A stretch of 64,000 nucleotides of DNA from IMG/VR virus record IMGVR_UViG_2734482597_000010; one strand, given 5' to 3'. The position numbers were made by a program, and so were the translations under genes. This DNA comes from a virus. Its lineage: Duplodnaviria > Heunggongvirae > Uroviricota > Caudoviricetes. A model generated the notes under the pieces. That model saw only the letters and a program-made list of their open reading frames with translations, was not told the origin of the DNA and made no database searches. This document shows, in pieces, positions 1 to 64,000 of this stretch (positions are counted from its first letter, which is position 1; each line of letters starts with the position of its first letter).

Positions 1-1236
1 CTACGATAACCGCGCATTCAACATGGCTACCTGTTCGTCGTTCATGTCATCAATCCACATACCGTAAATTTCATACACCATCTGCGCAGTTTCATGCCCC
101 ATCTGGCTGGCTATAAACGCCGGGTTCGCTCCTGCCGTCAACAGCCAGCAGGCAAAAGTATGCCGCGTATGGTACGGATTACGGCGGCGAATACCAGCAC
201 GTTTTACTGCTGCATTCCATCTCGCACCCAAACTGCTTACCGAGTAATAAGGTTTCTGTTTTCCGTTACACACTCTGGGCATGAAAACAAAATGCAGTTT
301 TTGCTTTTCGGTTCTGCCGTACTCCCGATGATAAAAAGTGATTTCGCTTTTGCGATGATGCCCGGTCAGTTTGTATTGCTCCTTCAGTGCTTCAAGAGCA
401 GGCTGCAGTAGTGTTACCGTCCGGATCCCCGCATTTGTTTTTGGGGGACCGAACATATCCAGTATCGTCAGGTTTCTTCTGACATTCACAACTCCCTTCT
501 CGAAATCCACATCCTCCCACGCCAGAGCAGCCAGTTCCCCGTGACGAAGCCCGGAGTATACGGCAAATTTCCACAAGTTCTGGCTCTGTCCTTTTTCACT
601 TTCCATTAATGCATTGAATTCTGTTTTAGATAACGGGTCAGGCTTTATTCTGTTTCTCTGTAATTTCTTTACTCCTTCAAATGGTTTGGTTGATATAAAT
701 CCCGACTGATACGCAAAACGTAACAACGAACAGAGCAGGGCGATATAGTTATCAACTGTGCGCACGGTTCTTCCTTTTTTGTTGGATCTTGGATTATCCA
801 GGTAAAGCGTTTCTCCATGCAGCAGTTCATTCCGGTAGTTTAAGATATCGCTATAACGAATATGCGATATCGGAGTACTCTCACAAATTATTATCCTGAG
901 TGTTTTTAATTGTGATTTCGTTTTCTTCATTGTGTTTGTTGTTAACTCTGTTTCTTTAATTTTTGTCCAGATATCACAAAGCTCCCCGAACGTTTTTATG
1001 ACCCTCGTTGTCACCATTTTTGCCCCAGTGCTGGACTGGGGAAAACGTCTTAAATACTCAAACTCACCGGAATTGATTTCATGAACTATCAACGCTCTTA
1101 AATTCCCGGCTTTTTTAATGTTACTGTTAGTAACCTCCCAGCCTTTCAATGTTTCCCGACATCGTTTTCCTCGAAACATGAACCAGATGCGAATGTATTT
1201 ACCTCGAATCTCGACACCTGTTGGTAATTTAGACAT
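1..1236 (-). CDS. intR: Rac-type prophage tyrosine integrase
   Basis: 411-aa ORF; matches my recollection of E. coli K-12 Rac IntR; C-terminal tyrosine-recombinase motifs (HTRHTFA, YEIYGMW); stop codon at window edge so att site is outside window. Confidence 0.9.
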   Translation of the reverse strand: MSKLPTGVEIRGKYIRIWFMFRGKRCRETLKGWEVTNSNIKKAGNLRALIVHEINSGEFEYLRRFPQSSTGAKMVTTRVIKTFGELCDIWTKIKETELTTNTMKKTKSQLKTLRIIICESTPISHIRYSDILNYRNELLHGETLYLDNPRSNKKGRTVRTVDNYIALLCSLLRFAYQSGFISTKPFEGVKKLQRNRIKPDPLSKTEFNALMESEKGQSQNLWKFAVYSGLRHGELAALAWEDVDFEKGVVNVRRNLTILDMFGPPKTNAGIRTVTLLQPALEALKEQYKLTGHHRKSEITFYHREYGRTEKQKLHFVFMPRVCNGKQKPYYSVSSLGARWNAAVKRAGIRRRNPYHTRHTFACWLLTAGANPAFIASQMGHETAQMVYEIYGMWIDDMNDEQVAMLNARLS

Positions 1237-1237
1237 A

Positions 1238-1453
1238 TCATGAGTCTTTGATAAACTGATTTATCTTTGGATAGTTATACCAGATAATCCCTCGCTTACT
1301 GTCTGGCTTCCCTAAAGGAGATACTCGTTTGAAGTGGAAGCCTTCCACCCAACAGTTCTGGCGGTATGCTTCAATTTGTCTGGCCCCCAGACCAGTGCGA
1401 AGCATCAGGCCGTATTCAACCATCCACTCTTCATTAAAGATTACTTGTGCCAT
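1238..1453 (-). CDS. xisR: excisionase-like protein (YdaQ/XisR-like)
   Basis: 71 aa from [15 protein letters not shown] within the 79-aa ORF; immediately upstream of int, typical xis position. Confidence 0.7.
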
Positions 1454-1552
1454 CGCATCACCTCTGGCAGGCGCCAATGTTAGACTTAAATTGACGCCCG
1501 ATGTTGATTATTAATAATCAGCTATGAAGTTTTAATTTGAATACAATGCAAT

Positions 1553-1741
1553 TCACGAGGACTGAAGTTTCTCGCAATTAAAATTTATCAGTTTTACTTT
1601 CTGCTCTCTGGAAACGCCTGCTTCTTTTTTACCTGAGAGCATTTTTTCGCATTCTGATTTCGTTAGTTTAGATTTTGAATATCTTGTCCAGTTAGTAGGA
1701 GTGCCACCTTCCTTTTCAATAGTGGCGGTAATTTTATACAT
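1553..1741 (-). CDS. ydaC: small Rac protein YdaC-like (DUF1187)
   Basis: 62 aa from MYKITATIEKEGG inside the 86-aa ORF; start overlaps the expected ralR stop. Confidence 0.5.
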   Translation of the reverse strand: MYKITATIEKEGGTPTNWTRYSKSKLTKSECEKMLSGKKEAGVSREQKVKLINFNCEKLQSS

Positions 1742-1778
1742 GAACACCTCCATTATTATTTCCAGTGGTTCGTTTATT

Positions 1779-1928
1779 TCATCGTTCGAGTGCTTCTTTT
1801 TCACTTCCACCATAACCGGTTCGGGATTCGCATCCGTTACACTTCGCTCGGTAATATCCTGAAATGGCTTTCACCGTTACTGATGGACAACCACAAAATG
1901 GACATGGTTTAACATTGTCATATCTCAT
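1779..1928 (-). CDS. ralR: restriction-alleviation protein RalR/Lar, apparently truncated by an in-frame TGA after 49 codons
   Basis: Reverse translation from ATG at 1928 gives MRYDNVKPCPFCGCPSVTVKAISGYYRAKCNGCESRTGYGGSEKEALER then TGA; the 14 downstream codons still read NKRTTGNNNGGVHV as in the K-12 protein I recall. Confidence 0.5.
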   Translation of the reverse strand: MRYDNVKPCPFCGCPSVTVKAISGYYRAKCNGCESRTGYGGSEKEALER

Positions 1929-1983
1929 AATTTTTCTCATAAAAATATTTCAAGTTGGCGGTGCATTACACCGCCAGGCTGAA

Positions 1984-2793
1984 TTATTCCTCTGAATTAT
2001 CGATTACACTGTATTCCCCGGTTAATACAGAGGAATCTGCAGGATCGATTGTCAGTGGTTCCTTTTCATCCATTGATACTGCACGCTGGATCTCAATTGA
2101 TACGGGCAGATATTTGAACAGGCGACGAATAGCCGTTTTCTTTGCCATTTCTTCCCAGTGAGTTACCCACGGCCCGTTATTACCAGCTTTACTCTGGCTG
2201 CGCACCAGCTCAATCTGTTTGCGCGTCATAACTTCAAACTGAGTACCTCCGTCTTTCAGTCTTGCGACAGCATAGACGTGGGTAACAGGGGCATCTTCGT
2301 TTTCTCCTGGGCGGTGTATTAACTTTTCATCAAGGCCAAATTCGAAATTAAACTCGTCACCTTCACGGACAACACGGGCTGACAGGCTGGCGATTTGACC
2401 TGAACGGCGAGCCAGATCAATCATGCCGCGATAGCCAATGATTAGCTGAACGTTTTTTTTACCGCTCTTTTCGTTTTTATTACCAAAAGGCAGTAAATAT
2501 GCATGACCGAGGGCGCTACCGGGCTCAAGTCCGAGCTGTGAACACTGTACGATTGCACTGACAAAACTCATAGTGTCACAGTTTCCTAACGCCGGAACTT
2601 TACGAATTTCTGTGGTGGCGATACGGATCATACGTTCAGCCGTCATATGGCGTGGAAGAGCTGCTGCCAGTTGCTCTTTCATTGATGGCTGGTTAATAAA
2701 ACTAATCACGTCGTTATTTTTAATTGCTGCTGGTGCACGGTTTCCCTGAGTTTTTTGCAGATCGGCTTTTGCGATTGGTGGTTGCTTAGTCAT
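1984..2793 (-). CDS. recT: RecT single-strand annealing recombinase
   Basis: 269 aa from [14 protein letters not shown] within the 288-aa ORF; sequence as recalled for K-12 RecT. Confidence 0.9.
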
Positions 2794-5386
2794 TTGCATA
2801 TTCCTTAGCCCAGCGGGGCAGTGATAACGTCTTAATAGCTGGCCATTCATCGGTATTGAGGCAGTCAGCCAGGGTTCGCAGATTGCGGTGATATTCCAGC
2901 TGACCTGCCAGTTTTGCTTCTTCGCCCATCATGAAAATTTCAACCGGATAACGTCCGCATTCAATAGTTGTGCTGGCAACCAGAAAAACGAAAGTTGGCT
3001 GCACTCCAAACTGTGCTTCATAACCGTCACTGTAGAATGCATCCTGAACGTGATAGCGGTAGTCGTAATAAGCGGTTTTGAATCGTTGAATATCCGCCGT
3101 AGTTTTCACGTCCATGATCCAGTGAAATTCAGGGATAATTTTGTCCGGACGGCACCGACACAAAATTGCTGTTTCAGGATCTTCCCAGTAAATTGATGAT
3201 TCAGCGTGTCCGGCGCTTTCAACAAGCCATTGCCCCAGCGGCAAAGCCATAACGCTCTGATACATGAGTTCAATTTTCCGGCCTTCTTCGGCAGTGATAA
3301 CCGTTTTTCCTGTGCTTGCGCATTCCCTCAGAAACGCTTTCTCTTCTTCTTTTCCGGAGTTTGTCCGGCGGTTAAATTCAGGTGCTACGATAAAGCGGTT
3401 ACTGAATTCTTCCGGCTCAAGTACCCGGCAGTGGAAAGCGGTTCCTAAATCGAGCGTTTTTGTCTTTGTGGTGTCCACGGGGGCATTTTTACGCCACAAA
3501 TACAGTGCCGGAGTATCAGCAATGTCATCGAGCTGAGACTTACTGACACCGGGACCCGCGTGGTAATTCTCATTCGAAATTCCGTAATAAATACCTGGCT
3601 CTATGTCTTCTACGATTACGGGATCTGCGACTTCGCCAGTTTCATCACTGCAATCGCGATGCGGATCGCTGCCAGCATTCTCATTGTGCGGATGTTCAGC
3701 GCCTTCCATTTCCTCCGGATCATTTTCCTTAGCTTCAACCTGACTCTCTTCATCGAATGTTTCCTGGTATGTTGCGTCGCCCATCACCGCACCACAGTCA
3801 GGGCAGTTATCCCCGCCAGTCTGGCCGCAGGCATTGCAGGCTATTTCCGGTTCCTGTTGCACTACTGGCTCAGGTTGATTCATATCCGGGCTGGTTTTTT
3901 CCGTTTCTGGCTGGTTCTGGTACACACAATCGCGAGTCTGGATCCCCTTTACCCATTTCGGATCGTTCGGGTCGCTAATTCCGTCAACAAATTCACCACG
4001 TGATGCAGCAAGCAATTTATCGGCATCGACAGGATTTTTTGATGGAATGTTTTTCCGGGCTTCATGGAGTTCTGCCCGCAGTTCCTGATATTTCGCATCA
4101 ACAGAATTTACCTGTGACTGAGCATCCAGCGGCTGCGTGTCCTGATGATGTTCAGTTGCGTCCGGTTCCATTGTTTCAGCCTCTCCCTGTTCAACTGCCG
4201 TTGTTCCAGATGGTTGCGGTTTTTCTTCATCATCCTGTTTTCCTTCTTCTGTTACTCGCTGCGGCATCGGGGCAGAGGAGCGACCGCAGGCAATATCCAC
4301 GATTTCCGGATCAGGGTTGGCATGATCGGTTTCAGTCAGTACTTTGTTCAGATATTCAGTGACGTGCGCGGGGATGACCTCGATCCCAATTGGTGCTTCT
4401 TTTACGGACGCAACCACGATGGCGCGGGAATAATCCAGCCCGCCAGGCATGGTGATGAATTTGTCGCGGAAAACAGAAAAGGGCGGTTTATTTTCAGCGA
4501 TAATTTCCTCAATGCGTTTAGCGTGTGCCGGATGAAGGTTATAGATGTCCAGATCCATTGAACGGGCCAGTACGCCAGTGGCTACGTCCCGCGCCAGTGA
4601 CGTCAGATCGTGTACGAAACCTTCGCCGCGATCGGTGAGGTTTCCGCCGCCAGCATTAGCACCGGAAGCCGTGCGAGTGATGTGTGAAACACGATTACCC
4701 TTCATCCACTCTTTTGTCAGCAGTCCTCGATCGGTGTAGTCAGCGTTCAGGTATGCTTCGAAAAAAGCAGTTATCAGTCCCAGGTTTGAATTACCAGGAT
4801 TAGGGAAAACTTTGTCAGTGTCACGAACCAGTTTGTGGAGTTCGCGAATTTCCAGCGGGTCGAGCAGGCTGGTTTTGTGGGAAACAGCCAGGGCAGTAAC
4901 AGCCGGTAGTTCTTCAGCCCGAGCAATGTGTAATGCCTGGAGTCCGTCGCGTGAAACGTGCGTTACCGGTTTTTCGCTGCCGTGTTGAGCAAGCCAACGA
5001 ATGGGCAGTTCCTGGCCAGAAATTGGGAGTAGCATATTCTCCTCAATCTCAGTCATGTCTTCGCCGTTGACGTTGGTATTGCCTTGATAGTGAGCGTTGT
5101 CTGGTGCTGCTCCCGGTTTTAGTTCCCATGTCATGGAGTCTTTGCTGAGTTGATAGCGTTCACTCCAGGTAAAATCGATCTCACCTTCAGCGGGCAGGTC
5201 ATTAACGACAGGAAAATTCGTGGCAACAGCTTTAAAATAGCTGCTCAGTTTTTTACCTGACTTAACGATCAGGTAGTCCAGAGTGGCACAGGTCGATTCA
5301 AAATCGTTGCTTGCCCACAGGACGACGTCAGGTTCACCGGATGATTTTTTCGCTTTCCGTAACAGGAAGAGTGGTTTTGTGCTCAT
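2786..5386 (-). CDS. recE: exodeoxyribonuclease VIII (RecE)
   Basis: 866-aa ORF, start overlapping recT; full-length match to recalled K-12 RecE. Confidence 0.9.
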
Positions 5387-5487
5387 TGTTTTTTAACCTC
5401 AACTCAGATTAAAATTCGTTTTGTTCAGTGAATGATCTTGCCGGATACACACTGTTCATAGCCTGCGCCATACGCAGGCTATTTCTT

Positions 5488-5763
5488 TCAGATTTCACCT
5501 TTTAATTTCATTGCAATTAGAGTTGCCAGAAATTCGGCTTTTTTTTCTGCGGGCAGATTCTTTCCGATATGCACCAGGCACATTTTTTTGACACCTTCAT
5601 CAAGTGTTTTTACGTTGCCTGATGGACCATCGATATCAACCACAGTGAATGGGGTTTCTTTATTTTCTGTTTTAATTACGTAGCCAATGCGCTTTCCTTC
5701 CAGATTCACCTCGTGAACAATGTCATCGGTAGTTACAACAGTGGCTTCATAATTGGTAATCAT
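5488..5763 (-). CDS. racC: Rac protein RacC
   Basis: 91 aa from MITNYEATVVTTDD within the 107-aa ORF. Confidence 0.7.
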   Translation of the reverse strand: MITNYEATVVTTDDIVHEVNLEGKRIGYVIKTENKETPFTVVDIDGPSGNVKTLDEGVKKMCLVHIGKNLPAEKKAEFLATLIAMKLKGEI

Positions 5764-5837
5764 GTTTTTCTCCTTAATTAAGGTTGAGCGAATACCTGCC
5801 ATTTCTGGCATAAATTCAGTTTCGAATAGTCAATTAA

Positions 5838-6008
5838 TTAAAGTTCATGTGCCATCTGGTCTTTTTCGGCACAAGCTTCACTGCAATATTTTCTCGGTTC
5901 GTCTTTTGATAAAATCCCGTGCATGAAGTGAAGCATTCTTTCAATAGCTTTGCTTTCTTCAACGTCTTTTTTGCAAAGGTGGTAAGCACATTTTATTTTC
6001 TTAGTCAT
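5838..6008 (-). CDS. ydaE: small Rac protein YdaE (Cys-containing)
   Basis: 56-codon minus-strand ORF read by eye ([14 protein letters not shown]...QMAHEL), ATG overlapping the kilR stop; below the ORF-track size cutoff. Confidence 0.5.
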   Translation of the reverse strand: MTKKIKCAYHLCKKDVEESKAIERMLHFMHGILSKDEPRKYCSEACAEKDQMAHEL

Positions 6009-6229
6009 CACCATGACTCCGCCTTTACAGGTAAACCATCACGACCGAGGAAGACTTTAATCATGCGGTCAGTAATGCATGTTTTTGTGGTCAGGTTACG
6101 AATATATAGTTTTCGCTTTTTAATATTGTTTGCCGAGGCAATATATGTCCGGCCTTCATGAAGAACATAATCGCCAGGAGTCACACACTGACGTGGTATT
6201 TCATCAGTTCCGAAGTGATGTGCAATCAT
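6008..6229 (-). CDS. kilR: FtsZ inhibitor / killing protein KilR
   Basis: 73 aa from [15 protein letters not shown] within the 77-aa ORF. Confidence 0.75.
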
Positions 6230-6670
6230 AATTATCTCCATTTTTACAAATGAACTTTGTTGATGCGGTGCCTGGTGCCTCCAGGTGACTGCAACCAGTT
6301 AACAATTACAGTCGGCTTTCCCACCCAAACCAATAAGGACTAACATGACTTTTAACTGTGCCACGTGCGCTTAGCCGCATTCACCGCATCACAAAATTCA
6401 CTTTAAAAAGGGCGGACATCAGCCGAACTTCAAGAAAAAAACTGATGCCGCCAGGACTACACACAGCAATGTCGTTATTTACAACCGGAGGCGCACTCCC
6501 ACCATTTAAATTTAACAGACAAGACCGACTCTTTATGGATATCGGAAATGCGCCTTCGTGTTGTGCCCGGTTTTATTTCACCACCTCCGGGCTTCGGTGG
6601 TCTCGGCTATACCCCTACAGCGAGAGCTTGTGTTAACATTTCAATACCCTTACAGTTGAGAGTTATTGAT

Positions 6671-7159
6671 ATGTTGGATGTATTTACTCCATTGTTGAAA
6701 CTTTTTGCTAACGAGCCACTCGAAATACTTATGTATACGATTATCATTTTTGGTCTCACTCTCTGGCTGATACCGAAAGAGTTTACTGTCGCATTCAATG
6801 CTTATACTGAAATACCTTGGCTCTTTCAGATTATCGTTTTTGCCTTTTCTTTCGTGGTCGCCATTTCCTTCTCAAGATTGCGAGCACATATTCAAAAGCA
6901 TTATTCATTACTACCAGAGCAACGAGTATTGCTTCGTTTATCTGAGAAAGAAATCGCTGTATTTAAAGATTTCCTTAAAACAGGAAATCTTATTATCACT
7001 TCTCCTTGCCGTAACCCGGTTATGAAAAAATTAGAACGGAAGGGCATCATTCAACATCAGAGTGATAGCGCAAACTGTTCTTATTATCTCGTCACCGAAA
7101 AATACTCCCATTTTATGAAGTTATTCTGGAACAGCAGGAGTAGACGTTTTAATCGTTAG
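6671..7159 (+). CDS. sieB: superinfection exclusion protein B
   Basis: 162 aa from MLDVFTPLLKLF (ATG at 6671) within the 203-aa ORF; hydrophobic N-terminal segments. Confidence 0.8.
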   Translation: MLDVFTPLLKLFANEPLEILMYTIIIFGLTLWLIPKEFTVAFNAYTEIPWLFQIIVFAFSFVVAISFSRLRAHIQKHYSLLPEQRVLLRLSEKEIAVFKDFLKTGNLIITSPCRNPVMKKLERKGIIQHQSDSANCSYYLVTEKYSHFMKLFWNSRSRRFNR

Positions 7160-7311
7160 CTTACTGTGTGCTTCTCCAACCATCGGCGCGCACCAGTTTC
7201 GGTTTTAAATGTTTTGCTTTTGGTATACGTCATGGCAGTGAACGTTCCATCCTGGTTGGGGAACACGCCGCACACCAGGGATTCGTTGTTGCCGAGGTCG
7301 ATTTTTTGCAT
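7156..7311 (-). CDS. ydaF: small Rac protein YdaF-like
   Basis: 51-codon minus-strand ORF read by eye (MQKIDLGNNESLVCGVF...), convergent with sieB. Confidence 0.45.
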   Translation of the reverse strand: MQKIDLGNNESLVCGVFPNQDGTFTAMTYTKSKTFKTETGARRWLEKHTVS

Positions 7312-7321
7312 TTTGCGAATC

Positions 7322-7456
7322 TCACATCTTGTTGCTGTGTATAGCGACTTCTGCCTGCCAGAGATCCCAGTCGTTGCTGCGTAAAGCCTGCACAGCCTGG
7401 TTGTAAGTGATACCGCAACAATCCATCAAATACTGAACTACTTCGTAATGCACCAT
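7322..7456 (-). CDS. ydaG: small Rac protein YdaG-like
   Basis: 44 aa from MVHYEVVQYLMDCCG within the 60-aa ORF. Confidence 0.5.
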   Translation of the reverse strand: MVHYEVVQYLMDCCGITYNQAVQALRSNDWDLWQAEVAIHSNKM

Positions 7457-7746
7457 CTTATCTCTCCCCTTAACGCCGGGTGGCGGAACTGAAACCTGCT
7501 GCACTGCAAAATCTGAACCCTGCCGTCATGTTCATACGCCTCGGGCTGGCTACTTAACCCCTGACCACTGCCTGGTAACTCGAAGTATTGCCCTGCGTTC
7601 TGTGGGGCGGGGTGGGTTGGTAGGTATATAATGTACTTTGTGTTCATTGATGTAAAGTACTATAAGTACATTTTGTGTGTAAAAAAATGAGATGGGATAA
7701 AGTGAAGCACAAACCCGGAGGGGGACGCTACCGGATTTATGCTGGT

Positions 7747-8184
7747 TTAAGAGGCTTTTTGTTTTTTCTTTCGTGCTAGCTCTTCGTAAATTGCATTGTA
7801 CTTCTGTTTTTTCTCCTCAAGAGTTTTTAAAAGTTCATCTGTCTCACTGTCAGGGAGCTCGTCCAGAAGGTCAATGATGATTTTTTGTCTTGGATTTAAC
7901 TCCTGATAGAAACGTACCTGTCCACTTTCTTCTGTATCCTCTCCCAAAAGATAGGTTGGTGTTGTTCCAATGAGTGTTGCTAATTCCCTTAATTTCTCTC
8001 GGCGAGGAATTGTTTCGCCATTAAACCATTTGCTAACCGCTTTTGGTGTTAATTTCATTCGACGGGCAATTTCTGCCTGCCTTCCATGTTGTTCATAACC
8101 AGCGTTTTCACAGGCTAGCGCAAGCCTACTGGCGAACTCTTTACGCGCTTTATCTTCATGAACCATAAGTTCAATGATATTCAC
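7747..8184 (-). CDS. racR: Rac prophage repressor RacR (HTH, cI-like)
   Basis: 145-aa ORF with helix-turn-helix segment (QAEIARRMKLTPKAVSKWFNG); divergent from ydaS. Confidence 0.8.
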   Translation of the reverse strand: MNIIELMVHEDKARKEFASRLALACENAGYEQHGRQAEIARRMKLTPKAVSKWFNGETIPRREKLRELATLIGTTPTYLLGEDTEESGQVRFYQELNPRQKIIIDLLDELPDSETDELLKTLEEKKQKYNAIYEELARKKKQKAS

Positions 8185-8245
8185 TCTTGAATGTACTGTC
8201 AGTTCTGTTATAGCATGTACTCAAAGTTCACATTGTGAGGGTGAT
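8185..8245. promoter_or_regulatory. divergent racR / ydaS promoter-operator region
   Basis: 61-bp intergenic spacer between divergently oriented repressor and cro-like genes; contains repeated ATGTACT-type half sites. Confidence 0.4.
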
Positions 8246-8500
8246 ATGAACCAGAAAACACTTGAAGATGTAATCAAAACTGTTCGCGTTTCTGTTGTGG
8301 CCGACGTTTGTGGTGTCAGCCAAAGAGCAATCTACAAATGGATGGATAACGGAAAATTGCCTCGCACAGAATATACCGGCGAAACAAATTACGCTGAAAA
8401 AATCGCTCATGCATCAAACGGATTATTTTCTGCTGATGTAATTTTAACTATTGGCAGAAATAAAACTACTACGAAAAAGCTGATGGGAGTTGATTCATGA
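8246..8500 (+). CDS. ydaS: Cro-like HTH regulator YdaS
   Basis: ATG at 8246 (MNQKTLEDVIK) within the 108-aa ORF; HTH (VCGVSQRAIYKWMDNG). Confidence 0.75.
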   Translation: MNQKTLEDVIKTVRVSVVADVCGVSQRAIYKWMDNGKLPRTEYTGETNYAEKIAHASNGLFSADVILTIGRNKTTTKKLMGVDS

Positions 8501-8919
8501 AAATCAAGCATGAGCACATCGAGTCAGTGTTGTTAGCCCTGGCAGCCGAAAAAGGGCAGGCATGGGTAGCCAATGCCATTACTGAAGAATATCTGCGCCA
8601 GGGGGGCGGCGAATTGCCCCTGGTACCAGGCAAGGACTGGAATAATCAGCAGAATATCTATCACCGTTGGTTGAAAGGTGAAACGAAAACGCAAAGAGAA
8701 AAAATTCAGAAGCTGATCCCAGCAATTCTGGCAATCCTTCCGCGCGAGCTGCGTCACCGACTCTGCATCTTCGATACCCTGGAACGCCGTGCATTACTGG
8801 CGGCGCAGGAAGCGTTAAGTACGGCAATTGATGCGCATGATGATGCAGTCCAAGCCGTTTACCGGAAAGCGCATTTCAGCGGCGGCGGGTCTTCCGACGA
8901 TTCTGTCATTGTTCATTAA
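8497..8919 (+). CDS. ydaT: Rac protein YdaT (toxic when derepressed)
   Basis: 140-aa ORF overlapping the ydaS stop; sequence as recalled for K-12 YdaT. Confidence 0.75.
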   Translation: MKIKHEHIESVLLALAAEKGQAWVANAITEEYLRQGGGELPLVPGKDWNNQQNIYHRWLKGETKTQREKIQKLIPAILAILPRELRHRLCIFDTLERRALLAAQEALSTAIDAHDDAVQAVYRKAHFSGGGSSDDSVIVH

Positions 8920-8931
8920 GCAAAAGTTTCC

Positions 8932-9789
8932 ATGCTGTTTGTGCTTATTCTAAGCCACCGGGCAGCATCATACGGGGCAATTATGGCCGCATTACCATAC
9001 ATGCAACTGTACATAGCTGATTACCTGGCTGACACCATGCATTTGTCAGCAGAGGAGCATGGTGCGTATTTGTTGCTGATGTTCAATTACTGGCAAACAG
9101 GAAAGCCAATACCTAAAAACAGGCTGGCAAAAATTGCCCGTCTGACTAACGAGCGATGGGCTGATGTTGAACCATCCTTGCAGGAGTTTTTTTGCGATAA
9201 CGGCGAGGAATGGGTGCATCTTCGGATTGAGGAAGATCTGGCATCAGTCAGGGAAAAATTAACCAAAAAATCAGCCGCAGGAAAAGCATCTGTTCAGGCC
9301 AGAAGAAGCAGAAAGGAAGCAGATGTTCAAACAAAACAAGAGAGAAATTTAACAGGTGTTCAAACAGATGTTGAAGTGGTGTTTGAACATGATGTCAACA
9401 CAAAGGCAACTAATAAAGATACAGATAAAGATCTAAAAACAGATCCCCCCCTAAATCCCCCCCGGGGGAATCGAGGTGTCAAAAAGTTTGACCCTCTGGA
9501 TATTGCTTTGCCGAACTGGATTTCTGTCTCGCTTTGGCGTGAGTGGGTTGAATTTCGCCAGGCATTGCGAAAACCGATTCGAACGGAGCAGGGCGCTAAC
9601 GGGGCGATACGGGAGCTGGAAAAATTCCGCCAGCAGGGTTTTTCACCTGAGCAGGTGATTCGACACAGCATCGCCAATGAATACCAGGGCTTGTTCGCGC
9701 CGAAAGGTGTTCGACCTGAGACGTTACTCCGACAGGTTAACACCGTCTCGTTACCGGATAGTGCGATCCCGCCAGGCTTCAGGGGGTAA
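8932..9789 (+). CDS. ydaU: replication-module protein YdaU (DUF1376)
   Basis: 285-aa ORF in the position of a lambdoid O-like gene. Confidence 0.65.
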   Translation: MLFVLILSHRAASYGAIMAALPYMQLYIADYLADTMHLSAEEHGAYLLLMFNYWQTGKPIPKNRLAKIARLTNERWADVEPSLQEFFCDNGEEWVHLRIEEDLASVREKLTKKSAAGKASVQARRSRKEADVQTKQERNLTGVQTDVEVVFEHDVNTKATNKDTDKDLKTDPPLNPPRGNRGVKKFDPLDIALPNWISVSLWREWVEFRQALRKPIRTEQGANGAIRELEKFRQQGFSPEQVIRHSIANEYQGLFAPKGVRPETLLRQVNTVSLPDSAIPPGFRG

Positions 9790-9795
9790 CTGACC

Positions 9796-10542
9796 ATGAA
9801 AAATATTGCGACAGGCGACGTTCTTGAACGTATCCGCAGACTGGCCCCGTCACATGTAACCGCGCCATTCAAGACGGTAGCGGAGTGGCGCGAGTGGCAA
9901 CTTTCCGAAGGCCAGAAACGTTGTGAGGAGATCAACCGTCAGAATCGTCAGTTGCGGGTGGAAAAAATTCTGAATCGCTCTGGCATCCAGCCATTGCACC
10001 GCAAATGCTCGTTTTCGAATTACCAGGTGCAGAACGAAGCGCAGCGATACGCGTTGAGTCAGGCGAAATCCATCGCTGATGAACTGATGANNNNNNNNNN
10101 NNNNNNNNNNNNNNNNNNNNNNNNNNNNNNNNNNNNNNNNNNNNNNNNNNNNNNNNNNNNNNNNNNNNNNNNNNNNNNNNNNNNNNNNNNNNNNNNNNNN
10201 NNNNNNNNNNNNNNNNNNNNNNNNNNNNNNNNNNNNNNNNNNNNNNNNNNNNNNNNNNNNNNNNNNNNNNNNNNNNNNNNNNNNNNNNNNNNNNNNNNNN
10301 NNNNNNNNNNNNNNNNNNNNNNNNNNNNNNNNNNNNNNNNGGTGGTGCTGCACCAGATTGTTGATCGCCGGACAGCGTCGATGCGCAGCGTGGGGATGCT
10401 GACAAACCTGAACTATGAGGCCATGAAAACATTGCTCGGCGAGCGGATTATGGATCGCATGACCATGAACGGCGGGCGATGGGTGAATTTTAACTGGGAG
10501 AGCTGGCGTCCGAATGTCGTCCAGCCAGGAATTGAGAAGTAA
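9796..10542 (+). CDS. ydaV: DnaC-like helicase loader YdaV (interrupted by N run)
   Basis: 248-aa ORF; internal 250-nt N run at 10091-10340 preserves frame. Confidence 0.7.
10091..10340. other. run of 250 N (gap or masked sequence) inside ydaV
   Basis: literal n characters in the sequence. Confidence 1.
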
Positions 10543-10564
10543 TTTTTACCGGGAGGAAATTTTT

Positions 10565-11326
10565 ATGGAGACTGTTTTTGACGCACTGAAAGCAATGGGA
10601 AAAGCCACATCCATAGAACTTGCTGCGCGACTTGATATCAGTCGTGAAGAAGTGCTGAACGAACTATGGGAACTGAAAAAAGCTGGTTTCGTTGATAAAA
10701 GCGCGTACACCTGGCGTGTGGCTGATAACAACGTTCAGCAGGAACAGCCAATGCAGGCAGAACTGCCGGAAGAAACCACCACGGCAACTGTAGTGAAAAT
10801 CTCAGAGTGCGATTTAACCGCGACGATTGAACAACGCGGACCACAAACGGCGGATGAACTGGCTACGCTGTTCGGTACAACATCCCGCAAAGTTGCTTCA
10901 ACGCTGGCAATGGCAATCAGCAAAGGACGCCTGATTCGCGTAAACCAGAACAGTAAATTTCGTTACTGCATGCCGGGCGATAATTTACCAGCAGAGCCGA
11001 AAGCTGCATCGGTAGCGGAAACTGATGGTAAAGCCTTTCCTCAGCCAGCCGGTGTTGCGTTACCAGTACAGGAAGCGGCAACACAGGAAGATATTAAAAC
11101 AGAAACTGTGGCGGACATTGTGCAGTCGCTGCCATCGTTTACTGAAACGCAAGCGGATGACCTAGTTTTACCATCGCTGCATATGGCAAACCGCGAACTG
11201 CGTCGGGCGAAAAATCATGTCCAGAAGTGGGAGCGAGTCTGCGCCGCGCTGCGGGAGCTGAACAAGCACCGGGATATTGTCCGACAGATTGTCGATTCCT
11301 CCAGTCGTATTGTGTCGGAAAAGTGA
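10565..11326 (+). CDS. YdaW-like protein (DUF977-like), N-terminal winged-helix
   Basis: ATG at 10565 ([13 protein letters not shown]) with upstream GGGAGG; 253 aa within the 270-aa ORF. Confidence 0.5.
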
Positions 11327-11341
11327 TTGCCGGAGGCGCTT

Positions 11342-11758
11342 ATGGCAAAAGTTTTTACACAGGAAGAGCGTGAAAAAATTAAGGAGCAGGTTGTTGAGTT
11401 GGTACGCCAGAGTGGGCGCGAGACGTTAAGGCAACTGGAGGCCAAGACAGGTGCGACAAGATATCTGATGAGCATTCTTGCCAGAGAGTTGGTTGCCAGT
11501 GGCGATGTATACAACTCTGGCTATGGGTTATTCCCGTCTGAACAGGCTCGTAAGGATTGGAAAAACGCCCGCAAAAAACTATCCAGGGCAAAGGTGAAAA
11601 AAACGGTTGTGGTTGATCCTGACCTTATCTGGTCATTACCAGACGGAGAAATACGCCGCTATGACAGGCGTCAGAACATAATCTGTCGCGAGTGCCGGAA
11701 GAGTGAAGTTATGAAACGTGTACTGGCATTTTATCAAGGAAATCTTCGGTATTTATAG
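11342..11758 (+). CDS. hypothetical protein with N-terminal HTH-like segment and CxxC pair
   Basis: ATG at 11342 (MAKVFTQEERE) preceded by GGAGG; 138 aa within the 143-aa ORF. Confidence 0.4.
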   Translation: MAKVFTQEEREKIKEQVVELVRQSGRETLRQLEAKTGATRYLMSILARELVASGDVYNSGYGLFPSEQARKDWKNARKKLSRAKVKKTVVVDPDLIWSLPDGEIRRYDRRQNIICRECRKSEVMKRVLAFYQGNLRYL

Positions 11759-11833
11759 ACGTTACTAGATCAAAGAGCATTAGTTCATATGTAAATTGAC
11801 ATTTTTCTGGCACAGGGGAGAGCTAGCGTGGTT

Positions 11834-11857
11834 GTCCGCTTTGTGCCAATAGCGGAC
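11834..11857. promoter_or_regulatory. 7-bp inverted repeat GTCCGCT-N10-AGCGGAC upstream of the AT-rich cassette
   Basis: perfect inverted repeat seen in sequence, followed by TGgTATGTT extended -10-like element and SD AAGGAGG. Confidence 0.35.
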
Positions 11858-11896
11858 ATTGCTGGCTCATGGTATGTTAGTTTAAGGAGGCAGGTT

Positions 11897-12919
11897 ATGC
11901 CCTGTATTTCGCTGTGGTATAATAGTTGCGCAATTGATACAAGGGAGCGTTACATCGTGAAAATTGTTTTCGAGGTTAATGGAAAGAAAGTTCCACTAAA
12001 ATCTTTAAAATACATAAGCAAAAAAGATCAACTCGAAGTAATGAAAAACTGGTTCTTTGAAAACTTTGAAGATCCGGCAAATGCTTGTCCGTATGAAAGT
12101 AGAGAAGGTGGCTATGCTTACATATATGGCGGGCCGTATGATGCGAGCGAAGAACTACAATCCATCTTCGGTCAATATGTTAAATCTGAGTATATTGAGG
12201 AATTAGTAGATGAATTACAAACACAATGTTTTGACTGGTCTGGAAACTCAAATAATATAGATGATTGGTACGATGATGATATCTACGACGCTGTAACGTC
12301 TTCCGGTAATCCGTATTTAAAATTCATTGATAATATCGATAAAATAAAAAAACTTGCAAAAGATAAAACTGAACAACAGCAAAAAAACCACTTGCTTAGT
12401 TTGCTCTACACGAATGTTATTACAGCTTTGGAAACGCTTTATGTTGAGCTATTCATTAATTCTATAGAGAAAGATGATGTCTACATAGCCAATTGTATAG
12501 AAAAAGGTAAGACTGAATTTAAAGTAAGCAAAGATATTGCTGCGTTGCCTTTCAAGGGTGAACCCATCGAGAAAATTAGGGGAGAGCTAATCAGGTCAAT
12601 CAAGGAACACTTGATCAGTGCAAGCTGGCATAGCACTAAAAAGGTAATCGACCGCTATGAAGCTACATTCGATATAAAAGTACAAAAAGACTGTCCGATA
12701 GAAGCTATTGAATTGGCAACCCTCAATCGAAATCACTTAGTGCATCGTGGTGGAAAGGATAAAGAAGGGAACCTCGTAGTGATTACAGACCAGGATCTTG
12801 AAACGCTGATTGAAAATGCATCGAACCTGGCAATTATGCTCTACAACAGTTTAAATGTAGCAACGAATAAAACCACCATTTTGCAACCAGATGACAAACC
12901 GTTCATTCATGAATTTTAA
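11897..12919 (+). CDS. hypothetical protein, 340 aa, C-terminal R-x4-H (HEPN-like) motif; candidate defence protein
   Basis: ATG at 11897 six nt after AAGGAGG (within the 363-aa ORF); AT-rich coding; RNHLVH motif near C-terminus. Confidence 0.55.
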   Translation: MPCISLWYNSCAIDTRERYIVKIVFEVNGKKVPLKSLKYISKKDQLEVMKNWFFENFEDPANACPYESREGGYAYIYGGPYDASEELQSIFGQYVKSEYIEELVDELQTQCFDWSGNSNNIDDWYDDDIYDAVTSSGNPYLKFIDNIDKIKKLAKDKTEQQQKNHLLSLLYTNVITALETLYVELFINSIEKDDVYIANCIEKGKTEFKVSKDIAALPFKGEPIEKIRGELIRSIKEHLISASWHSTKKVIDRYEATFDIKVQKDCPIEAIELATLNRNHLVHRGGKDKEGNLVVITDQDLETLIENASNLAIMLYNSLNVATNKTTILQPDDKPFIHEF

Positions 12920-12934
12920 TAGCGCAGGTCATAC

Positions 12935-13936
12935 ATGGATATTCGCACACGAAAGACAAAATTTTTAGAGTCGTTAGATTCAACTGAAGTGATACGCAAA
13001 GCAGTAAGTCTCGCTATAGATTGCATTATTGATAATCATAATAGTAATGAAGATACCCCCTTAGTTATTACCAGCTATGATGATCTCTGTAGAATCCAGG
13101 TGCTAAATTATGTACAGGAGTTTTGCGAAGCTGCATTCCCTGATATGGATGAATATTACTTTAGTCCTAACATACTTCGCATCAACGGCAAGACTAGTGA
13201 AGAAGCTTGTATTAACTTAATTAAACTCTTAAGAAGTACAAAAGGCATGCTATTCTGGTCCGATGCCCCATCGTGGTTCGCTAGCCTCCCCGACGGATTA
13301 TTCCATGTTGTTAACATTGATCAAAAAATCGTTACTCGCGGCCTTAATAAGAAAAACTCTAAGCCGACAATAATCAATAAAGATTACAGTGTAGATACAC
13401 TACTATCAGAGCTATTTTTGAATGGCGCACACATGGAGCAACCCAACGTACACAACGTTTCTGAGGGAAACATGAAGTTCTATGATGAATGCCATGCTGG
13501 ATTAATCAGACCAATACCCGCTCCAATAGGCGCGTCATACGATGAAGAGATCACAATTAATTCTCCAGATTGGCAAAAGCTCGCGTGTGTAGCTTTACGC
13601 CGCTATCAGTCGAAGGAATGTCATGACGGAATGCAATGGGATACAACCGATCATGGTTGGACTGATGTAATCGCGTATCCATTCGTCGAAGAAATACAAT
13701 CAATGGATAATAGTGGTTATCGACAATGTTTAGTTGGGCTGGTCACAATAAACAATTCAAATGCAAATTCTCCGTACCTATCTACCGTTTGGATACATCC
13801 ATTTTATCGCAGGAGAGGGTTATTAAGTAAGTTATGGCCAAAATTACAAGAGTTATATGGAAGTAACTTCGAAATTGAGCGACCTAATGAAAATATGAAA
13901 GCATTTCTGAAAAGTGCGAAACACGCAGATTACTAA
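12935..13936 (+). CDS. hypothetical protein, 333 aa, C-terminal GNAT-like segment; candidate partner of upstream gene
   Basis: 333-aa ORF 15 nt downstream of previous stop; AT-rich; C-terminal WIHPFYRRRGLLSKLW. Confidence 0.55.
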   Translation: MDIRTRKTKFLESLDSTEVIRKAVSLAIDCIIDNHNSNEDTPLVITSYDDLCRIQVLNYVQEFCEAAFPDMDEYYFSPNILRINGKTSEEACINLIKLLRSTKGMLFWSDAPSWFASLPDGLFHVVNIDQKIVTRGLNKKNSKPTIINKDYSVDTLLSELFLNGAHMEQPNVHNVSEGNMKFYDECHAGLIRPIPAPIGASYDEEITINSPDWQKLACVALRRYQSKECHDGMQWDTTDHGWTDVIAYPFVEEIQSMDNSGYRQCLVGLVTINNSNANSPYLSTVWIHPFYRRRGLLSKLWPKLQELYGSNFEIERPNENMKAFLKSAKHADY

Positions 13937-14113
13937 TTTATGAATCAGTCTGTGGAGTTAGGGTTGGTGTGAACAAGTAGGGTAAGAGCCTCAACGTGAT
14001 GCTATGCCGACCTGCTCCCTGAGAATTCACACAGAAGGCTGCTAGCAATGTCTGCAGATCGCTCAAAGCGGACTAAAATGTTGGCTTGTTTCTGACTTAG
14101 AGCATTTAAGGAA

Positions 14114-14338
14114 GTGCTGGTGGTGACTGGTTGTTGTGTTCCATTTCTACAGAATAAAATCACAGAAACTATACCCAATAGTTGTATTGAATCACTGACG
14201 AGACAGCCTCATATTTATCAGGACTGGTGTGCGTCTAATACAGGGGGTTGTCGTGCTGGTTCTCAAATGTGCGCTGGCTATTGCGGCTGTAATGGCAATT
14301 TATTGTCTTGCTGTTGTTCTTATGGAGCGGCTTTCTGA
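14114..14338 (+). CDS. possible Cys-rich small protein (74 aa, 11 Cys), GTG start
   Basis: ORF from track only; no convincing SD; could be spurious. Confidence 0.2.
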   Translation: MLVVTGCCVPFLQNKITETIPNSCIESLTRQPHIYQDWCASNTGGCRAGSQMCAGYCGCNGNLLSCCCSYGAAF

Positions 14339-14556
14339 TTGATTACATACTGGCTAGAAAAAAGGTGTTACCTTGGTTTATCTTTGTCCGGCAAGGTGCG
14401 CTCATTAATCTTAAGTAAATTTATTGCTCAAGTATTCAGATTACTTCTTATGGTTGAAGTCTCCTGTCAATGTAGAACCAATATATTTACAAAAATGAGA
14501 CCCGTCGGGGATAGCCCTGCCGGGTCTGACTGTTAAAGCATTTTTAATATGATCAT

Positions 14557-14895
14557 CTATTTTTTGGTGCTATAGACTTTTTCGCCCGAAAAGTCTGGAG
14601 CGACCCAAAAGTTAATATTAAACTGAGCATCATCGCTTAGTTCAACACGGTGCCAGTATTGTGGTGGGCTTGTTGCAAAAGCGCCAGCATTAATGACTAC
14701 TTTTATCTCCGGTTCAGTAGCATTCTCATCAGTAAAACCATAATATGTTACAGTGCCTTCCATTACGCACAACTGCCCAAAAACACCTGCTGCTGTATTA
14801 TGATGTGTTAATAACGCTGAAGGTACGTTCTCTTTTGTGAAGAACGGAGTTGAGCGTTTGATTACCCAATCTTTAGGAATTCTCTTGTGTGTCAT
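14557..14895 (-). CDS. YeaR-like DUF1971 protein
   Basis: 112 aa from MTHKRIPKDW within the 120-aa ORF; GGAGGAGG SD upstream on minus strand; resemblance to recalled E. coli YeaR (STPFF..., FNI.F.V.P). Confidence 0.6.
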   Translation of the reverse strand: MTHKRIPKDWVIKRSTPFFTKENVPSALLTHHNTAAGVFGQLCVMEGTVTYYGFTDENATEPEIKVVINAGAFATSPPQYWHRVELSDDAQFNINFWVAPDFSGEKVYSTKK

Positions 14896-15708
14896 AACCA
14901 CCTCCTCCAAAACATGCATTAAAAATGCATCTTTTGGAGGGTTATGTCAAGCTGTTATGAAACACATAATTGATATGTTGATTAGAGGAGAAGATAGAAT
15001 AAATATGGTTGTTTTTCGTATAACTATTTGTTTTACTTTTAGTTTATGCATTCTGTGTGTTAGGAATAAGTTATTAAAGTTTAATCAAAAAATCTCGATG
15101 TAGTCCACATAGATTACTGTTACTGAACCTTATTGTGTGTATTAGTTGTGTTCTGAAATTTCAGCTTAATTATTTATGATGTATTTTTTAACGATAAATA
15201 TTTTCCCAGGATACCTTTACTGTGTATATAAATAAATTATATACGCATAAATAATGTAAAGGCGTCCTTTTAGATATATCTTATCAAATGTTAATGACTT
15301 GAGTGGGAAATATGATTCCAGCAACTTATCATGTGGCTACTTTATAAAAATAATGCCCATATAAAACAACAAGCGAAAAGGATTACGGATAAAAAAGGAG
15401 CGAGATGTGCGAACTTGTTATTTTCCATGTTTAACCACCTTAAATAATTGATGATGACGGGATGATTGCATCTGTAATGCTTTTATTGAAATGTTATGAT
15501 AAAAAAGAACTTTTGCATAACATTAAAATGTAATTTATCTAATCGTTTTTAATAATAAGTGTCGTATTTCTATCCTTGTACCAGCTATTTGATATGTAGT
15601 GTTTGTTCATGCTATGTGGGGCTTTACACCATAGCCAGTTTATTTATACTTTATTCGTCAGCCTGAACAACTGGCATCTGCTGCGCTGCGCCATCGAGAG
15701 ATTGAGAA

Positions 15709-16308
15709 ATGGCGCATATACAACTGGTCAAACAAACCTCTTCTGGTTTACTTCTCCCGGCGACGCCGGAGAGTTGCGATTTTCTGCATCAAATCAAAAT
15801 AGGTGAGTGGATACACGCAGACTTTAAGCGTGTGCGTAACTACGCATTCCACAAGCGTTTTTTCAAACTCCTGCAACTGGGATTCGATTACTGGACTCCG
15901 GTCGGTGGGGCGATCACGCCTCGCGAACGAGAACTGCTGTCTGGTTTCGTTGATTACCTGTGCGAATCAGTTGGTCGGGAACACACGCCAGCCCTGAGTG
16001 ATGCCGCAGAGCAATACCTTAACACCGTTGCGACTCGTAGAACCCGGGATACGGCGTTGCTAAAGTCGTTTGAGGCTTTCCGCGAGTGGGTAACCATTCA
16101 GGCCGGATTTTACACCGAGCATATTTATCCGGACGGTAGCCGTGGGCGTCGGGCAAAATCCATCGCTTTTGCGAATATGGACGAAGTCGAGTTTCAGCAG
16201 GTTTATAAATCTGTACTGAATGTGCTGTGGAACTGGATTCTGTTCCGTAAATTCTCCTCTCAGGAGGAAGTTGAAAATGTGGCCGCACAACTACTGGAGT
16301 TTGCGTAA
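15709..16308 (+). CDS. nin-region phage protein (DUF1367-like)
   Basis: 199-aa ORF; family assignment from memory of similar prophage proteins. Confidence 0.5.
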   Translation: MAHIQLVKQTSSGLLLPATPESCDFLHQIKIGEWIHADFKRVRNYAFHKRFFKLLQLGFDYWTPVGGAITPRERELLSGFVDYLCESVGREHTPALSDAAEQYLNTVATRRTRDTALLKSFEAFREWVTIQAGFYTEHIYPDGSRGRRAKSIAFANMDEVEFQQVYKSVLNVLWNWILFRKFSSQEEVENVAAQLLEFA

Positions 16309-16598
16309 TGGTGAATTTACGTAAAGCGGCTAAAGGCCAGATGTGCCAGATCAGAATCCCTGGCTACTGCAATCACAATCCCGAAACCTCTGTGCTGGCG
16401 CATTACAGGCTGGCGGGGACGTGCGGAACAGCGACAAAACCACATGATATGCAGGCGGCGATAGCCTGTAGCTCATGCCACGATCTAATCGACGGGCGGG
16501 TAAAAACCAGCGATTACACCAAAGAAGAATTGCGCCTGATGCATGCTGAAGGGGTTTTTCGCACACAAGAAATCTGGAGAAAGAAAGGTCATTTATGA
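16308..16598 (+). CDS. nin-region Cys-containing protein (DUF1364-like)
   Basis: 96-aa ORF with start overlapping previous stop; several Cys/His residues. Confidence 0.5.
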   Translation: MVNLRKAAKGQMCQIRIPGYCNHNPETSVLAHYRLAGTCGTATKPHDMQAAIACSSCHDLIDGRVKTSDYTKEELRLMHAEGVFRTQEIWRKKGHL

Positions 16599-17137
16599 TT
16601 TACCCAACGAATACAGGAAAAAGCGGAGAACACCTTCGCCTCACCACGCTGGAAAGTGTCTGGATTCAGGGAAAACTACGTATGTGGGGGCGCTGGTCGT
16701 ATATTGGCGGTGGCAGGTCAGGGAATATGTTCAATCAGTTGTTGGCATCCAAAAAACTGACGAAAACAGCCATTAATGAAGCCCTGCGCAGAATGAAAAA
16801 AGCGGGAATAGAGAAAGCTGAGCTGGAAGCGTTTTTGCGAGAGATGATCAACGGCAAGCAAAAGAGCTGGCTGGCGCATTGTACTGATGCAGAGGCGTTA
16901 TGTATTGATCGAGTCATAAGTGAGGTGCTGGCAGAGCATCCAGGATTGATTTGCATTCTCCGGCAACGCTATGAAGGGCGGGGGATGACTAAGCGCAAAA
17001 TGGCTGAATTGCTAAATGATGCACACCCAGAGTGGTGTTTTAGCACATGCGAAAAACGGATTGCTAATTGGTTAGCTGTTGCTGAGTATGCCCTATATAT
17101 TCCCATGCGTGAATCATTTGCTGAGAAAATGGCTTGA
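16595..17137 (+). CDS. putative late-gene antiterminator (Q-like)
   Basis: 180-aa ORF at the position of Q, followed by intrinsic terminators and the lysis cassette. Confidence 0.4.
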   Translation: MIYPTNTGKSGEHLRLTTLESVWIQGKLRMWGRWSYIGGGRSGNMFNQLLASKKLTKTAINEALRRMKKAGIEKAELEAFLREMINGKQKSWLAHCTDAEALCIDRVISEVLAEHPGLICILRQRYEGRGMTKRKMAELLNDAHPEWCFSTCEKRIANWLAVAEYALYIPMRESFAEKMA

Positions 17138-17215
17138 TTTCTTACGTATAAACTGCTTCAATTTTGCTATGCTTCGCAAAGCTGTATCGCGAGGCGGATT
17201 GCAGACATGGACATC

Positions 17216-17245
17216 GTAAAAAAACCGCTTAATGCGGTTTTTTTA
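17216..17245 (+). terminator. rho-independent terminator downstream of Q-like gene
   Basis: A-run, stem AACCGC/GCGGTT with 5-nt loop, then T7 run. Confidence 0.55.
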
Positions 17246-17564
17246 CGTCAGGAAAGCAGGGGAGAATGCTGCTAGTTGGGCAACTGGTCTTTCTGCTCCA
17301 AATTATAACAGAGACCAGTTATAGTTTCGGTGCTGTGTTTTTTTTACAATATTGTGATAACACATTGCTGGCGGGAGTTTTGATATTTCTTGGCAGGGGC
17401 TGATGATGCGTTATCCTGATGTCGTCAACTCATATAAAATGAGATGAGAGATCATTGCAGGGTGGTTTGTAATTCGCTGTTTAGCGGGACAATATGTTGT
17501 CTGATACAAGACACCCGACGCCTCAGATTACTATAATAAAGACGAAGCATCCTTTGTATTGACC

Positions 17565-17590
17565 AACCGCCTGTTTAGGCGGTTCTTTTT
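17565..17590 (+). terminator. second intrinsic terminator-like hairpin
   Basis: stem AACCGCC/GGCGGTT, 6-nt loop, then CTTTTT. Confidence 0.45.
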
Positions 17591-18122
17591 GGGCTGGTTT
17601 ATTGTATGCCAAATGATTATTAAAAAGGTTGTGTTAATAACAAGATCCGAAATAATATGCCTGCATATTTTTATCTTGCTTATATTCTGCATATTGTGCA
17701 TAGCAGGCTCATCCCTGCAATCAAAACTGTATGATGAGTATTTTTTGTTTTCCTTTTTTCCAGTCATCTGATGATGACCTGCTTCTTTTTAATCCGGATC
17801 GACATCAGTTTTTTAAGATAATTCCTGCGAGTTATATGCATAAATGCCACAAACTCCGCATTTTATGTGGTTGGGAGTTGCCGGGCGCGCAGTGAGTTTG
17901 CTAAGAAAACTCCTGCATGGTGAATCCCCCTGTGCGGTGGGGTGATACCATTAACCTTTTCTGTCGCCGACAGGTATCACGAACATTTTGTTCACCGGGA
18001 GGCACCCGGCACCATGCACTTCAATAGATTCTCTCCACATTATGGATATTCTTTCAGAATATCCCACGCAGACTTTGTGTAAATGTTAACAAATGTGCGT
18101 TTTATTTGATCTGATTCGCTGT

Positions 18123-18152
18123 TTGAGCGTCCAAAACAACGGTATATATAAT
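18123..18152 (+). promoter_or_regulatory. sigma70-like promoter for lipoprotein gene
   Basis: TTGAGC (18123-18128), 18-bp spacer, TATAAT (18147-18152); SD GAGGAAAA before ATG 18182. Confidence 0.4.
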
Positions 18153-18181
18153 CCTTTACTATATGACATATGTGAGGAAAA

Positions 18182-18610
18182 ATGGGTTTTCGTAGCGCAT
18201 CAATTCTTACGTTGATTATTAGTGGGATTATTATCGGGTGCACTGATGCTGTATCGACAAATTATCATGACCGTACATCATATTACTCCGATAAAGCAAT
18301 AGAGACACAGTATGTGAGTTCATCTGAACGTACTTCTGATGTTAGTGAGGATATCCGTCTGTATGCCCATCAAATCAAGAGCGCCATCGAAAAACAGTTC
18401 GGGGATGCGAGTAAGTATTCAGGAAAAGAGTGTACACTGAGAATGCATATGGCCCCGAATGGCCTTCTACTGGAGGTTAAAAGAGAAAGTGGAGACCTCG
18501 ATTTATGTCGTGAAGCGATGAATGCGATAAAGAATGCTGATATACCTGCCCCCCCTTCGCCGGAAGTATATAAAGTATTTCAAAATGGGGTGCTGGATTT
18601 TAAACCCTGA
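18182..18610 (+). CDS. lipoprotein with TolA C-terminal (domain III)-like domain
   Basis: 142-aa ORF; signal peptide with lipobox IIGC; C-terminal 90 aa align with recalled E. coli TolA domain III (QIKSAIE..., GK.CTLR...P.G.LL..K...GD..LC..A..A...A.IP.PPS..VY.VF.N..LDFKP). Confidence 0.7.
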   Translation: MGFRSASILTLIISGIIIGCTDAVSTNYHDRTSYYSDKAIETQYVSSSERTSDVSEDIRLYAHQIKSAIEKQFGDASKYSGKECTLRMHMAPNGLLLEVKRESGDLDLCREAMNAIKNADIPAPPSPEVYKVFQNGVLDFKP

Positions 18611-18760
18611 TATTTATTGTTTTGTAATAAACGGTTTCGGCTTAGGTTTGTTCTGACACAGCTACGGCACTGAGCTAAATTTAGCGGATAGTCAGCTCTG
18701 AGCCAGTGGCGGACGTAACAACTACTATTGCTGAGATTTTAATGGATTGAGGAGCAAGAA

Positions 18761-19156
18761 GTGGGATTAAAGAAAATCGTTATGTTGACTTTTTGGGTCG
18801 GTTTTGTTGCGGGATGCACACCTTTACACCCTTCAGATTGCCACAAAACTACTGCTACAGGTAGTTGCAGTTCAGGACGCTGGGATGATCAGGATGAATG
18901 GGGGGCGCAAGCGCGGGGAATCAGAGCTGCAATTAATGCCAAACTTGATGAGCCGCATAACTGGAAAGGGAAAAAATGCAGGTTGCATATGGAATTCTCT
19001 CAGGATGGCACGGCGTTAAAAATATCTACCAGTAACGGTGATAAAGCCTATTGCGAAGCGATAAAGTCCGCAGCTCATAAAGCCAAATTTCCGGCCTTCA
19101 ACAATCCGGAAGTCTACAGAGATTTTCAGAAATCTGGCTTTGACATGCGAGGTTAG
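18761..19156 (+). CDS. second lipoprotein, diverged TolA-III-like paralogue
   Basis: 131-aa ORF; lipobox VAGC; same C-terminal pattern (GKKCRLHMEF...DG..L.IS...GD.AYCEA...A..A.FP....PEVY). Confidence 0.6.
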   Translation: MGLKKIVMLTFWVGFVAGCTPLHPSDCHKTTATGSCSSGRWDDQDEWGAQARGIRAAINAKLDEPHNWKGKKCRLHMEFSQDGTALKISTSNGDKAYCEAIKSAAHKAKFPAFNNPEVYRDFQKSGFDMRG

Positions 19157-19407
19157 CTCTTCAATTACTATATCTCATTCATAGCAAACTGACAGATTTG
19201 ATGATGTTCTATATACGAAACCTGTGATGTCAAGTCTGAGCTAATACAAATAAACATAATATCAGAGAAATACATTTTATTAGCTCGCTACGGCGAGCTT
19301 TTTATATTGCATCGTCTCCAGCATATATATCAATTAAGGCTCTGATTGATGTGTCTGAAAGCCTACACATAATAACTATGCCATCCGTTCCGTGCGGAGG
19401 TGAGGCT

Positions 19408-19627
19408 ATGAAATCCATGGACAAAATTTCAACAGGCATTGCCTACGGCACCTCCGCAGGCAGTGCTGGCTACTGGTTTTTACAGTTGCNNNNNNNNNNN
19501 NNNNNNNNNNNNNNNNNNNNCTGCAATCGGTGTGCTGGGTAGTCTGGTATTTGGCCTGCTGACGTACCTGACAAACCTTTATTTCAAGATTAAAGAAGAT
19601 AAGCGCAAGGCTGCGAGAGGTGAATAA
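19408..19627 (+). CDS. phage-21-type holin (pinholin-like), interrupted by N run
   Basis: [26 protein letters not shown] ... [34 protein letters not shown] across a 31-nt N run. Confidence 0.7.
19490..19520. other. run of 31 N inside holin gene
   Basis: literal n characters; length not a multiple of 3, so frame is broken in the ORF track. Confidence 1.
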
Positions 19628-20124
19628 TGTCGCCATCATTACGCAAGGCTGTTGCAGCTGCTATTGGTGGTGGGGCTGTTGCTATAGCATCTGTGTTAAT
19701 CACTGGCCCAGGTGGTAACGATGGTCTGGAAGGTGTCAGCTACATACCATACAAAGATATTGTTGGTGTATGGACTGTATGTCACGGGCATACAGGAAAA
19801 GACATCATGCTCGGTAAAACGTATACCAAAGCAGAATGCAAAACACTCTTGAATAAAGACCTTGCCACTGTCGCCAGACAAATTAACCCGTACATCAAAG
19901 TCGATATACCGGAAACAACGCGCGGCGCTCTTTACTCATTCGTTTACAACGTGGGTGCTGGCAATTTCAGAACATCGACGCTTCTTCGCAAAATAAACCA
20001 GGGCGATATCAAAGGCGCATGTGATCAGCTACGTCGCTGGACATATGCTGGCGGTAAGCAATGGAAAGGTCTCATGACTCGTCGTGAGATTGAGCGTGAA
20101 ATCTGTTTGTGGGGTCAGCAATGA
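19627..20124 (+). CDS. SAR endolysin (phage-21 R-type lysozyme)
   Basis: 165-aa ORF; N-terminal Gly/Ala-rich SAR segment ([20 protein letters not shown]); matches recalled R21 lysozyme. Confidence 0.9.
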
Positions 20125-20585
20125 ACAGAGTAACCGCGATTATCTCCGCTCTGGTTATCTGCATCATCGTCTGCCTGTCATGGGCTGTTAATCATTACCG
20201 TGATAACGCCATTACCTACAAAGCCCAGCGCGACAAAAATGCCAGAGAACTGAAGCTGGCGAACGCGGCAATTACTGACATGCAGATGCGTCAGCGTGAT
20301 GTTGCTGCGCTCGATGCAAAATACACGAAGGAGTTAGCTGATGCGAAAGCTGAAAATGATGCTCTGCGTGATGATGTTGCCGCTGGTCGTCGTCGGTTGC
20401 ACATCAAAGCAGTCTGTCAGTCAGTGCGTGAAGCCACCACCGCCTCCGGCGTGGATAATGCAGCCTCCCCCCGACTGGCAGACACCGCTGAACGGGATTA
20501 TTTCACCCTCCGGGAACGACTGGTAATGATGCAGGCCCAACTTGAAGGTGCTCAGCAATACATAACCGAGCAGTGTTTAAAGTAA
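20121..20585 (+). CDS. rz: i-spanin Rz
   Basis: ATG at 20121 ([17 protein letters not shown]) within the 158-aa ORF; N-terminal TM then coiled-coil. Confidence 0.8.
20341..20526 (+). CDS. rz1: o-spanin Rz1 embedded in +1 frame of Rz
   Basis: 61-aa ORF; lipobox VVGC; proline-rich ([15 protein letters not shown]). Confidence 0.7.
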
Positions 20586-20722
20586 AATCTTAACTACAAT
20601 ATGATTCATTTTGATGATTGTTTCATAAGGAACAGTGAAGTAAGATCTAAGAGGAGTTAAATTTTATACAGTATAATCATAATATTGCAGCAAGGTGGTT
20701 ATAATTGAAAGAATATTTAGAT

Positions 20723-22180
20723 ATGAATACATCTCATGTAAGAGTTGTTACTCATATGTGTGGGTTCCTGGTTTGGCTCTATAGTCTTTCAATGTTGCCA
20801 CCAATGGTTGTAGCATTGTTTTATAAAGAAAAAAGCCTGTTCGTTTTCTTTATAACTTTCGTTATATTTTTTTGCATTGGTGGCGGAGCGTGGTATACAA
20901 CTAAGAAATCTGGCATTCAATTACGTACCCGTGATGGGTTTATTATAATTGTAATGTTTTGGATTTTGTTTTCTGTTATTAGTGCATTCCCTTTATGGAT
21001 TGACTCAGAACTTAATTTAACGTTCATTGATGCTCTGTTTGAAGGGGTTTCTGGAATAACAACAACAGGAGCAACTGTAATTGATGATGTTAGTTCATTA
21101 CCTCGGGCATATTTGTACTATCGGTCACAGTTAAATTTTATAGGTGGTTTAGGAGTTATTGTTCTGGCGGTTGCAGTATTGCCATTATTGGGTATTGGTG
21201 GTGCAAAGCTTTATCAGTCAGAAATGCCGGGGCCATTTAAGGATGACAAACTCACTCCCCGCCTGGCCGATACGTCACGGACACTGTGGATAACTTATTC
21301 TTTATTAGGTATTGCTTGTATTGTCTGTTATAGACTTGCAGGAATGCCTTTGTTTGATGCTATTTGTCACGGGATTTCCACAGTTTCGCTTGGTGGTTTC
21401 TCAACTCATAGCGAGAGTATCGGATATTTTAATAACTATTTGGTTGAGCTGGTGGCTGGTTCTTTTTCCCTGCTATCGGCTTTCAACTTCACTCTTTGGT
21501 ATATTGTTATTAGCAGAAAAACGATAAAACCTTTAATCAGAGATATTGAACTTCGTTTCTTTCTGTTAATAGCCTTAGGGGTGATCATTGTTACCTCTTT
21601 CCAGGTCTGGCATATAGGTATGTATGACTTGCATGGAAGTTTTATTCATTCGTTTTTTCTTGCCAGCTCCATGCTCACTGATAATGGTTTAGCTACGCAG
21701 GATTATGCAAACTGGCCCACGCACACGATAGTGTTTTTGCTGTTGTCAAGTTTCTTTGGGGGATGTATAGGTTCAACCTGTGGTGGAATTAAGTCACTTC
21801 GATTTCTTATACTTTTCAAACAAAGCAAACACGAGATAAATCAGCTTTCTCATCCCAGAGCGTTGTTGAGTGTAAATGTAGGAGGGAAGATAGTTACAGA
21901 TCGTGTAATGAGGTCTGTATGGAGTTTCTTTTTTCTTTATACTCTCTTCACGGTGTTTTTTATACTGGTGTTAAATGGTATGGGATATGATTTTCTTACA
22001 TCATTTGCAACAGTGGCTGCATGTATTAATAATATGGGATTAGGTTTTGGGGCTACTGCATCGTCATTCGGAGTGCTTAATGACATTGCAAAATATTTAA
22101 TGTGCATAGCTATGATTCTTGGTCGCCTTGAAATTTATCCTGTTATTATATTGTTTTCAGGTTTTTTTTGGCGCTCCTAA
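20723..22180 (+). CDS. trkG: Trk-system K+ uptake protein TrkG
   Basis: 485 aa from MNTSHVRVVTHMCGF within the 491-aa ORF; polytopic membrane protein; AT-rich; matches recalled K-12 TrkG. Confidence 0.9.
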   Translation: MNTSHVRVVTHMCGFLVWLYSLSMLPPMVVALFYKEKSLFVFFITFVIFFCIGGGAWYTTKKSGIQLRTRDGFIIIVMFWILFSVISAFPLWIDSELNLTFIDALFEGVSGITTTGATVIDDVSSLPRAYLYYRSQLNFIGGLGVIVLAVAVLPLLGIGGAKLYQSEMPGPFKDDKLTPRLADTSRTLWITYSLLGIACIVCYRLAGMPLFDAICHGISTVSLGGFSTHSESIGYFNNYLVELVAGSFSLLSAFNFTLWYIVISRKTIKPLIRDIELRFFLLIALGVIIVTSFQVWHIGMYDLHGSFIHSFFLASSMLTDNGLATQDYANWPTHTIVFLLLSSFFGGCIGSTCGGIKSLRFLILFKQSKHEINQLSHPRALLSVNVGGKIVTDRVMRSVWSFFFLYTLFTVFFILVLNGMGYDFLTSFATVAACINNMGLGFGATASSFGVLNDIAKYLMCIAMILGRLEIYPVIILFSGFFWRS

Positions 22181-22317
22181 TATATGGCTGATTTATAATT
22201 GTGAGTTTAATATTATGTTGACTCACTCATTGATCCAATACCTAACTTTACCAGCAACACCTCCGCCCCCAGTAGCACTGGCTGCTGGGGTGCGTTTTAT
22301 TCATAAAGCAAGGCTGT

Positions 22318-23106
22318 ATGAGCGAGAAATTAAAGATAGTCTATCGCCCATTACAAGAATTGTCACCGTATGCGCACAACGCCAGGACGCACAGTACTGA
22401 GCAGGTGGCACAACTGGTAGAAAGTATTAAGCAATTCGGCTGGACTAATCCGGTGCTGATTGACGAAAAGGGCGAAATTATTGCGGGTCACGGTCGTGTT
22501 ATGGCGGCTGAAATGCTCAAAATGGATTCTGTTCCGGTCATTGTTCTGTCTGGCCTGACGGATGAGCAGAAAAAGGCGTACCGCCTGGCAGATAATCGCC
22601 TGCCGATGAATGCTGGCTGGGATGAAGATCTGTTGCGGATGGAGCTGTCGGACCTAATCAATGCTGATTTTGATGTCTCCCTGACAGGCTTCATCCCGGC
22701 AGAAATTGATGAACTGTTGACGGATGTTTTGCCCGGTACAGGAAATGAGGAGGAGCCGTATACGACGAAAATTGATACGCCTGTTTATGAGCCGTCAGGC
22801 GGTAAACCGGATATCAGTGAACTGTACGACGATACGAAAACTCAGGAGCTGATCAGCCGGATACGTTCGGCGTCCCTTGATCCTGATATTGAGAAATTCC
22901 TCCTGTGTGCAGCAGAACGTCACACGGTGTTTAATTTCAGCAGAATTGCGGACTATTACGCTCATGCCCCCGCTGAAATTCAGTGCCTTTTCGAGGAGTC
23001 GGCGCTGGTGATCATTGATTATCAGCAGGCTATTGAAAATGGATTTGTCCGAATGACGCAGCGCATGGTGGAGATCATGCATGGCGGGGAGGAGGAATAT
23101 GCGTGA
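22318..23106 (+). CDS. ParB-like nuclease-domain protein (YnaK-like)
   Basis: 262-aa ORF; ParB N-terminal-type segment (VLIDEKGEIIAGHGRVMAAEML). Confidence 0.65.
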   Translation: MSEKLKIVYRPLQELSPYAHNARTHSTEQVAQLVESIKQFGWTNPVLIDEKGEIIAGHGRVMAAEMLKMDSVPVIVLSGLTDEQKKAYRLADNRLPMNAGWDEDLLRMELSDLINADFDVSLTGFIPAEIDELLTDVLPGTGNEEEPYTTKIDTPVYEPSGGKPDISELYDDTKTQELISRIRSASLDPDIEKFLLCAAERHTVFNFSRIADYYAHAPAEIQCLFEESALVIIDYQQAIENGFVRMTQRMVEIMHGGEEEYA

Positions 23107-24031
23107 TGATTTTTGCGCCTTTATTCTGACTCACGGGCGACCGGACAAAGTTCTGACTTACCGGACGTTGCGTCGTGCTGGCTATACCGGGAAAATTTTT
23201 ATCGTTGTTGATGATGAAGATAAGACACGGCATCAGTACATGGCTGAATTTGGTGAACAGGTGCTGGTATTTTCCAAAGCCGATATTGCTAGTCGTTTTG
23301 ACGAAGCCGATAATTTTAGTGACCGCCGCTCAATTTTTTACGCCCGTAATGCCTGTTTCGACCAGGCAAAACTGGTCGGGTGTAAATACTTCATTCAGCT
23401 CGATGATGATTATCACGAGTTCCAGTTTCGGGTGGATCGCAACTATGACCAGGCCTATTTCCCGATAAGGAAACTGGATGAGATCCTTTCTGAAATGCTT
23501 GCGTACTACGAATCAATACCTGCTCTTTCCATCGCTATGTCGCAGGGCGGGGATTTTCTTGGTGACAATGGCGGCCATGCTTCGTGGGTGAAACGCAAGG
23601 CAATGAACAGCTTTATCTGTTCGGTTGATCGACCGTTCTCATTCATGGGGCGCATTAACGAGGATGTGAATACGTACACGAATCTCGGTCGCTGTGGTGA
23701 ATTGTTTATGACGATCGGTGCTGTCCAGTTAGGGCAGAAACAGACGCAGAAAAACAGCGGCGGAATGACCGAGCTGTATCTGGATTCCGGAACCTACGTT
23801 AAAAGTTTTTACTCCGTCATGTATGCGCCGTCGTGCGTAAAAATCTCACTTATGGGTGCCAGTCATAAACGCATTCACCATCAGGTCACCTGGAACAACG
23901 CTGCAGTAAAAATCCTTCACGAAAAATACAGGAAGAAGACACCCTGCATATCAATGGGGGTGACAAATGATTCCGTATTCGAAAGTCGAGTCTCTGGCAG
24001 CGTGCCGGATGACTGCACAACAAATCGCTGA
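23099..24031 (+). CDS. hypothetical protein with GT-A-like glycosyltransferase signature
   Basis: ATG at 23099 after GGAGG (within the 316-aa ORF); FILTHGRPDKVL...IFIVVDDEDK and IQLDDDY (DxD-like). Confidence 0.45.
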   Translation: MRDDFCAFILTHGRPDKVLTYRTLRRAGYTGKIFIVVDDEDKTRHQYMAEFGEQVLVFSKADIASRFDEADNFSDRRSIFYARNACFDQAKLVGCKYFIQLDDDYHEFQFRVDRNYDQAYFPIRKLDEILSEMLAYYESIPALSIAMSQGGDFLGDNGGHASWVKRKAMNSFICSVDRPFSFMGRINEDVNTYTNLGRCGELFMTIGAVQLGQKQTQKNSGGMTELYLDSGTYVKSFYSVMYAPSCVKISLMGASHKRIHHQVTWNNAAVKILHEKYRKKTPCISMGVTNDSVFESRVSGSVPDDCTTNR

Positions 24032-24218
24032 CGTTCTGGATGTTGATCTGAACCGACTGAAAGAAAATCGGGAAGCAATGACAGATTTTTATGCGGCCAT
24101 CCGTAAGGGCAGAGCGAAAGGTGAAGCCGAGTTACGAGCGGCATTGTTTAAGCTTGCCAGAAAAGGGGATGCCTTTGCTCTGCGCGAACTACTCAGGGTG
24201 GATAAAAATCAGGACTAA
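24009..24218 (+). CDS. small putative DNA-binding protein
   Basis: internal ATG (MTAQQIADVL) of the 83-aa ORF; HTH-like. Confidence 0.35.
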   Translation: MTAQQIADVLDVDLNRLKENREAMTDFYAAIRKGRAKGEAELRAALFKLARKGDAFALRELLRVDKNQD

Positions 24219-24221
24219 CTG

Positions 24222-25316
24222 ATGAGCAGACCGGACTGGGGGGCGTTGCAGCAGGAGTATATTGCTGAATACACCCGCTCCGGTATATCTCCGGTGGCAT
24301 GGTGTGAAGCAAGGGGACTGAATTACGCAACAGCCCGTCGTTACATCAAAAAAACTCCGAAAAATGCGCAGACAGAAATGTGCAAAACTGCGCAAAAAAG
24401 TGCGCAGAAAAAATCTGCGCAGACTGCACAAAAGCGGAACGAAAAATCTCAGGAAAAAAAGCCAGTATTCGATGCGGGCCTGAATGAGGGCGACGCGGAG
24501 GAATTTTCGTTCTGTCCCGATGAATTCGGCATTTCTGACCAGCAGGCTAAGTTTGCGATGCTTGTTGCTCAGGGTAAAAAGCCGACAGAGGCGTACCGAC
24601 TAGCCGGTTATGAGGGGCAAGGTGCGACAGCTAACAGCAACGCCAGTCGTATGCTTAGAAATGCCAGGGTTTTTCGCGCTATCAGCTACTTCCGCAATCA
24701 GTACCAGAAACGCTATACCGCAGACCTGGATTTACTAGTGAGTCAGTTGATGGCTATTGTCCTGGCCGACCCCAATCAGCTTGCACAATTTCGCCGTGTT
24801 AACTGCCGTTATTGCTGGGGCGAGAATCATCTCTACCAGTGGCGCGATATAGCAGAATTCGACAAGGCAGCGGCGCAGGCTTCCAGAGATGGCAAACCCG
24901 AACCGGAATATGGAGGCCTCGGCTTTGTTGATAACGCCATACCCAATCCGGACTGCCCGAAGTGCTGCGGTGAGGGAACGGGACAGCTTTATATGGCTGA
25001 TACCACTCTGCTTGATGGGGATGCGCGGCAATTATATGCAGGGGCAAAATTCGGAAAATTCGGCGTTGAGATCCTGCTGGAGGATAAGGCTGCCGCCCGG
25101 CGTGAATTGTTGCGTTTGTTTTCTGCTGGCGGGGCTTTATGTGCAGATAAGCGGCTACGGGAACTGGAAATTGAACGGCGCAGAATGGAAAACCAGAAGC
25201 TGCGCAAAGAGATCGAAACGGTGGAAGATAATGAACATCCCCAGCCTGTGGCGATCAATATTAATGTGGTTGATGCCAGAGTAAGGAGTGATGAAGATGA
25301 TCTCTCCGACGCTTAA
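24222..25316 (+). CDS. putative terminase small subunit
   Basis: 364-aa ORF immediately upstream of and overlapping the large terminase gene; N-terminal HTH-like region. Confidence 0.55.
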   Translation: MSRPDWGALQQEYIAEYTRSGISPVAWCEARGLNYATARRYIKKTPKNAQTEMCKTAQKSAQKKSAQTAQKRNEKSQEKKPVFDAGLNEGDAEEFSFCPDEFGISDQQAKFAMLVAQGKKPTEAYRLAGYEGQGATANSNASRMLRNARVFRAISYFRNQYQKRYTADLDLLVSQLMAIVLADPNQLAQFRRVNCRYCWGENHLYQWRDIAEFDKAAAQASRDGKPEPEYGGLGFVDNAIPNPDCPKCCGEGTGQLYMADTTLLDGDARQLYAGAKFGKFGVEILLEDKAAARRELLRLFSAGGALCADKRLRELEIERRRMENQKLRKEIETVEDNEHPQPVAININVVDARVRSDEDDLSDA

Positions 25317-26598
25317 TGTGCCTCAGGCGCGATTTCTTTCAATGCCCCATAAATTTAAAGCCTATATTGCTGGTTTTGGCTCGGGCAAAACATGGGTTGG
25401 GTGTGGCGGCATATGCAAGGGGATTTGGGAGCATCCAGGTATAAATCAGGGATATTTTGCGCCAACGTATCCCCAAATTCGCGATATTTTTTACCCTACA
25501 GTGGAAGAAGTTGCTGCTGACTGGGGATTGAACGTAAAAATTAATGAGGGAAATAAAGAGGTTCACTTTTATTACGGACGCCAGTATCGGGGAACCACTA
25601 TCTGCAGATCGATGGAGAAGCCACAAACGATCGTCGGTTTCAAAATTGGTAATGCGTTGGTGGATGAACTGGACATTTTGCCGAAGGAAAAAGCCAGAAC
25701 GGCGTGGCGCAAGATAATTGCACGTATGCGTTATAAGATTGATGGACTTCGCAACGGTATTGACGTTACAACCACGCCGGAAGGATTCAAATTTGTCTAC
25801 GAGCAGTTTGTTAAAGCCGTGCGTGAAAAAACAGAGCTGGCCTCACTGTATGGTCTGGTGCAGGCATCTACTTTCGATAATGAAAAGAACCTGCCAGCAG
25901 ATTACATTCCTTCGCTTCTTGAATCATACCCTCCAGAGCTGATTAAAGCCTATCTTCGAGGACAGTTTACTAACCTGACAAGTGGTACTGTTTACCATCA
26001 GTTTGACCGGAAACTGAATAATTGCGAAGAAGTGGAGCAGCCAGGGGAGCCGATTTATATTGGGATGGATTTTAACGTTGGAAAGATGGCGGGAATCGTC
26101 CATGTGCTGCGTTTGGGGCTTCCATGTGCGGTAACTGAAATCATCAATGCCTACGATACGCCGGATATGATCCGCATCATTAAAGAACGCTTCTGGCTGT
26201 ATGATGGGAATGATTACCGGAAAGTGAGGGAAATTTATATTTATCCAGATGCTTCCGGGGATTCCAGAAAATCAAGTAACGCAAGTACGACGGATATAGC
26301 CCAGCTTAAGCAGGCTGGTTTTAACGTTGTGGTGAACAGCTCGAACCCGCCAGTAAAAGATCGCGTTAACTCAATGAATGCAATGTTCTGCAATGCCAAT
26401 GGTGAGCGTCGCTATAAAGTTAATGTGAAGCGTTGCCCGTTATATGCCGAATCTCTGGAGCAACAGGTCTGGGATGAGAAGGGGGAGCCTGATAAAAAAT
26501 CTGGCAATGATCACCCGAATGATGCCGGAGGTTATTTCATCGTTAAGCAATTCCCTATTGTCAAACCGACCGGAAGAGTCACATCACTTCGGATTTAA
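25288..26598 (+). CDS. terminase large subunit
   Basis: 436-aa ORF; Walker A-like GFGSGKT; position before portal. Confidence 0.8.
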   Translation: MMKMISPTLNVPQARFLSMPHKFKAYIAGFGSGKTWVGCGGICKGIWEHPGINQGYFAPTYPQIRDIFYPTVEEVAADWGLNVKINEGNKEVHFYYGRQYRGTTICRSMEKPQTIVGFKIGNALVDELDILPKEKARTAWRKIIARMRYKIDGLRNGIDVTTTPEGFKFVYEQFVKAVREKTELASLYGLVQASTFDNEKNLPADYIPSLLESYPPELIKAYLRGQFTNLTSGTVYHQFDRKLNNCEEVEQPGEPIYIGMDFNVGKMAGIVHVLRLGLPCAVTEIINAYDTPDMIRIIKERFWLYDGNDYRKVREIYIYPDASGDSRKSSNASTTDIAQLKQAGFNVVVNSSNPPVKDRVNSMNAMFCNANGERRYKVNVKRCPLYAESLEQQVWDEKGEPDKKSGNDHPNDAGGYFIVKQFPIVKPTGRVTSLRI

Positions 26599-26600
26599 TT

Positions 26601-28007
26601 ATGGCTGATATATCAACACCCAACCTCGACTATAACGATATGCTGGAGGCGTGGGATATTAACGACGCACTGATGGGCGGTACGCTTGAAATGCGCAGGC
26701 AGGGGGAAAATTATCTCCCAAAATGGCCTAACGAAGATGAAGACGCTTATAAAAAACGCCTGTCTGTGGCTACGCTACTTCCTGTGTATGAAGAAAGCAT
26801 CAAGCAAAATATTGGGCGCATATTTGCAGAGCCGACAGTATTGAGTGAGGAAACGCCGGCAAAAATCAGGGAATATGCAGAAAATATCGACATGGAGGGG
26901 AGCCGACTGGATGTGTGGGCGCAGCAATTTTTCAGCCTCGCATTTCAGTATGGTGTGGCACATGCGCTGGTGGACTATCCACGAACGGATATGAAAGAGA
27001 TTCGGACAAAAGCCGATGAAAACGCGACCGGTGGTCGTCCGTACGTTACGATGCTGAATCCACGCCAGGTTATTGGATGGAAATCGAAAGTTGAAAAAGG
27101 GAAAGTTGTTCTCACTGATTTGCGTATAAAAGAGGTCATCATTATTGATGGTGATGATTTCGGGCAGAAGAAGGTGGAGCAGATCCGCCATATTATGCCC
27201 CGTCGAGTTGAAATTTATCGACGTAGCGAAGGCACTAATGGCGAATCTGTCTGGACGCTTCATGAGTCATGGAATACCAGCCGTGATGATATTCCTCTGG
27301 TAACACTGTACACGAAGAAAACAGGATTTATGCGTGGTACACCGCCATTGCTTAATCTTGGCTTGCTGAATATCAAGCACTGGCAAAGCCAGAGCGAGCA
27401 GGACAATATTCTTCATGTTGCCCGCGTTCCATTGCTGGTGGCCTACGGGCTGGACAGGAATGAAGAACTGACGGTTGGTGCATCCACCGCTACGATTTTT
27501 GAGGACAGAACAAAAAATGGCCTCGAATATGTTGAACATAGTGGCGCAGCGATAGAATCTGGCGAAACATCACTTGAGAAGCTGGAAAATCAGATGCGTC
27601 ATGCCGGCGCTAAACTTCTGCGTGCTGAAAATACATCCACCAAATCTGTTGATCAGACTAATGAAGAGCGAATGCAGGAAAACTCGCCGCTTTATACAAT
27701 GGCGAACTCCCTCGAAGATGCCCTCGATAATATTCTCCAGATAATGGCGGAATGGATCGGAGAGAGTTGCGGTGGCAATGTGGATGTGCGCACTGAACTG
27801 GATGTATCTGCCCAGGTGTTTGACTCATCCTCCGCGCTGGCTGTTCAGTCATTGCGTCAGGGCGGTGATATACGTCAGATTGATGCGGTTCGGGTGTTGC
27901 AGGCGTTGAAATTTATCGATCAGGATTCCCGTCCAGAGGAAGTGATCGATGAATTAAAAAATCAGAGTGTAATGCTGATGGAAATCAATGATGCAAACCG
28001 TGAATGA
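26601..28007 (+). CDS. portal protein
   Basis: 468-aa ORF directly after terminase large subunit. Confidence 0.75.
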   Translation: MADISTPNLDYNDMLEAWDINDALMGGTLEMRRQGENYLPKWPNEDEDAYKKRLSVATLLPVYEESIKQNIGRIFAEPTVLSEETPAKIREYAENIDMEGSRLDVWAQQFFSLAFQYGVAHALVDYPRTDMKEIRTKADENATGGRPYVTMLNPRQVIGWKSKVEKGKVVLTDLRIKEVIIIDGDDFGQKKVEQIRHIMPRRVEIYRRSEGTNGESVWTLHESWNTSRDDIPLVTLYTKKTGFMRGTPPLLNLGLLNIKHWQSQSEQDNILHVARVPLLVAYGLDRNEELTVGASTATIFEDRTKNGLEYVEHSGAAIESGETSLEKLENQMRHAGAKLLRAENTSTKSVDQTNEERMQENSPLYTMANSLEDALDNILQIMAEWIGESCGGNVDVRTELDVSAQVFDSSSALAVQSLRQGGDIRQIDAVRVLQALKFIDQDSRPEEVIDELKNQSVMLMEINDANRE

Positions 28008-29103
28008 ACGGCTGCGTGATGAATCAATTGCTCATGCAGTCTGGATATCCCGCTATAGCACTGGCGTGGCTGCCAGAATGGTGAAAATACTGAATGACAG
28101 CGATGCGGAACTTACTGCTCGCCTGCTGATAGCACTGGACAGCCTCGATCCAGGTAGTTTTACCGTTAAGCGCCTGGAGTCACTTCTGGCGAGCGTCAGA
28201 GAGGTTAACCGCACTGCTATTAACAGCATGTTTACCAGTCTCTCCGGAGAGCTGAACGAGCTGGCAATTTATGAGGCTGGTTATCAGTTAAGTCTGTTTG
28301 ATTCTATGCTACCTGATTTTGTTGCTGATGTTCACCCTCTGGTTGGTATCTCTCCTGATGCACTTTATGCCGCTGCAATGGCGCGACCATTCCAGGGACG
28401 ACTGCTCAGTGAGTGGGCCTCAGATCTTGAGGCGGATCGGCTCAGACGCATAACAAATACAGTGCGTCAGGGTTTTTTGCTGGGGGATACCAATGAGCAG
28501 ATCGCAAGAAAAATTCGGGGACATGTCAGTAAGGGATTTCAGGATGGTGCATTGCAGATGAGCCGGGCTAATGCGGCCAGCATTGCAAAAACAGCGGTTG
28601 GACATCTTGCTGCTACTGCCCGTGAGAGTTTTGCCAGCGCGAATAATGATTTGATTAAGGGTAAGCAATGGTTATCAACGCTTGATAATCGTACTACGCC
28701 ACAATGTCGAATCAGGGATCGCCTCAAATATACGCTGAATAATAAACCTGTAGGTCACAGCGTGCCTTATTTGCAGGGGCCGGGAAAAATTCATTTCTGC
28801 TGCCGCTCAACGGAAACGTTCATTCTGAAATCAGCGAAGGAACTGGGTATTGATGTTCGCGATATTTCCCCGGCTGAGCGGGCCAGCATGGATGGCGTGG
28901 TGGCCGGAGATACAACCTACAGGGAATGGTTTTTGCGTCAGCCTTACACCAGACAAAAACAGATTGTGGGGGAAAGCCGAGCAAAGCTGATTCGGGATGG
29001 TGGTATGTCGCCAGATGAATTTTACACCGATAAAGGCGAATGGCTGACGCTGAAGCAGCTCCGTGAGCGTGATGCACAGGTATTCAGAAAAGCAGGGATT
29101 TAA
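27988..29103 (+). CDS. head morphogenesis protein (Mu F / SPP1 gp7-like)
   Basis: 371-aa ORF; conserved LDNRTTPQC segment typical of this family. Confidence 0.7.
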   Translation: MMQTVNERLRDESIAHAVWISRYSTGVAARMVKILNDSDAELTARLLIALDSLDPGSFTVKRLESLLASVREVNRTAINSMFTSLSGELNELAIYEAGYQLSLFDSMLPDFVADVHPLVGISPDALYAAAMARPFQGRLLSEWASDLEADRLRRITNTVRQGFLLGDTNEQIARKIRGHVSKGFQDGALQMSRANAASIAKTAVGHLAATARESFASANNDLIKGKQWLSTLDNRTTPQCRIRDRLKYTLNNKPVGHSVPYLQGPGKIHFCCRSTETFILKSAKELGIDVRDISPAERASMDGVVAGDTTYREWFLRQPYTRQKQIVGESRAKLIRDGGMSPDEFYTDKGEWLTLKQLRERDAQVFRKAGI

Positions 29104-29122
29104 ATAAATCATTTATTACAAC

Positions 29123-29147
29123 AGGCTACCTTCGGGTGGCCTTTTTT
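29123..29147 (+). terminator. intrinsic terminator (UUCG tetraloop hairpin + T run)
   Basis: AGGCTACC-TTCG-GGTGGCCT followed by TTTTTTATT. Confidence 0.6.
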
Positions 29148-29207
29148 ATTGCTGCGATCCGGATGGTGAGCAGCGTAACTGTCGGAAGACTTAAACCAGG
29201 TACTAAT

Positions 29208-29972
29208 ATGAAACTGAAAACGGTCGAGATTAACGGAAAACAATACGCAGAAATTGATACTGCTGGCCTGCCAGTTTATGTGCACGACGATGGTAAAGAA
29301 ATTGGCTTCGATGCACCGCTGGCGACAAAAAAAATTACAGAGCTTAATGGCGAGGCAAAAAATCATCGCCTGGCTAAAGAAGCTGCAGAGGAAAAACTGG
29401 CTAAGTTTGCCGCTATCGAAGACCCGAAGAAGGCGATCGAGGCACTGGAAATGCTGTCAAAAATCGACCAGAAAAAGCTGCTCGATGCGGGACAGGTTGA
29501 CCAGGTTAAGGCAGAAATTACGAAAAATTTTCAGCAGCAATTAGATGAAGAAAAGCAACGCTCTCAGATGCTGGAGAAGCAGCTTTACGATTCTATGATT
29601 GGCGGTAGTTTTGCGGGTTCAAAATATATTGCCGATAAAATTGCGATCCCGGCAGATTTATTACAAGCCCGCTTCGGGCAGGCATTCAAAGTGGAAGAAG
29701 GGAGGATCGTTGCTTATGACGCTTCCGGCAACAAAATTTATTCCCGCGCGAAGCCTGGCGAACTGGCGCAGTTTGATGAGGCGCTGGAGTTCCTTGTCGA
29801 AAATTACCCTCAGAAAGACTACATCCTGAAAGCCAGTGGCAACAATGGCGGCGGCTCCCGTCCGACACAGCATGATATTGGTCAGAAAACGATGAAACGC
29901 TCTGCTTTTGATGCACTGGATGTTGCAGGTAAGCAAAACGCATTGAAAGACGGTATCACAATCGTTGATTAA
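29208..29972 (+). CDS. putative scaffolding protein
   Basis: ATG at 29208 (MKLKTVEINGKQ) within the 278-aa ORF; coiled-coil-rich, upstream of capsid gene. Confidence 0.55.
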   Translation: MKLKTVEINGKQYAEIDTAGLPVYVHDDGKEIGFDAPLATKKITELNGEAKNHRLAKEAAEEKLAKFAAIEDPKKAIEALEMLSKIDQKKLLDAGQVDQVKAEITKNFQQQLDEEKQRSQMLEKQLYDSMIGGSFAGSKYIADKIAIPADLLQARFGQAFKVEEGRIVAYDASGNKIYSRAKPGELAQFDEALEFLVENYPQKDYILKASGNNGGGSRPTQHDIGQKTMKRSAFDALDVAGKQNALKDGITIVD

Positions 29973-30070
29973 CACATTTGTCAGCTTCCGGATGGGAGCT
30001 GGTGTCAGGGCTGGATAGCTCATTACTCCATCTATTCACAATTACGCAAATTTTTAAGGAATATTTAATT

Positions 30071-31210
30071 ATGGCTGGAAATACCCTGACCGGGTTGATC
30101 CCGACTATTTATACCGCCCTGGATGTTGTATCCCGTGAGCAGGTAGGTTTTATCCCTGCGGTAGCAAAAAACGCAAAAGCTGACGCCGCAGCAAAAGATC
30201 AGACGGTAACCGCGCCAGTTGCGCCTGAGGCGAAAACCGAAGATATCGTACCGGGGCCGTCAGCTCCGAATACCGGTGATCAAAATATTGGCACTGTTGA
30301 TGTAAAAATTACTAAATCCAAAATGGCACCGGTTAAATGGAATGGTGAAGAACAACTGGCTCTTGGCCCTTCAGGGACTTACAACACCATTCTGGCTGAT
30401 CAGTTCAAGCAGGCTTTTCGCGCCCTTGCAAACGAGGTTGAGGCTGATCTTGGTGCGTTGTATTTCGGTGCTTCCCGCGCCGTGGGAACCGCAGGGACAA
30501 CGCCGTTTGGTGTTAAAGATGATCTTTCTGATGCTGCTCTGGCTCGTCAGGTTCTGGAGGATAACGGCGCACCGACAACCGATCTGCAGATGGTGCTTGG
30601 CTCCACTGCCATTGCTAATTTGCGCGGAAAACAGTCTGTATTGTTTAAAGTGAATGAATCCGGCACTGAACAGCTACTGCGTGAGGGCGTGTTGGGGCGT
30701 CTGGAGGGATTCAATATTCACAGTTCGGCAGGTGTGAAACGAGCGCCAAAGGTTGCTGCAACTGGTTATCTCGTGAATGGAGAGAAAAAAGAAGGCGATG
30801 TTCTTATTTCCATTGATACTGGTTCGGGGAGTATTTCTGCAGGTCAGATTGTTACGTTCGCTGGTGATCCGAATCAGTATGTTGTGGCAGCAGCGACCAG
30901 CAATCTGATTACTCTTGCAGCGCCCGGACTGCGTCAGGATCTGGCCGATGATACTGCCATCACAGTTGTTGGGGCCTTTACTGCAAATATGGCGTTTGAT
31001 CGCAACGCGTTTCTGCTGGCATCCCGTACTCCGGCAATGCCGGAAGGTGGCGATAATGCTGATGATGTAATGAATGTTACGGACCCGATTTCAGGGATTA
31101 CGTTCCAGATTGCACTGTATCGTCAGTATCGCCAGGTGCGCTATGAAGTTGGACTGGCATGGGGTGTTTCATCAGTGAAGCCGGCACATGGTTGTCTGAT
31201 TCTTGGTTAA
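30071..31210 (+). CDS. major capsid protein
   Basis: ATG at 30071 (MAGNTLTGLIPT) within the 410-aa ORF; position after scaffold, followed by strong terminator. Confidence 0.7.
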   Translation: MAGNTLTGLIPTIYTALDVVSREQVGFIPAVAKNAKADAAAKDQTVTAPVAPEAKTEDIVPGPSAPNTGDQNIGTVDVKITKSKMAPVKWNGEEQLALGPSGTYNTILADQFKQAFRALANEVEADLGALYFGASRAVGTAGTTPFGVKDDLSDAALARQVLEDNGAPTTDLQMVLGSTAIANLRGKQSVLFKVNESGTEQLLREGVLGRLEGFNIHSSAGVKRAPKVAATGYLVNGEKKEGDVLISIDTGSGSISAGQIVTFAGDPNQYVVAAATSNLITLAAPGLRQDLADDTAITVVGAFTANMAFDRNAFLLASRTPAMPEGGDNADDVMNVTDPISGITFQIALYRQYRQVRYEVGLAWGVSSVKPAHGCLILG

Positions 31211-31220
31211 ACATTCAAAC

Positions 31221-31240
31221 GGGGCTTCGGCCCCATTTTT
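31221..31240 (+). terminator. intrinsic terminator after capsid gene
   Basis: GGGGC-TTCG-GCCCC then ATTTTT. Confidence 0.6.
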
Positions 31241-31252
31241 AATGGGGGGCAT

Positions 31253-31429
31253 ATGGCCGGATTAACTAAAGAGCAAAGAGCACAGCGTGAAGCCGCACAA
31301 AAAACGCAAATTGAGTTAGTGGTTATGGTGACCGATTATCAGATGTTTCCCGGCGCACCAACTATCGCTAATGTTCATCCTGATGAAGTTGACAACTGGA
31401 AGGCTATGGGCTGGAAAACTCAGGAGTAA
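31253..31429 (+). CDS. small hypothetical protein (58 aa)
   Basis: read by eye: MAGLTKEQRAQREAAQKTQ...MGWKTQE; below ORF-track cutoff. Confidence 0.3.
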   Translation: MAGLTKEQRAQREAAQKTQIELVVMVTDYQMFPGAPTIANVHPDEVDNWKAMGWKTQE

Positions 31430-31432
31430 CAC

Positions 31433-31828
31433 ATGATCACTTACGTGACCTGTGATGACGTTGATAATGCGTTTGGGAACGCCTGGACGAGTGAGAACGC
31501 TAAAAATAAAGCTGTTTTAATGGCTAATGCCTGGCTTAATGGCTTCAACCTGAAAATTAACCCATCCCGTATTCCGGAAGAGGTAAAACTTGCGGGAGCA
31601 TATGCAGCCAGAATTGCCTCATTCGGTAAGTTGTTTCAGCAGAAAAATGATTCTGGCGTTGTTATCAGTAAAGCCGTGTCGGCTGACGGGGTCAGTGTAT
31701 CGAAATCATTTTCTGAGTTGCCAGCAAACAGCACTGCATTGCTTGAACCCGATTTACAGCTTGCGATAGCACTGCTGAAACCGTACGGACTTAGTCGCTC
31801 ACAAGTCAGGGTTGTGAGGGGGGGATAA
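31433..31828 (+). CDS. putative head-tail connector / DNA packaging protein
   Basis: 131-aa ORF in head-tail joining gene cluster; function by position. Confidence 0.45.
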   Translation: MITYVTCDDVDNAFGNAWTSENAKNKAVLMANAWLNGFNLKINPSRIPEEVKLAGAYAARIASFGKLFQQKNDSGVVISKAVSADGVSVSKSFSELPANSTALLEPDLQLAIALLKPYGLSRSQVRVVRGG

Positions 31829-32211
31829 TGGGGCTTCGTGAAGAGATTCAGTCAGAGGTTGCCGCTGCTTTTGATGAGGATTTAGCGGACGCCGTGAGTG
31901 ATTTTTCTGGTTCTTACGTTACGCACCGGCACTGGGATCCTGTGACGGAAACTGGCGGCGAATCCACCGCAATCTATACCGGGCGAGGCGTGTTGACACG
32001 TTATAAGCTGGGCAGAATTGATGGGATTAATATTTTGCATGGTGACCTTAAATTAACCGCTCTGGTATGCGAGGTTACGGATAAACCAGCTGTCGACCAT
32101 ATTATTGAGATTTATGATCCTGTATCAAGGCAGTTACAACGATACGAGGTAATTACAGCAAGTGTAGATCCTTCCGCATCAGTTTACTCTATCCAGTTAA
32201 GGAGAGCGTAA
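31828..32211 (+). CDS. putative head-tail joining protein
   Basis: 127-aa ORF, translationally coupled (ATG overlaps previous stop). Confidence 0.45.
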   Translation: MGLREEIQSEVAAAFDEDLADAVSDFSGSYVTHRHWDPVTETGGESTAIYTGRGVLTRYKLGRIDGINILHGDLKLTALVCEVTDKPAVDHIIEIYDPVSRQLQRYEVITASVDPSASVYSIQLRRA

Positions 32212-32592
32212 ATGGCAAAGGCATGGGATATAGAACCGTCAATATTTGCCGGGATGATTGAGGAAGATGTAGGGCTGAAGATTCGCTACATCGCTATGCA
32301 GATTCTTACTGCTATTGATATTGCTGCTCCGGTTGATACCGGACGTTTCAGAAATAACAACCTGGTGTCGTTACAGCATCCCGATTTTGGTATATCTGAT
32401 AACGTGGATCCGAACGGTACGATTGCTGTTCAGCGTGGGATCGGGGTTATTTCGAAAGCTGCAAATTACGGGGTTATTTATATCCAGAATAACCTTCCTT
32501 ATGCAGAGGCTCTTGAAAACGGTCATTCACAACAAGCGCCAACTGGCGTGTATGCCAACGCTTTTCATGGTGTTTTACAGGCTTACAAATGA
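32212..32592 (+). CDS. putative head-tail joining / tail component
   Basis: 126-aa ORF, tightly packed. Confidence 0.45.
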   Translation: MAKAWDIEPSIFAGMIEEDVGLKIRYIAMQILTAIDIAAPVDTGRFRNNNLVSLQHPDFGISDNVDPNGTIAVQRGIGVISKAANYGVIYIQNNLPYAEALENGHSQQAPTGVYANAFHGVLQAYK

Positions 32593-32981
32593 AGTTTACT
32601 GAAATCAGAAATACGGTTATTTCCAGAATGACGGCACAGACGATTATTGATGGAAAAGACGTATTGTATCCGAACGGGCCAACGTTCGATCCTTCCGGTA
32701 AGTTAATCTGGGCGCGGTTAAGTAATATTCCCGGGCAGGCTGGAGTTAATGAAATTGGCGCGGGGCCGGTTGTTTATCGCACGGGGATAATCATTATTCA
32801 GTTATTTGTCCCCGCAGGTTCTGGTTCAAAACTCATTACTGAGACAGCCGATAAATTGCGGGAACTGTTTGAGTTTCAGGATGACGATCGTCTCAGTTAC
32901 CAGGCTGTTTCCTCAATAGCCGTTGGCGAAAAGAATGGCTGGTTCCAGCTTAATCTTCAAATTCCATATCGCGCGCTCTAG
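32589..32981 (+). CDS. putative tail completion protein
   Basis: 130-aa ORF overlapping previous stop. Confidence 0.45.
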   Translation: MKFTEIRNTVISRMTAQTIIDGKDVLYPNGPTFDPSGKLIWARLSNIPGQAGVNEIGAGPVVYRTGIIIIQLFVPAGSGSKLITETADKLRELFEFQDDDRLSYQAVSSIAVGEKNGWFQLNLQIPYRAL

Positions 32982-33007
32982 CGCAATTAATGACATAGGA
33001 GGCTCCT

Positions 33008-33970
33008 GTGAGTTCAGGTGCAAAGGTTATCTCGGCATTTATCCGGGAGACGGTTGCAGGCACTACGCCAGCAAGTGGTGACTGGAGTTTATTAAAACGC
33101 ACAAGCTGGGGAGTAAAACCCACCCAGAATAAAGGCGAAAATAATGAGATTGGTGGCTCCCGGATGGCTCAGGGGGCGACGCCTGGCACTGTGGATGTCG
33201 GCGGTGATGTTGGTACCAAATTTCGCTGGGGTCAACATGATGATTTTCTTGCATCCTGTTTCGGCGCGGAATGGTCAGGCGATTCTCTGACAATGGGGAA
33301 TGAGCGAATAACATTTTCTCTGGCGACCTATGCGTCCGATGTCGGAATTGCCTCTGTCGTCAGAGGAGCGCAGGTTGGCTCATGGAAAATGCAGATCCCT
33401 AACGACGGCGATATTACAGCGACCGTAACCTTTGCCGGACTGGACTGGGAATCAAAGGCCGATGATACGAATTTTATCAAAGGCGAACCTGTGGATAGTG
33501 CAGGAAAGCTACGTTATTCGTTTAAGGAGGTTTCAGCAGTAAGCCTGAATGGTGTTGCCGGAGGTAACGGTTTTTGTATCGACAGTTTTGATATTCAGTT
33601 CGATAACAAACTCCAGACACAGCGTTGTATCGGGACTGGCTCGCCTTATGCAGGAGCAAATATTCCGACTACTTTTACACCGTCCGGTACGGTGACGCTT
33701 TCATGGTCTAAAGCCGCGTGGGAAATCTGGAGTAAAACACTGACTGGAGAAACAGTTCCGTTCAGCTTCACGCTTTCGAATGGAGAGGGGGCATACACTT
33801 TCAGTTTCCCGAAGGTTCAGGTGTCAGGTGAATGGCCTGATGGGGGTAATAGCGACATTATCCAGGTTCAATTGAGCATTACCGCAGCAGATGAAGCACC
33901 TACGATAACCAGAAAAAAAAATTCCCCGGCTGCCGTGATCGCAAAAGCCAGTGCTGAGGCGATTAGTTGA
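33008..33970 (+). CDS. putative major tail protein
   Basis: 320-aa ORF (GTG start) preceding chaperone and tape measure genes. Confidence 0.5.
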   Translation: MSSGAKVISAFIRETVAGTTPASGDWSLLKRTSWGVKPTQNKGENNEIGGSRMAQGATPGTVDVGGDVGTKFRWGQHDDFLASCFGAEWSGDSLTMGNERITFSLATYASDVGIASVVRGAQVGSWKMQIPNDGDITATVTFAGLDWESKADDTNFIKGEPVDSAGKLRYSFKEVSAVSLNGVAGGNGFCIDSFDIQFDNKLQTQRCIGTGSPYAGANIPTTFTPSGTVTLSWSKAAWEIWSKTLTGETVPFSFTLSNGEGAYTFSFPKVQVSGEWPDGGNSDIIQVQLSITAADEAPTITRKKNSPAAVIAKASAEAIS

Positions 33971-34018
33971 TTTTCCGTTATTCCTCCTGTGGTACTGCCC
34001 TACAGGGGGACGCATTGA

Positions 34019-34480
34019 ATGAGGTTATGGATGTTTATTCTTAATCAGAAAATTATCATTGGTGGAGAACGCTGGTTTACGCCAATGAAGGACTTAAAAC
34101 CTGTAGACGGGTTAAAACTGTTGGTGGCAAGCAGCGATAACGATCAGTATCGCTCCCGTAATGCATTAATCCGTCGCCACATTGAGAAAATGGATGCCAG
34201 TTTGCACGTCGGAACGAAGGAGTTTGATATTTCAAAGGTTTCCGAGGTGGATTCTGTTGATGATTTACTCATTGATAATGCCGCTCGTTATCTGCTGAAA
34301 GACTGGAAAGGGGTTGGTGAACTGGTTAATGGTGTTGAGGTTGCACTGGAATATACGGCAGAACGAGGGATCGCGCTGCTTAAGCAGAATCCAGAGTTGT
34401 ACTGGCAGATCCTTGCAGAAGCAGCCAGCATCGCCCAGGGTAAAGAGCAGCAGAAGCAGGATACGATAAAAAAGCCATAG
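34019..34480 (+). CDS. tail assembly chaperone (G-like)
   Basis: 153-aa ORF ending ...DTIKKP with slippery A_AAA_AAG at its 3' end. Confidence 0.6.
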   Translation: MRLWMFILNQKIIIGGERWFTPMKDLKPVDGLKLLVASSDNDQYRSRNALIRRHIEKMDASLHVGTKEFDISKVSEVDSVDDLLIDNAARYLLKDWKGVGELVNGVEVALEYTAERGIALLKQNPELYWQILAEAASIAQGKEQQKQDTIKKP

Positions 34481-34788
34481 CTGCCCAGCGGTGGTTATCG
34501 GAGTTCGGGGGAGAAAGGGGGGAAAAGGCAAGATGGAAGCGAGAAAAACTCAGGTTGCCACCGATACCGGAACCAGAAATAGACCCGGTGCTTAAGGAGT
34601 TGTTGTACGCCTATTCGGTAATATCCCGTGCCCGACGTTATGCTGGAATGGCTGGGGTGCCTTTGCCTTTATCTCTGACAGAGATAAATGAATATTTAGC
34701 CACTCATCCGGTATTGATTGAGCGCGATGAATTTGAAGCAGTGATCTTTGCACTGGATGACCAGTATTTTCAGGAGCAGTGTGTGTAG
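34468..34788 (+). other. -1 frameshift extension of tail chaperone (GT-like product)
   Basis: -1 frame is open from the slippery heptamer A_AAA_AAG (34468-34474) to the stop at 34788. Confidence 0.5.
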
Positions 34789-34910
34789 TTGTTAATTACG
34801 TACACTCTGTTACAGAGATGTGATGGTGTCTTTAATTAAATCGATGATGCTCCTGGAGAAAAGCATTGCGTGGCCTCGTAATCGCTATATCTACTATTAT
34901 GTCGCCTGAA

Positions 34911-34935
34911 ACCCACTTCGCGGTGGGTTTTTTGT
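34911..34935 (+). terminator. hairpin + T run upstream of tape measure gene
   Basis: ACCCAC-TTCGCG-GTGGGT then TTTTTGTTG. Confidence 0.4.
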
Positions 34936-34953
34936 TGTCAGGAGTTTTAATAA

Positions 34954-37900
34954 ATGGCAGAGCAAACCTCGCGTCTCGCAATAATTATTGATAGCACTGG
35001 AGCGAAAAATAATGCTGACAATCTGACCTCCTCATTAGTCAAAATGACGCAGGCTGGGGAAACTGCTGCAAATAGCGCAGGGAAAGTGACTAAGGCAACA
35101 GAAGATGAGAAGAACGCGCTCGCAAAATTAAAAGCAGCTATTGATCCAGTTGGTGCCGCAATTGATACTGTCGGTCGACGCTATTCTGAATTAAAGAAAT
35201 TTTTCGATAAAGGGCTTATTGATAAAGAAGAATATGAATTTCTTGTCCGTAAACTTAATGAAACCACAGAGGAATTGAGCGGGGTTGCGCAAGCGCAGAG
35301 AGAAGCCGAGAAGGCCGGAAAACTTGCTGCCGCCCAGCAGGAAGCGCAGGCTCAGGCCTTTCAAAGAATGCTGGACAAGATCGACCCTCTGGCTGCGGCG
35401 CTAAGAAATCTTGAACAACAGCATGATGAACTTAATGCTGCGTTTGCATCCGGGAAAATAAATGGTTCTCAGTTTGAGAATTATAGCCGAAAAATACAGG
35501 AAACACGGCGAGAGCTTACCGGAGAGGCTCAGGCAGAGCGAGAAGCAGCAAAAGCGCATGATGAACAGGTTGTTGCTTTGCAACGTCTGATTGCTCAACT
35601 TGATCCTGTCGGAACTGCTTTTAATCGTCTGGTAGAACAACAGAAACAGCTCAATGAAGCAAAAGCTAAGGGGATGCTTTCTCCTGAAATGTATGAGGAG
35701 CTTTCTGGAAAACTTCGTGCTATGCGGAGTGAGCTTGAGGTTACTCAATCACAATTAAGCAAAACCGGAATGTCGGCAAAACAAACGGCTTTTGCTATGC
35801 GCATGTTGCCTGTACAAATGACGGATATTGTTGTTGGGTTGTCCACTGGTCAGTCGCCATTTATGGTGTTAATGCAGCAGGGCGGCCAGCTAAAAGATAT
35901 GTTCGGTGGGATTGGCCCGGCGATCAAAGGTGTAGGTTCTTATGTGCTGGGATTAATTAATCCTTTTACCCTGGCCGCAGCAGCCGTTGGGGTCTTAGGA
36001 CTGGCTTACTATAAAGGCTCTCAGGAGCAGGACGAATTTAATAAATCTCTTATTCTTACCGGAAATCAGTTGGGGACAACCAGCGGGCAATTGGGCGATA
36101 TAGCTCAACGTGCCGGGAATGCGGCTGATTCGACAACTGGTGCTGCGGCGGCAGTATTAAATCAGCTTGTGCGTTCGGGAAAGGTAGCGAGCAGTTCGCT
36201 GGAGCAAGTGACGACAGCGATAGTAAAAACGAGCGAAGTAACAGGAATATCAACCGAACAACTGGTTAATGACTTCAATGAAATTGCAAAGGATCCTGTC
36301 AGTGCCATATCAAAACTTAATGATCAGTACCATTTTCTGACACTTGCGACTTATAACCAGATTAAGGCGCTACAGGATGAAGGGAACCAGCAGGAGGCCG
36401 CCCGCATTGCGACAGAAGAATACTCATCCTCAATGATCCAGCGCACCAACCAGATTAAAGAAAATCTTGGTTATCTTGAGACTGCATGGAAAGCTGTCGC
36501 AGACTCCGCAAAATGGGCATGGGATTCCATGCTGGATATTGGCCGTGAGGCCTCCCTTGATCAAAAAATCTCAGATGTTCTCCGTCAAATTGATGAAATA
36601 GAAAAAAATACCCGACCCGGAGTTTTCGGGTTAGGTGGCATTGGAGATGGCGGAGCTCAAAATAAAAGGCTGGCACGATTAAAGCAGCAATTGGGCGTAC
36701 TTCAAGCAGAAAAAATTGCTCAGGACGTACTAAATTCATCAATAAACGATTACAACAAGCGACAACAGGAAGGAATTGAACTCAGACAGAGAGCAGATGC
36801 CTTTTCAAAACAATATCAGACCCGGGAGCAGCAGAGAGCTAGTGAACTTGCAAAACTGGAAAAGCTAAAGAATCAGTATTCAAAGGAAGAATATAATAAT
36901 CTTATCGCTCAAATAAATGAGCGTTATAAAGATCCAAAGCAACCAAAGGCGAAAGGTTATTCTGATGATGCAGCCCAACGAATGATTGATCATCTGAATC
37001 AACAGAATGCGTTACTAAGTTCACAAGCTGAGTTGACCGTTAAATTAAGTTCCTCTGAACAGGAACTGGTTAAGTGGCGTCAGCGGATTGCCGACCTAGA
37101 GTCACGACCATCATCGAAATTAACCCAGGATCAGAAATCGCTTCTCTTACACCGGGAAGAAATAACCACGTTGATGGAGAAAAATGTTGCGATTGAAAAA
37201 AATAACAGGCTAATCAAGGAATCCGCCGAAATAACAGCATGGCGTGATTCATTGCAGGCTTCGATTGATAATCGTCAGCAGGGGTATGATATTCAGATTG
37301 CTGGTTATGGGGTTGGCGATAAAAATCAGCAACGCCAGCAGGAATTACTGCGGATTGAACATGGATATAACAATCAGCGTCTGCAACTTGAACGTGACTA
37401 TGCAGATAAATCCCGTGGAATGTCAGATCATGTTTTTCAAGAGAAAATGCAGGCTCTGAATGATGCTCTGGAACGGGAAAAAGAAATTGTCAGACAGAAA
37501 AACGAGCAGCTCGATATTCAGGCAGGAGACTGGGTTAGTGGTGCCTCCCAGGGATTCAATAACTGGCTGGATGACACTAAGGATATCAGTGAGCAGATAA
37601 AATCAACCACGACTCAGATGTTTGATGGGATGACCGATGCGCTGGGTGATTTTGTCACGACAGGCAAGGCAAATTTTCGTTCTTTCGCTACTTCCGTGAT
37701 TTCGGATCTTAGTCGAATAGCATTAAAGGCTTCAATTACTGGGATTTTCGACAGCATTAGTAACAGTTCTTCTGGGGGGATTTTAGGAACTATCGGGAGT
37801 GCTATTAGTAAATTTATTCCGAATGCAAAGGGCGGTGTTTATGAGTCTCCGTCATTGAGCACGTATTCGAACGGTATTTATGATTCCCCGCAATTTTTTG

Positions 37901-38187
37901 CTTTTGCAAAAGGGGCTGGTGTTTTTGGTGAGGCTGGACCGGAAGCCATTATGCCATTAACACGAACTTCCGATGGTTCTCTTGGTGTCAGAGCTATTAA
38001 TAGTAAAAGTGGTAATGGAGGCGGAGATATTACCTATGCCCCTGTATACCAAATCACTATTCAAAATGACGGCCAGAATGGAGAGATTGGCCCTCAGGCA
38101 ATAAAAGCACTTATGGGGATGGTTGATCAGCGGGTGCAGGGCAATCTGTTAAATATGCGACGTGATGGGGGAATGTTAAGTGGCTAA
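34954..38187 (+). CDS. tail tape measure protein
   Basis: 1077-aa ORF, coiled-coil-rich, followed by tail-tip genes. Confidence 0.85.
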
Positions 38188-38221
38188 TACGGAAGAATTT
38201 CACTGGTTACCAGAGGATGGA

Positions 38222-38518
38222 ATGAAAACAGAAAATAAACCATCGATAAAAACTGTAAGATTTGGTGATGGTTATGAGCAACGAAGTCCAAATGGACTTA
38301 ATCATTCTCTGCGCGTTTTCACCTGTGATTTCAAAGTTGAGGCGAATGAACGTGATTCATTTGAAAAATTTTTAGCCCGGCATGAAGGCTATAAATCTTT
38401 TTTTTGGCGCCCGCCGGGTATTAACAGAAAAATCAGAGTGGTGTGTCGAACGTGGTCAGCGACAGAACATATCACCTATACCGATTTTTCGTGTCAGTTT
38501 GACGAAGTGGTGATCTGA
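38222..38518 (+). CDS. minor tail protein M-like (diverged)
   Basis: ATG at 38222 (MKTENKPSIKTVRFGDGY) within the 112-aa ORF; parallels lambda M (MKTFRWKV...VRKVRFGDGY). Confidence 0.7.
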   Translation: MKTENKPSIKTVRFGDGYEQRSPNGLNHSLRVFTCDFKVEANERDSFEKFLARHEGYKSFFWRPPGINRKIRVVCRTWSATEHITYTDFSCQFDEVVI

Positions 38519-39216
38519 TGCAGGACATACAACAGGAAACGCTGAATGAATGCATTCGTGCGGAGCAGTCGGCCAGCGTGGTGCTCTGGGAAATCGACCT
38601 GACCGAGGTAGGCGGGGATCGCTACTTTTTCTGCAATGAGCAGAACGAGAAAGGAGAGTCTGTCACCTGGCAGAGTCGGCAGTATCAGGCCTATCCCATT
38701 CAGGGGAGTGGATTTGAGATGAACGGCAAAGGTGCCAGTGCAAGGCCAACGCTGAAAGTCTCTAATCTGCACGGCATGGTCACCGGGATGGCGGAAGACC
38801 TGCAGAGTCTGGTCGGCGGAACGGTGGTCAGGCGTAAGGTTTACGCCCGTTTTCTGGATGCGGTGAACTTCGTCAACGGAAACAGTGACGCCGATCCGGA
38901 GCAGGAGGTGATCAGCCGCTGGCGTATTGAGCAGTGCAGCGAACTGAGCGCGGTCAGTGCCTCCTTTGTACTGTCCACGCCGACGGAAACGGACGGCGCT
39001 GTTTTTCCGGGGCGCATCATGCTTGCTAATACCTGCACCTGGACCTATCGCGGTGATGAGTGCGGTTATCACGGTCCGGCTGTCGCGGATGAATATGACC
39101 AGCCAACGTCCGATATCACGAAGGATAAATGCAGCAAATGCCTGAGCGGTTGTAAGTTCCGCAATAACGTCGGCAACTTTGGCGGCTTCCTTTCCATTAA
39201 CAAACTTTCGCAGTAA
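38518..39216 (+). CDS. L: minor tail protein L (copy 1)
   Basis: 232-aa ORF; C-terminal two thirds identical to copy at 55597-56295. Confidence 0.9.
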   Translation: MQDIQQETLNECIRAEQSASVVLWEIDLTEVGGDRYFFCNEQNEKGESVTWQSRQYQAYPIQGSGFEMNGKGASARPTLKVSNLHGMVTGMAEDLQSLVGGTVVRRKVYARFLDAVNFVNGNSDADPEQEVISRWRIEQCSELSAVSASFVLSTPTETDGAVFPGRIMLANTCTWTYRGDECGYHGPAVADEYDQPTSDITKDKCSKCLSGCKFRNNVGNFGGFLSINKLSQ

Positions 39217-39221
39217 ATCCC

Positions 39222-39676
39222 ATGACACAGACAGAATCAGCGATTCTGGCGCACGCCCGGCGATGTGCGCCAGCGGAGTCGTGCGGCTTCGTGGTGAGAA
39301 CACCGGAGGGGGAAAGATATTTTCCCTGCGTGAATATTTCCGGTGAGCCGGAGGAGTATTTCCGGATGGCTCCGGAGGACTGGCTGCAGGCAGAGATGCA
39401 GGGTGAGATTGTGGCGCTGGTCCACAGCCACCCCGGTGGTCTGCCCTGGCTGAGTGAGGCCGACCGGCGGCTGCAGGTGCAGAGTGATTTGTCGTGGTGG
39501 CTGGTCTGCCGCGGGGCGATTCACAAGTTCCGCTGTGTGCCGCATCTCACCGGGCGGCGCTTTGAGCACGGGGTGACGGACTGTTACACGCTGTTCCGGG
39601 ACGCTTACCATCTGGCGGGAATTGAGATGCCAGATTTTCATCGTGAGGACGACTGGTGGCGTAATGGTCAGAATCT
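39222..39676 (+). CDS. K: tail tip protein K, 5' part (copy 1), interrupted by N run
   Basis: MTQTESAILAHARRCAPAESCGF...; runs into N run at 39677. Confidence 0.75.
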
Positions 39677-40003
39677 NNNNNNNNNNNNNNNNNNNNNNNN
39701 NNNNNNNNNNNNNNNNNNNNNNNNNNNNNNNNNNNNNNNNNNNNNNNNNNNNNNNNNNNNNNNNNNNNNNNNNNNNNNNNNNNNNNNNNNNNNNNNNNNN
39801 NNNNNNNNNNNNNNNNNNNNNNNNNNNNNNNNNNNNNNNNNNNNNNNNNNNNNNNNNNNNNNNNNNNNNNNNNNNNNNNNNNNNNNNNNNNNNNNNNNNN
39901 NNNNNNNNNNNNNNNNNNNNNNNNNNNNNNNNNNNNNNNNNNNNNNNNNNNNNNNNNNNNNNNNNNNNNNNNNNNNNNNNNNNNNNNNNNNNNNNNNNNN
40001 NNN
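39677..40003. other. run of 327 N spanning K/I junction
   Basis: literal n characters; K start to I end is 74 nt shorter than in copy 2, so the run is not length-true. Confidence 1.
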
Positions 40004-40460
40004 TGCCGGGCGTGATGCAGGCGAAAATGAATTATCTGCCCGTCTTAATGAACCGCTGGCAAATGGTGCCGTGATCCACATCGTTCCGCGTCTGGCGGGT
40101 GCCAAAAGTGGCGGTGTGTTTCAGGCGGTGCTGGGTGCGGCGCTGATTGCGGTGGCATGGTGGAACCCTGTGGGCTGGCTGGGGGCCGCGGCTGTATCGG
40201 GTATGTATGCAGCAGGGGCCAGTATGATCCTGGGTGGTGTGGCGCAGATGCTGGCACCGAAAGCCAGGACGCCCACGGCAGCCAGTACAGATAACGGCAA
40301 ACAGAACACGTATTTCTCGTCACTGGATAACATGGTTGCCCAGGGTAATGTTCTGCCTGTTCTGTACGGGGAAATGCGCGTGGGGTCACGTGTGGTTTCT
40401 CAGGAGATCAGCACGGCAGACGAAGGGGATGGTGGTCAGGTTGTGGTGATTGGTCGCTGA
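40004..40460 (+). CDS. I: tail tip protein I, 3' part (copy 1)
   Basis: ...IHIVPRLAGAKSGGVFQ...VVVIGR as in copy 2 and lambda I. Confidence 0.75.
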
Positions 40461-40520
40461 TGCAAAATGTTTTATGAGAAACCGCCTGCGGGCGGTTTTG
40501 TCGTTTATGGAGCGTGAGGA

Positions 40521-40634
40521 ATGGGTAAAGGCAGCAGTAAGGGGCATACCCCGCGCGAAGCGAAGGACAACCTGAAGTCCACGCAGCTGCTGAGTGTGAT
40601 CGATGCCATCAGTGAAGGGCCGGTTGAAGGTCCG
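40521..40634 (+). pseudogene. J: tail tip protein J, 5' fragment truncated at N / IS2 junction
   Basis: MGKGSSKGHTPREAKDNLKSTQLLSVIDAISEGPVEGP then single n (40635) and IS2 sequence. Confidence 0.7.
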
Positions 40635-40635
40635 N

Positions 40636-41100
40636 CTGCTGTGATCGTGAGGCACTGCACTGGGCGGTGACTACCGGCGGCTTCAACAGTGAAACAGTAC
40701 AGGACGTCATGCTGGGAGCGGTGGAACGCCGCTTCGGCAACGATCTTCCGTCGTCTCCAGTGGAGTGGCTGACGGATAATGGTTCATGCTACCGGGCTAA
40801 TGAAACACGCCAGTTCGCCCGGATGTTGGGACTTGAACCGAAGAACACGGCGGTGCGGAGTCCGGAGAGTAACGGAATAGCAGAGAGCTTCGTGAAAACG
40901 ATAAAGCGTGACTACATCAGTATCATGCCCAAACCAGACGGGTTAACGGCAGCAAAGAACCTTGCAGAGGCGTTCGAGCATTATAACGAATGGCATCCGC
41001 ATAGTGCGCTGGGTTATCGCTCGCCACGGGAATATCTGCGGCAGCGGGCTTGTAATGGGTTAAGTGATAACAGATGTCTGGAAATATAGGGGCAAATCCA
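40636..41100 (+). mobile_element. insD: partial IS2 (3' ~465 bp incl. C-terminal part of InsD and right inverted repeat)
   Basis: encodes ...[49 protein letters not shown]... and ends ...GGAAATATAGGGGCAAATCCA as recalled for IS2. Confidence 0.8.
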
Positions 41101-41268
41101 ATCGTCGCCGTATTCCCGTATTAACAGAGACCGTAGCCCGACGGGGAACTCCTTCTGCGCGAGTGTGCGGGAATAATCAAAAACGATGCACACCGGGGTT
41201 ACCGGGTACACATATTTCATCATGCCAGCGAGTCCGGTTCTGGCACGGAAGAAACCGGACGTTATGAT

Positions 41269-41694
41269 TTAGTGCGGAAATATTTGTGTAGTGTTCTGTA
41301 TGTTCTCAGTAAAGAGTAATGAATTATCAAAGGTATAGTAATACCTTTTGTTTTCGTGGATATTTGTAATCCATCTGAAAACCCCTGCTGTAGCAAGATT
41401 TTTCCTGTATTCGTAAAATGATAACTCTCCTGATTTGAATCCTTTTAAGGTGGCTTCTATAAGGCATTTATTTTTTGAAAATCTTACATTTACAACCTTA
41501 CCCTGTCCTTTTATTAAAACCGTATTATCGTTTTCAAGAACAAGATGAATATTCTCTGTGGCTAAATAGTAAATGTAATGTGAGACATTGTGACGTTTTA
41601 GTTCAGAATAAAACCAGTGATAGTTTAAATTATTTCGCACTTTATCGAATATTTGTTTAAAAATGGCAACCTGAGCCATTGTAGTACCTTCCAT
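41269..41694 (-). CDS. YbcV-like protein (DUF1398)
   Basis: 141-aa ORF; resembles DLP12 ybcV-type protein from memory. Confidence 0.5.
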
Positions 41695-41736
41695 GTGATA
41701 TGAGGGGGCGTAGTCTGCACGATTATCTAAATTGCT

Positions 41737-41970
41737 TCAATCTGGTCTAACCTGTTTTCTGAGCAATTCAGTAATGTCACTCTTTTCTTTGTTTGCTTCA
41801 GGCGAAACTCTTTTTTCTGAGCACAGTCTCCGGCGGCAGGCTTCAATGACCCAGGCTGAGAAATTCCCGGACCCTTTTTGAACAAGAGCGATGTTAATTT
41901 GTTCAATCATTTGGTTAGGAAAGCGGATGTTGCGGGTTGTTGTTCTGCGGGTTCTGTTCTTCGTTGACAT
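41737..41970 (-). CDS. YlcI-like small protein (DUF3950, RHH-like)
   Basis: 77-aa ORF; ribbon-helix-helix-like segment NIRFPNQMIEQINIALVQ. Confidence 0.45.
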   Translation of the reverse strand: MSTKNRTRRTTTRNIRFPNQMIEQINIALVQKGSGNFSAWVIEACRRRLCSEKRVSPEANKEKSDITELLRKQVRPD

Positions 41971-42049
41971 GAGGTTGCCCTGTATTCAGTGTCGCTGATT
42001 TGTATTGTCTGAAGTTGTTTTTACGTTAAGTTGATGCAGATCAATTAAT

Positions 42050-42358
42050 ACGATACCTGCGTCATAATTGATTATTTGACGTGGTTTGATGGCGTAGATG
42101 CACGTTGTGACATGTAGATGATAATTATTATCATTTTGCGGGTCCTTTCCGGCGATCCGACAGGTTACGGGGCGGAAGGCGCGCGGGTTTTCGCTATTTA
42201 TGACAATTTTCCGGTTTAAGGCGTTTCCGTTCTTCTTCGCCGTAACCTAATGTTTTTATTTAAAACACCCCCTGAAAAGAAAGGAAACGACAGGTGCTGA
42301 AAACGGGCTTTTTGGCCTCTGTCGTTTCCTTTCTCTGTTTTTGTCCGTGGAATGAACA
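42050..42358 (+). promoter_or_regulatory. lambda-type cos region (cosQ / cosN / cosB)
   Basis: flanks match recalled lambda ends (...GATCCGACAGGTTACG | 12-mer | CGCGGGTTTTCGCTATTTATGA...); 12-mer at 42170-42181. Confidence 0.75.
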
Positions 42359-42878
42359 ATGGAAGTCAACAAAAAGCAGCTGGCTGACATTTTCGGTGCG
42401 AGTATCCGTACCATTCAGAACTGGCAGGAACAGGGAATGCCCGTTCTGCGAGGCGGTGGCAAGGGTAATGAGGTGCTTTATGACTCTGCCGCCGTTATAA
42501 GATGGTATGCCGAAAGGGATGCTGAAATTGAGAACGAAAAGCTGCGCCGGGAAGTTGAAGAACTGCGGCAGGCCAGCGAGACAGATCTCCAGCCAGGGAC
42601 TATTGAGTACGAACGCCATCGACTTACGCGTGCGCAGGCCGACGCACAGGAGCTGAAAAATGCCAGAGACTCCGCTGAAGTGGTGGAAACCGCATTCTGT
42701 ACTTTCGTGCTGTCGCGGATCGCAGGTGAAATTGCCAGTATTCTCGACGGGATCCCCCTGTCGGTGCAGCGGCGTTTTCCGGAACTGGAAAACCGACATG
42801 TTGATTTCCTGAAACGGGATATCATCAAAGCCATGAACAAAGCAGCCGCGCTGGATGAACTGATACCGGGGTTGCTGA

Positions 42879-42904
<26 letters not shown>
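42359..42904 (+). CDS. nu1: terminase small subunit Nu1
   Basis: 181-aa ORF; near-identical to recalled lambda Nu1. Confidence 0.95.
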
Positions 42905-46585
<3,681 letters not shown>

Positions 46586-46605
<20 letters not shown>

Positions 46606-47905
46606 TCTCCCGCATATTGCCAGCATGGCTTTTAATGAGCCGCTGATGCTTGAACCCGCCTATGCGCGGGTTTTCTTTTGTGCGCTTGCAGGCCAGCTTG
46701 GGATCAGCTGCCTGACGGATGCAGTATCCGGCGACAGCCTGACTGCCGGAGAGGCACCCGCGGCGCTGGCGTTATCCGGTGATGATGACGGACCACGACA
46801 GGCCCGCAGTTATCAGGTAATGAACGGCATCGCCGTGCTGCCGGTGTCCGGCACGCTGGTCAGCCGGACGCGGGCGCTGCAGCCGTACTCGGGGATGACC
46901 GGTTACAACGGCATTATCGCCCGTCTGCAACAGGCTGCCAGCGACCCGATGGTGGACGGCATTCTGCTCGATATGGACACACCGGGCGGAATGGTGGCGG
47001 GAGCATTTGACTGCGCTGACATCATCGCCCGTGTGCGTGACATAAAGCCGGTATGGGCGCTGGCCAATGACATGAACTGCAGCGCAGGTCAGCTGCTTGC
47101 CAGTGCCGCCTCCCGGCGTCTGGTCACGCAGACCGCCCGGACAGGCTCCATCGGCGTCATGATGGCTCACAGTAATTACGGCGCTGCACTGGAGAAACAG
47201 GGCGTGGAAATCACGCTGATTTACAGCGGCAGCCATAAGGTGGATGGCAACCCCTACAGCCATCTACCGGATGATGTCCGGGAAACATTGCAGTCCCGGA
47301 TGGATGCAACCCGCCGGATGTTTGCACAGAAGGTGTCGGCATATACCGGCCTGTCCGTGCAGGCTGTGCTGGATACCGAGGCTGCAGTGTACAGCGGTCA
47401 GGAGGCCATTGATGCCGGACTGGCTGATGAACTTGTTAACAGTACCGATGCGATCACCGTCATGCGTGATGCACTGGATGCACGTAAATCCCGTCTCTCA
47501 GGAGGGCGAATGACCAAAGAGACTCAATCAACAACTGTTTCAGCCACTGCTTCGCAGGCTGACGTTACTGGCGTGGTGCAAGCGACGGAGGGCGAGAACG
47601 CCAGCGCGGCGCAGCCGGACGTGAACGCGCAGATCACCGCAGCGGTTGCGGCAGAAAACAGTCGCATTATGGGGATCCTCAACTGTGAGGAGGCTCACGG
47701 ACGCGAAGAACAGGCACGCGTGCTGGCCGAAACCCCCGGTATGACCGTGGAAACGGCCCGCCGTATTCTGGCCGCAGCACCACAGAGTGCACAGACGCGC
47801 AGTGACACTGCGCTGGATCGTCTGATGCAGGGGGCACCGGCACCGCTGGCTGCAGGTAACCCGGCATCTGATGCCGTTAACGATTTGCTGAACACACCAG
47901 TGTAA
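46586..47905 (+). CDS. C: head maturation protease C
   Basis: GTG at 46586 (VTAELRNLPHIAS) after GGAGGAGAA; 439 aa, within the 484-aa ORF. Confidence 0.9.
47300..47905 (+). CDS. nu3: scaffolding protein Nu3 (in-frame internal start within C)
   Basis: in-frame ATG at 47300 at the offset expected from lambda; start approximate. Confidence 0.5.
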   Translation: MDATRRMFAQKVSAYTGLSVQAVLDTEAAVYSGQEAIDAGLADELVNSTDAITVMRDALDARKSRLSGGRMTKETQSTTVSATASQADVTGVVQATEGENASAAQPDVNAQITAAVAAENSRIMGILNCEEAHGREEQARVLAETPGMTVETARRILAAAPQSAQTRSDTALDRLMQGAPAPLAAGNPASDAVNDLLNTPV

Positions 47906-47914
47906 GGGATGTTT

Positions 47915-48247
47915 ATGACGAGCAAAGAAACCTTTACCCATTACCAGCCGCTGGGCAATAGTGACCCGGCTCATACCGCAACCGCGCCCGGCGGATTGAG
48001 TGCGAAAGCGCCTGCAATGACCCCGCTGATGCTGGACACCTCCACCCGTAAGCTGGTTGCGTGGGATGGCACCACCGACGGTGCTGCCGTTGGCATTCTT
48101 GCGGTTGCTGCTGACCAGACCAGCACCACACTGACGTTCTACAAGTCCGGCACGTTCCGTTATGAGGATGTGCTCTGGCCGGAGGCTGCCAGCGACGAGA
48201 CGAAAAAACGGACCGTGTTTGCCGGAACGGCAATCAGCATCGTTTAA
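47915..48247 (+). CDS. D: capsid decoration protein D
   Basis: 110 aa from [12 protein letters not shown]. Confidence 0.9.
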
Positions 48248-48302
48248 CTTTACCCTTCATCACTAAAGGCCGCCTGTGTGGCTTTTTTTACGGGATTTTT
48301 TT

Positions 48303-49328
48303 ATGTCGATGTACACAACCGCCCAGCTGCTGGCGGCAAATGAGCAGAAATTTAAGTTTGATCCGCTGTTTCTGCGTCTCTTTTTCCGTGAGAGCTATCC
48401 CTTCACTACGGAGAAAGTCTATCTCTCACAAATTCCGGGACTGGTAAACATGGCGCTGTACGTTTCGCCGATTGTTTCCGGTGAGGTTATCCGTTCCCGT
48501 GGCGGCTCCACCTCTGAATTTACGCCGGGATATGTCAAACCCAAGCATGAGGTGAATCCGCAGATGACCCTGCGTCGCCTGCCGGATGAAGATCCGCAGA
48601 ATCTGGCGGACCCGGCTTACCGCCGCCGTCGCATCATCATGCAGAACATGCGTGACGAAGAGCTGGCCATTGCTCAGGTCGAAGAGATGCAGGCAGTTTC
48701 TGCCGTGCTCAAGGGCAAATACACCATGACCGGTGAAGCCTTCGATCCGGTTGAGGTGGATATGGGCCGCAGTGCGGCGAACAACATCACACAGTCCGGC
48801 GTCACGGAGTGGAGCAAGCGTGACAAGTCCACGTATGACCCGACCGACGATATCGAAGCCTACGCGCTGAACGCCAGCGGTGTGGTGAATATCATCGTGT
48901 TTGACCCGAAAGGCTGGGCGCTGTTCCGTTCCTTCAAAGCCGTCAAGGAGAAGCTGGATACCCGTCGCGGCTCTCATTCCGAGCTGGAGACAGCGGTAAA
49001 AGACCTGGGCAAAGCGGTGTCCTATAAGGGAATGTATGGCGATGTGGCCATCGTCGTGTATTCCGGACAGTACGTGGAAAACGGCGTCAAAAAGAACTTC
49101 CTGCCGGACAACACGATGGTGCTGGGGAACACTCAGGCTCGCGGTCTGCGCACCTATGGCTGCATTCAGGATGCGGACGCACAGCGCGAAGGCATTAACG
49201 CTTCTGCCCGTTACCCGAAAAACTGGGTGACCACCGGCGATCCGGCGCGTGAGTTCACCATGATTCAGTCAGCACCGCTGATGCTGCTGGCTGATCCTGA
49301 TGAGTTCGTGTCCGTTCAACTGGCGTAA
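48303..49328 (+). CDS. E: major capsid protein E
   Basis: 341 aa from MSMYTTAQLLAANEQ. Confidence 0.95.
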   Translation: MSMYTTAQLLAANEQKFKFDPLFLRLFFRESYPFTTEKVYLSQIPGLVNMALYVSPIVSGEVIRSRGGSTSEFTPGYVKPKHEVNPQMTLRRLPDEDPQNLADPAYRRRRIIMQNMRDEELAIAQVEEMQAVSAVLKGKYTMTGEAFDPVEVDMGRSAANNITQSGVTEWSKRDKSTYDPTDDIEAYALNASGVVNIIVFDPKGWALFRSFKAVKEKLDTRRGSHSELETAVKDLGKAVSYKGMYGDVAIVVYSGQYVENGVKKNFLPDNTMVLGNTQARGLRTYGCIQDADAQREGINASARYPKNWVTTGDPAREFTMIQSAPLMLLADPDEFVSVQLA

Positions 49329-49369
49329 TCATGGCCCTTCGGGGCCATTTTCTCTCTGTGGAGGAGTTC

Positions 49370-49768
49370 ATGACGAAAGATGAACTGATTGCCCGTCTTC
49401 AGGAGCTGGGTGAGCAATTGAACCGCGATGTCAGTTTGACGGGAACGAAAGAAGAACTGGCGCTTCGTGTGGCAGAGCTGGAAGAAGAGCTTGATGACAC
49501 GGATGAAACTGCCGGTCAGGACACCCCTCTCAGCCGGGAAAATGTGCTGACCGGGCATGAAAATGAGGTGGTATCAGCGCAGCCGGATACCGTGATTCAG
49601 GATACGGCTGAACTGGTCACGGTCGTGGCACTGGTGACGCTGCATACTGATGCACTTCACGCCACGCGGGATAAACCTGTGGCATTTGTGCTGCCGGGAA
49701 CGGCGTTTCGTGTCTCTGCCGGTGTGGCAGCCGAAATGACAGAGCGCGGCCTGGCCAGAATGCAATAA
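49370..49768 (+). CDS. FI: DNA packaging protein FI
   Basis: 132 aa from MTKDELIARL. Confidence 0.85.
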   Translation: MTKDELIARLQELGEQLNRDVSLTGTKEELALRVAELEEELDDTDETAGQDTPLSRENVLTGHENEVVSAQPDTVIQDTAELVTVVALVTLHTDALHATRDKPVAFVLPGTAFRVSAGVAAEMTERGLARMQ

Positions 49769-49779
49769 CGGGAGGCGCT

Positions 49780-50133
49780 GTGGCTGATTTCGATAACCTG
49801 TTCGATGCTGCCATTGCCCGCGCCGATGAAACGATACGCGGGTACATGGGAACGTCAGCCACCATGACATCCGGTGAGCAGTCAGGTGCGGTGATACGTG
49901 GTGTTTTTGATGACCCTGAAAATATCAGCTATGCCGGACAGGGCGTGCGCGTTGAAGGCTCCAGCCCGTCCCTGTTTGTCCGGACTGATGAGGTGCGGCA
50001 GCTGCGGCGTGGAGACACGCTGACCATCGGTGAGGAAAATTTCTGGGTAGATCGGGTTTCGCCGGATGATGGCGGAAGTTGTCATCTCTGGCTTGGACGG
50101 GGCGTACCGCCTGCCGTTAACCGTCGCCGCTGA
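49780..50133 (+). CDS. FII: head-tail joining protein FII
   Basis: 117-aa ORF. Confidence 0.9.
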   Translation: MADFDNLFDAAIARADETIRGYMGTSATMTSGEQSGAVIRGVFDDPENISYAGQGVRVEGSSPSLFVRTDEVRQLRRGDTLTIGEENFWVDRVSPDDGGSCHLWLGRGVPPAVNRRR

Positions 50134-50144
50134 AAGGGGGATGT

Positions 50145-50723
50145 ATGGCCATAAAAGGTCTTGAGCAGGCCGTTGAAAACCTCAGCCGTATCAGCAAAAC
50201 GGCGGTGCCCGGTGCCGCCGCAATGGCCATTAACCGCGTTGCTTCATCCGCGATATCGCAGTCTGCGTCACAGGTTGCCCGTGAGACAAAGGTACGCCGG
50301 AAACTGGTAAAGGAAAGGGCCAGGCTGAAAAGGGCCACGGTCAAAAATCCGCAGGCCAGAATCAAAGTTAACCGGGGGGATTTGCCCGTAATCAAGCTGG
50401 GTAATGCGCGGGTTGTCCTGTCCCGCCGCAGGCGTCATAAAAAGGGGCAGCGTTCATCCCTGAAAGGTGGCGGCAGCGTGCTTGTGGTGGGTAACCGTCG
50501 TATTCCCGGCGCGTTTATTCAGCAACTGAAAAACGGCCGGTGGCATGTTATGCAGCGTGTGGCCGGGAAAAACCGTTACCCCATTGATGTGGTGAAAATC
50601 CCGATGGCGGTGCCGCTGACCACGGCGTTTAAACAGAATATTGAACGGATACGGCGTGAACGTCTTCCGAAAGAGCTGGGCTATGCGCTGCAGCATCAAC
50701 TGAGAATGGTAATAAAGCGATGA
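50145..50723 (+). CDS. Z: tail protein Z
   Basis: 192-aa ORF. Confidence 0.9.
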   Translation: MAIKGLEQAVENLSRISKTAVPGAAAMAINRVASSAISQSASQVARETKVRRKLVKERARLKRATVKNPQARIKVNRGDLPVIKLGNARVVLSRRRRHKKGQRSSLKGGGSVLVVGNRRIPGAFIQQLKNGRWHVMQRVAGKNRYPIDVVKIPMAVPLTTAFKQNIERIRRERLPKELGYALQHQLRMVIKR

Positions 50724-51115
50724 AACATACTGAACTCCGTGCAGCCGTACTGGATGCACTGGAGAAGCATGACACCGGGGCGACGCTTTTTGATGGTCGC
50801 CCCGCTGTTTTTGATGAGGAAGATTTTCCGGCAATTGCCGTTTATCTCACCGGCGCTGAATACACGGGCGAAGAGCTGGACAGCGATACCTGGCAGGCGG
50901 AGCTGCATATTGAAGTTTTCCTGCCTGCTCAGGTGCCGGATTCAGAGCTGGATTCGTGGATGGAGTCCCGGATTTATCCTGTGATGAGCGATATCCCGGC
51001 ACTGTCAGATTTGATCACCAGTATGGTGGCCAGCGGCTATGACTACCGGCGCGACGATGATGCGGGCCTGTGGAGTTCAGCCGATCTGACTTATGTCATT
51101 ATCTATGAAATGTGA
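50720..51115 (+). CDS. U: tail terminator U
   Basis: 131-aa ORF. Confidence 0.9.
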
Positions 51116-51122
51116 GGACGCT

Positions 51123-51863
51123 ATGCCTGTACCAAATCCTACAATGCCGGTGAAAGGTGCCGGGACCACCCTGTGGGTTTATAAGGGGAGCGGTGACCCT
51201 TATGCGAACCCGCTTTCAGACGTTGACTGGTCGCGTCTGGCAAAAGTTAAAGACCTGACGCCCGGCGAACTGACCGCTGAGTCCTATGACGACAGCTATC
51301 TCGATGATGAAGATGCAGACTGGACTGCGACCGGGCAGGGGCAGAAATCTGCCGGAGATACCAGCTTCACGCTGGCGTGGATGCCCGGAGAGCAGGGGCA
51401 GCAGGCGCTGCTGGCGTGGTTTAATGAAGGTGATACCCGTGCCTATAAAATCCGCTTCCCGAACGGCACGGTCGATGTGTTCCGTGGCTGGGTCAGCAGT
51501 ATCGGTAAGGCGGTGACGGCGAAGGAGGTGATTACCCGCACGGTGAAGGTCACCAATGTGGGACGTCCGTCGATGGCAGAAGATCGCAGCACGGTGACGG
51601 CGACGACCGGCATGACGGTGACACCCGCCAGTGCTTCCGTAGTGAAAGGGCAGAGCACCACGCTGACCGTGGCATTCCAGCCGGATGGCGCAACCGACAA
51701 GAGCTTCCGTGCGGTGTCTGCGGATAAAACAAAAGCCACCGTGTCGGTCAGTGGTATGACCATCACCGTGAAAGGTGTTGCTGCAGGCAAGGTCAACATT
51801 CCGGTCGTATCTGGTAATGGTGAGTTTGCTGCGGTTGCAGAAATCAACGTCACCGCCAGTTAA
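51123..51863 (+). CDS. V: major tail protein V
   Basis: 246 aa from [14 protein letters not shown]. Confidence 0.9.
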
Positions 51864-51878
51864 TCCGGAGAGTCAGCG

Positions 51879-52301
51879 ATGTTCCTGAAAACCGAATCAT
51901 TTGAACATAACGGTGTGACCGTCACGCTTTCTGAACTGTCAGCCCTGCAGCGTATTGAGCATCTCGACCTGATGAAACGGCAGGCAGAACAGGCGGAGTC
52001 AGACAGCAACCGGAAGTTTACTGTGGAAGACGCCATCAGAACCGGCGCTTTTGTGGTTGCGATGTCCCTGTGGCATAACCATCCGAAGAAGACGCAGATG
52101 CCGTCCATGAATGAAGCCGTTAAACAGATTGAGCAGGAAGTGCTTACCACCTGGCCCACAGAGGCAATTTCTCATGCTGAAAACGTGGTGTACCGGCTGT
52201 CCGGTATGTATGAGTTTGTGGTGAATGATGCTCCTGAACAGGCAGAGGACGCCGGGCCTGCAGAGCCTGTTTCTGCGGGAAAGTGTTCGACGGTGAGCTG
52301 A
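51879..52301 (+). CDS. G: tail assembly chaperone G
   Basis: 140-aa ORF; slippery G_GGA_AAG at 52277-52283. Confidence 0.9.
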   Translation: MFLKTESFEHNGVTVTLSELSALQRIEHLDLMKRQAEQAESDSNRKFTVEDAIRTGAFVVAMSLWHNHPKKTQMPSMNEAVKQIEQEVLTTWPTEAISHAENVVYRLSGMYEFVVNDAPEQAEDAGPAEPVSAGKCSTVS

Positions 52302-52717
52302 GTTTTGCCCTGAAACTGGCGCGTGAGATGGGGCGACCCGACTGGCGCGCCATGCTTGCCGGGATGTCATCCACGGAGTATGCCGACTGGCACCGCTTTT
52401 ACAGTACCCATTATTTTCATGATGTTCTGCTGGATATGCACTTTTCCGGGCTGACGTACACCGTGCTCAGCCTGTTTTTCAGCGATCCGGAGATGCATCC
52501 GCTGGATTTCAGTCTGCTGAACCGGCGCGAGGCTGACGAAGAGCCTGAAGATGATGTGCTGATGCAGAAAGCGGCAGGGCTTGCCGGAGGTGTCCGCTTT
52601 GGCCCGGACGGGAATGAAGTTATCCCCGCTTCCCCGGATGTGGCGGACATGACGGAGGATGACGTAATGCTGATGACAGTATCAGAAGGGATCGCAGGAG
52701 GAGTCCGGTATGGCTGA
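52277..52717 (+). CDS. T: tail assembly chaperone T, made as G-T fusion by -1 frameshift
   Basis: -1 frame ORF (144 aa in track) overlapping the 3' end of G at the GGGAAAG heptamer. Confidence 0.8.
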   Translation, partial: GKVFDGELSFALKLAREMGRPDWRAMLAGMSSTEYADWHRFYSTHYFHDVLLDMHFSGLTYTVLSLFFSDPEMHPLDFSLLNRREADEEPEDDVLMQKAAGLAGGVRFGPDGNEVIPASPDVADMTEDDVMLMTVSEGIAGGVRYG

Positions 52718-55271
52718 ACCGGTAGGCGATCTGGTCGTTGATTTGAGTCTGGATGCGGCCAGATTTGACGAGCAGATGGCCAGAGTCAGGCGTCATTTTT
52801 CCGGTACGGAAAGTGATGCGAAAAAAACAGCGGCAGTCGTTGAACAGTCGCTGAGCCGACAGGCGCTGGCTGCACAGAAAGCGGGGATTTCCGTCGGGCA
52901 GTATAAAGCCGCCATGCGTATGCTGCCTGCACAGTTCACCGACGTGGCCACGCAGCTTGCAGGGGGGCAGAATCCCTGGCTGATCCTGCTGCAACAGGGT
53001 GGTCAGGTTAAGGACTCCTTCGGCGGGATGATCCCCATGTTCAGGGGGCTTGCCGGCGCGATCACCCTGCCGATGGTGGGGGCCACCTCGCTGGCGGTGG
53101 CGACCGGTGCGCTGGCGTATGCCTGGTATCAGGGCAACTCAACCCTGTCCGATTTCAACAAAACGCTGGTCCTTTCCGGTAATCAGGCGGGACTGACGGC
53201 AGATCGTATGCTGGTCCTGTCCAGAGCCGGGCAGGCGGCAGGGCTGACGTTTAACCAGACCAGCGAGTCACTCAGCGCACTGGTTAAGGCGGGGGTAAGC
53301 GGTGAGGCTCAGATTGCGTCCATCAGCCAGAGTGTGGCGCGTTTCTCCTATGCATCCGGCGTGGAGGTGGACAAGGTCGCTGAAGCCTTCGGGAAGCTGA
53401 CCACAGACCCGACGTCGGGGCTGACGGCGATGGCACGCCAGTTCCATAACGTGACGGCGGAGCAGATTGCGTATGTTGCTCAGTTGCAGCGTTCCGGCGA
53501 TGAAGCCGGGGCATTGCAGGCGGCGAACGAGGCCGCAACGAAAGGGTTTGATGACCAGACCCGCCGCCTGAAAGAGAACATGGGCACGCTGGAGACCTGG
53601 GCAGACAGGACTGCACGTGCATTCAAATCCATGTGGGATGCGGTGCTGGATATTGGTCGTCCTGATACCGCGCAGGAGATGCTGATTAAGGCAGAGGCTG
53701 CGTTTAAGAAAGCAGACGACATCTGGAATCTGCGCAAGGATGATTATTTCGTTAACGATGAAGCACGGGCGCGTTACTGGGATGATCGTGAAAAAAAACG
53801 CCTGGAGCGGGATGCAGCCCAAAAGAGGGTAGATCAACAGCGTCAACAGGACAAAAATGCGCAGCAGCAGAGCGATACCGAAGCGTCACGGCTGAAATAT
53901 ACCGAAGAGGCGCAGAAGGCTTACGAACGGCTGCAGACGCCGCTGGAGAAATATACCGCCCGTCAGGAAGAACTGAACAAGGCACTGAAAGACGGAAAAA
54001 TCCTGCAGGCAGATTACAACACGCTGATGGCGGCGGCGAAAAAGGATTATGAAGCGACGCTGAAAAAGCCGAAACAGTCCGGCGTGAAGGTGTATGCGGG
54101 CGATCGTCAGGAAGACAGTGCTCATGCGGCCCTGCTGACGCTTCAGGCAGAACTCCGGACGCTGGAGAAGCATGCCGGAGCGAATGAGAAAATCAGCCAG
54201 CAGCGCCGGGATTTGTGGAAGGCAGAAAGTCAGTTCGCGGTACTGGAGGAGGCGGCACAACGTCGCCAGCTGTCCGCACAGGAGAAATCCCTGCTGGCGC
54301 ATAAAGACGAGACGCTGGAGTACAAACGCCAGCTGGCTGCACTTGGTGACAAGGTTACGTATCAGGAGCACCTGAATGCGCTGGCGCAGCAGGCGGATAA
54401 ATTCGCACAGCAGCAACGGGCAAAACGGGCAGCCATTGATGCGAAAAACCGGGGGCTGACTGACCGGCAGGCAGCGCGGGAAGCCACGGAACAGCGCCTG
54501 AAGGAACAGTATGGCGATAATCCTCTGGCGCTGAATAACGTCATGTCAGAGCAGAAAAAGACCTGGGCGGCTGAAGACCAGCTTCGCGGGAGCTGGATGG
54601 CAGGCCTGAAGTCCGGCTGGAGTGAGTGGGAAGAGAGCGCCACGGACAGTATGTCACAGGTTAAAAGTGCAGCCACGCAGACCTTTGATGGTATTGCACA
54701 GAATATGGCGGCGATGCTGACCGGCAGTGAACAGAACTGGCGCAGCTTCACCCGCTCCGTGCTGTCCATGATGACAGAAATTCTGCTTAAGCAGGCAATG
54801 GTGGGGATTGTCGGGAGTATCGGCAGCGCCATTGGCGGGGCTGTTGGTGGCGGCGCATCCGCGTCAGGTGGTACAGCCATTCAGGCCGCTGCGGTGAAAT
54901 TCCATTTTGCAACCGGGGGATTTACGGGAACCGGCGGCAAATATGAGCCAGCGGGGATTGTTCACCGTGGTGAATTTGTCTTCACGAAGGAGGCAACCAG
55001 CCGGATTGGCGTGGGGAATCTCTACCGGCTGATGCGCGGCTATGCGGAAGGTGGTTATGTGGGCGGTGCCGGAAGTCCGGCGCAGATGCGGCGGGCTGAA
55101 GGCATTAATTTTAATCAGAACAATCACGTGGTGATTCAGAACGACGGTACGAATGGTCTGCCAGGTCCACAGATGATGAAGGCCGTGTATGACATGGCCC
55201 GCAAGGGTGCCCGTGATGAAATTCAGACACAGATGCGTGATGGTGGCCTGTTCTCCGGAGGTGGACGATGA
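52710..55271 (+). CDS. H: tail tape measure protein H
   Basis: 853-aa ORF as lambda gpH. Confidence 0.9.
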   Translation: MAEPVGDLVVDLSLDAARFDEQMARVRRHFSGTESDAKKTAAVVEQSLSRQALAAQKAGISVGQYKAAMRMLPAQFTDVATQLAGGQNPWLILLQQGGQVKDSFGGMIPMFRGLAGAITLPMVGATSLAVATGALAYAWYQGNSTLSDFNKTLVLSGNQAGLTADRMLVLSRAGQAAGLTFNQTSESLSALVKAGVSGEAQIASISQSVARFSYASGVEVDKVAEAFGKLTTDPTSGLTAMARQFHNVTAEQIAYVAQLQRSGDEAGALQAANEAATKGFDDQTRRLKENMGTLETWADRTARAFKSMWDAVLDIGRPDTAQEMLIKAEAAFKKADDIWNLRKDDYFVNDEARARYWDDREKKRLERDAAQKRVDQQRQQDKNAQQQSDTEASRLKYTEEAQKAYERLQTPLEKYTARQEELNKALKDGKILQADYNTLMAAAKKDYEATLKKPKQSGVKVYAGDRQEDSAHAALLTLQAELRTLEKHAGANEKISQQRRDLWKAESQFAVLEEAAQRRQLSAQEKSLLAHKDETLEYKRQLAALGDKVTYQEHLNALAQQADKFAQQQRAKRAAIDAKNRGLTDRQAAREATEQRLKEQYGDNPLALNNVMSEQKKTWAAEDQLRGSWMAGLKSGWSEWEESATDSMSQVKSAATQTFDGIAQNMAAMLTGSEQNWRSFTRSVLSMMTEILLKQAMVGIVGSIGSAIGGAVGGGASASGGTAIQAAAVKFHFATGGFTGTGGKYEPAGIVHRGEFVFTKEATSRIGVGNLYRLMRGYAEGGYVGGAGSPAQMRRAEGINFNQNNHVVIQNDGTNGLPGPQMMKAVYDMARKGARDEIQTQMRDGGLFSGGGR

Positions 55272-55597
55272 AAACCTTCCGCTGGAAAGTGAAACCCGGT
55301 ATGGATGTGGCTTCGGCCCCTTCTGTAAGAAAGGTGCGCTTTGGTGATGGCTATTCCCAGCGAGCGCCTGCCGGGCTGAATGCCAACCTGAAAACGTACA
55401 GCGTGACGCTTTCTGTCCCCCGTGAGGAGGCCATGGTACTGGAGTCGTTTCTGGAAGAGCACGGGGGCTGGAAAGCCTTTCTGTGGACGCCGCCTTATGA
55501 GTGGCGGCAGATAAAGGTGACCTGCGCAAAATGGTCGTCGCGGGTCAGTATGCTGCGTGTTGAGTTCAGCGCAGAGTTTGAACAGGTGGTGAACTGA
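55268..55597 (+). CDS. M: minor tail protein M
   Basis: 109-aa ORF as lambda gpM. Confidence 0.9.
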   Translation: MKTFRWKVKPGMDVASAPSVRKVRFGDGYSQRAPAGLNANLKTYSVTLSVPREEAMVLESFLEEHGGWKAFLWTPPYEWRQIKVTCAKWSSRVSMLRVEFSAEFEQVVN

Positions 55598-56295
55598 TGC
55601 AGGATATCCGGCAGGAAACACTGAATGAATGCACCCGTGCGGAGCAGTCGGCCAGCGTGGTGCTCTGGGAAATCGATCTGACAGAGGTCGGTGGAGAACG
55701 TTATTTTTTCTGTAATGAGCAGAACGAAAAAGGTGAGCCGGTCACCTGGCAGGGGCGACAGTATCAGCCGTATCCCATTCAGGGGAGTGGTTTTGAACTG
55801 AATGGCAAAGGCACCAGTACGCGCCCCACGCTGATGGTTTCTAACCTGTACGGTATGGTCACCGGGATGGCGGAAGATCTACAGAGTCTGGTCGGCGGAA
55901 CGGTGGTCCGGCGTAAGGTTTACGCCCGTTTTCTGGATGCGGTGAACTTCGTCAACGGAAACAGTGACGCCGATCCGGAGCAGGAGGTGATCAGCCGCTG
56001 GCGCATTGAGCAGTGCAGCGAACTGAGCGCGGTGAGTGCCTCTTTTGTACTGTCCACGCCGACGGAAACAGATGGCGCTGTTTTTCCGGGACGTATCATG
56101 CTGGCCAACACCTGCACCTGGACCTATCGCGGCGATGAGTGCGGTTATCACGGTCCGGCGGTCGCGGATGAATATGACCAGCCAACGTCCGACATCACGA
56201 AGGATAAATGCAGCAAATGCCTGAGTGGCTGTAAGTTTCGCAATAACGTCGGCAACTTTGGCGGCTTCCTTTCCATTAACAAACTTTCGCAGTAA
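55597..56295 (+). CDS. L: minor tail protein L (copy 2)
   Basis: 232-aa ORF as lambda gpL. Confidence 0.95.
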   Translation: MQDIRQETLNECTRAEQSASVVLWEIDLTEVGGERYFFCNEQNEKGEPVTWQGRQYQPYPIQGSGFELNGKGTSTRPTLMVSNLYGMVTGMAEDLQSLVGGTVVRRKVYARFLDAVNFVNGNSDADPEQEVISRWRIEQCSELSAVSASFVLSTPTETDGAVFPGRIMLANTCTWTYRGDECGYHGPAVADEYDQPTSDITKDKCSKCLSGCKFRNNVGNFGGFLSINKLSQ

Positions 56296-56300
56296 ATCCC

Positions 56301-57044
56301 ATGACAGAGACAGAATCAGCGATTCTGGCGCACGCCCGGCGATGTGCTCCAGCGGAGTCGTGCGGCTTCGTGGTAAGAACGCCGGAGGGGGAAAGATATT
56401 TCCCCTGCGTGAATATCTCCGGTGAGCCGGAGGCGTATTTCCGTATGTCGCCGGAAGACTGGCTGCAGGCAGAGATGCAGGGTGAGATTGTGGCACTGGT
56501 CCACAGCCACCCCGGTGGTCTGCCCTGGCTGAGTGAGGCCGACCGGCGGCTGCAGGTGCAGAGTGATTTGCCGTGGTGGCTGGTCTGCCGGGGGGCGATT
56601 CACAAGTTCCGCTGTGTGCCACATCTTACCGGGCGGCGCTTTGAGCACGGGGTGACGGACTGTTACACGCTGTTCCGGGATGCTTACCATCTGGCGGGGA
56701 TTGAGATGCCGGATTTTCATCGTGAGGATGACTGGTGGCGTCACGGTCAGAATCTCTATCTGGATAATCTGGAGGCCACAGGGCTGTATCAGGTGCCGTT
56801 GTCAGCGGCGCAGCCGGGCGATGTGCTGCTGTGCTGTTTTGGTTCATCGGTGCCGAATCATGCCGCCATTTACTGTGGTGACGGCGAGCTGCTGCACCAT
56901 ATTCCTGAACAACTGAGCAAACGAGAGAGGTATACCGACAAATGGCAGCGACGCACACACTCCCTCTGGCGTCACCGGGCATGGCACGCATCTGCCTTTA
57001 CGGGGATTTGCAACGATTTGGCCGCCGCATCGACCTTCGTGTGA
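56301..57044 (+). CDS. K: tail tip protein K (copy 2)
   Basis: 247-aa ORF; NlpC/P60-like Cys/His residues. Confidence 0.9.
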   Translation: MTETESAILAHARRCAPAESCGFVVRTPEGERYFPCVNISGEPEAYFRMSPEDWLQAEMQGEIVALVHSHPGGLPWLSEADRRLQVQSDLPWWLVCRGAIHKFRCVPHLTGRRFEHGVTDCYTLFRDAYHLAGIEMPDFHREDDWWRHGQNLYLDNLEATGLYQVPLSAAQPGDVLLCCFGSSVPNHAAIYCGDGELLHHIPEQLSKRERYTDKWQRRTHSLWRHRAWHASAFTGICNDLAAASTFV

Positions 57045-57613
57045 AAACGGGTGCCGAAGCCATCCGGGCGATGGCCACACAGCTCCCTGCGTTTCGTCAG
57101 AAGCTGAGCGACGGCTGGTATCAGGTGCGTATTGCCGGGCAGGATGTTAGCACGTCCGGATTAACGGCACAGTTACATGAGGCTCTGCCTGACGGCGCTG
57201 TGATTCATATTGTTCCCAGAGTCGCCGGGGCCAAGTCAGGTGGTGTATTCCAGATTGTCCTGGGAGCAGCCGCCATTGCCGGATCATTCTTTACCGCCGG
57301 AGCCACCCTTGCAGCATGGGGGGCTGCCATTGGTGCCGGTGGTATGACCGGCATTCTGTTTTCTCTCGGTGCCAGTATGGTGCTCGGCGGTGTGGCTCAG
57401 ATGCTGGCACCGAAAGCCAGAACTCCCCGCACACAGACAACGGATAACGGTAAGCAGAACACCTATTTCTCCTCACTGGATAACATGGTTGCCCAGGGCA
57501 ATGTTATGCCTGTTCTGTATGGTGAAATGCGCGTGGGGTCACGTGTGGTATCTCAGGAGATCAGCACGGCAGACGAAGGGGACGGTGGTCAGGTTGTGGT
57601 GATTGGTCGCTGA
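56942..57613 (+). CDS. I: tail tip assembly protein I (copy 2)
   Basis: 223-aa ORF as lambda gpI, overlapping the 3' end of K. Confidence 0.9.
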   Translation: MAATHTLPLASPGMARICLYGDLQRFGRRIDLRVKTGAEAIRAMATQLPAFRQKLSDGWYQVRIAGQDVSTSGLTAQLHEALPDGAVIHIVPRVAGAKSGGVFQIVLGAAAIAGSFFTAGATLAAWGAAIGAGGMTGILFSLGASMVLGGVAQMLAPKARTPRTQTTDNGKQNTYFSSLDNMVAQGNVMPVLYGEMRVGSRVVSQEISTADEGDGGQVVVIGR

Positions 57614-57673
57614 TGCAAAATGTTTTATGTGAAATCGCCTCCGGGCGGTTTTATCGTTTATGGAGCATGACGA

Positions 57674-60600
57674 ATGGGTAAAGGCAGCAGTAAGGGGCAT
57701 ACCCCGCGCGAAGCGAAGGACAACCTGAAGTCCACGCAGCTGCTGAGTGTGATCGATGCCATCAGCGAAGGGCCGGTTGAAGGTCCGGTGGATGGATTAA
57801 AAAGCGTGCTGCTGAACAGTACGCCGGTGCTGGACAGTGAGGGGAATACCAACATCTCCGGCGTCACGGTGGTGTTCCGGGCAGGTGAGCAGGAGCAGTC
57901 ACCGCCGGAGGGATTTGAATCCTCCGGCTCCGAGACGGTGCTGGGTACGGAAGTGAAATATGACACGCCGATCACCCGGACCATCACGTCGGCAAACATT
58001 GACCGACTGCGTTTTACCTTCGGTGTACAGGCACTGGTGGAAACCACCTCAAAGGGAGACAGGAATCCGTCTGAAGTTCGCCTGCTGGTTCAGATACAGC
58101 GTAACGGTGGCTGGGTGACGGAAAAAGACATCACCATTAAGGGCAAAACCACCTCGCAGTATCTGGCCTCGGTGGTGGTGGATAACCTGCCGCCGCGCCC
58201 GTTTAATATCCGGATGCGCAGAATGACGCCGGACAGCACCACAGACCAGCTGCAGAACAAAACGCTCTGGTCGTCATACACCGAAATCATCGATGTGAAA
58301 CAGTGCTACCCGAACACGGCACTGGTCGGCGTACAGGTGGATTCGGAGCAGTTCGGCAGCCAGCAGGTGAGCCGTAATTATCATCTTCGCGGGCGCATTC
58401 TGCAGGTGCCGTCGAACTATAATCCGCAGACGCGGCAATACAGCGGTATCTGGGACGGAACGTTAAAACCGGCATACAGCAACAACATGGCCTGGTGTCT
58501 GTGGGATATGCTGACCCATCCGCGCTATGGCATGGGGAAACGTCTTGGTGCGGCAGATGTGGATAAATGGGCGCTGTATGTCATCGGCCAGTACTGTGAC
58601 CAGTCGGTGCCGGACGGCTTTGGCAGCACGGAGCCGCGCATCACCTGTAATGCCTGGCTGACCACACAGCGCAAGGCGTGGGATGTGCTCAGTGATTTCT
58701 GCTCGGCGATGCGCTGTATGCCGGTATGGAACGGGCAGACGCTGACGTTCGTGCAGGACCGACAGTCGGATAAGGTGTGGGCCTATAACCGCAGTAATGT
58801 GGTGATGCCGGATGATGGCGCGCCGTTCCGCTACAGTTTCAGCGCCCTGAAAGACCGCCATAATGCCGTTGAGGTGAACTGGATTGACCCGGATAACGGC
58901 TGGGAGACGGCGACAGAGCTTGTGGAGGATACGCAGGCCATTGTCCGTTACGGTCGTAACGTCACGAAGATGGATGCCTTTGGCTGTACCAGCCGGGGGC
59001 AGGCACACCGCGCCGGGCTGTGGCTGATTAAAACGGAACTGCTGGAGACGCAGACCGTGGATTTCAGCGTGGGTGCTGAAGGGCTTCGTCATGTACCGGG
59101 CGATGTCATTGAAATCTGCGATGATGACTATGCCGGTATCCGCACCGGCGGGCGCGTGCTGGCGGTGAACAGCCAGACCCGGACGCTGACGCTCGACCGT
59201 GAAATCACGCTGCCATCCTCCGGCACCACGCTGATAAGCCTGGTTGACGGGCAGGGGAATCCGGTCAGCGTGGAGGTCCAGTCCGTCACCGACGGCGTGA
59301 AGGTAAAAGTGAGCCGTGTTCCTGACGGTGTTGCTGAATACAGCGTGTGGGGGCTGAAGCTGCCGACGCTGCACCAGCGATTGTTCCGCTGCGTGAGTAN
59401 NNNNNNNNNNNNNNNNNNNNNNNNNNNNNNNNNNNNNNNNNNNNNNNNNNNNNNNNNNNNNNNNNNNNNNNNNNNNNNNNNNNNNNNNNNNNNNNNNNNN
59501 NNNNNNNNNNNNNNNNNNNNNNNNNNNNNNNNNNNNNNNNNNNNNNNNNNNNNNNNNNNNNNNNNNNNNNNNNNNNNNNNNNNNNNNNNNNNNNNNNNNN
59601 NNNNNNNNNNNNNNNNNNNNNNNNNNNNNNNNNNNNNNNNNNNNNNNNNNNNNNNNNNNNNNNNNNNNNNNNNNNNNNNNNNNNNNNNNNNNNNNNNNNN
59701 NNNNNNNNNNNNNNNNNNNGCTGACAGTCCGGGCAGTAAATGCGTGGGGGCAGCAGGNNNNNNNNNNNNNNNNNNNNNNNNNNNNNNNNNNNNNNNNNNN
59801 NNNNNNNNNNNNNNNNNNNNNNNNNNNNNNNNNNNNNNNNNNNNNNNNNNNNNNNNNNNNNNNNNNNNNNNNNNNNNNNNNNNNNNNNNNNNNNNNNNNN
59901 NNNNNNNNNNNNNNNNNNNNNNNNNNNNNNNNNNNNNNNNNNNNNNNNNNNNNNNNNNNNNNNNNNNNNNNNNNNNNNNNNNNNNNNNNNNNNNNNNNNN
60001 NNNNNNNTGATTATTACTTTTATATCCGCAGTGTGAACACCGTTGGCAAATCGGCATTCGTGGAGGCTGTTGGTCAGCCGAGTGATGATGCATCCGGTTA
60101 TCTGGATTTTTTCAAAGGCGAGATAGGGAAAACCCATCTGGCTCAGGAGCTGTGGACGCAGATTGATAACGGTCAGCTTGCGCCTGACCTGGCTGAAATC
60201 AGGACGTCCATTACGGATGTCAGCAATGAAATCACGCAGACCGTCAATAAGAAACTGGAAGACCAGAGTGCGGCAATTCAGCAGATACAGAAGGTTCAGG
60301 TTGATACAAATAATAACCTGAACAGCATGTGGGCTGTGAAGCTGCAGCAGATGCAGGACGGACGCCTTTATATCGCGGGTATTGGTGCCGGTATTGAGAA
60401 CACCCCTGACGGCATGCAGAGTCAGGTGCTGCTGGCGGCGGACAGGATTGCGATGGTTAATCCTGCGAATGGCAACACAAAACCGATGTTTGTTGGTCAG
60501 GGCGATCAGATATTCATGAACGACGTGTTCCTGAAACGCCTGACGGCCCCCACCATTACCAGCGGTGGAAATCCATCGGCATTTTCCCTGACTCCGGACG

Positions 60601-61157
60601 GAAAGCTGACCGCTAAAAATGCGGATATCAGTGGCAGTGTGAATGCGAACGCCGGGACGCTCAACAATGTCACGGTAAATGAAAACTGTACGATTAAGGG
60701 CATGCTGGAGGCGACTCAGGTCAGAGGTGACTTCGTTAAAGCTGTATCCAAATCATTTCCGAAACAGGCTGGTACGTGGGGTAACACGGAAACACCAAAC
60801 GGGACGGTTACAGTCACCATAAGCGATGATCATAACTTTGACCGCCAGATTATTATTCCGCCCATTATTTTTAACGGTATAGCGTATGACGATCCGGGGA
60901 GCGGAAATAACCCAGGAGGCACGCGATACACGGGTTATGGTTTTGAAGTTCGCAAAAACGGCGTATTAATCGCATCCAGAGAAACTAAAGGTGCCATTCC
61001 CGGTAGTTACAGTGCAGTTATTGATATGCCTAGTGGTGGTGGTAGCGTCACTCTGGAGTTTAAGATTTTCCAGAAAGGCAATCAGGGGGCAGGCAATATC
61101 ACCGACTGTACGGTGATTGTGACCAAAAAAGCGGCTTCCGGCATCAGTATTCGTTGA
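57674..61157 (+). CDS. J: tail tip / host specificity protein J (interrupted by two N runs)
   Basis: lambda-J-like N-terminus and central part (...DYYFYIRSVNTVGKSAFVEAV...); C-terminal ~150 aa differ from recalled lambda J; frame shifts across N runs. Confidence 0.85.
59400..59719. other. run of 320 N inside J
   Basis: literal n characters. Confidence 1.
59758..60007. other. run of 250 N inside J
   Basis: literal n characters. Confidence 1.
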
Positions 61158-61179
61158 AATATTTATAACCCCAATAAAT

Positions 61180-61204
61180 GGCGTCAGGAATGACGCCTTT
61201 TTTA
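61180..61204 (+). terminator. intrinsic terminator after J
   Basis: GGCGTCA-GGAA-TGACGCC then T7. Confidence 0.6.
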
Positions 61205-61227
61205 TTGCAGAAAAGCGAGAGGTAATT

Positions 61228-62036
61228 ATGCGTAAAGTTTGTGCAGCCATTTTGTCCGCAGCCATTTGCCTGGCCGTATCCGGTGCGCCTGCATGGGCGT
61301 CTGAACATCAGTCCACGCTGAGCGCGGGGTATCTTCATGCCCGGACCAACGTTCCCGGCAGTGATGATCTGAACGGGATTAACGTGAAATACCGTTATGA
61401 GTTTACGGATACGCTGGGGCTGGTGACGTCATTCAGCTATGCAGGAGACAAGAATCGCCAGCTGACCCGTTACAGCGATACCCGCTGGCATGAAGATTCC
61501 GTGCGTAACCGCTGGTTCAGCGTGATGGCGGGGCCGTCTGTGCGCGTGAATGAATGGTTCAGCGCGTATGCGATGGCGGGTGTGGCTTACAGCCGTGTGT
61601 CGACTTTCTCCGGGGATTATCTCCGCGTAACTGACAACAAGGGGAAAACGCACGACGTGCTGACCGGAAGTGATGACGGTCGCCACAGCAACACGTCTCT
61701 GGCGTGGGGAGCTGGCGTGCAGTTTAACCCGACCGAATCCGTGGCCATTGATATTGCTTATGAAGGCTCCGNNNNNNNNNNNNNNNNNNNNNNNNNNNNN
61801 NNNNNNNNNNNNNNNNNNNNNNNNNNNNNNNNNNNNNNNNNNNNNNNNNNNNNNNNNNNNNNNNNNNNNNNNNNNNNNNNNNNNNNNNNNNNNNNNNNNN
61901 NNNNNNNNNNNNNNNNNNNNNNNNNNNNNNNNNNNNNNNNNNNNNNNNNNNNNNNNNNNNNNNNNNNNNNNNNNNNNNNNNNNNNNNNNNNNNNNNNNNN
62001 NNNNNNNNNNNNNNNNNNNNNTCGGTTATAAATTCT
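61228..62036 (+). CDS. lom: outer membrane protein Lom (interrupted by N run)
   Basis: signal peptide MRKVCAAILSAAICLAVSGAPAWA; matches recalled lambda Lom through ...IAYEGS, then N run, then ...GYKF stop. Confidence 0.8.
61772..62021. other. run of 250 N inside lom 3' end
   Basis: literal n characters; longer than the ~60 nt expected to be missing. Confidence 1.
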
Positions 62037-62064
62037 GATTAGCCAGGTAACACAGTGTTATGAC

Positions 62065-62091
62065 AGCCCGCCGGTTCAGGCGGGCTTTTTT
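62065..62091 (+). terminator. intrinsic terminator after lom
   Basis: AGCCCGCC-GGTTCA-GGCGGGCT then TTTTTT. Confidence 0.6.
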
Positions 62092-62102
62092 GTGGGGTGA
62101 AT

Positions 62103-64000
62103 ATGGCAGTAAAGATTTCAGGTGTACTGAAAGACGGCACAGGAAAACCGGTACAGAACTGCACAATCCAGCTGAAAGCAAAACGTAACAGCACCACGGT
62201 GGTGGTGAACACGCTGGCCTCAGAAAATCCGGATGAAGCCGGGCGTTACAGCATGGACGTTGAGTACGGTCAGTACAGCGTTATTCTGTTGGTGGAAGGA
62301 TTCCCGCCGTCACATGCCGGGACCATCACCGTGTATGAAGATTCCCGACCCGGTACGCTGAATGATTTTCTCGGTGCCATGACGGAGGATGATGCCCGTC
62401 CGGAGGCACTGCGCCGTTTTGAGCTGATGGTGGAAGAGGTGGCGCGTAACGCGTCCGCGGTGGCACAGAACACGGCAGCCGCGAAGAAATCAGCCAGCGA
62501 TGCCAGCACATCAGCCCGTGAGGCGGCAACCCATGCGACTGATGCTGCAGATTCAGCACGTGCAGCCAGCACGTCAGCCGGACAGGCCGCTTCGTCGGCT
62601 CAGTCAGCGTCTTCCAGCGCAGGAACGGCATCAACAAAGGCCACTGAAGCCTCAAAAAGTGCTGCCGCTGCAGAGTCCTCAAAAAGCGCGGCGGCTACCA
62701 GTGCCGGTGCGGCGAAAACGTTAGAAACGAATGCGGCAGCGTCACAACAATCAGCAGCCACTTCTGCATCCACCGCGACCACGAAAGCGTCAGAAGCTGC
62801 CACCTCAGCCCGGGATGCGTCGGCTTCAAAAGAGGCGGCAAAATCATCAGAAACGAACGCATCATCAAGCGCCAGTAGCGCAGCTTCCTCGGCGACGGCG
62901 GCTGCAAATTCTGCGAAGGCGGCCAAAACGTCCGAGACGAACGCCAGGTCTTCTGAAACGGCAGCGGGACAGAGTGCCTCAGCTGCGGCAGGCTCAAAAA
63001 CAGCGGCTGCGTCGTCTGCCAGCGCCGCGTCAACAAGTGCCGGGCAGGCCTCAGCCAGTGCCACCGCCGCCGGAAAATCGGCAGAAAGCGCCGCATCATC
63101 CGCTTCAACAGCCACAACGAAGGCTGGCGAAGCCACTGAGCAGGCCACGGCAGCAGCGAGGTCAGCTTCCGCAGCGAAGACATCCGAAACGAACGCGAAA
63201 GCGTCGGAAACCCGTGCAGAATCCTCAAAAACGGCTGCCGCATCGTCCGCCAGTTCGGCGGCGTCATCGGCATCATCGGCGTCTGCTTCAAAAGATGAGG
63301 CGACCAGACAGGCGTCAGCAGCGAAGGGCAGCGCCACGACGGCATCCACGAAGGCGACAGAGGCTGCTGGTAGTGCGACGGCAGCAGCTCAGAGCAAAAG
63401 TACGGCGGAATCTGCAGCAACGCGCGCTGAGACAGCGGCAAAACGGGCAGAGGATATTGCATCCGCCGTGGCGCTTGAGGATGCGAGCACGACGAAAAAG
63501 GGGATAGTACAGCTCAGTAGTGCGACTAACAGCACTTCCGAGTCACTGGCGGCAACACCAAAAGCCGTTAAGGCCGCGTATGACCTGGCTAACGGGAAAT
63601 ACACCGCACAGGATGCAACGACAGCACAGAAAGGGATAATCCAGCTAAGCAGCGCGACCAACAGCACGTCTGAAACGCTGGCGGCAACGCCAAAGGCAGT
63701 AAAAGCAGCCAATGACAATGCTGAGAAACGTCTGCAGAAAGATCAGAACGGTGCGGATATCCCTGGCAAAGACACCTTTACGAAAAATATTGGTGCCTGC
63801 CGTGCCTTCGGTGGGTCAGTAAGCACAACAACAGGAAACTGGACGACTGCACAGTTTATCGAGTGGCTGGATTCTCAGGGAGCATTTAACCATCCATACT
63901 GGATGTGCAAGGGTTCCTGGTCTTATGGCAATAATAAAATCATTACTGATACTGGCTGCGGTAATATTCATCTCGCCGGAGCTGTCATTGAAGTAATGGG
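62103..64000 (+). CDS. stf: side tail fibre protein Stf, 5' part (runs off window end)
   Basis: ATG at 62103; MAVKISGVLKDGTGKPVQNCTIQLKAKRNSTT... then long Ala/Ser/Thr-rich repeats; frame open to the window end, not in ORF track. Confidence 0.8.
   Translation, partial: MAVKISGVLKDGTGKPVQNCTIQLKAKRNSTTVVVNTLASENPDEAGRYSMDVEYGQYSVILLVEGFPPSHAGTITVYEDSRPGTLNDFLGAMTEDDARPEALRRFELMVEEVARNASAVAQNTAAAKKSASDASTSAREAATHATDAADSARAASTSAGQAASSAQSASSSAGTASTKATEASKSAAAAESSKSAAATSAGAAKTLETNAAASQQSAATSASTATTKASEAATSARDASASKEAAKSSETNASSSASSAASSATAAANSAKAAKTSETNARSSETAAGQSASAAAGSKTAAASSASAASTSAGQASASATAAGKSAESAASSASTATTKAGEATEQATAAARSASAAKTSETNAKASETRAESSKTAAASSASSAASSASSASASKDEATRQASAAKGSATTASTKATEAAGSATAAAQSKSTAESAATRAETAAKRAEDIASAVALEDASTTKKGIVQLSSATNSTSESLAATPKAVKAAYDLANGKYTAQDATTAQKGIIQLSSATNSTSETLAATPKAVKAANDNAEKRLQKDQNGADIPGKDTFTKNIGACRAFGGSVSTTTGNWTTAQFIEWLDSQGAFNHPYWMCKGSWSYGNNKIITDTGCGNIHLAGAVIEVM

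Follow-up and report, generated by a model that had tools for sequence, protein, structure and literature searches.

The two genes described here lie on the forward strand of the window (the whole stretch of 64,000 nucleotides that was analysed, from the caudoviricete record IMGVR_UViG_2734482597_000010), in a Rac-type lambdoid prophage, between the DUF977 gene of the replication module and nin/Q-like genes. The original prediction had proposed them as one AT-rich cassette and a candidate for an undescribed defence or abortive-infection system of two genes. The two ORFs (11897/11957-12919 and 12935-13936) are indeed co-directional, and 15 nt separate the stop codon of ORF1 from the ATG of ORF2. 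The features of the locus are as follows.

11834..11857, + strand: left boundary hairpin, GTCCGCT-N10-AGCGGAC, read from the sequence and shared with cassette-less backbones and with cassette copies from other genera
11870..11890, + strand: cassette-specific leader, a candidate promoter region, with TGGTATGTT (extended -10-like) at 11870-11878 and AAGGAGG at 11884-11890
11897..11956, + strand: 20-codon in-frame extension of ORF1, probably untranslated
11957..12919, + strand: ORF1 (DS-33A, WP_014639476.1, 320 aa), with an N-terminal HEPN/RES-NTD1 domain and a C-terminal RiboL-PSP-type HEPN domain
12032..12232, + strand: HEPN_RES_NTD1-like domain of ORF1 (aa 46-112 in the 340-aa frame), with an invariant W-F..FEDP..P-Y-E..E-G-G..G-G-P core
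12728..12745, + strand: Rx4H catalytic motif R-N-H-L-V-H of ORF1 (R278..H283 in the 340-aa frame, R258..H263 in the 320-aa frame)
12935..13936, + strand: ORF2 (DS-33B, WP_000354966.1, 333 aa), with an N-terminal alpha/beta domain and a C-terminal GNAT fold
13799..13801, + strand: codon of P289 of ORF2, in the GNAT beta4-alpha3 motif (WIHPFYRRRG); proline in the window
14050..14073, + strand: right boundary hairpin, a degenerate copy (GTCTGC..GCGGAC) of the left one in inverted orientation

The base composition of the cassette is foreign. The 2.2-kb block at 11863-14043 has a GC content of 38.6%, compared with 49.8% upstream, in the replication genes, 49.1% downstream, in the nin-like genes, and 49.3% over the window as a whole, and only 1.6% of segments of the same size are as GC-poor. 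GC at third codon positions is likewise lower (0.35-0.36 in both cassette ORFs and 0.47-0.53 in the neighbouring genes), so that the AT-richness first read off the letters holds when computed. The full cassette is present in 205 of 5,426 complete E. coli genomes (~4%), each gene being detectable in 209; native lysogens include APEC O1, UTI89, S88 and FORC_081. K-12 Rac has no counterpart, as the original prediction had stated: in MG1655 Rac, ydaW is directly followed by rzpR/rzoR and trkG, and the cassette is absent. The same slot is occupied by PD-T7-1 in strain KBN10P04869 (E = 7e-157), and unannotated cargo such as reverse-strand genes of 269 aa and 314 aa was seen as well; both this alternative cargo and the restriction of the cassette to about one in twenty-five E. 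coli genomes support the view of a variable prophage slot that carries anti-phage cargo.

The 7-bp inverted repeat at the left boundary is real, and its arm extends to 8 bp once T11833/A11858 is counted. Homology with cassette copies from Serratia and metagenomes begins at 11834, and E. coli backbones that lack the cassette match the window as far as about 11860-11883. In E. coli strain M3 the right-hand copy forms a perfect hairpin. Over-representation was seen for the short hairpin motif only; a 46-nt inverted repeat around the cassette was also considered as a significant element and was set aside, its score being reached by 6 of 100 shuffles. The leader is conserved in the cassette copies of Serratia, Rahnella and Enterobacter and is kept in derivatives from which ORF1 has been deleted. 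Both signals predicted upstream of ORF1, viz., the -10-like TGGTATGTT and the AAGGAGG that ends 6 nt ahead of ATG 11897, are present, but the promoter itself is not called by consensus: a generic consensus promoter scan gave no full sigma-70 site at TGGTATGTT, and the consensus promoter and terminator scan yielded no more sites than it did in shuffles. An Rfam search of 11000-16000 matched no RNA family.

DeWeirdt et al. (DefensePredictor, Science 2026, PMC13092281) have already cloned and validated this cassette as the anti-phage system DS-33, so that it is not undescribed. This identity follows from ORF1 being WP_014639476.1, which is annotated by PGAP on DNA 100% identical to the window and whose Table S8 sequence (DS-33A; PMC13092281) matches ORF1 exactly from GTG 11957; from ORF2 being identical to WP_000354965.1 (DS-33B) at 332 of 333 residues, the sole difference being P289L; and from the DS-33 operon having the gene order and 15-nt spacer of the window. 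WP_014639476.1 and WP_000354965.1 are listed there as the operon 'GNAT' = DS-33 with defensive = TRUE; the main text does not discuss the system, and Table S9 gives no interface score for the A-B pair (PMC13092281). A literature search on RiboL-PSP, the Rac hotspot and HEPN+GNAT pairs found nothing specific, the accession numbers appearing only in supplementary tables. PADLOC, NCBIfam and PHROGs gave no functional name for either protein, and the PADLOC check named beforehand returned no hit to the cassette. The window differs from the cloned operon in two respects: it carries the common P289 form of ORF2, whereas the cloned DS-33 has the rare P289L, and it shows the cassette in its native Rac-type prophage slot.

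The start of ORF1 was probably mis-set by 60 nt in the original prediction, which had placed it at ATG 11897 (340 aa). Nearly all homologues start at the equivalent of GTG 11957, PGAP annotates the start at this codon, the predicted model leaves the first 19 residues of the long form disordered (pLDDT <50), and GTG 11957 has an AAGGGAG of its own 9 nt upstream; we therefore favour a product of 320 aa. ORF1 is a HEPN protein, as indicated by its invariant Rx4H motif, its fold and the domains of its homologues. The motif is invariant in 36 aligned homologues with identities down to 25% and at all loci compared, and R278, H283, R284 and E179 are all invariant in the homologue alignment. The predicted structure is an all-alpha four-helix HEPN fold, the closest structural neighbours of which include the HEPN toxins of HEPN-MNT pairs. 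PF18870 (HEPN_RES_NTD1) matches ORF1 with 21.8 bits and E = 2.5e-4 (gathering threshold 27.4 bits) and is on record for many homologues at 55-76% identity; PF18735 (HEPN_RiboL-PSP) does not match ORF1 directly and is on record for many homologues at 31-65% identity. The window protein thus scores below the Pfam thresholds, which speaks against its reading as a HEPN effector. A profile search of PDB sequences initiated with the ORF1 alignment found nothing.

ORF2 is an acetyltransferase-like protein with a GNAT fold. Its predicted structure shows the alpha/beta fold of GNATs over about aa 205-333 (nt 13547-13933), as had been suggested for its C-terminal end, and its PF00583 score of 19.9 bits lies below the cut-off of 20.7. 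The HPFYRRRG segment is present and conserved; within it H288, P289 and R292 are invariant, while the glycines of motif A, compared with the pattern Q/R-x-x-G-x-G/A, vary (RRRGLL, RRGGLL, RGERLL). Proline at 289 is the common allele (at least 1000 contigs) and P289L is rare (31 contigs). A search of a viral structure library with ORF2 matched generic GNATs only. The N-terminal domain is left unassigned, since its AAA+/ORC/NLR-like structural matches are weak with poor rmsd and there is no Walker A motif.

The plating assays published for DS-33 bear out the resistance phenotype expected of the cassette. Protection, given as log10 values for replicate 1 / replicate 2 with plasmids in MG1655 and five phages (Table S7, PMC13092281), was as follows for the wild type: T7 3.8/2.6, T3 3.3/2.4, Bas67 4/2.0, Bas26 5/5.9 and T5 0.8/0.1; the system hence acts against T7, T3, Bas67 and Bas26. 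Upon deletion of the HEPN gene every value fell to 0.54 or less, and upon substitution R258A (R278 in the 340-aa frame) to 0.78 or less, whereas deletion of the GNAT gene left protection of T7 4.8/4.3, T3 3.3/3.3, Bas67 4/3.3 and Bas26 5/4.9 (PMC13092281). Against T7 the GNAT deletion was 1.0 and 1.7 log above wild type in the two replicates. These data show that the cassette is a real defence system, that ORF1 is its defence determinant with the arginine of the proposed RNHLVH motif required, and that ORF2, as the P289L allele and against the five phages, is dispensable for protection. The only DS-33B allele assayed carries leucine at an invariant GNAT-motif residue, so the dispensability of ORF2 was obtained with a rare mutated form. 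An ordinary phage function of the genes in replication, lysis or structure, or their being non-functional remnants, is extremely improbable: only the position within the prophage early region speaks for it, and it is refuted by the ORF1-dependent protection and further opposed by the low frequency of the cassette (~4% of E. coli genomes) and the different cargo that the slot can carry, by the foreign base composition, by dN/dS values well below 1 for both genes, and by the matched PHROG families carrying no function name.

The claim of a two-gene system was not supported, as defence is intact without the GNAT gene, each family mostly occurs without the other, and a strain with a disrupted ORF2 is viable. 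Adjacency of the two genes is confined to loci whose identity to the window is at least 84% for ORF1 and at least 78% for ORF2, and the pair co-diverges over roughly 78-100% identity with its 15-nt spacing fixed. From 74% identity downwards the homologues of ORF1 stand alone, and ORF1 relatives are usually found alone in defence-island settings, with integrases, AbiH, a DpnII/MboI restriction enzyme and Mrr_cat as neighbours. The genes of ~300-346 aa downstream of divergent ORF1 homologues were examined as remote relatives of ORF2; none is related, and their products include AbiH, the DpnII/MboI restriction enzyme, Mrr_cat and a Mu-like protein. Most ORF2 homologues likewise stand alone, and lone copies occur in islands that contain integrases, IS elements, Fic, SymE and antirestriction/CbeA genes. 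ORF1 has been lost in at least three separate ways, viz., by internal deletion (loci L009 and L159-161), by 5' truncation (loci L155-158) and by IS1-mediated truncation (E. coli AHB12), with ORF2 intact each time; in the ORF1-deleted derivatives the promoter region and hairpin are fused to ORF2, which there remains under purifying selection (dN/dS 0.13-0.34). The converse is seen in E. coli SF-173, a viable strain in which ORF1 is intact and ORF2 is split by IS1 at about residue 187. Thus, by sequence comparison the HEPN and GNAT genes are separable modules, of which the nuclease gene is repeatedly lost.

The same observations bear on two other readings of the pair. ORF2 might restrain ORF1 as a brake or as a regulator resembling an antitoxin, e.g. 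through acetylation of the HEPN protein or binding to it; this would make the cassette a true two-component system and would mean that the published result, obtained with a hypomorph, understates the role of ORF2. The 15-nt spacing and strict co-inheritance across the clade, the HEPN-MNT toxins among the structural neighbours of ORF1, the recurrent loss of ORF1 beside an intact ORF2, the improved T7 protection upon GNAT deletion and the P289L state of the tested allele are all consistent with such restraint. Nevertheless, we regard it as improbable, because cells with ORF1 but without ORF2 are viable and defend well, SF-173 retains an intact ORF1 beside its split ORF2, the homologues of either gene are largely solitary (those of ORF1 at 74% identity and below), and the gain upon loss of the GNAT gene is small, does not hold consistently for Bas26 and might stem from expression. 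The recurrent loss of ORF1 with ORF2 kept had also raised a toxin-antitoxin reading, but an essential antitoxin is hard to reconcile with SF-173 and with the published GNAT deletion. Alternatively, the cassette could be a mini defence island of two independent cargo genes, in which ORF2 would act separately, in immunity or in counter-immunity, with a phage range or substrate of its own, and would have only the promoter in common with ORF1. This is a less likely possibility: purifying selection acts on ORF2 whether ORF1 is present or not, and ORF2 occurs alone in the islands described above, retains the promoter and hairpin in ORF1-deleted derivatives, and has relatives adjoining a ThsA-like SIR2 protein (locus L017, gap 14 nt) and an Mrr_cat protein within a BrxC/TerB/helicase island, but the construct with ORF2 only (the HEPN deletion, P289L allele) was unprotective against five phages, the DefensePredictor score of ORF2 is low (log-odds 1.08), and PADLOC does not match it.

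Several known systems are close to the cassette. HepS of the Salmonella prophage Gifsy-1 (Nature 2026, PMC13043305) similarly combines sensing and execution in a single HEPN protein, depends on its Rx4-6H motif and has no inhibitory partner that it must be paired with, and its gene belongs to the accessory set that directly follows the replication genes in a lambdoid prophage; ORF1 and HepS showed no sequence homology when compared. The RiboL-PSP type of HEPN is shared with component B of PD-T4-2 (Vassallo et al. 2022) and the AbiD-AbiF branch (Anantharaman et al. 2013, PMC3710099). In the DefensePredictor study DS-33A is reported to match the profile of PD-T4-2_B remotely, at HHblits level (coverage 0.55, probability 96.1; PMC13092281), whereas the PADLOC profile HMMs of PD-T4-2A/B matched neither protein at E up to 1, and PD-T4-2 differs in its N-terminal domain, partner gene and phage range (T4, against T7, T3 and Bas26 for DS-33). 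HEPN-MNT type II/VII toxin-antitoxin pairs resemble the cassette in that a HEPN nuclease gene adjoins one for a small-molecule transferase and in that their HEPN toxins rank with the best structural matches of ORF1. MNT AMPylates HEPN toxins. The DS-33 partner has, in contrast, a GNAT rather than a nucleotidyltransferase fold, the gene order is reversed, and the partner is unneeded for cell survival: solitary ORF1 homologues, SF-173 and the viable and protective GNAT-deletion strain all indicate that no partner is required to neutralise ORF1.

We therefore consider it very likely that the window carries DS-33 in the Rac cargo slot with ORF1 as a self-contained HEPN effector and ORF2 as a co-transcribed, independent module that is unneeded for protection. 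The C-terminal RiboL-PSP-type domain of ORF1, a relative of the AbiD/AbiF HEPN domains, would be the executing nuclease, and the N-terminal HEPN/RES-NTD1 domain is likely the sensing or regulatory part. Infection by T7-like and some other phages would activate the ORF1 protein, which in turn may cut RNA and so block the production of phage, most likely at the cost of the life of the infected cell; this abortive outcome is assumed by analogy with other HEPN systems. The 15-nt spacing and the co-divergence of the pair could, on the other side, reflect a functional link missed by the assay. A more speculative and rather unlikely proposal is that DS-33B is an acetyltransferase module of two domains by which adjacent immune effectors are tuned or gated, the effector being the HEPN protein in this cassette and, in distant relatives, a ThsA-like SIR2 protein or an Mrr nuclease. 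If so, the published dispensability would reflect the cloning of a rare P289L hypomorph, and the P289 cassette would be a regulated two-component system, its GNAT protein perhaps acting as a brake that infection lifts or as a factor of self-immunity in the prophage's own lytic cycle.

As the system is already in the literature, its recovery here adds little in itself, but from the raw sequence alone a genuine immune system was correctly recognised together with its catalytic motif and hotspot, which shows that defence cargo can be found from composition and motifs. The sole functional test of the GNAT gene used an allele mutated at an invariant residue, and the comparative data show that HEPN and GNAT genes come apart, with recurrent loss of the nuclease. 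The slot after the DUF977 gene also hosts other validated systems such as PD-T7-1, and this hairpin-bracketed site in Rac-type prophages is a practical place for the mining of further cargo.

The AT-rich cassette of the window, originally predicted to be an undescribed two-gene defence or abortive-infection system, is already known as DS-33. The operon WP_014639476.1 + WP_000354965.1 is tabulated in the supplement of DeWeirdt et al. ('DefensePredictor', Science 2026, PMC13092281); it was taken from an E. coli assembly of the authors' strain collection (GCF_003334765.1, NZ_QOWT01000046.1:6922-8901), was provisionally named 'GNAT' before being called DS-33, and carries the entry defensive = TRUE. 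The HEPN gene of the window (ORF1, DS-33A) encodes the same protein as WP_014639476.1, and the product of the GNAT-fold gene (ORF2, DS-33B) differs from WP_000354965.1 by one residue. The main text of that study states that four newly validated systems have HEPN domains and does not discuss DS-33 individually (PMC13092281). The features of the cassette seen in the sequence are as follows.

ORF1: 11897 (or 11957)-12919, co-directional with ORF2
ORF2: 12935-13936, 15 nt after ORF1, same direction
Inverted repeat GTCCGCT-N10-AGCGGAC: 11834-11857, with further copies at 14050-14073 and 18691-18714
Extended -10-like element TGGTATGTT: 11870-11878
AAGGAGG: 11884-11890

The two ORFs and the three upstream elements of the original prediction are all present. 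Only the start of ORF1 needs correcting: it is probably GTG 11957 (320 aa) and not ATG 11897 (340 aa), since nearly all homologues begin at the equivalent position, PGAP annotates that start and the 19 additional residues come out disordered in the structure model. A generic sigma-70 scan, whose counts were not above those of shuffles, called no promoter in the 11870-11890 region. The AT-richness holds on computation: the GC content of the cassette is 38.6% versus 49.8% upstream, 49.1% downstream and 49.3% over the window as a whole, just 1.6% of windows of equal size have so low a GC content, and GC3 is 0.35-0.36 in both ORFs versus 0.47-0.53 in neighbouring genes, so that the block is compositionally foreign. 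Masked N runs break up the window from 10091 onwards (1,429 N in total, the last at 62021), interrupting among others the ydaV/DnaC-like replication gene (9796-10542) a short way upstream of the cassette, and they lower the apparent GC of the 9750-10500 profile rows.

Protection by DS-33 variants in MG1655, log10, replicate 1/replicate 2 (Table S7 of PMC13092281)
Variant; T7; T3; Bas67; Bas26; T5
Wild type; 3.8/2.6; 3.3/2.4; 4/2.0; 5/5.9; 0.8/0.1
HEPN deletion; 0.1/-0.3; -0.5/0; 0/-0.2; 0.5/0.3; 0.5/0.1
R258A; 0.8/0.5; -0.3/0.3; 0.5/0; 0.7/0.4; 0.4/0.3
GNAT deletion; 4.8/4.3; 3.3/3.3; 4/3.3; 5/4.9; 1.7/0.5

These plating data bear out the defence reading, as the cassette confers protection from T7-like phages and from some others, and ORF1 is required for this protection. 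So is the arginine of its Rx4H motif: R258 in the 320-aa numbering is R278 of the 340-aa ORF, the Arg of the RNHLVH segment from which a HEPN-type function had been proposed. The literature reports no target, trigger or abortive phenotype for DS-33. Because ORF1 belongs to an AbiD/AbiF-related HEPN branch, and since there is a precedent in HepS, a prophage-encoded HEPN protein that acts alone, recognises tail-tip proteins and cleaves tRNA (PMC13043305), we infer that DS-33A would be held inactive in uninfected cells, would be activated upon the appearance of a phage component via its N-terminal HEPN/RES-NTD1 domain or a rearrangement of the oligomer, and would then cut RNA and arrest phage production, probably abortively. 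HepS is an analogue of DS-33A, not a relative.

The HEPN assignment of ORF1 and the GNAT assignment of ORF2 are upheld, but the two-gene system is not, as the GNAT deletion keeps protection and the genes are separable in comparative data. ORF2 is dispensable as the P289L allele. Position 289 is Leu in the cloned DS-33B (WP_000354965.1), the only allele tested, and Pro in the window (codon 13799-13801). P289 is invariant in 32 aligned ORF2 homologues and in 68/68 ORF2-family loci examined, and is found on at least 1000 contigs versus 31 for P289L. P289 is predicted to sit where beta4 meets alpha3, in the motif through which proteins of the GNAT fold bind acetyl-CoA. Since P289L alters an invariant residue, the published dispensability possibly rests on an impaired allele. 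The GNAT deletion exceeds the wild type on T7 by 1.0 and 1.7 log (computed from Table S7), a hint, not robust, of a damping role. That ORF2 is a brake on ORF1 is improbable.

Of 154 loci drawn from genomes, metagenomes and viral contigs, only those of one shallow clade have ORF1 and ORF2 side by side (at least 84% and 78% identical to the window, respectively); within this clade the spacing of the two genes is always identical and their divergences rise together. No ORF2 was found near more distant ORF1 homologues, profile search included; these are mostly solitary, with integrases, AbiH, a DpnII/MboI restriction enzyme or Mrr_cat as neighbours. ORF2 homologues are likewise mostly solitary in mobile-element settings. 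One distant homologue directly adjoins a ThsA-like SIR2 protein (locus L017, 969-2483; gap 14 nt), and another, at the locus of protein P0164, lies beside an Mrr_cat protein in a TerB_N/BrxC-BrxD/helicase/HEPN_Toprim_N island, which suggests that the GNAT-type protein accompanies varied immune effectors. Several ORF2 genes that look solitary, at 85-86% identity, descend from the pair: the hairpin/promoter/RBS region (window 11833-11933) is joined to the final ~77 nt ahead of ORF2 in L009 and L159-161, ORF1 is reduced to its last 64 codons in L155-158, and IS1 has removed the 5' half of ORF1 in E. coli AHB12. A promoter-like TTGAAA-16-AATTAT at 12810-12837, inside the 3' end of ORF1 and within the 211 nt kept in L155-158, is a consensus match only and could drive ORF2 independently.

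In the ORF1-loss lineages ORF2 is under purifying selection (dN/dS 0.13-0.34; ORF1 0.14-0.19), and therefore ORF1 is not needed for its maintenance. Conversely, ORF1 is intact with an IS1-split ORF2 in E. coli SF-173, and in E. coli MB56 (L164, 1730-5092) ORF1 lies between two copies of ISSen4, the first within the promoter region and the second between the two genes. ORF2 is thus not an essential antitoxin. The layout in MB56 looks like a composite transposon built around the HEPN gene. The comparative data match the published genetics. ORF2 is most likely an independent passenger; a separate immune or counter-immune role for it is less likely. A 3.3-kb contig (L007, JAIHTM010000277.1) from a MAG labelled Collinsella sp., an actinobacterium, carries a cassette 100% protein-identical to that of E. 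coli and is most likely a binning contaminant.

An identical cassette is present in the Rac-type prophage that E. coli FORC_081 carries at ttcA. Before it come intR-xisR-ralR-recT-recE-racC-kilR, sieB, repressor/cro-like genes, ydaT, ydaU, a DnaC-like gene, DUF1627 and DUF977, and after it a DUF1971 gene on the reverse strand and then DUF1367/DUF1364/DUF1133. The cassette also has a second lambdoid setting, in which hokD, DUF968, RusA and Q follow it. K-12 Rac lacks the whole region, in line with the original prediction, with ydaW abutting rzpR/rzoR and trkG. The island is indeed variable: the full cassette is present in 205 of 5,426 complete E. coli genomes (each ORF is detectable in 209), and another ~700 genomes match no more than the initial ~100 nt past the DUF977 gene, the slot being filled otherwise, by hypothetical genes on the reverse strand (of 269 aa or of 314 aa), DNA without annotation or PD-T7-1, an experimentally validated defence protein. 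In E. coli KBN10P04869 (L166), the slot (6126-7475, corresponding to window ~11863-14043) holds PD-T7-1 (PADLOC E = 7e-157) and the uncharacterised 314-aa gene, and other strains carry the uncharacterised 269-aa WP_000161640.1; neither uncharacterised gene has a Pfam or PADLOC match. In the window, the cassette is followed by a DUF1971/TehB-family gene (14557-14919, reverse strand), and 14750-15700 is very AT-rich (GC 0.29-0.34) with a single ORF of at least 50 aa (14837-15103, forward strand, 88 aa); this stretch may be further cargo or regulatory DNA.

The hairpin occurs three times in the window versus 0.18 expected (0/100 shuffles reach three). Two copies, inverted relative to each other, bracket the slot, are conserved in cassette-less backbones and go along with the cassette where it occurs in Serratia and Citrobacter settings; candidate roles of the motif are recombination junction, insulator and terminator. 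The third lies between two adjacent genes (18182-18610 and 18761-19156), annotated as TolA/TolA C-terminal domain in an identical prophage. These two genes, with the Q-like gene on one side and the lysis genes on the other, are possible exclusion morons. The interest of DS-33 lies in the allele caveat, in the separability of its genes with recurrent loss of the nuclease, and in its hairpin-bounded cargo slot.

Follow-up and report, generated by a model that had tools for sequence, protein, structure and literature searches.

In the 64,000-nt window analysed here (the whole stretch of DNA, IMG/VR record IMGVR_UViG_2734482597_000010), a Rac-type lambdoid prophage carries two genes for small lipoproteins, ORF1 and ORF2, between a Q-like late antiterminator gene and a holin gene. 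ORF1 (18182..18610, + strand, stop codon included) starts with ATG at 18182, has a Shine-Dalgarno sequence GAGG at 18174..18177 (+ strand) and encodes a 142-aa precursor. ORF2 (18761..19156, + strand, stop codon included) encodes a 131-aa precursor. For ORF2, the GTG at 18761 is supported as the start over the ATG at about 18782 chosen by PGAP, because a Shine-Dalgarno sequence GAGGAG is found at 18749..18754 (+ strand) and the resulting MG[LV]KKI start is conserved in homologues.

The upstream boundary of this cargo slot is the Q-like gene (16595..17137, + strand), an ORF that PGAP annotates as 'DUF1133 family protein' at an identical locus. The downstream boundary is an essD-type holin gene at about 19408..19627 (+ strand), recognised from the ORF list, the identical locus and comparison with phage mEp460; in the window its ORF is broken by a masked N run at 19490-19520. 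The rest of the lysis cassette (19627..20585) follows on the same + strand, with lysozyme (19627-20124), Rz (20109-20585) and an embedded Rz1 lipoprotein (20341-20526). The initial annotation had placed both ORFs between Q and the holin, and these boundaries confirm it. The slot is identical to the one in which lambdoid phages carry stx and other cargo, but here the cargo is predicted to be an envelope lipoprotein and not a toxin.

A STnc100-like structured RNA element (Rfam RF02076; 17885..18071, + strand) lies 110 nt upstream of ORF1 and was identified by cmscan (86.6 bits, E 3e-19; gathering score 47). Homology with mEp460 begins inside this element, at a mosaic breakpoint at 17991, and the module 17991-19489 is common to mEp460 and the window, the late region being otherwise different. 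At locus L101 a gene of the DUF1133 Pfam family likewise precedes an ORF1 variant, and STnc100 copies flank this variant on both sides. The gene order in related prophages is Q, tRNA genes, STnc100, ORF1 variant, nanS-p, DUF1378, DUF826 and holin. No tRNA genes were found in the slot of the window, unlike in these prophages. As is typical of a moron, the genes form a discrete insert that is present in some related phages and absent from others. The two-gene cassette occurs with at least two Q types (the same Q in 38/73 loci) and is paired with differing Q and lysis modules, and ORF1 variants also occur alone in other prophages.

A sigma-70 promoter-like motif, TTGAGC-18 nt-TATAAT, matches the consensus at 10/12 positions (18123..18152, + strand) and its position would suit a transcript beginning about 22 nt 5' of the ORF1 ATG. 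This motif had been read as a promoter of ORF1. It is present, but as a consensus match without clear enrichment, as 11 promoter-like matches were found versus 6.9 ± 2.2 in shuffled sequences. A comparable sigma-70 motif is absent upstream of an ORF1 variant with 66% identity and upstream of the copy on plasmid pO157. Between ORF2 and the holin there is an intrinsic terminator-like hairpin, AGCTCGC-TACG-GCGAGCT followed by TTTTTATATT (19282..19308, + strand), with a predicted fold of -13 kcal/mol (z = -3.4); none of 200 shuffles was equally stable. This candidate terminator is convincing, and its place 3' of ORF2 fits a moron. In a lysogen, expression could come from the local promoter, and after induction both genes would be reached by Q-antiterminated late transcription, as judged from their position and strand. 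The 'TolA'-type gene EDL933_2012, which is 32-fold up after ciprofloxacin (PMC11125564), was considered as evidence for expression and discarded, the supplement giving it as a tail fibre protein.

Lipoprotein signals and similarity to TolA domain III

Both ORFs start with a lipoprotein signal peptide, as had been proposed, with a positively charged n-region, a hydrophobic h-region and a lipobox that fits the pattern [LVI][ASTVI][GAS]C (R4...IIG-C20 in ORF1, K4K5...VAG-C19 in ORF2). The signal peptide of ORF1 (residues 1-19, MGFRSASILTLIISGIIIG/C20-T, lipobox IIGC) precedes the predicted lipid-modified Cys20 with Thr at +2, a disordered linker (residues 21-50) and a TolAIII-like domain (residues 51-142; 18332..18607, + strand). 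ORF2 has a signal peptide of 18 residues (MGLKKIVMLTFWVGFVAG/C19-T, lipobox VAGC), Cys19 with Thr at +2, a linker with conserved Cys27 and Cys36 (residues 20-40) and a TolAIII-like domain (residues 41-131; 18881..19153, + strand). All family members compared (13/13) have the lipobox Cys, followed at +2 by Thr, Ala or Ser, and a lipobox is present in at least 56 of the 80 short TolAIII representatives. By the +2 rule, a lipoprotein with Thr rather than Asp in this position is expected in the outer membrane. Both ORF1 and ORF2 have Thr there and are probably anchored in that membrane, which is more specific than the membrane anchor proposed initially.

The C-terminal domains of both proteins resemble domain III of E. 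coli TolA far beyond chance. Both pass the gathering threshold of 25 bits for Pfam PF06519 (TolA_C), ORF1 with 82.6 bits (E 2e-23) and ORF2 with 54.6 bits (E 1e-14), and phmmer searches against E. coli TolAIII in the PDB gave E-values of 5e-28 and 5e-9, respectively. The gapless identity to TolAIII over the 88-residue domain is 52/88 for ORF1 (59%, TolA residues 334-421) and 27/88 for ORF2 (31%). AF2 models of the two domains have pLDDT >90 and were superposed by Foldseek on solved TolAIII structures at 0.7 Å for ORF1 (2x9a_B, 1tol) and 1.1 Å for ORF2 (3qdp). Both models show the predicted TolAIII alpha/beta fold with a three-stranded sheet and equivalents of C363/C388, while the linkers (residues 21-50 and 20-40) are short and of low confidence. 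The close resemblance of the ORF1 C-terminus to TolA that the initial annotation had described is borne out by alignment and structure prediction.

The profile match of both proteins is limited to positions 293-386 of 387 in NF007065. In neither protein was there a match to TolA domain I (transmembrane, TolQ-TolR coupling) or domain II (long periplasmic helix), and in place of domain I there is a cleavable lipoprotein signal peptide. Since only domain III is matched, the proteins cannot be coupled to TolQR. The fold, the disulfide pair and the C-terminal beta-3 are all like those of E. coli TolA domain III (PDB 1S62, 1TOL, 2X9A, 3QDP/3QDR), but the phage domain occurs by itself, after a lipoprotein signal peptide and without the TolQR-coupled anchor and domain II, and its predicted location is the outer membrane and not the inner membrane as for TolA. 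The whole-protein NF007065 scores of ORF1 (107.8) and ORF2 (53.7) both lie below the cut-off of 213. For TIGR02794 (cut-off 59.45) the scores are 75.6 and 47.2, so that ORF1 exceeds the cut-off on domain III alone, which explains why RefSeq/PGAP labels it at the identical locus as a tolA pseudogene ('tolA, incomplete, missing N-terminus').

ORF2 had been regarded as a diverged paralogue of ORF1, but this view has to be given up, as the two domains have only 25/88 residues in common and belong to separate families. We also rejected a tandem duplication, since the identity between ORF1 and ORF2 is 28-29% (29% by BLASTP), no more than that of each to TolA, and their distributions differ. The alignments indicate that ORF1 and ORF2 are two independent families brought side by side.

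TolAIII is a periplasmic hub whose ligands include the TolB N-terminus, the translocation domains of the Tol-dependent colicins A, N, E1 and K, and the g3p-N1 domain of filamentous phages. In its complexes with g3p, colicin N and TolB, contact is made through backbone beta-addition at beta-3 and alpha-2, and TolA 375-LLDIKP-380 is the colicin A binding box (PMC4339652). The ORF1 domain keeps the C363/C388 pair, Y340, I344, I348 and the LDFKP beta-3, and its colicin A box, LLEVKR, is a conservative change from LLDIKP. When the ligand site is taken as a proline-free A415-K420 beta-3, alpha-2 and the colicin A box, it is retained in ORF1 and in part in ORF2. The ORF1 sequence closely mimics E. 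coli TolAIII. The ORF2 domain retains the disulfide pair and has a beta-3 (FDMRG) without proline and with D418 present. It differs in having Q for Y340, M for F419 and a diverged colicin A box. In a set of 61 short lipoprotein forms, Y340 is conserved in 79%, F419 in 82% and D418 in 70%, so the positions common to short forms and true TolA include groove residues beyond the fold core.

The linker of ORF2, C-x-PLHPS-x-CHKTTATGSCSSGRW, contains two extra Cys residues and is under a constraint equal to that of the domain. A conserved acidic W41-x5-W47 motif of ORF2 was considered as a mimic of the colicin TolB box, but this idea found no support, as AF2 puts the motif in the first helix of the domain; its Trp spacing is also unlike that reported for ColE9.

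Distribution and selection

About 16% of the complete E. coli genomes (888/5426) have an ORF1 relative in a prophage, and 775 of the 5426 contain the two-gene cassette. Among 50,697 sequenced phages the genes were found in a single one. ORF1 variants with 91% and 66% identity and the same 142-aa architecture were seen in other prophages. For ORF2, relatives were found on some 600 plasmids of the IncF and IncK types, among them pO157, and at unrelated chromosomal sites in about 30 Enterobacterales species. The chromosomal homologues had 21 upstream and 26 downstream contexts, all different, with no conserved synteny. This is the distribution of a mobile accessory gene. In one case an ORF2 relative adjoins GmrSD/HEPN defence genes. 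A shared 'leading-region' position on the plasmids was considered and abandoned: the IncF copy lies 3' of psiB-psiA-hok, and the IncK2/Z copy lies between the relaxase gene and trbC.

The dN/dS of the ORF2 family is about 0.1 (0.08-0.15, at dS of 0.5-1.1), and that of ORF1 is below 1, with 0.09-0.34 for the domain. These values indicate purifying selection on both genes, which is strong in the ORF2 family.

Short TolAIII lipoproteins form what, on sequence comparison, is a large, very diverse and uncharacterised class. A third family of them is found on Klebsiella plasmids, where it adjoins a thioredoxin-fold gene. PADLOC gave no match for ORF1 or ORF2, and their match to PHROG 5772 is annotated 'unknown function'. 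The only Pfam matches were TolA_C and a weak TonB_2, with no described exclusion or defence family, and a literature search found no published work on these TolAIII lipoproteins.

Possible functions of the two lipoproteins

Several mobile elements encode protective outer-membrane lipoproteins, such as Llp of T5, Cor of phi80, N15 and HK022, Bor of lambda and TraT of F. These are small accessory genes that are expressed in the carrier cell and act at the envelope, and several of them lie beside lysis genes. Llp and Cor inactivate the receptor FhuA. ORF1 and ORF2 are likewise small lipoproteins encoded by phage or plasmid accessory genes, but they have no sequence relationship to this group (they match TolA_C and PHROG 5772 only), and a host hub domain would here be duplicated as bait instead of a receptor being inactivated.

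In the laboratory, free Tol-interacting domains in the periplasm, including Tol, colicin and phage domains, lead to colicin or phage tolerance and/or a leaky, vesiculating envelope. Export of TolAIII to the periplasm, work attributed to Levengood-Freyermuth and colleagues in 1993 and Bouveret and colleagues in 2002, reportedly makes E. coli colicin-tolerant and leaky. Those domains were engineered, soluble and over-produced, whereas the present proteins are a natural, selected gene family with a predicted lipid anchor. Periplasmic g3p-N1 or pIII sequesters TolA, with colicin A resistance and a 4-log fall in phage uptake as a result (PMC10424213). The interaction pair and the logic would be the same here, with a mobile element making one half of the TolAIII-ligand complex, but as a mirror image: with g3p/pIII the ligand is made and the host receptor blocked, whereas here a copy of the receptor domain would block the ligand and leave the host TolA free.

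A decoy against Tol-dependent colicins and filamentous phages, in line with the superinfection exclusion or colicin tolerance suggested by the initial annotation, is the best-supported role for the ORF1-ORF2 cassette, and we put its probability at roughly 45%. It is plausible because the beta-3/alpha-2 surface is kept, because of the strong purifying selection and because sequestration has laboratory precedents. The reported TolAIII affinities of 1 µM for colicin N and 40 µM for TolB (PMC4339652) favour a decoy. The localisation, binding and phenotype that we infer for the two proteins can be put together as follows. The mobile cassette would provide two distinct lipoproteins, each with a free TolAIII on a tether of 20-35 residues. 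After Sec export and lipidation at Cys20 or Cys19, the Lol pathway would deliver both proteins, on account of the +2 Thr, to the inner leaflet of the outer membrane. There the TolAIII copy would stand exactly where colicin and phage ligands emerge, and might capture them by beta-strand addition as TolA does. A copy without TolA domains I and II would not be coupled to the TolQR motor, so binding would be a dead end and the lysogen or plasmid host would become tolerant to Tol-dependent bacteriocins and filamentous phage. The pair would probably cover different ligands, because ORF1 mimics E. coli TolAIII and ORF2 comes from a family spread across Enterobacterales in which the surface is altered.

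Several points speak against a decoy, three of them in the proteins themselves. The loss of Y340 and F419 from ORF2 and its diverged colicin A box mean that its ligands may be non-classical. A simple tether with a decoy domain does not explain why the linker of ORF2 is under no less constraint than the domain. Third, the TolB N-terminus should be a ligand of any TolAIII copy as well, which could cost envelope integrity. Also to be counted against a decoy are the promoter, a consensus match with no counterpart at the 66% ORF1 variant or the plasmid copy, the lack of a PADLOC match and of a function for PHROG 5772, and the presence of the genes in just one sequenced phage.

The first two points would be accounted for if the TolAIII scaffold served a different partner, in envelope physiology or specific to plasmid or phage, with the classical ligands irrelevant, especially for the ORF2 family. 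The 31% identity of ORF2 to TolAIII fits this view, the constrained linker with its two extra Cys suggests a second functional element, and the thioredoxin-fold neighbour of the Klebsiella plasmid family and the great diversity of short TolAIII lipoproteins point the same way. We nevertheless think it rather unlikely, as the groove residues Y340, F419 and D418, and not the fold core alone, are conserved in the short forms, ORF1 nearly copies the surface of the E. coli domain, and the unconserved gene neighbourhood points to no alternative.

The third point favours sabotage of the Tol-Pal system. The lipoproteins would then bind the TolB N-terminus (or Pal), uncouple TolB-Pal from TolA and loosen the outer membrane during late transcription, with vesicles, leakage and easier lysis or release as the outcome and not host protection. 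As late-strand genes between Q and the holin, both would be strongly transcribed after induction, and with both partners on one membrane the local concentration could be higher. TolB uses the retained beta-3 site, a block of TolA-TolB gives the full tol phenotype (PMC4339652), and periplasmic Tol-interacting domains cause hypervesiculation (PMC8488215). Such a role is nevertheless improbable: strong purifying selection maintains ORF2 relatives on plasmids and at many chromosomal sites without nearby lysis genes, the cassette has its own putative terminator and a possible promoter like lysogen-expressed morons, the phage already has a holin, endolysin and spanins, and a 40 µM affinity of TolB for TolAIII is weak.

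That ORF1 is a non-functional remnant of a captured tolA 3' end, as implied by the PGAP partial-tolA pseudogene flag and by the C-terminal domain alone clearing the TIGR02794 cut-off, is very improbable. The gene is intact, with its own Shine-Dalgarno sequence and a complete lipoprotein signal peptide that is absent from TolA, and its 91% and 66% variants keep the 142-aa architecture in other prophages. With about 59% identity to host TolA, the separate signal peptide and dN/dS values below 1 (0.09-0.34 in the domain), we rejected both a recent capture of the tolA 3' end and a pseudogene. A working substitute for, or paralogue of, TolA within the Tol-Pal machine, as the database names of relatives would have it ('cell envelope integrity protein TolA', GO bacteriocin transport), is hardly credible, given that transmembrane domain I and helical domain II are both missing, that the NF007065 scores fall short of 213 with a match confined to positions 293-386, and that TolQR cannot energise a lipoprotein that is not anchored in the inner membrane.

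Implications for mobile elements of Enterobacterales

More tentatively still, the decoy reading might extend beyond this cassette. Copies of the TolA hub domain, probably held at the outer membrane, could represent a widespread, unrecognised form of decoy immunity on prophages, F-/I-complex plasmids and mobile chromosomal cassettes across Enterobacterales. They would catch Tol-dependent bacteriocins and the g3p of filamentous phages at this membrane with the host Tol-Pal system spared, and the families (ORF1-like, ORF2-like and the Klebsiella plasmid type) would each be tuned to ligands of their own. As conjugative pili attract TolA-dependent filamentous phages, the copies on conjugative plasmids might serve as self-defence against these phages.

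On either reading, decoy or disturbance of Tol-Pal, the RefSeq names (tolA fragment or 'TolA') are wrong for these genes. If disturbance is correct, the toxin slot of Stx phages would here hold genes that naturally modulate envelope integrity and vesiculation. If the proteins are decoys, about one sixth of E. coli genomes would carry a one-gene shield against a class of bacteriocins and filamentous phages, and the same shield would be present on many hundreds of F-/I-complex plasmids, including pO157, from E. coli, Shigella and Klebsiella. This would help to explain the frequent natural colicin tolerance of isolates and would bear on antimicrobial and delivery strategies based on colicins, phages or M13. 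It would also be a new principle of defence by mobile elements, in which the domain of a host hub is duplicated as bait.

Predicted lipoproteins ending in TolA domain III

Both open reading frames of the initial annotation were recovered in the ORF listing on the + strand, ORF1 at 18182–18610 (ATG start, 142 aa) and ORF2 at 18761–19156 (GTG start, 131 aa), each behind a good Shine-Dalgarno site on the same strand (GAGG at 18174–18177 and GAGGAG at 18749–18754, respectively). Their N-termini, MGFRSASILTLIISGIIIG ahead of C20-T in ORF1 and MGLKKIVMLTFWVGFVAG ahead of C19-T in ORF2, are the typical lipoprotein signal peptides that had been proposed, and the lipobox Cys is found without exception in an alignment of 13 relatives.

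The C-terminal halves of both proteins are genuine TolA domain III (TolAIII), which bears out the likeness first noted by eye. Pfam PF06519 matches ORF1 with 82.6 bits and ORF2 with 54.6 bits (cut-off 25), and phmmer against the PDB retrieves the E. coli TolAIII entries 1S62, 3QDP, 2X9A and 1TOL (E 5e-28 for ORF1 and 5e-9 for ORF2). Without gaps, ORF1 is identical to E. coli TolAIII at 52/88 domain residues and ORF2 at 27/88. AlphaFold2 models residues 51–142 of ORF1 and 41–131 of ORF2 with pLDDT > 90 behind disordered N-terminal tethers, and Foldseek places the models at 0.7 Å (2x9a_B, 1tol) and 1.1 Å (3qdp) from solved TolAIII. The profile NF007065 is matched by both proteins only at positions 293–386, with a score far under its cut-off. 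Since they contain neither the TolQR-coupled membrane anchor nor the long helical domain II, a TolA identity is excluded for both; they belong to the TolA_C domain family without being TolA orthologues.

RefSeq/PGAP (NZ_CP033250.1, 2184660–2185466) labels the intact ORF1 as a pseudogene ("tolA, incomplete, missing N-terminus"), because domain III alone exceeds the TIGR02794 cut-off (75.6 vs 59.45). For ORF2 it uses an internal downstream ATG, whereby the charged n-region of the signal peptide is lost, and other records name such small proteins "cell envelope integrity protein TolA". Genes of this type are systematically mis-annotated, which affects many hundreds of genomes and plasmids.

A moron-like gene pair in the late region of a Rac-type prophage

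An E. coli prophage of the lambdoid Rac type makes up the window; in strain ECCHD184 an identical locus has the gene order intR-xisR-...-recET-kilR-sieB-...-DUF1367-DUF1364-DUF1133(Q-like)-[two TolA-like genes]-essD-rrrD-Rz-trkG. ORF1 and ORF2 are thus late-strand genes flanked by the Q-like gene (DUF1133, 16595–17137) and the holin gene (about 19408–19627), and this agrees with the ORF listing and the position first assigned to them. The holin frame appears broken because the masked N run at 19490–19520 exceeds the real sequence by 4 nt; other masked N runs lie at 10091–10340, 39677–40003, 59400–59719, 59758–60007 and 61772–62021. As in K-12 Rac, trkG is found 3' of the lysis cassette. A non-phage cargo block with genes for a BCCT transporter, DUF2254, a LysR regulator, a gamma-glutamylcyclotransferase and an MFS transporter occupies about 8100–14360 (L004 10015–16265), between the replication genes and hokD.

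An STnc100-like RNA element (Rfam RF02076, 17885–18071, + strand, 86.6 bits vs a gathering score of 47) precedes ORF1 by 110 nt. Its terminal hairpin has no T-run, and transcription may therefore continue into ORF1. Of the sigma70-like promoter proposed for ORF1, the motif itself stands (TTGAGC-18-TATAAT at 18123–18152) and is well placed, but it is a mere consensus match, of which 11 occur in 3.2 kb vs 6.9 ± 2.2 in shuffles. Between the two genes we found no terminator, while 3' of ORF2 a terminator-like hairpin (19282–19299) is followed by a T-run (−13 kcal/mol, z = −3.4, 0/200 shuffles equally stable). As arranged, the pair looks like a two-gene moron, through which Q-modified polymerase would also transcribe upon induction. 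Directly 3' of the Q-like gene there is a hairpin flanked by A- and T-runs (17219–17245). The stretch 17508–17590 contains a promoter-like motif (AAGACA-18-TATAAT) and, 30 nt further on, a terminator-like hairpin (17565–17584); these could be a Q-dependent late promoter with its terminator.

The ORF1 family (142 aa) has variants at 91%, 74% and 66% identity. By megablast, 888 of the 5426 complete E. coli genomes carry ORF1, in practically all cases on the chromosome; the 66% variant is present in 136 genomes (which may overlap with the 888) and the 100% identical pair in 775/5426. Besides selection, the spread of one near-clonal Rac-type prophage has shaped these counts. In IMG/VR, ORF2 follows ORF1 in 77/77 informative loci, yet the same Q gene is found in only 38/73 of the loci with the pair. 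Homology to mEp460_ev081, the only one of 50,697 sequenced phages with the pair, is restricted to 17991–19489. The pair thus moves as a single module.

Elsewhere, ORF1 variants fill the corresponding slot in different lambdoid prophages that have other Q types and no ORF2, for example in the order Q (PF03589)-tRNAs-ORF1 variant-nanS-p-like esterase-DUF1378-DUF826-holin-lysozyme-Rz. Stx phages have their late region arranged in this way, with stx in the position that the lipoprotein gene takes here, the slot named in the initial annotation. STnc100-like elements (RF02076) also occur downstream of Q and tRNA genes in L001 (5782–5972) and in the related prophage L101 (5704–5877, 6599–6803 and 6854–7061), where one upstream and two downstream elements bracket the ORF1 variant. 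The mosaic breakpoint between the window prophage and mEp460 (17991) falls inside such an element, and the repeated element may be a recombination boundary for the exchange of late-region cargo.

Two families with different distributions

The domains of ORF1 and ORF2 are identical at 25/88 residues (29% by BLASTP, E 2e-18), no more than either shares with TolA, and their relatives are differently distributed. This rules out a tandem duplication, and the earlier description of the two as tandem paralogues has to be given up.

Members of the ORF2 family (131–149 aa, 78–89% identity) occur in Citrobacter, Enterobacter, Klebsiella, Raoultella, Serratia, Leclercia, Kluyvera, Pantoea, Rouxiella and other genera. 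In Enterobacter kobei and Serratia marcescens the homolog stands alone on the chromosome, away from phage genes; in the S. marcescens loci L010/L011 (8001–10736) it lies directly upstream of a GmrSD_N and HEPN pair, in a neighborhood resembling a defence island. The 34 loci of the family comprise 21 distinct upstream contexts and 26 distinct downstream ones; the gene is thus mobile and not syntenic. A copy with 87–88% identity is carried by about 600 plasmids, downstream of psiB-psiA-hok on IncF plasmids including pO157 and between the relaxase gene and trbC on IncK2/Z plasmids. Nucleotide homology between plasmid and prophage covers only the gene and 30 nt upstream (window 18731–19159). Two 8-kb contigs binned as Lachnospiraceae and Treponemataceae (L105, L106) have an 89% identical homolog with common flanks, and are most likely mis-binned enterobacterial plasmid fragments.

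A third family, a 144-aa lipoprotein (LITAC followed by S) adjoining a thioredoxin-fold gene, was found on about 310 PLSDB plasmids, mostly of Klebsiella and Enterobacter; the single one inspected closely, pMR0617ctx of K. pneumoniae (L094, 4217–5246), is a conjugative IncFIB/IncFII plasmid. It has a DDLLGNL motif like that ahead of TolA domain III. The word-indexed protein search overlooks distant relatives. A profile run against 1.84 billion cluster representatives yielded 584 matches (E ≤ 1e-3). Among the best 150 of these, 80 are 100–170 aa long, at least 56 of them with a lipobox. The named members looked up are all from Enterobacterales and have generic names only.

Using the Nei-Gojobori method, we obtained dN/dS values of 0.08–0.15 for the ORF2 family (dS 0.5–1.1) and 0.09–0.34 for the domain in the ORF1 family, whose signal peptide and linker are under weaker constraint. 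To judge by sequence, both are functional genes. The 21-residue linker of the ORF2 family (residues 20–40, window 18818–18880), C-(A/T)-PLHPS-x-CHKTTATGSCSSGRW with the extra Cys residues C27 and C36, is near-invariant across genera and as constrained as the domain (2–2.5 non-synonymous vs about 12 synonymous changes), which is too strong for a simple tether.

A putative decoy for Tol-dependent ligands

Lipoproteins with Thr at +2 are sorted to the outer membrane, and as both proteins have this residue they are predicted to be anchored there. The domain, on a tether of 20–35 residues, would then lie beneath the porins and receptors where colicin translocation domains and g3p arrive, and a captured ligand would reach a dead end because this TolAIII copy is uncoupled from the motor. 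The decoy first proposed can thereby be sharpened to an outer-membrane TolAIII copy that would prefer high-affinity ligands, a reading to which we give a probability of about 0.45. Exported TolAIII reportedly makes cells colicin-tolerant and leaky. The mirror case is TolA sequestration by filamentous phages; in laboratory work, periplasmic g3p-N1 or pIII sequesters TolA, the cells become resistant to colicin A, and phage uptake falls by 4 logs (PMC10424213). TolAIII binds colicin N at about 1 μM, g3p at 12–15 μM and TolB at 40 μM, all three by backbone β-addition at β-3 and α-2, the colicin A site is 375-LLDIKP-380, and single prolines in β-3 abolish all of these functions (PMC4339652). In ORF1, Y340, I344, I348 and the C-terminal LDFKP are unchanged, and LLEVKR stands in place of the colicin A box. 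In 61 short lipoprotein forms and 48 true TolA domains alike, the fold core, Y340, F419 and D418 are conserved, D418 in 70% of the short forms.

ORF2 has a proline-free β-3 (FDMRG) and D418, but Y340 is replaced by Q, F419 by M, and the colicin A box has diverged. This changed surface and the constrained, Cys-containing linker would fit a different partner for the scaffold, mainly for ORF2, which we regard as somewhat unlikely. Sabotage of Tol-Pal, in which the proteins would seize the N-terminus of TolB at the outer membrane and so loosen the envelope while the late genes are expressed, agrees with the late-operon position and with the TolB site common to TolAIII ligands, and periplasmic Tol-interacting domains increase vesiculation (PMC8488215). 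It is nevertheless improbable, given the strong purifying selection on plasmid and chromosomal copies and the complete lysis cassette already there. That the genes are debris is hardly credible, and that they substitute for TolA even less so, as the sequence contradicts both.

Among catalogued defence and exclusion families, PADLOC gave no match and PHROG 5772 is listed as "unknown function"; our full-text literature search found no study of such proteins. The domain annotation is already in databases, while the lipoprotein architecture, the spread on mobile elements and the likely role are not described in the literature found. As putative decoys, ORF1 and ORF2 resemble in concept Llp, Cor, Bor and TraT, outer-membrane lipoproteins by which mobile elements protect their carrier.

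What the first reader, a model, noticed from the sequence alone, without database searches (positions are those of the whole stretch)
22318..24031. ParB-like nuclease-domain protein plus GT-A-like protein immediately upstream of the terminase genes
ORF 22318-23106 has a ParB N-terminal-type segment (IAGHGRVMAAEM). The overlapping next ORF (23099-24031) shows the N-terminal pattern of GT-A fold glycosyltransferases (FILTHGRPDKVL ... IFIVVDDEDK ... IQLDDDY). From memory, K-12 Rac retains only remnants at this position (ynaK, ydaY). ParB-like domains next to modification enzymes at the start of the packaging module are typical of phage DNA-modification or anti-restriction cassettes. Here the partner looks like a glycosyltransferase rather than the usual methyltransferase, which would be unusual for a lambdoid phage.
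Basis: partly seen in the sequence, partly recalled or inferred. Interest (0 to 1): 0.5.

Follow-up and report, generated by a model that had tools for sequence, protein, structure and literature searches.

The report
ParB-partnered phage glycosyltransferase cassette
Just ahead of the DNA-packaging genes, this E. coli prophage carries a conserved, widespread gene pair: a sugar-transferring enzyme from a family known to decorate phage DNA, and an obligate ParB-like partner. It lacks the enzyme that normally makes the attachment point for the sugar, so the target of the sugar is unknown.

Summary

- **Coupling.** The genes overlap by 8 nt and lie directly upstream of terS/terL in a Rac-like prophage. 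Both are under strong purifying selection (dN/dS 0.06-0.14).
- **Frequency.** The pair is not rare. It is intact in 889 of 5,426 complete E. coli genomes.
- **Conservation.** The same order (partner, then TAGT, usually then terminase) holds in 47 of 49 diverse loci. These span Proteobacteria, Bacteroidota, Firmicutes, Actinobacteria and a haloarchaeal virus.
- **ORF1 is modular.** Its ParB domain also occurs alone in the pre-terminase slot, or fused to DNA methyltransferases. Its conserved linker motif plus C-terminal domain is the part tied to the glycosyltransferase, and in two loci that part occurs without the ParB domain.
- **Missing acceptor.** No TET/JBP or thymidylate-synthase-like gene accompanies the pair, here or elsewhere. 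The hydroxymethyl acceptor used by every characterised DNA glycosyltransferase is therefore absent.

Best reading (about 0.45): a late-expressed, partner-activated module that glycosylates phage DNA. Main rival: protein glycosylation, possibly of the partner itself. I found no experimental study of the pair.

The parts
22267..22300 (+). Terminator-like hairpin plus T-run ending the trkG moron, 27 nt before the ORF1 ATG. No sigma-70-like promoter was found between it and ORF1.
   Evidence: 10-bp stem with 7 GC pairs, tail TGCGTTTTAT. This implies ORF1 and ORF2 are transcribed by read-through of the antiterminated late transcript (inference).
22318..22722 (+). ORF1 residues 1-135: ParB/Srx-fold nucleotide-binding domain plus helical region. 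The P-motif GHGR (R60) and the ADN motif (N93) are conserved.
22723..22821 (+). ORF1 residues 136-168: acidic linker predicted to be disordered, carrying the conserved motif Y-[TS]-x-K-x(3)-P-x-Y-E-P.
   Evidence: pLDDT below 50 for residues 136-167. Y148, P155 and Y157 are invariant, and T149, K151 and P159 nearly so, across phyla. Position 149 is T or S in all 14 diverse sequences.
22822..23106 (+). ORF1 residues 169-262: conserved helical C-terminal domain (FL..AA.RH..F.F..IA.YY....Q.L.E.SALVIID..AI..G) with an acidic tail. This is the module tied to the glycosyltransferase.
   Evidence: No Pfam or PDB match. It occurs with the linker motif, but without the ParB domain, as a small protein directly upstream of the TAGT gene in Vibrio phage pv27 (L091 6459-6878) and in MAG L121 (4899-5294).
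23099..24031 (+). ORF2: soluble GT-A glycosyltransferase of the TAGT family (PF20691). The core is residues 1-288. The last 22 residues are an E. coli-specific extension.
   Evidence: No membrane segment. The C-terminal half is basic, pI 9.5.
23402..23410 (+). DxD motif (D102-D103-D104) of ORF2, the expected site for the metal and the NDP-sugar.
   Evidence: Invariant in 26 of 26 aligned homologues. Codons GAT GAT GAT were read directly. Its role follows from the general GT-A mechanism (established knowledge).
23099..23106 (+). 8-nt overlap of the ORF1 stop and the ORF2 start (ATGCGTGA), with GGAGGAGG at 23088-23095. This is an arrangement typical of translational coupling.
   Evidence: Start/stop overlaps of a few to a few tens of nt (about 8-14 nt is the commonest class; my ORF caller takes the earliest start) recur in most of the 47 paired loci.
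23967..24218 (+). Small ORF (83 aa; PGAP starts it at about 24009) resembling a piece of a terminase small subunit.
   Evidence: phrog_309, 8.3e-23. PGAP calls it a hypothetical protein.
24222..25316 (+). Terminase small subunit (context).
   Evidence: Pfam Terminase_2 and phrog_51, 7.1e-75.
25288..26598 (+). Terminase large subunit (context).
   Evidence: Pfam Terminase_6N 3.7e-33 and Terminase_6C.

Best explanation
ORF1 and ORF2 form a two-protein glycosylation module, transcribed as the first genes of the late packaging operon.

- **ORF2** is the catalyst. It is a soluble, metal-dependent GT-A enzyme of the TAGT family that transfers a sugar from an NDP-sugar.
- **ORF1** is its obligate partner. 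The conserved linker motif and C-terminal domain bind, and probably activate or position, the transferase. The N-terminal ParB/Srx nucleotide-binding domain is the same module that phages fuse to DNA methyltransferases or place alone in front of terminase. It ties the activity to replicated phage DNA about to be packaged.
- **Most likely substrate:** phage DNA, modified after replication so that progeny genomes are protected from host nucleases.

Shown here: the folds, the family membership, the intact catalytic motif, the obligate pairing and translational-coupling arrangement, the modularity of ORF1, the conserved genomic position, purifying selection, and the absence of any hydroxymethyl-base pathway.

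Inferred: physical interaction between the two proteins, late expression, DNA as acceptor, and a protective role. The chemical acceptor is unknown. Because no 5hmC or 5hmU source exists, it would have to differ from every characterised DNA glycosyltransferase.
For: - **Family.** PF20691 at 118.9 bits against a cut-off of 27.5, and phrog_842. Characterised TAGT members include the T2/T6 beta-glucosyl-HMC-alpha-glucosyltransferase, which acts on DNA (PMC13216743). Related GT-A phage enzymes glycosylate 5hmC in DNA (bioRxiv 2023.12.21.572611).
- **Catalytic competence.** GT-A fold. D38, D41, D102-104, N187-E188-D189 and H260-H261 are invariant. dN/dS is 0.06-0.07.
- **Obligate pairing.** An ORF1-family gene lies immediately upstream on the same strand in 47 of 49 diverse loci, usually with overlapping stop and start. 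These include a haloarchaeal virus and Lactobacillus, Nocardia and Porphyromonas phages.
- **Modularity.** A partner with only the C-terminal module precedes TAGT in replication modules. Proteins with only the ParB domain (58-61% identical) sit directly before terS/terL. The same ParB-domain type is fused to DNA methyltransferases (PMC12704722).
- **Precedent.** A phage ParB-like protein lacking a DNA-binding domain is required to activate a DNA thymine dioxygenase on dsDNA (PMC13229309).
- **Context is always DNA handling.** A terminase lies within 4 kb downstream in at least 35 of 42 loci. Otherwise the neighbours are helicase or primase genes.
- **Charge.** The half of the GT that should bind the acceptor is basic, pI 9.5, and the family median pI is 8.7.
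Against: - No TET/JBP, thymidylate-synthase-like hydroxymethylase or other source of a hydroxylated base exists in this prophage, in the complete genomes of phages c5 and phi jlb1, or within +/-8 kb in 12 diverse loci. No known chemistry for glycosylating canonical DNA supports the model.
- ORF1 is extremely acidic in every domain (pI 4.5, net charge -24; family range 4.25-4.67) and has no helix-turn-helix. That is odd for a DNA-loading factor.
- A TAGT-like domain in GREB1 glycosylates a protein (PMC7968844).
- The C-terminal half of the ORF2 model and the C-terminal domain of ORF1 were predicted with low to medium confidence.
- I found no report of modified DNA in any phage that carries the pair.
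Confidence: 0.45

Rival explanations
1. Protein glycosylation. ORF2 glycosylates a protein, not DNA. The most likely target is its own partner, at the invariant hydroxyl residues of the disordered linker motif (T/S149, Y148, Y157), in the way glycogenin glucosylates a tyrosine. Alternatively the target is a packaging protein to which ORF1 recruits it.
For: - The linker is predicted to be disordered, yet carries invariant Y, T/S, K, P, Y, E and P residues from E. coli to Lactobacillus and archaeal viruses. That pattern is typical of a recognition or acceptor peptide.
- The motif travels with the GT even when the ParB domain is absent.
- The acidic partner is complementary in charge to the basic C-terminal half of the GT.
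- The TAGT-like domain of GREB1 O-GlcNAcylates a protein.
- This reading removes the missing-acceptor problem.
Against: - A conserved linear motif is equally well explained as a docking or activation element.
- The pair sits in DNA-handling modules (packaging or replication), not among the structural genes where phage virion-glycosylating enzymes are usually encoded.
- The ParB-domain type is shared with DNA methyltransferase fusions.
- No biological role for a glycosylated ParB-like protein is apparent.
Confidence: 0.27
2. Two unrelated functions that merely share a slot. The ParB-like protein serves packaging or late-gene control near the terminase. The glycosyltransferase is an independent accessory gene that acts on some small molecule or a cell-envelope component.
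For: ParB-domain-only homologues occupy the same pre-terminase slot without any enzyme. trkG next door shows that this region accepts accessory genes.
Against: - 47 of 49 loci keep the two genes adjacent, on the same strand and mostly overlapping.
- The part of ORF1 specific to the GT (motif plus C-terminal domain) follows the GT into other genomic contexts.
- ORF2 has no membrane segment or signal. No GtrA/GtrB-like partners typical of phage O-antigen glucosylation are present.
Confidence: 0.08
3. A prophage-encoded defence. The pair is expressed in the lysogen and glycosylates, or otherwise interferes with, the DNA of superinfecting phages, for example hmC-containing T-even phages.
For: Such a role for prophage glycosyltransferases has been proposed as speculation. 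The pair persists intact in a prophage that is otherwise decaying: frameshifts, an internal stop and an IS1 insertion lie in other genes.
Against: - The pair is also present in phage c5, whose annotated genome has no integrase (my reading; I know c5 as a virulent cos-type phage). It is the first gene pair after the c5 cos site. In Nocardia phage NTR1 it lies directly before terL.
- In the window it lies behind a terminator with no detectable promoter.
- There is no PADLOC defence-system match, apart from the ParB part of a methyltransferase model.
Confidence: 0.07

Closest known systems
T2/T6 beta-glucosyl-HMC-alpha-glucosyltransferase, the founding characterised phage member of Pfam PF20691 (TAGT)
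   Same: Same Pfam family, GT-A fold and DxD motif. PHROG 842 carries this name. There is a structural match to a T4-like homologue from Klebsiella phage PKO111 (E 1.5e-5).
   Different: - Only about 13-22% identical.
- The T-even enzyme adds a second glucose to glucosyl-5hmC made by a dedicated hmC pathway and a first glucosyltransferase. None of that exists here.
- As far as I know, the T-even enzyme has no ParB-like partner and is not next to terminase (own knowledge, not checked here).
Metavirome GT-A DNA glycosyltransferases acting on 5hmC downstream of methyltransferase plus 5mYOX/TET (Pyle et al., bioRxiv 2023.12.21.572611; Burke et al. PMC8256090)
   Same: GT-A phage enzymes that modify DNA after replication. 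ParB-like genes and terminase are listed among their neighbours.
   Different: Those pathways are defined by a 5mYOX or a ThyS-like gene within 10 kb. The cassette here has neither.
ParB-dependent phage thymine dioxygenases (5mYOX176 with ParB176; PMC13229309)
   Same: A ParB-like protein with a nucleotide-binding domain, a linker and a C-terminal domain, but no DNA-binding domain. It is encoded next to a DNA-modifying enzyme and is required for that enzyme's activity on dsDNA. The pairing is specific to the cognate partners.
   Different: The partner enzyme there is an Fe/2-oxoglutarate dioxygenase, not a glycosyltransferase. Sequence relatedness of the C-terminal domains could not be tested because no sequences were available. 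That paper associates glycosyltransferases with the ParB-independent dioxygenase clade.
ParB_N-DNA methyltransferase fusion proteins of phages and prophages (phrog_498; PF02195 plus PF01555; PMC12704722)
   Same: ORF1's N-terminal domain is most similar to the ParB domain of these fusions (6e-51). They are enriched in prophages.
   Different: Here the effector is a separate, translationally coupled glycosyltransferase, recruited through a dedicated C-terminal domain. It is not a fused methyltransferase.
DpdA/DpdB 7-deazaguanine DNA modification system (own knowledge, not checked here)
   Same: A ParB-like NTPase (DpdB) is needed for a DNA-modifying enzyme (DpdA) to act on DNA.
   Different: The chemistry is unrelated (base exchange by a transglycosylase). 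It is a bacterial island, not a phage late operon.
GREB1, an animal protein with a TAGT-like domain (PMC7968844)
   Same: The glycosyltransferase domain is homologous. PGAP names ORF2 'GREB1-related protein'.
   Different: GREB1 is a 1,949-aa multidomain eukaryotic protein reported to O-GlcNAcylate the oestrogen receptor. It is relevant only as a precedent for a protein acceptor.

Membership tests
Pfam PF20691 TAGT (TET-associated glycosyltransferase) | Profile match above the curated gathering score | tested here: met
   118.9 bits against a cut-off of 27.5, E 3.7e-34, residues 8-222. Homologues carry the same precomputed domain.
Pfam PF20691 TAGT (TET-associated glycosyltransferase) | GT-A (nucleotide-diphospho-sugar transferase) fold with a DxD motif | tested here: met
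Pfam PF20691 TAGT (TET-associated glycosyltransferase) | Genomic association with a TET/JBP (5mYOX) dioxygenase or another source of 5-hydroxymethylpyrimidine | tested here: not met
   None in the whole prophage, none in complete phages c5 and phi jlb1, and none at E<7.5e-10 among 147 neighbour proteins of 12 diverse loci.
Pfam PF20691 TAGT (TET-associated glycosyltransferase) | Sugar transfer to hydroxymethylated or glucosylated bases in DNA | not testable with these tools
   This needs biochemistry or nucleoside mass spectrometry.
ParB/Srx superfamily (PF02195 ParB_N) | Profile match above the gathering score, and the ParB/Srx fold | tested here: met
ParB/Srx superfamily (PF02195 ParB_N) | Conserved nucleotide-binding motifs (Box II GxxR arginine; Box III asparagine) | tested here: met
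   GHGR, with G57 and R60 invariant, aligns with the GERR motif of Noc. The A91-D92-N93 motif is conserved, with N93 invariant. Actual NTP binding was not tested.
Canonical partition ParB (ParABS; TIGR00180) | HTH DNA-binding domain, ParA partner and ParA-binding motif, and the equivalog score | tested here: not met
   TIGR00180 scored 38.1 bits against a cut-off of 58.45. No HTH appears in the model and no domain hit lies beyond residue 94. No parA is annotated nearby. ORF1 is not a partition protein.
ParB-like activators of phage DNA-modifying enzymes (5mYOX-associated ParB, PMC13229309) | Architecture of nucleotide-binding domain, short helical segment, disordered linker and C-terminal domain, with no DNA-binding domain, encoded beside its cognate enzyme | tested here: met
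   AlphaFold model: nucleotide-binding domain at residues 1-100, helices at 103-134, disordered at 136-167, helical C-terminal domain at 166-255. Adjacent to and overlapping the enzyme gene.
ParB-like activators of phage DNA-modifying enzymes (5mYOX-associated ParB, PMC13229309) | Sequence homology to ParB176 and demonstrated activation of the partner enzyme | not testable with these tools
   No ParB176 sequence is held. Showing activation needs an experiment.
ParB_N-DNA methyltransferase fusions (phrog_498) | A methyltransferase domain fused C-terminally to the ParB domain | tested here: not met
   Matches cover only the ParB part: phrog_498 positions 31-171 of 633, and PADLOC MTase_II positions 13-151 of 436.
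Phage O-antigen glucosylation (Gtr) systems | Membrane-bound GtrA, GtrB and GtrC proteins | tested here: not met
   ORF1 and ORF2 have no hydrophobic segment (maximum Kyte-Doolittle 19-residue mean 1.25 and 1.08). No gtr genes are annotated.

The most novel reading that the evidence does not exclude
The cassette carries out a DNA glycosylation that does not depend on hydroxymethylated bases. A ParB/Srx-partnered GT-A enzyme would attach a sugar directly to canonical DNA, either a base nucleophile or a DNA end, as genomes are handed to the terminase. In some relatives the sugar would be further methylated, sulfated or extended. This would be a new kind of DNA modification, present in about one in six E. 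coli genomes and in viruses of both bacteria and archaea.
Probability: 0.2. Interest if true: 0.85.

Novelty: new variant of a known kind. Interest (0 to 1): 0.6.

Why it matters
Every characterised DNA glycosyltransferase needs 5hmC, 5hmU or a sugar already attached to one of them. A 2026 survey noted that 288 of 753 TAGT-encoding phages have a 'solitary' TAGT of unknown function (PMC13216743). This work gives that orphan class a defined anatomy:
- an obligate partner, whose conserved motif and C-terminal domain are the module specific to the glycosyltransferase;
- an interchangeable ParB/Srx domain shared with methyltransferase fusions;
- a fixed place in front of the terminase, in phages from E. 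coli to haloarchaea.

If the target is DNA, this is an unrecognised and very common DNA modification that would affect restriction, phage defence and sequencing of temperate phage genomes. If the target is a protein, it is a new viral protein-glycosylation system, and a prokaryotic model for the GREB1 enzyme family. Either outcome can be tested directly in E. coli with two cloned genes.

Tried and rejected
- **Canonical partition ParB:** rejected. ORF1 scores below the TIGR00180 cut-off, has no HTH, and has no parA neighbour.
- **ParB 'nuclease' assisting terminase as the sole function of the pair:** not enough on its own. The GT-specific C-terminal domain and the obligate pairing also need explaining.
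- **Seroconversion or cell-surface glycosyltransferase:** rejected. Both proteins are soluble and there are no gtr genes.
- **Decaying pseudogenes in a defective prophage:** rejected by dN/dS of 0.06-0.14 and by conservation across phyla.
- **A hidden hydroxymethyl pathway:** none found in the prophage, in two complete phage genomes, or in 12 diverse loci. In the first 50 kb read of the 191-kb Vibrio phage pv27 genome, the only candidate is a thymidylate synthase paired with DHFR, which suggests ordinary dTMP synthesis.
- **Function of the ORF1 C-terminal domain:** no Pfam or PDB homologue, only noise.
- **Identity of the P-loop domain fused to some TAGTs:** unresolved. There is no PDB match, and only a weak phrog_800 hit.
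- **Literature:** Iyer et al. 2013 (NAR), which defined TAGT, is not held. What it says about ParB-TAGT pairs is known to me only through a citation in PMC13229309. Searches for any experimental work on the pair or on ynaK found nothing relevant.
- **Structure prediction with distant homologues:** The models rest on alignments of at least 55% identity, which probably explains the low confidence of the C-terminal regions.
- **parS-like or pac-like repeats around the cassette:** nothing convincing.
Full report
**1. What is there**

The window is a Rac-like lambdoid prophage of E. coli. Over the query stretch (22318-24031) it is 100% identical to strain EC2, NZ_CP058571. The prophage runs from intR at the left end to tfaR at about 49.5 kb.

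The order on the + strand is: lysis genes, the trkG accessory gene (20705-22180) with a terminator-like hairpin at 22267-22290, ORF1 (22318-23106, 262 aa), ORF2 (23099-24031, 310 aa), a small terS-like ORF, terS, terL, portal and a Mu-F-like head protein.

The ORF1 stop and the ORF2 start overlap by 8 nt, and a GGAGGAGG ribosome-binding site lies inside the end of ORF1. This arrangement is typical of translational coupling. No sigma-70-like promoter lies between the trkG terminator and ORF1. The pair is therefore probably read from the antiterminated late transcript together with the packaging genes. That is an inference.

**2. ORF2 is a TAGT-family GT-A glycosyltransferase**

- It matches Pfam PF20691 (TET-associated glycosyltransferase) at 3.7e-34 and phrog_842 at 7.5e-104. 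PGAP names it 'GREB1-related protein'.
- The AlphaFold model has mean pLDDT 65.6. The N-terminal half is above 90 and the C-terminal half is poor.
- Against predicted viral structures, the best hits are TAGT-domain proteins. A T4-like 'beta-glucosyl-HMC-alpha-glucosyltransferase' also matches, at E 1.5e-5.
- In 26 homologues of 58-82% identity, D38, D41, the DxD triplet D102-D104, N187-E188-D189-V190 and H260-H261 are invariant.
- The protein is soluble. Its C-terminal half is basic, pI 9.5, and the family median pI is 8.7.
- The family is large. There are more than 8,000 close sequences, and 1,323 clusters at 50% identity with E<=1e-3, of which 491 have E<=1e-30.
- The E. coli copy has a 22-residue C-terminal extension, absent in other genera, that overlaps the next ORF.

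**3. ORF1 is a composite of two modules**

*N-terminal domain (residues 1-135).* This part has the ParB/Srx fold.
- Pfam ParB_N scores above its threshold.
- A profile search of the PDB finds Noc, ParB and Spo0J, with GHGR aligned to the GERR phosphate-binding motif.
- It is not a partition ParB. It scores below the TIGR00180 cut-off, has no HTH, and has no parA neighbour.
- Its closest relatives are the ParB domains fused to phage DNA methyltransferases (phrog_498 6e-51; PADLOC MTase_II 1.5e-38, covering the ParB part only).

*Linker and C-terminal domain.* Residues 136-168 are predicted to be disordered, yet carry a motif, Y-[TS]-x-K-x3-P-x-Y-E-P, that is conserved from E. coli to Lactobacillus and haloarchaeal viruses. 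Residues 169-262 form a conserved helical domain with no Pfam or PDB relative.

*Charge.* The whole protein is strongly acidic: pI 4.5, net charge -24, and 4.25-4.67 across the family.

**4. The pairing is obligate, and the modules separate informatively**

I examined 49 diverse loci: this window, metagenomic contigs, cultured phages, and one genome per species from GTDB.
- In 47 of them, an ORF1-family gene lies immediately upstream of the TAGT gene on the same strand, usually overlapping it.
- The taxa include Enterobacterales, Bacteroides/Prevotella, Clostridia, Desulfovibrionaceae, Chlorobi, Planctomycetes and Acidimicrobiia.
- They also include Lactobacillus phages phi jlb1 and c5, Nocardia phage NTR1, a Porphyromonas phage, and the haloarchaeal virus HHTV-2.
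- A large-terminase gene follows within 4 kb in at least 35 of 42 loci with enough sequence. At least four different terminase families are involved.
- In phage c5 the pair forms the first two genes after the cos site.

Two exceptions are instructive. In Vibrio jumbo phage pv27 and in a Bacteroidetes MAG, the upstream partner is a 131-139-aa protein made only of the linker motif plus the C-terminal domain. In both cases the pair sits in a replication module, next to helicase or primase genes, and not beside a terminase.

The converse also occurs. Proteins of about 200 aa that share only the ParB domain (58-61% identical) sit alone directly before terS/terL in Yersinia phage vB_YpM_44 and Vibrio phage XM1.

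So the motif plus C-terminal domain is the module specific to the glycosyltransferase. The ParB domain is a general platform of the pre-terminase slot, and elsewhere it carries methyltransferases.

Both genes are under purifying selection: dN/dS is 0.06-0.07 for ORF2 and 0.12-0.14 for ORF1.

**5. Further hints about the product**

Some family members are fused to other domains:
- a SAM-dependent methyltransferase (P0248, P0252, L126:3581-5275);
- a sulfotransferase (P0290);
- a second TAGT-like domain (P0266, P0268, P0281);
- a P-loop domain (P0270, P0304, P0315).

One locus (L126) has the partner, a TAGT-methyltransferase fusion and then a second TAGT. These suggest that in some lineages the product is a decorated or extended glycan.

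**6. The missing acceptor**

Characterised DNA glycosyltransferases act on 5hmC, on 5hmU, or on a sugar already attached to one of them. These include the T4 alpha- and beta-glucosyltransferases, the T2/T6 TAGT, the base-J glucosyltransferase and the metavirome GT-A enzymes.

No TET/JBP dioxygenase, thymidylate-synthase-like hydroxymethylase or DNA methyltransferase is annotated anywhere in this prophage. None is annotated in the complete genomes of c5 and phi jlb1. Among 147 neighbour proteins from 12 diverse loci, none matched at E<7.5e-10.

The defining genomic association of the TAGT family is therefore not met. The acceptor must be something every host or phage provides.

**7. Mechanism**

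My best reading (about 0.45) is a late-expressed, partner-activated DNA glycosylation module. The arguments for it are:
- family membership of ORF2;
- the shared ParB-domain type with DNA methyltransferase fusions;
- neighbours that always handle DNA;
- the basic acceptor side of the enzyme;
- the 2026 demonstration that a phage ParB-like protein without a DNA-binding domain is required for a thymine dioxygenase to act on dsDNA (PMC13229309).

The main rival (about 0.27) is protein glycosylation, possibly of the partner's own linker at T/S149, Y148 or Y157. It is supported by:
- the invariant motif in a disordered segment;
- the complementary charges of the two proteins;
- the structural resemblance to glycogenin;
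- the report that the TAGT-like domain of GREB1 glycosylates a protein.

Two minor rivals are poorly supported: independent functions that share a slot, and a lysogen-expressed defence.

**8. Comparison with what is known, and novelty**

The two domains and the TAGT family are already annotated. A role for ParB homologues in directing DNA-modification enzymes was hypothesised in 2013 by Iyer et al., which I know only through its citation, because the paper is not held.

I found no experimental work on ParB-TAGT pairs or on ynaK. A 2026 paper explicitly lists solitary TAGTs as enzymes of undefined function.

I therefore rate this a new variant of a known kind. It is a TAGT enzyme that lacks the family's defining upstream pathway and instead has an obligate, modular partner.

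**9.

- The pair is common, not unusual. It is intact in 889 of 5,426 complete E. coli genomes, and another roughly 700 genomes carry only fragments like the one in K-12.
- K-12 ynaK is the 87-aa N-terminal stump of ORF1. ydaY is a tail-region gene made adjacent by the deletion, not a remnant of the glycosyltransferase.
- PGAP labels the intact ORF1 of this strain as a truncated ynaK pseudogene. The uninterrupted 262-codon ORF in the window shows the gene is intact.

Noticed in passing
window 22318-22575 (L001 20001-20258): PGAP annotates the intact 262-aa ORF1 of this strain as an incomplete 'ynaK' pseudogene missing its C-terminus. The likely cause is that the reference K-12 YnaK is itself an 87-aa deletion fragment. 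The intact gene is therefore invisible in many RefSeq annotations.
   Followed up: yes
window 23966-24031: E. coli, Shigella and E. ruysiae copies of ORF2 carry a 22-residue C-terminal extension that is absent in Salmonella, Klebsiella, Serratia and more distant homologues. It overlaps the start of the next ORF (23967-24218).
   Followed up: partly
window 24347-24423: Three to four direct repeats of about AAAAAnnTGCGCAGA lie in the 5' part of terS. They encode a K/Q/A-rich repeat (KKTPKNAQ..KTAQKSAQKKSAQTAQK). They could be a pac or TerS recognition site, or simply low-complexity coding sequence.
   Followed up: no
window 20705-22300: The potassium transporter gene trkG sits as an accessory gene between the lysis and packaging modules. 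It has its own terminator-like hairpin (22267-22290) only 27 nt before ORF1.
   Followed up: partly
window about 8.9-10.5 kb, 33.0-34.0 kb and 35.0-39.0 kb (from L001 annotation): The prophage copy is defective. ydaU is frameshifted, ydaV has an internal stop, the tail tube gene is frameshifted, and the tape-measure gene is split by an IS1 insertion. ORF1, ORF2 and the terminase genes remain intact.
   Followed up: no
window about 11960-12922 (L001 9643-10605): A 320-aa hypothetical protein in the early or nin region has a weak match to HEPN/RES N-terminal domain 1 (E 1.9e-4, below the cut-off). It may be an accessory defence or toxin gene. The next gene is frameshifted.
   Followed up: no
window 10091-10340, 19490-19520, 39677-40003, 59400-59719, 59758-60007, 61772-62021: These are runs of N (masked sequence) in the window. 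One interrupts the holin (essD) region. None touches the finding.
   Followed up: yes
L004 17837-20316 and L005 8659-11138: A metagenomic phage with the ParB-TAGT pair also carries four consecutive GT2-family glycosyltransferase genes right after its capsid gene. This may be a separate virion-glycosylation set.
   Followed up: no
P0290, P0248, P0252, P0270, P0304, P0315; L126 2614-6161: Some TAGT homologues are fused to a sulfotransferase, a SAM methyltransferase or an uncharacterised P-loop domain. One locus has the partner, a TAGT-methyltransferase fusion and then a second TAGT. This implies tailored or multi-sugar products in some lineages.
   Followed up: partly
window about 50.4-53.9 kb (L094 6095-9544): The sitABCD iron/manganese transporter operon lies immediately to the right of the prophage end (tfaR).
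   Followed up: no
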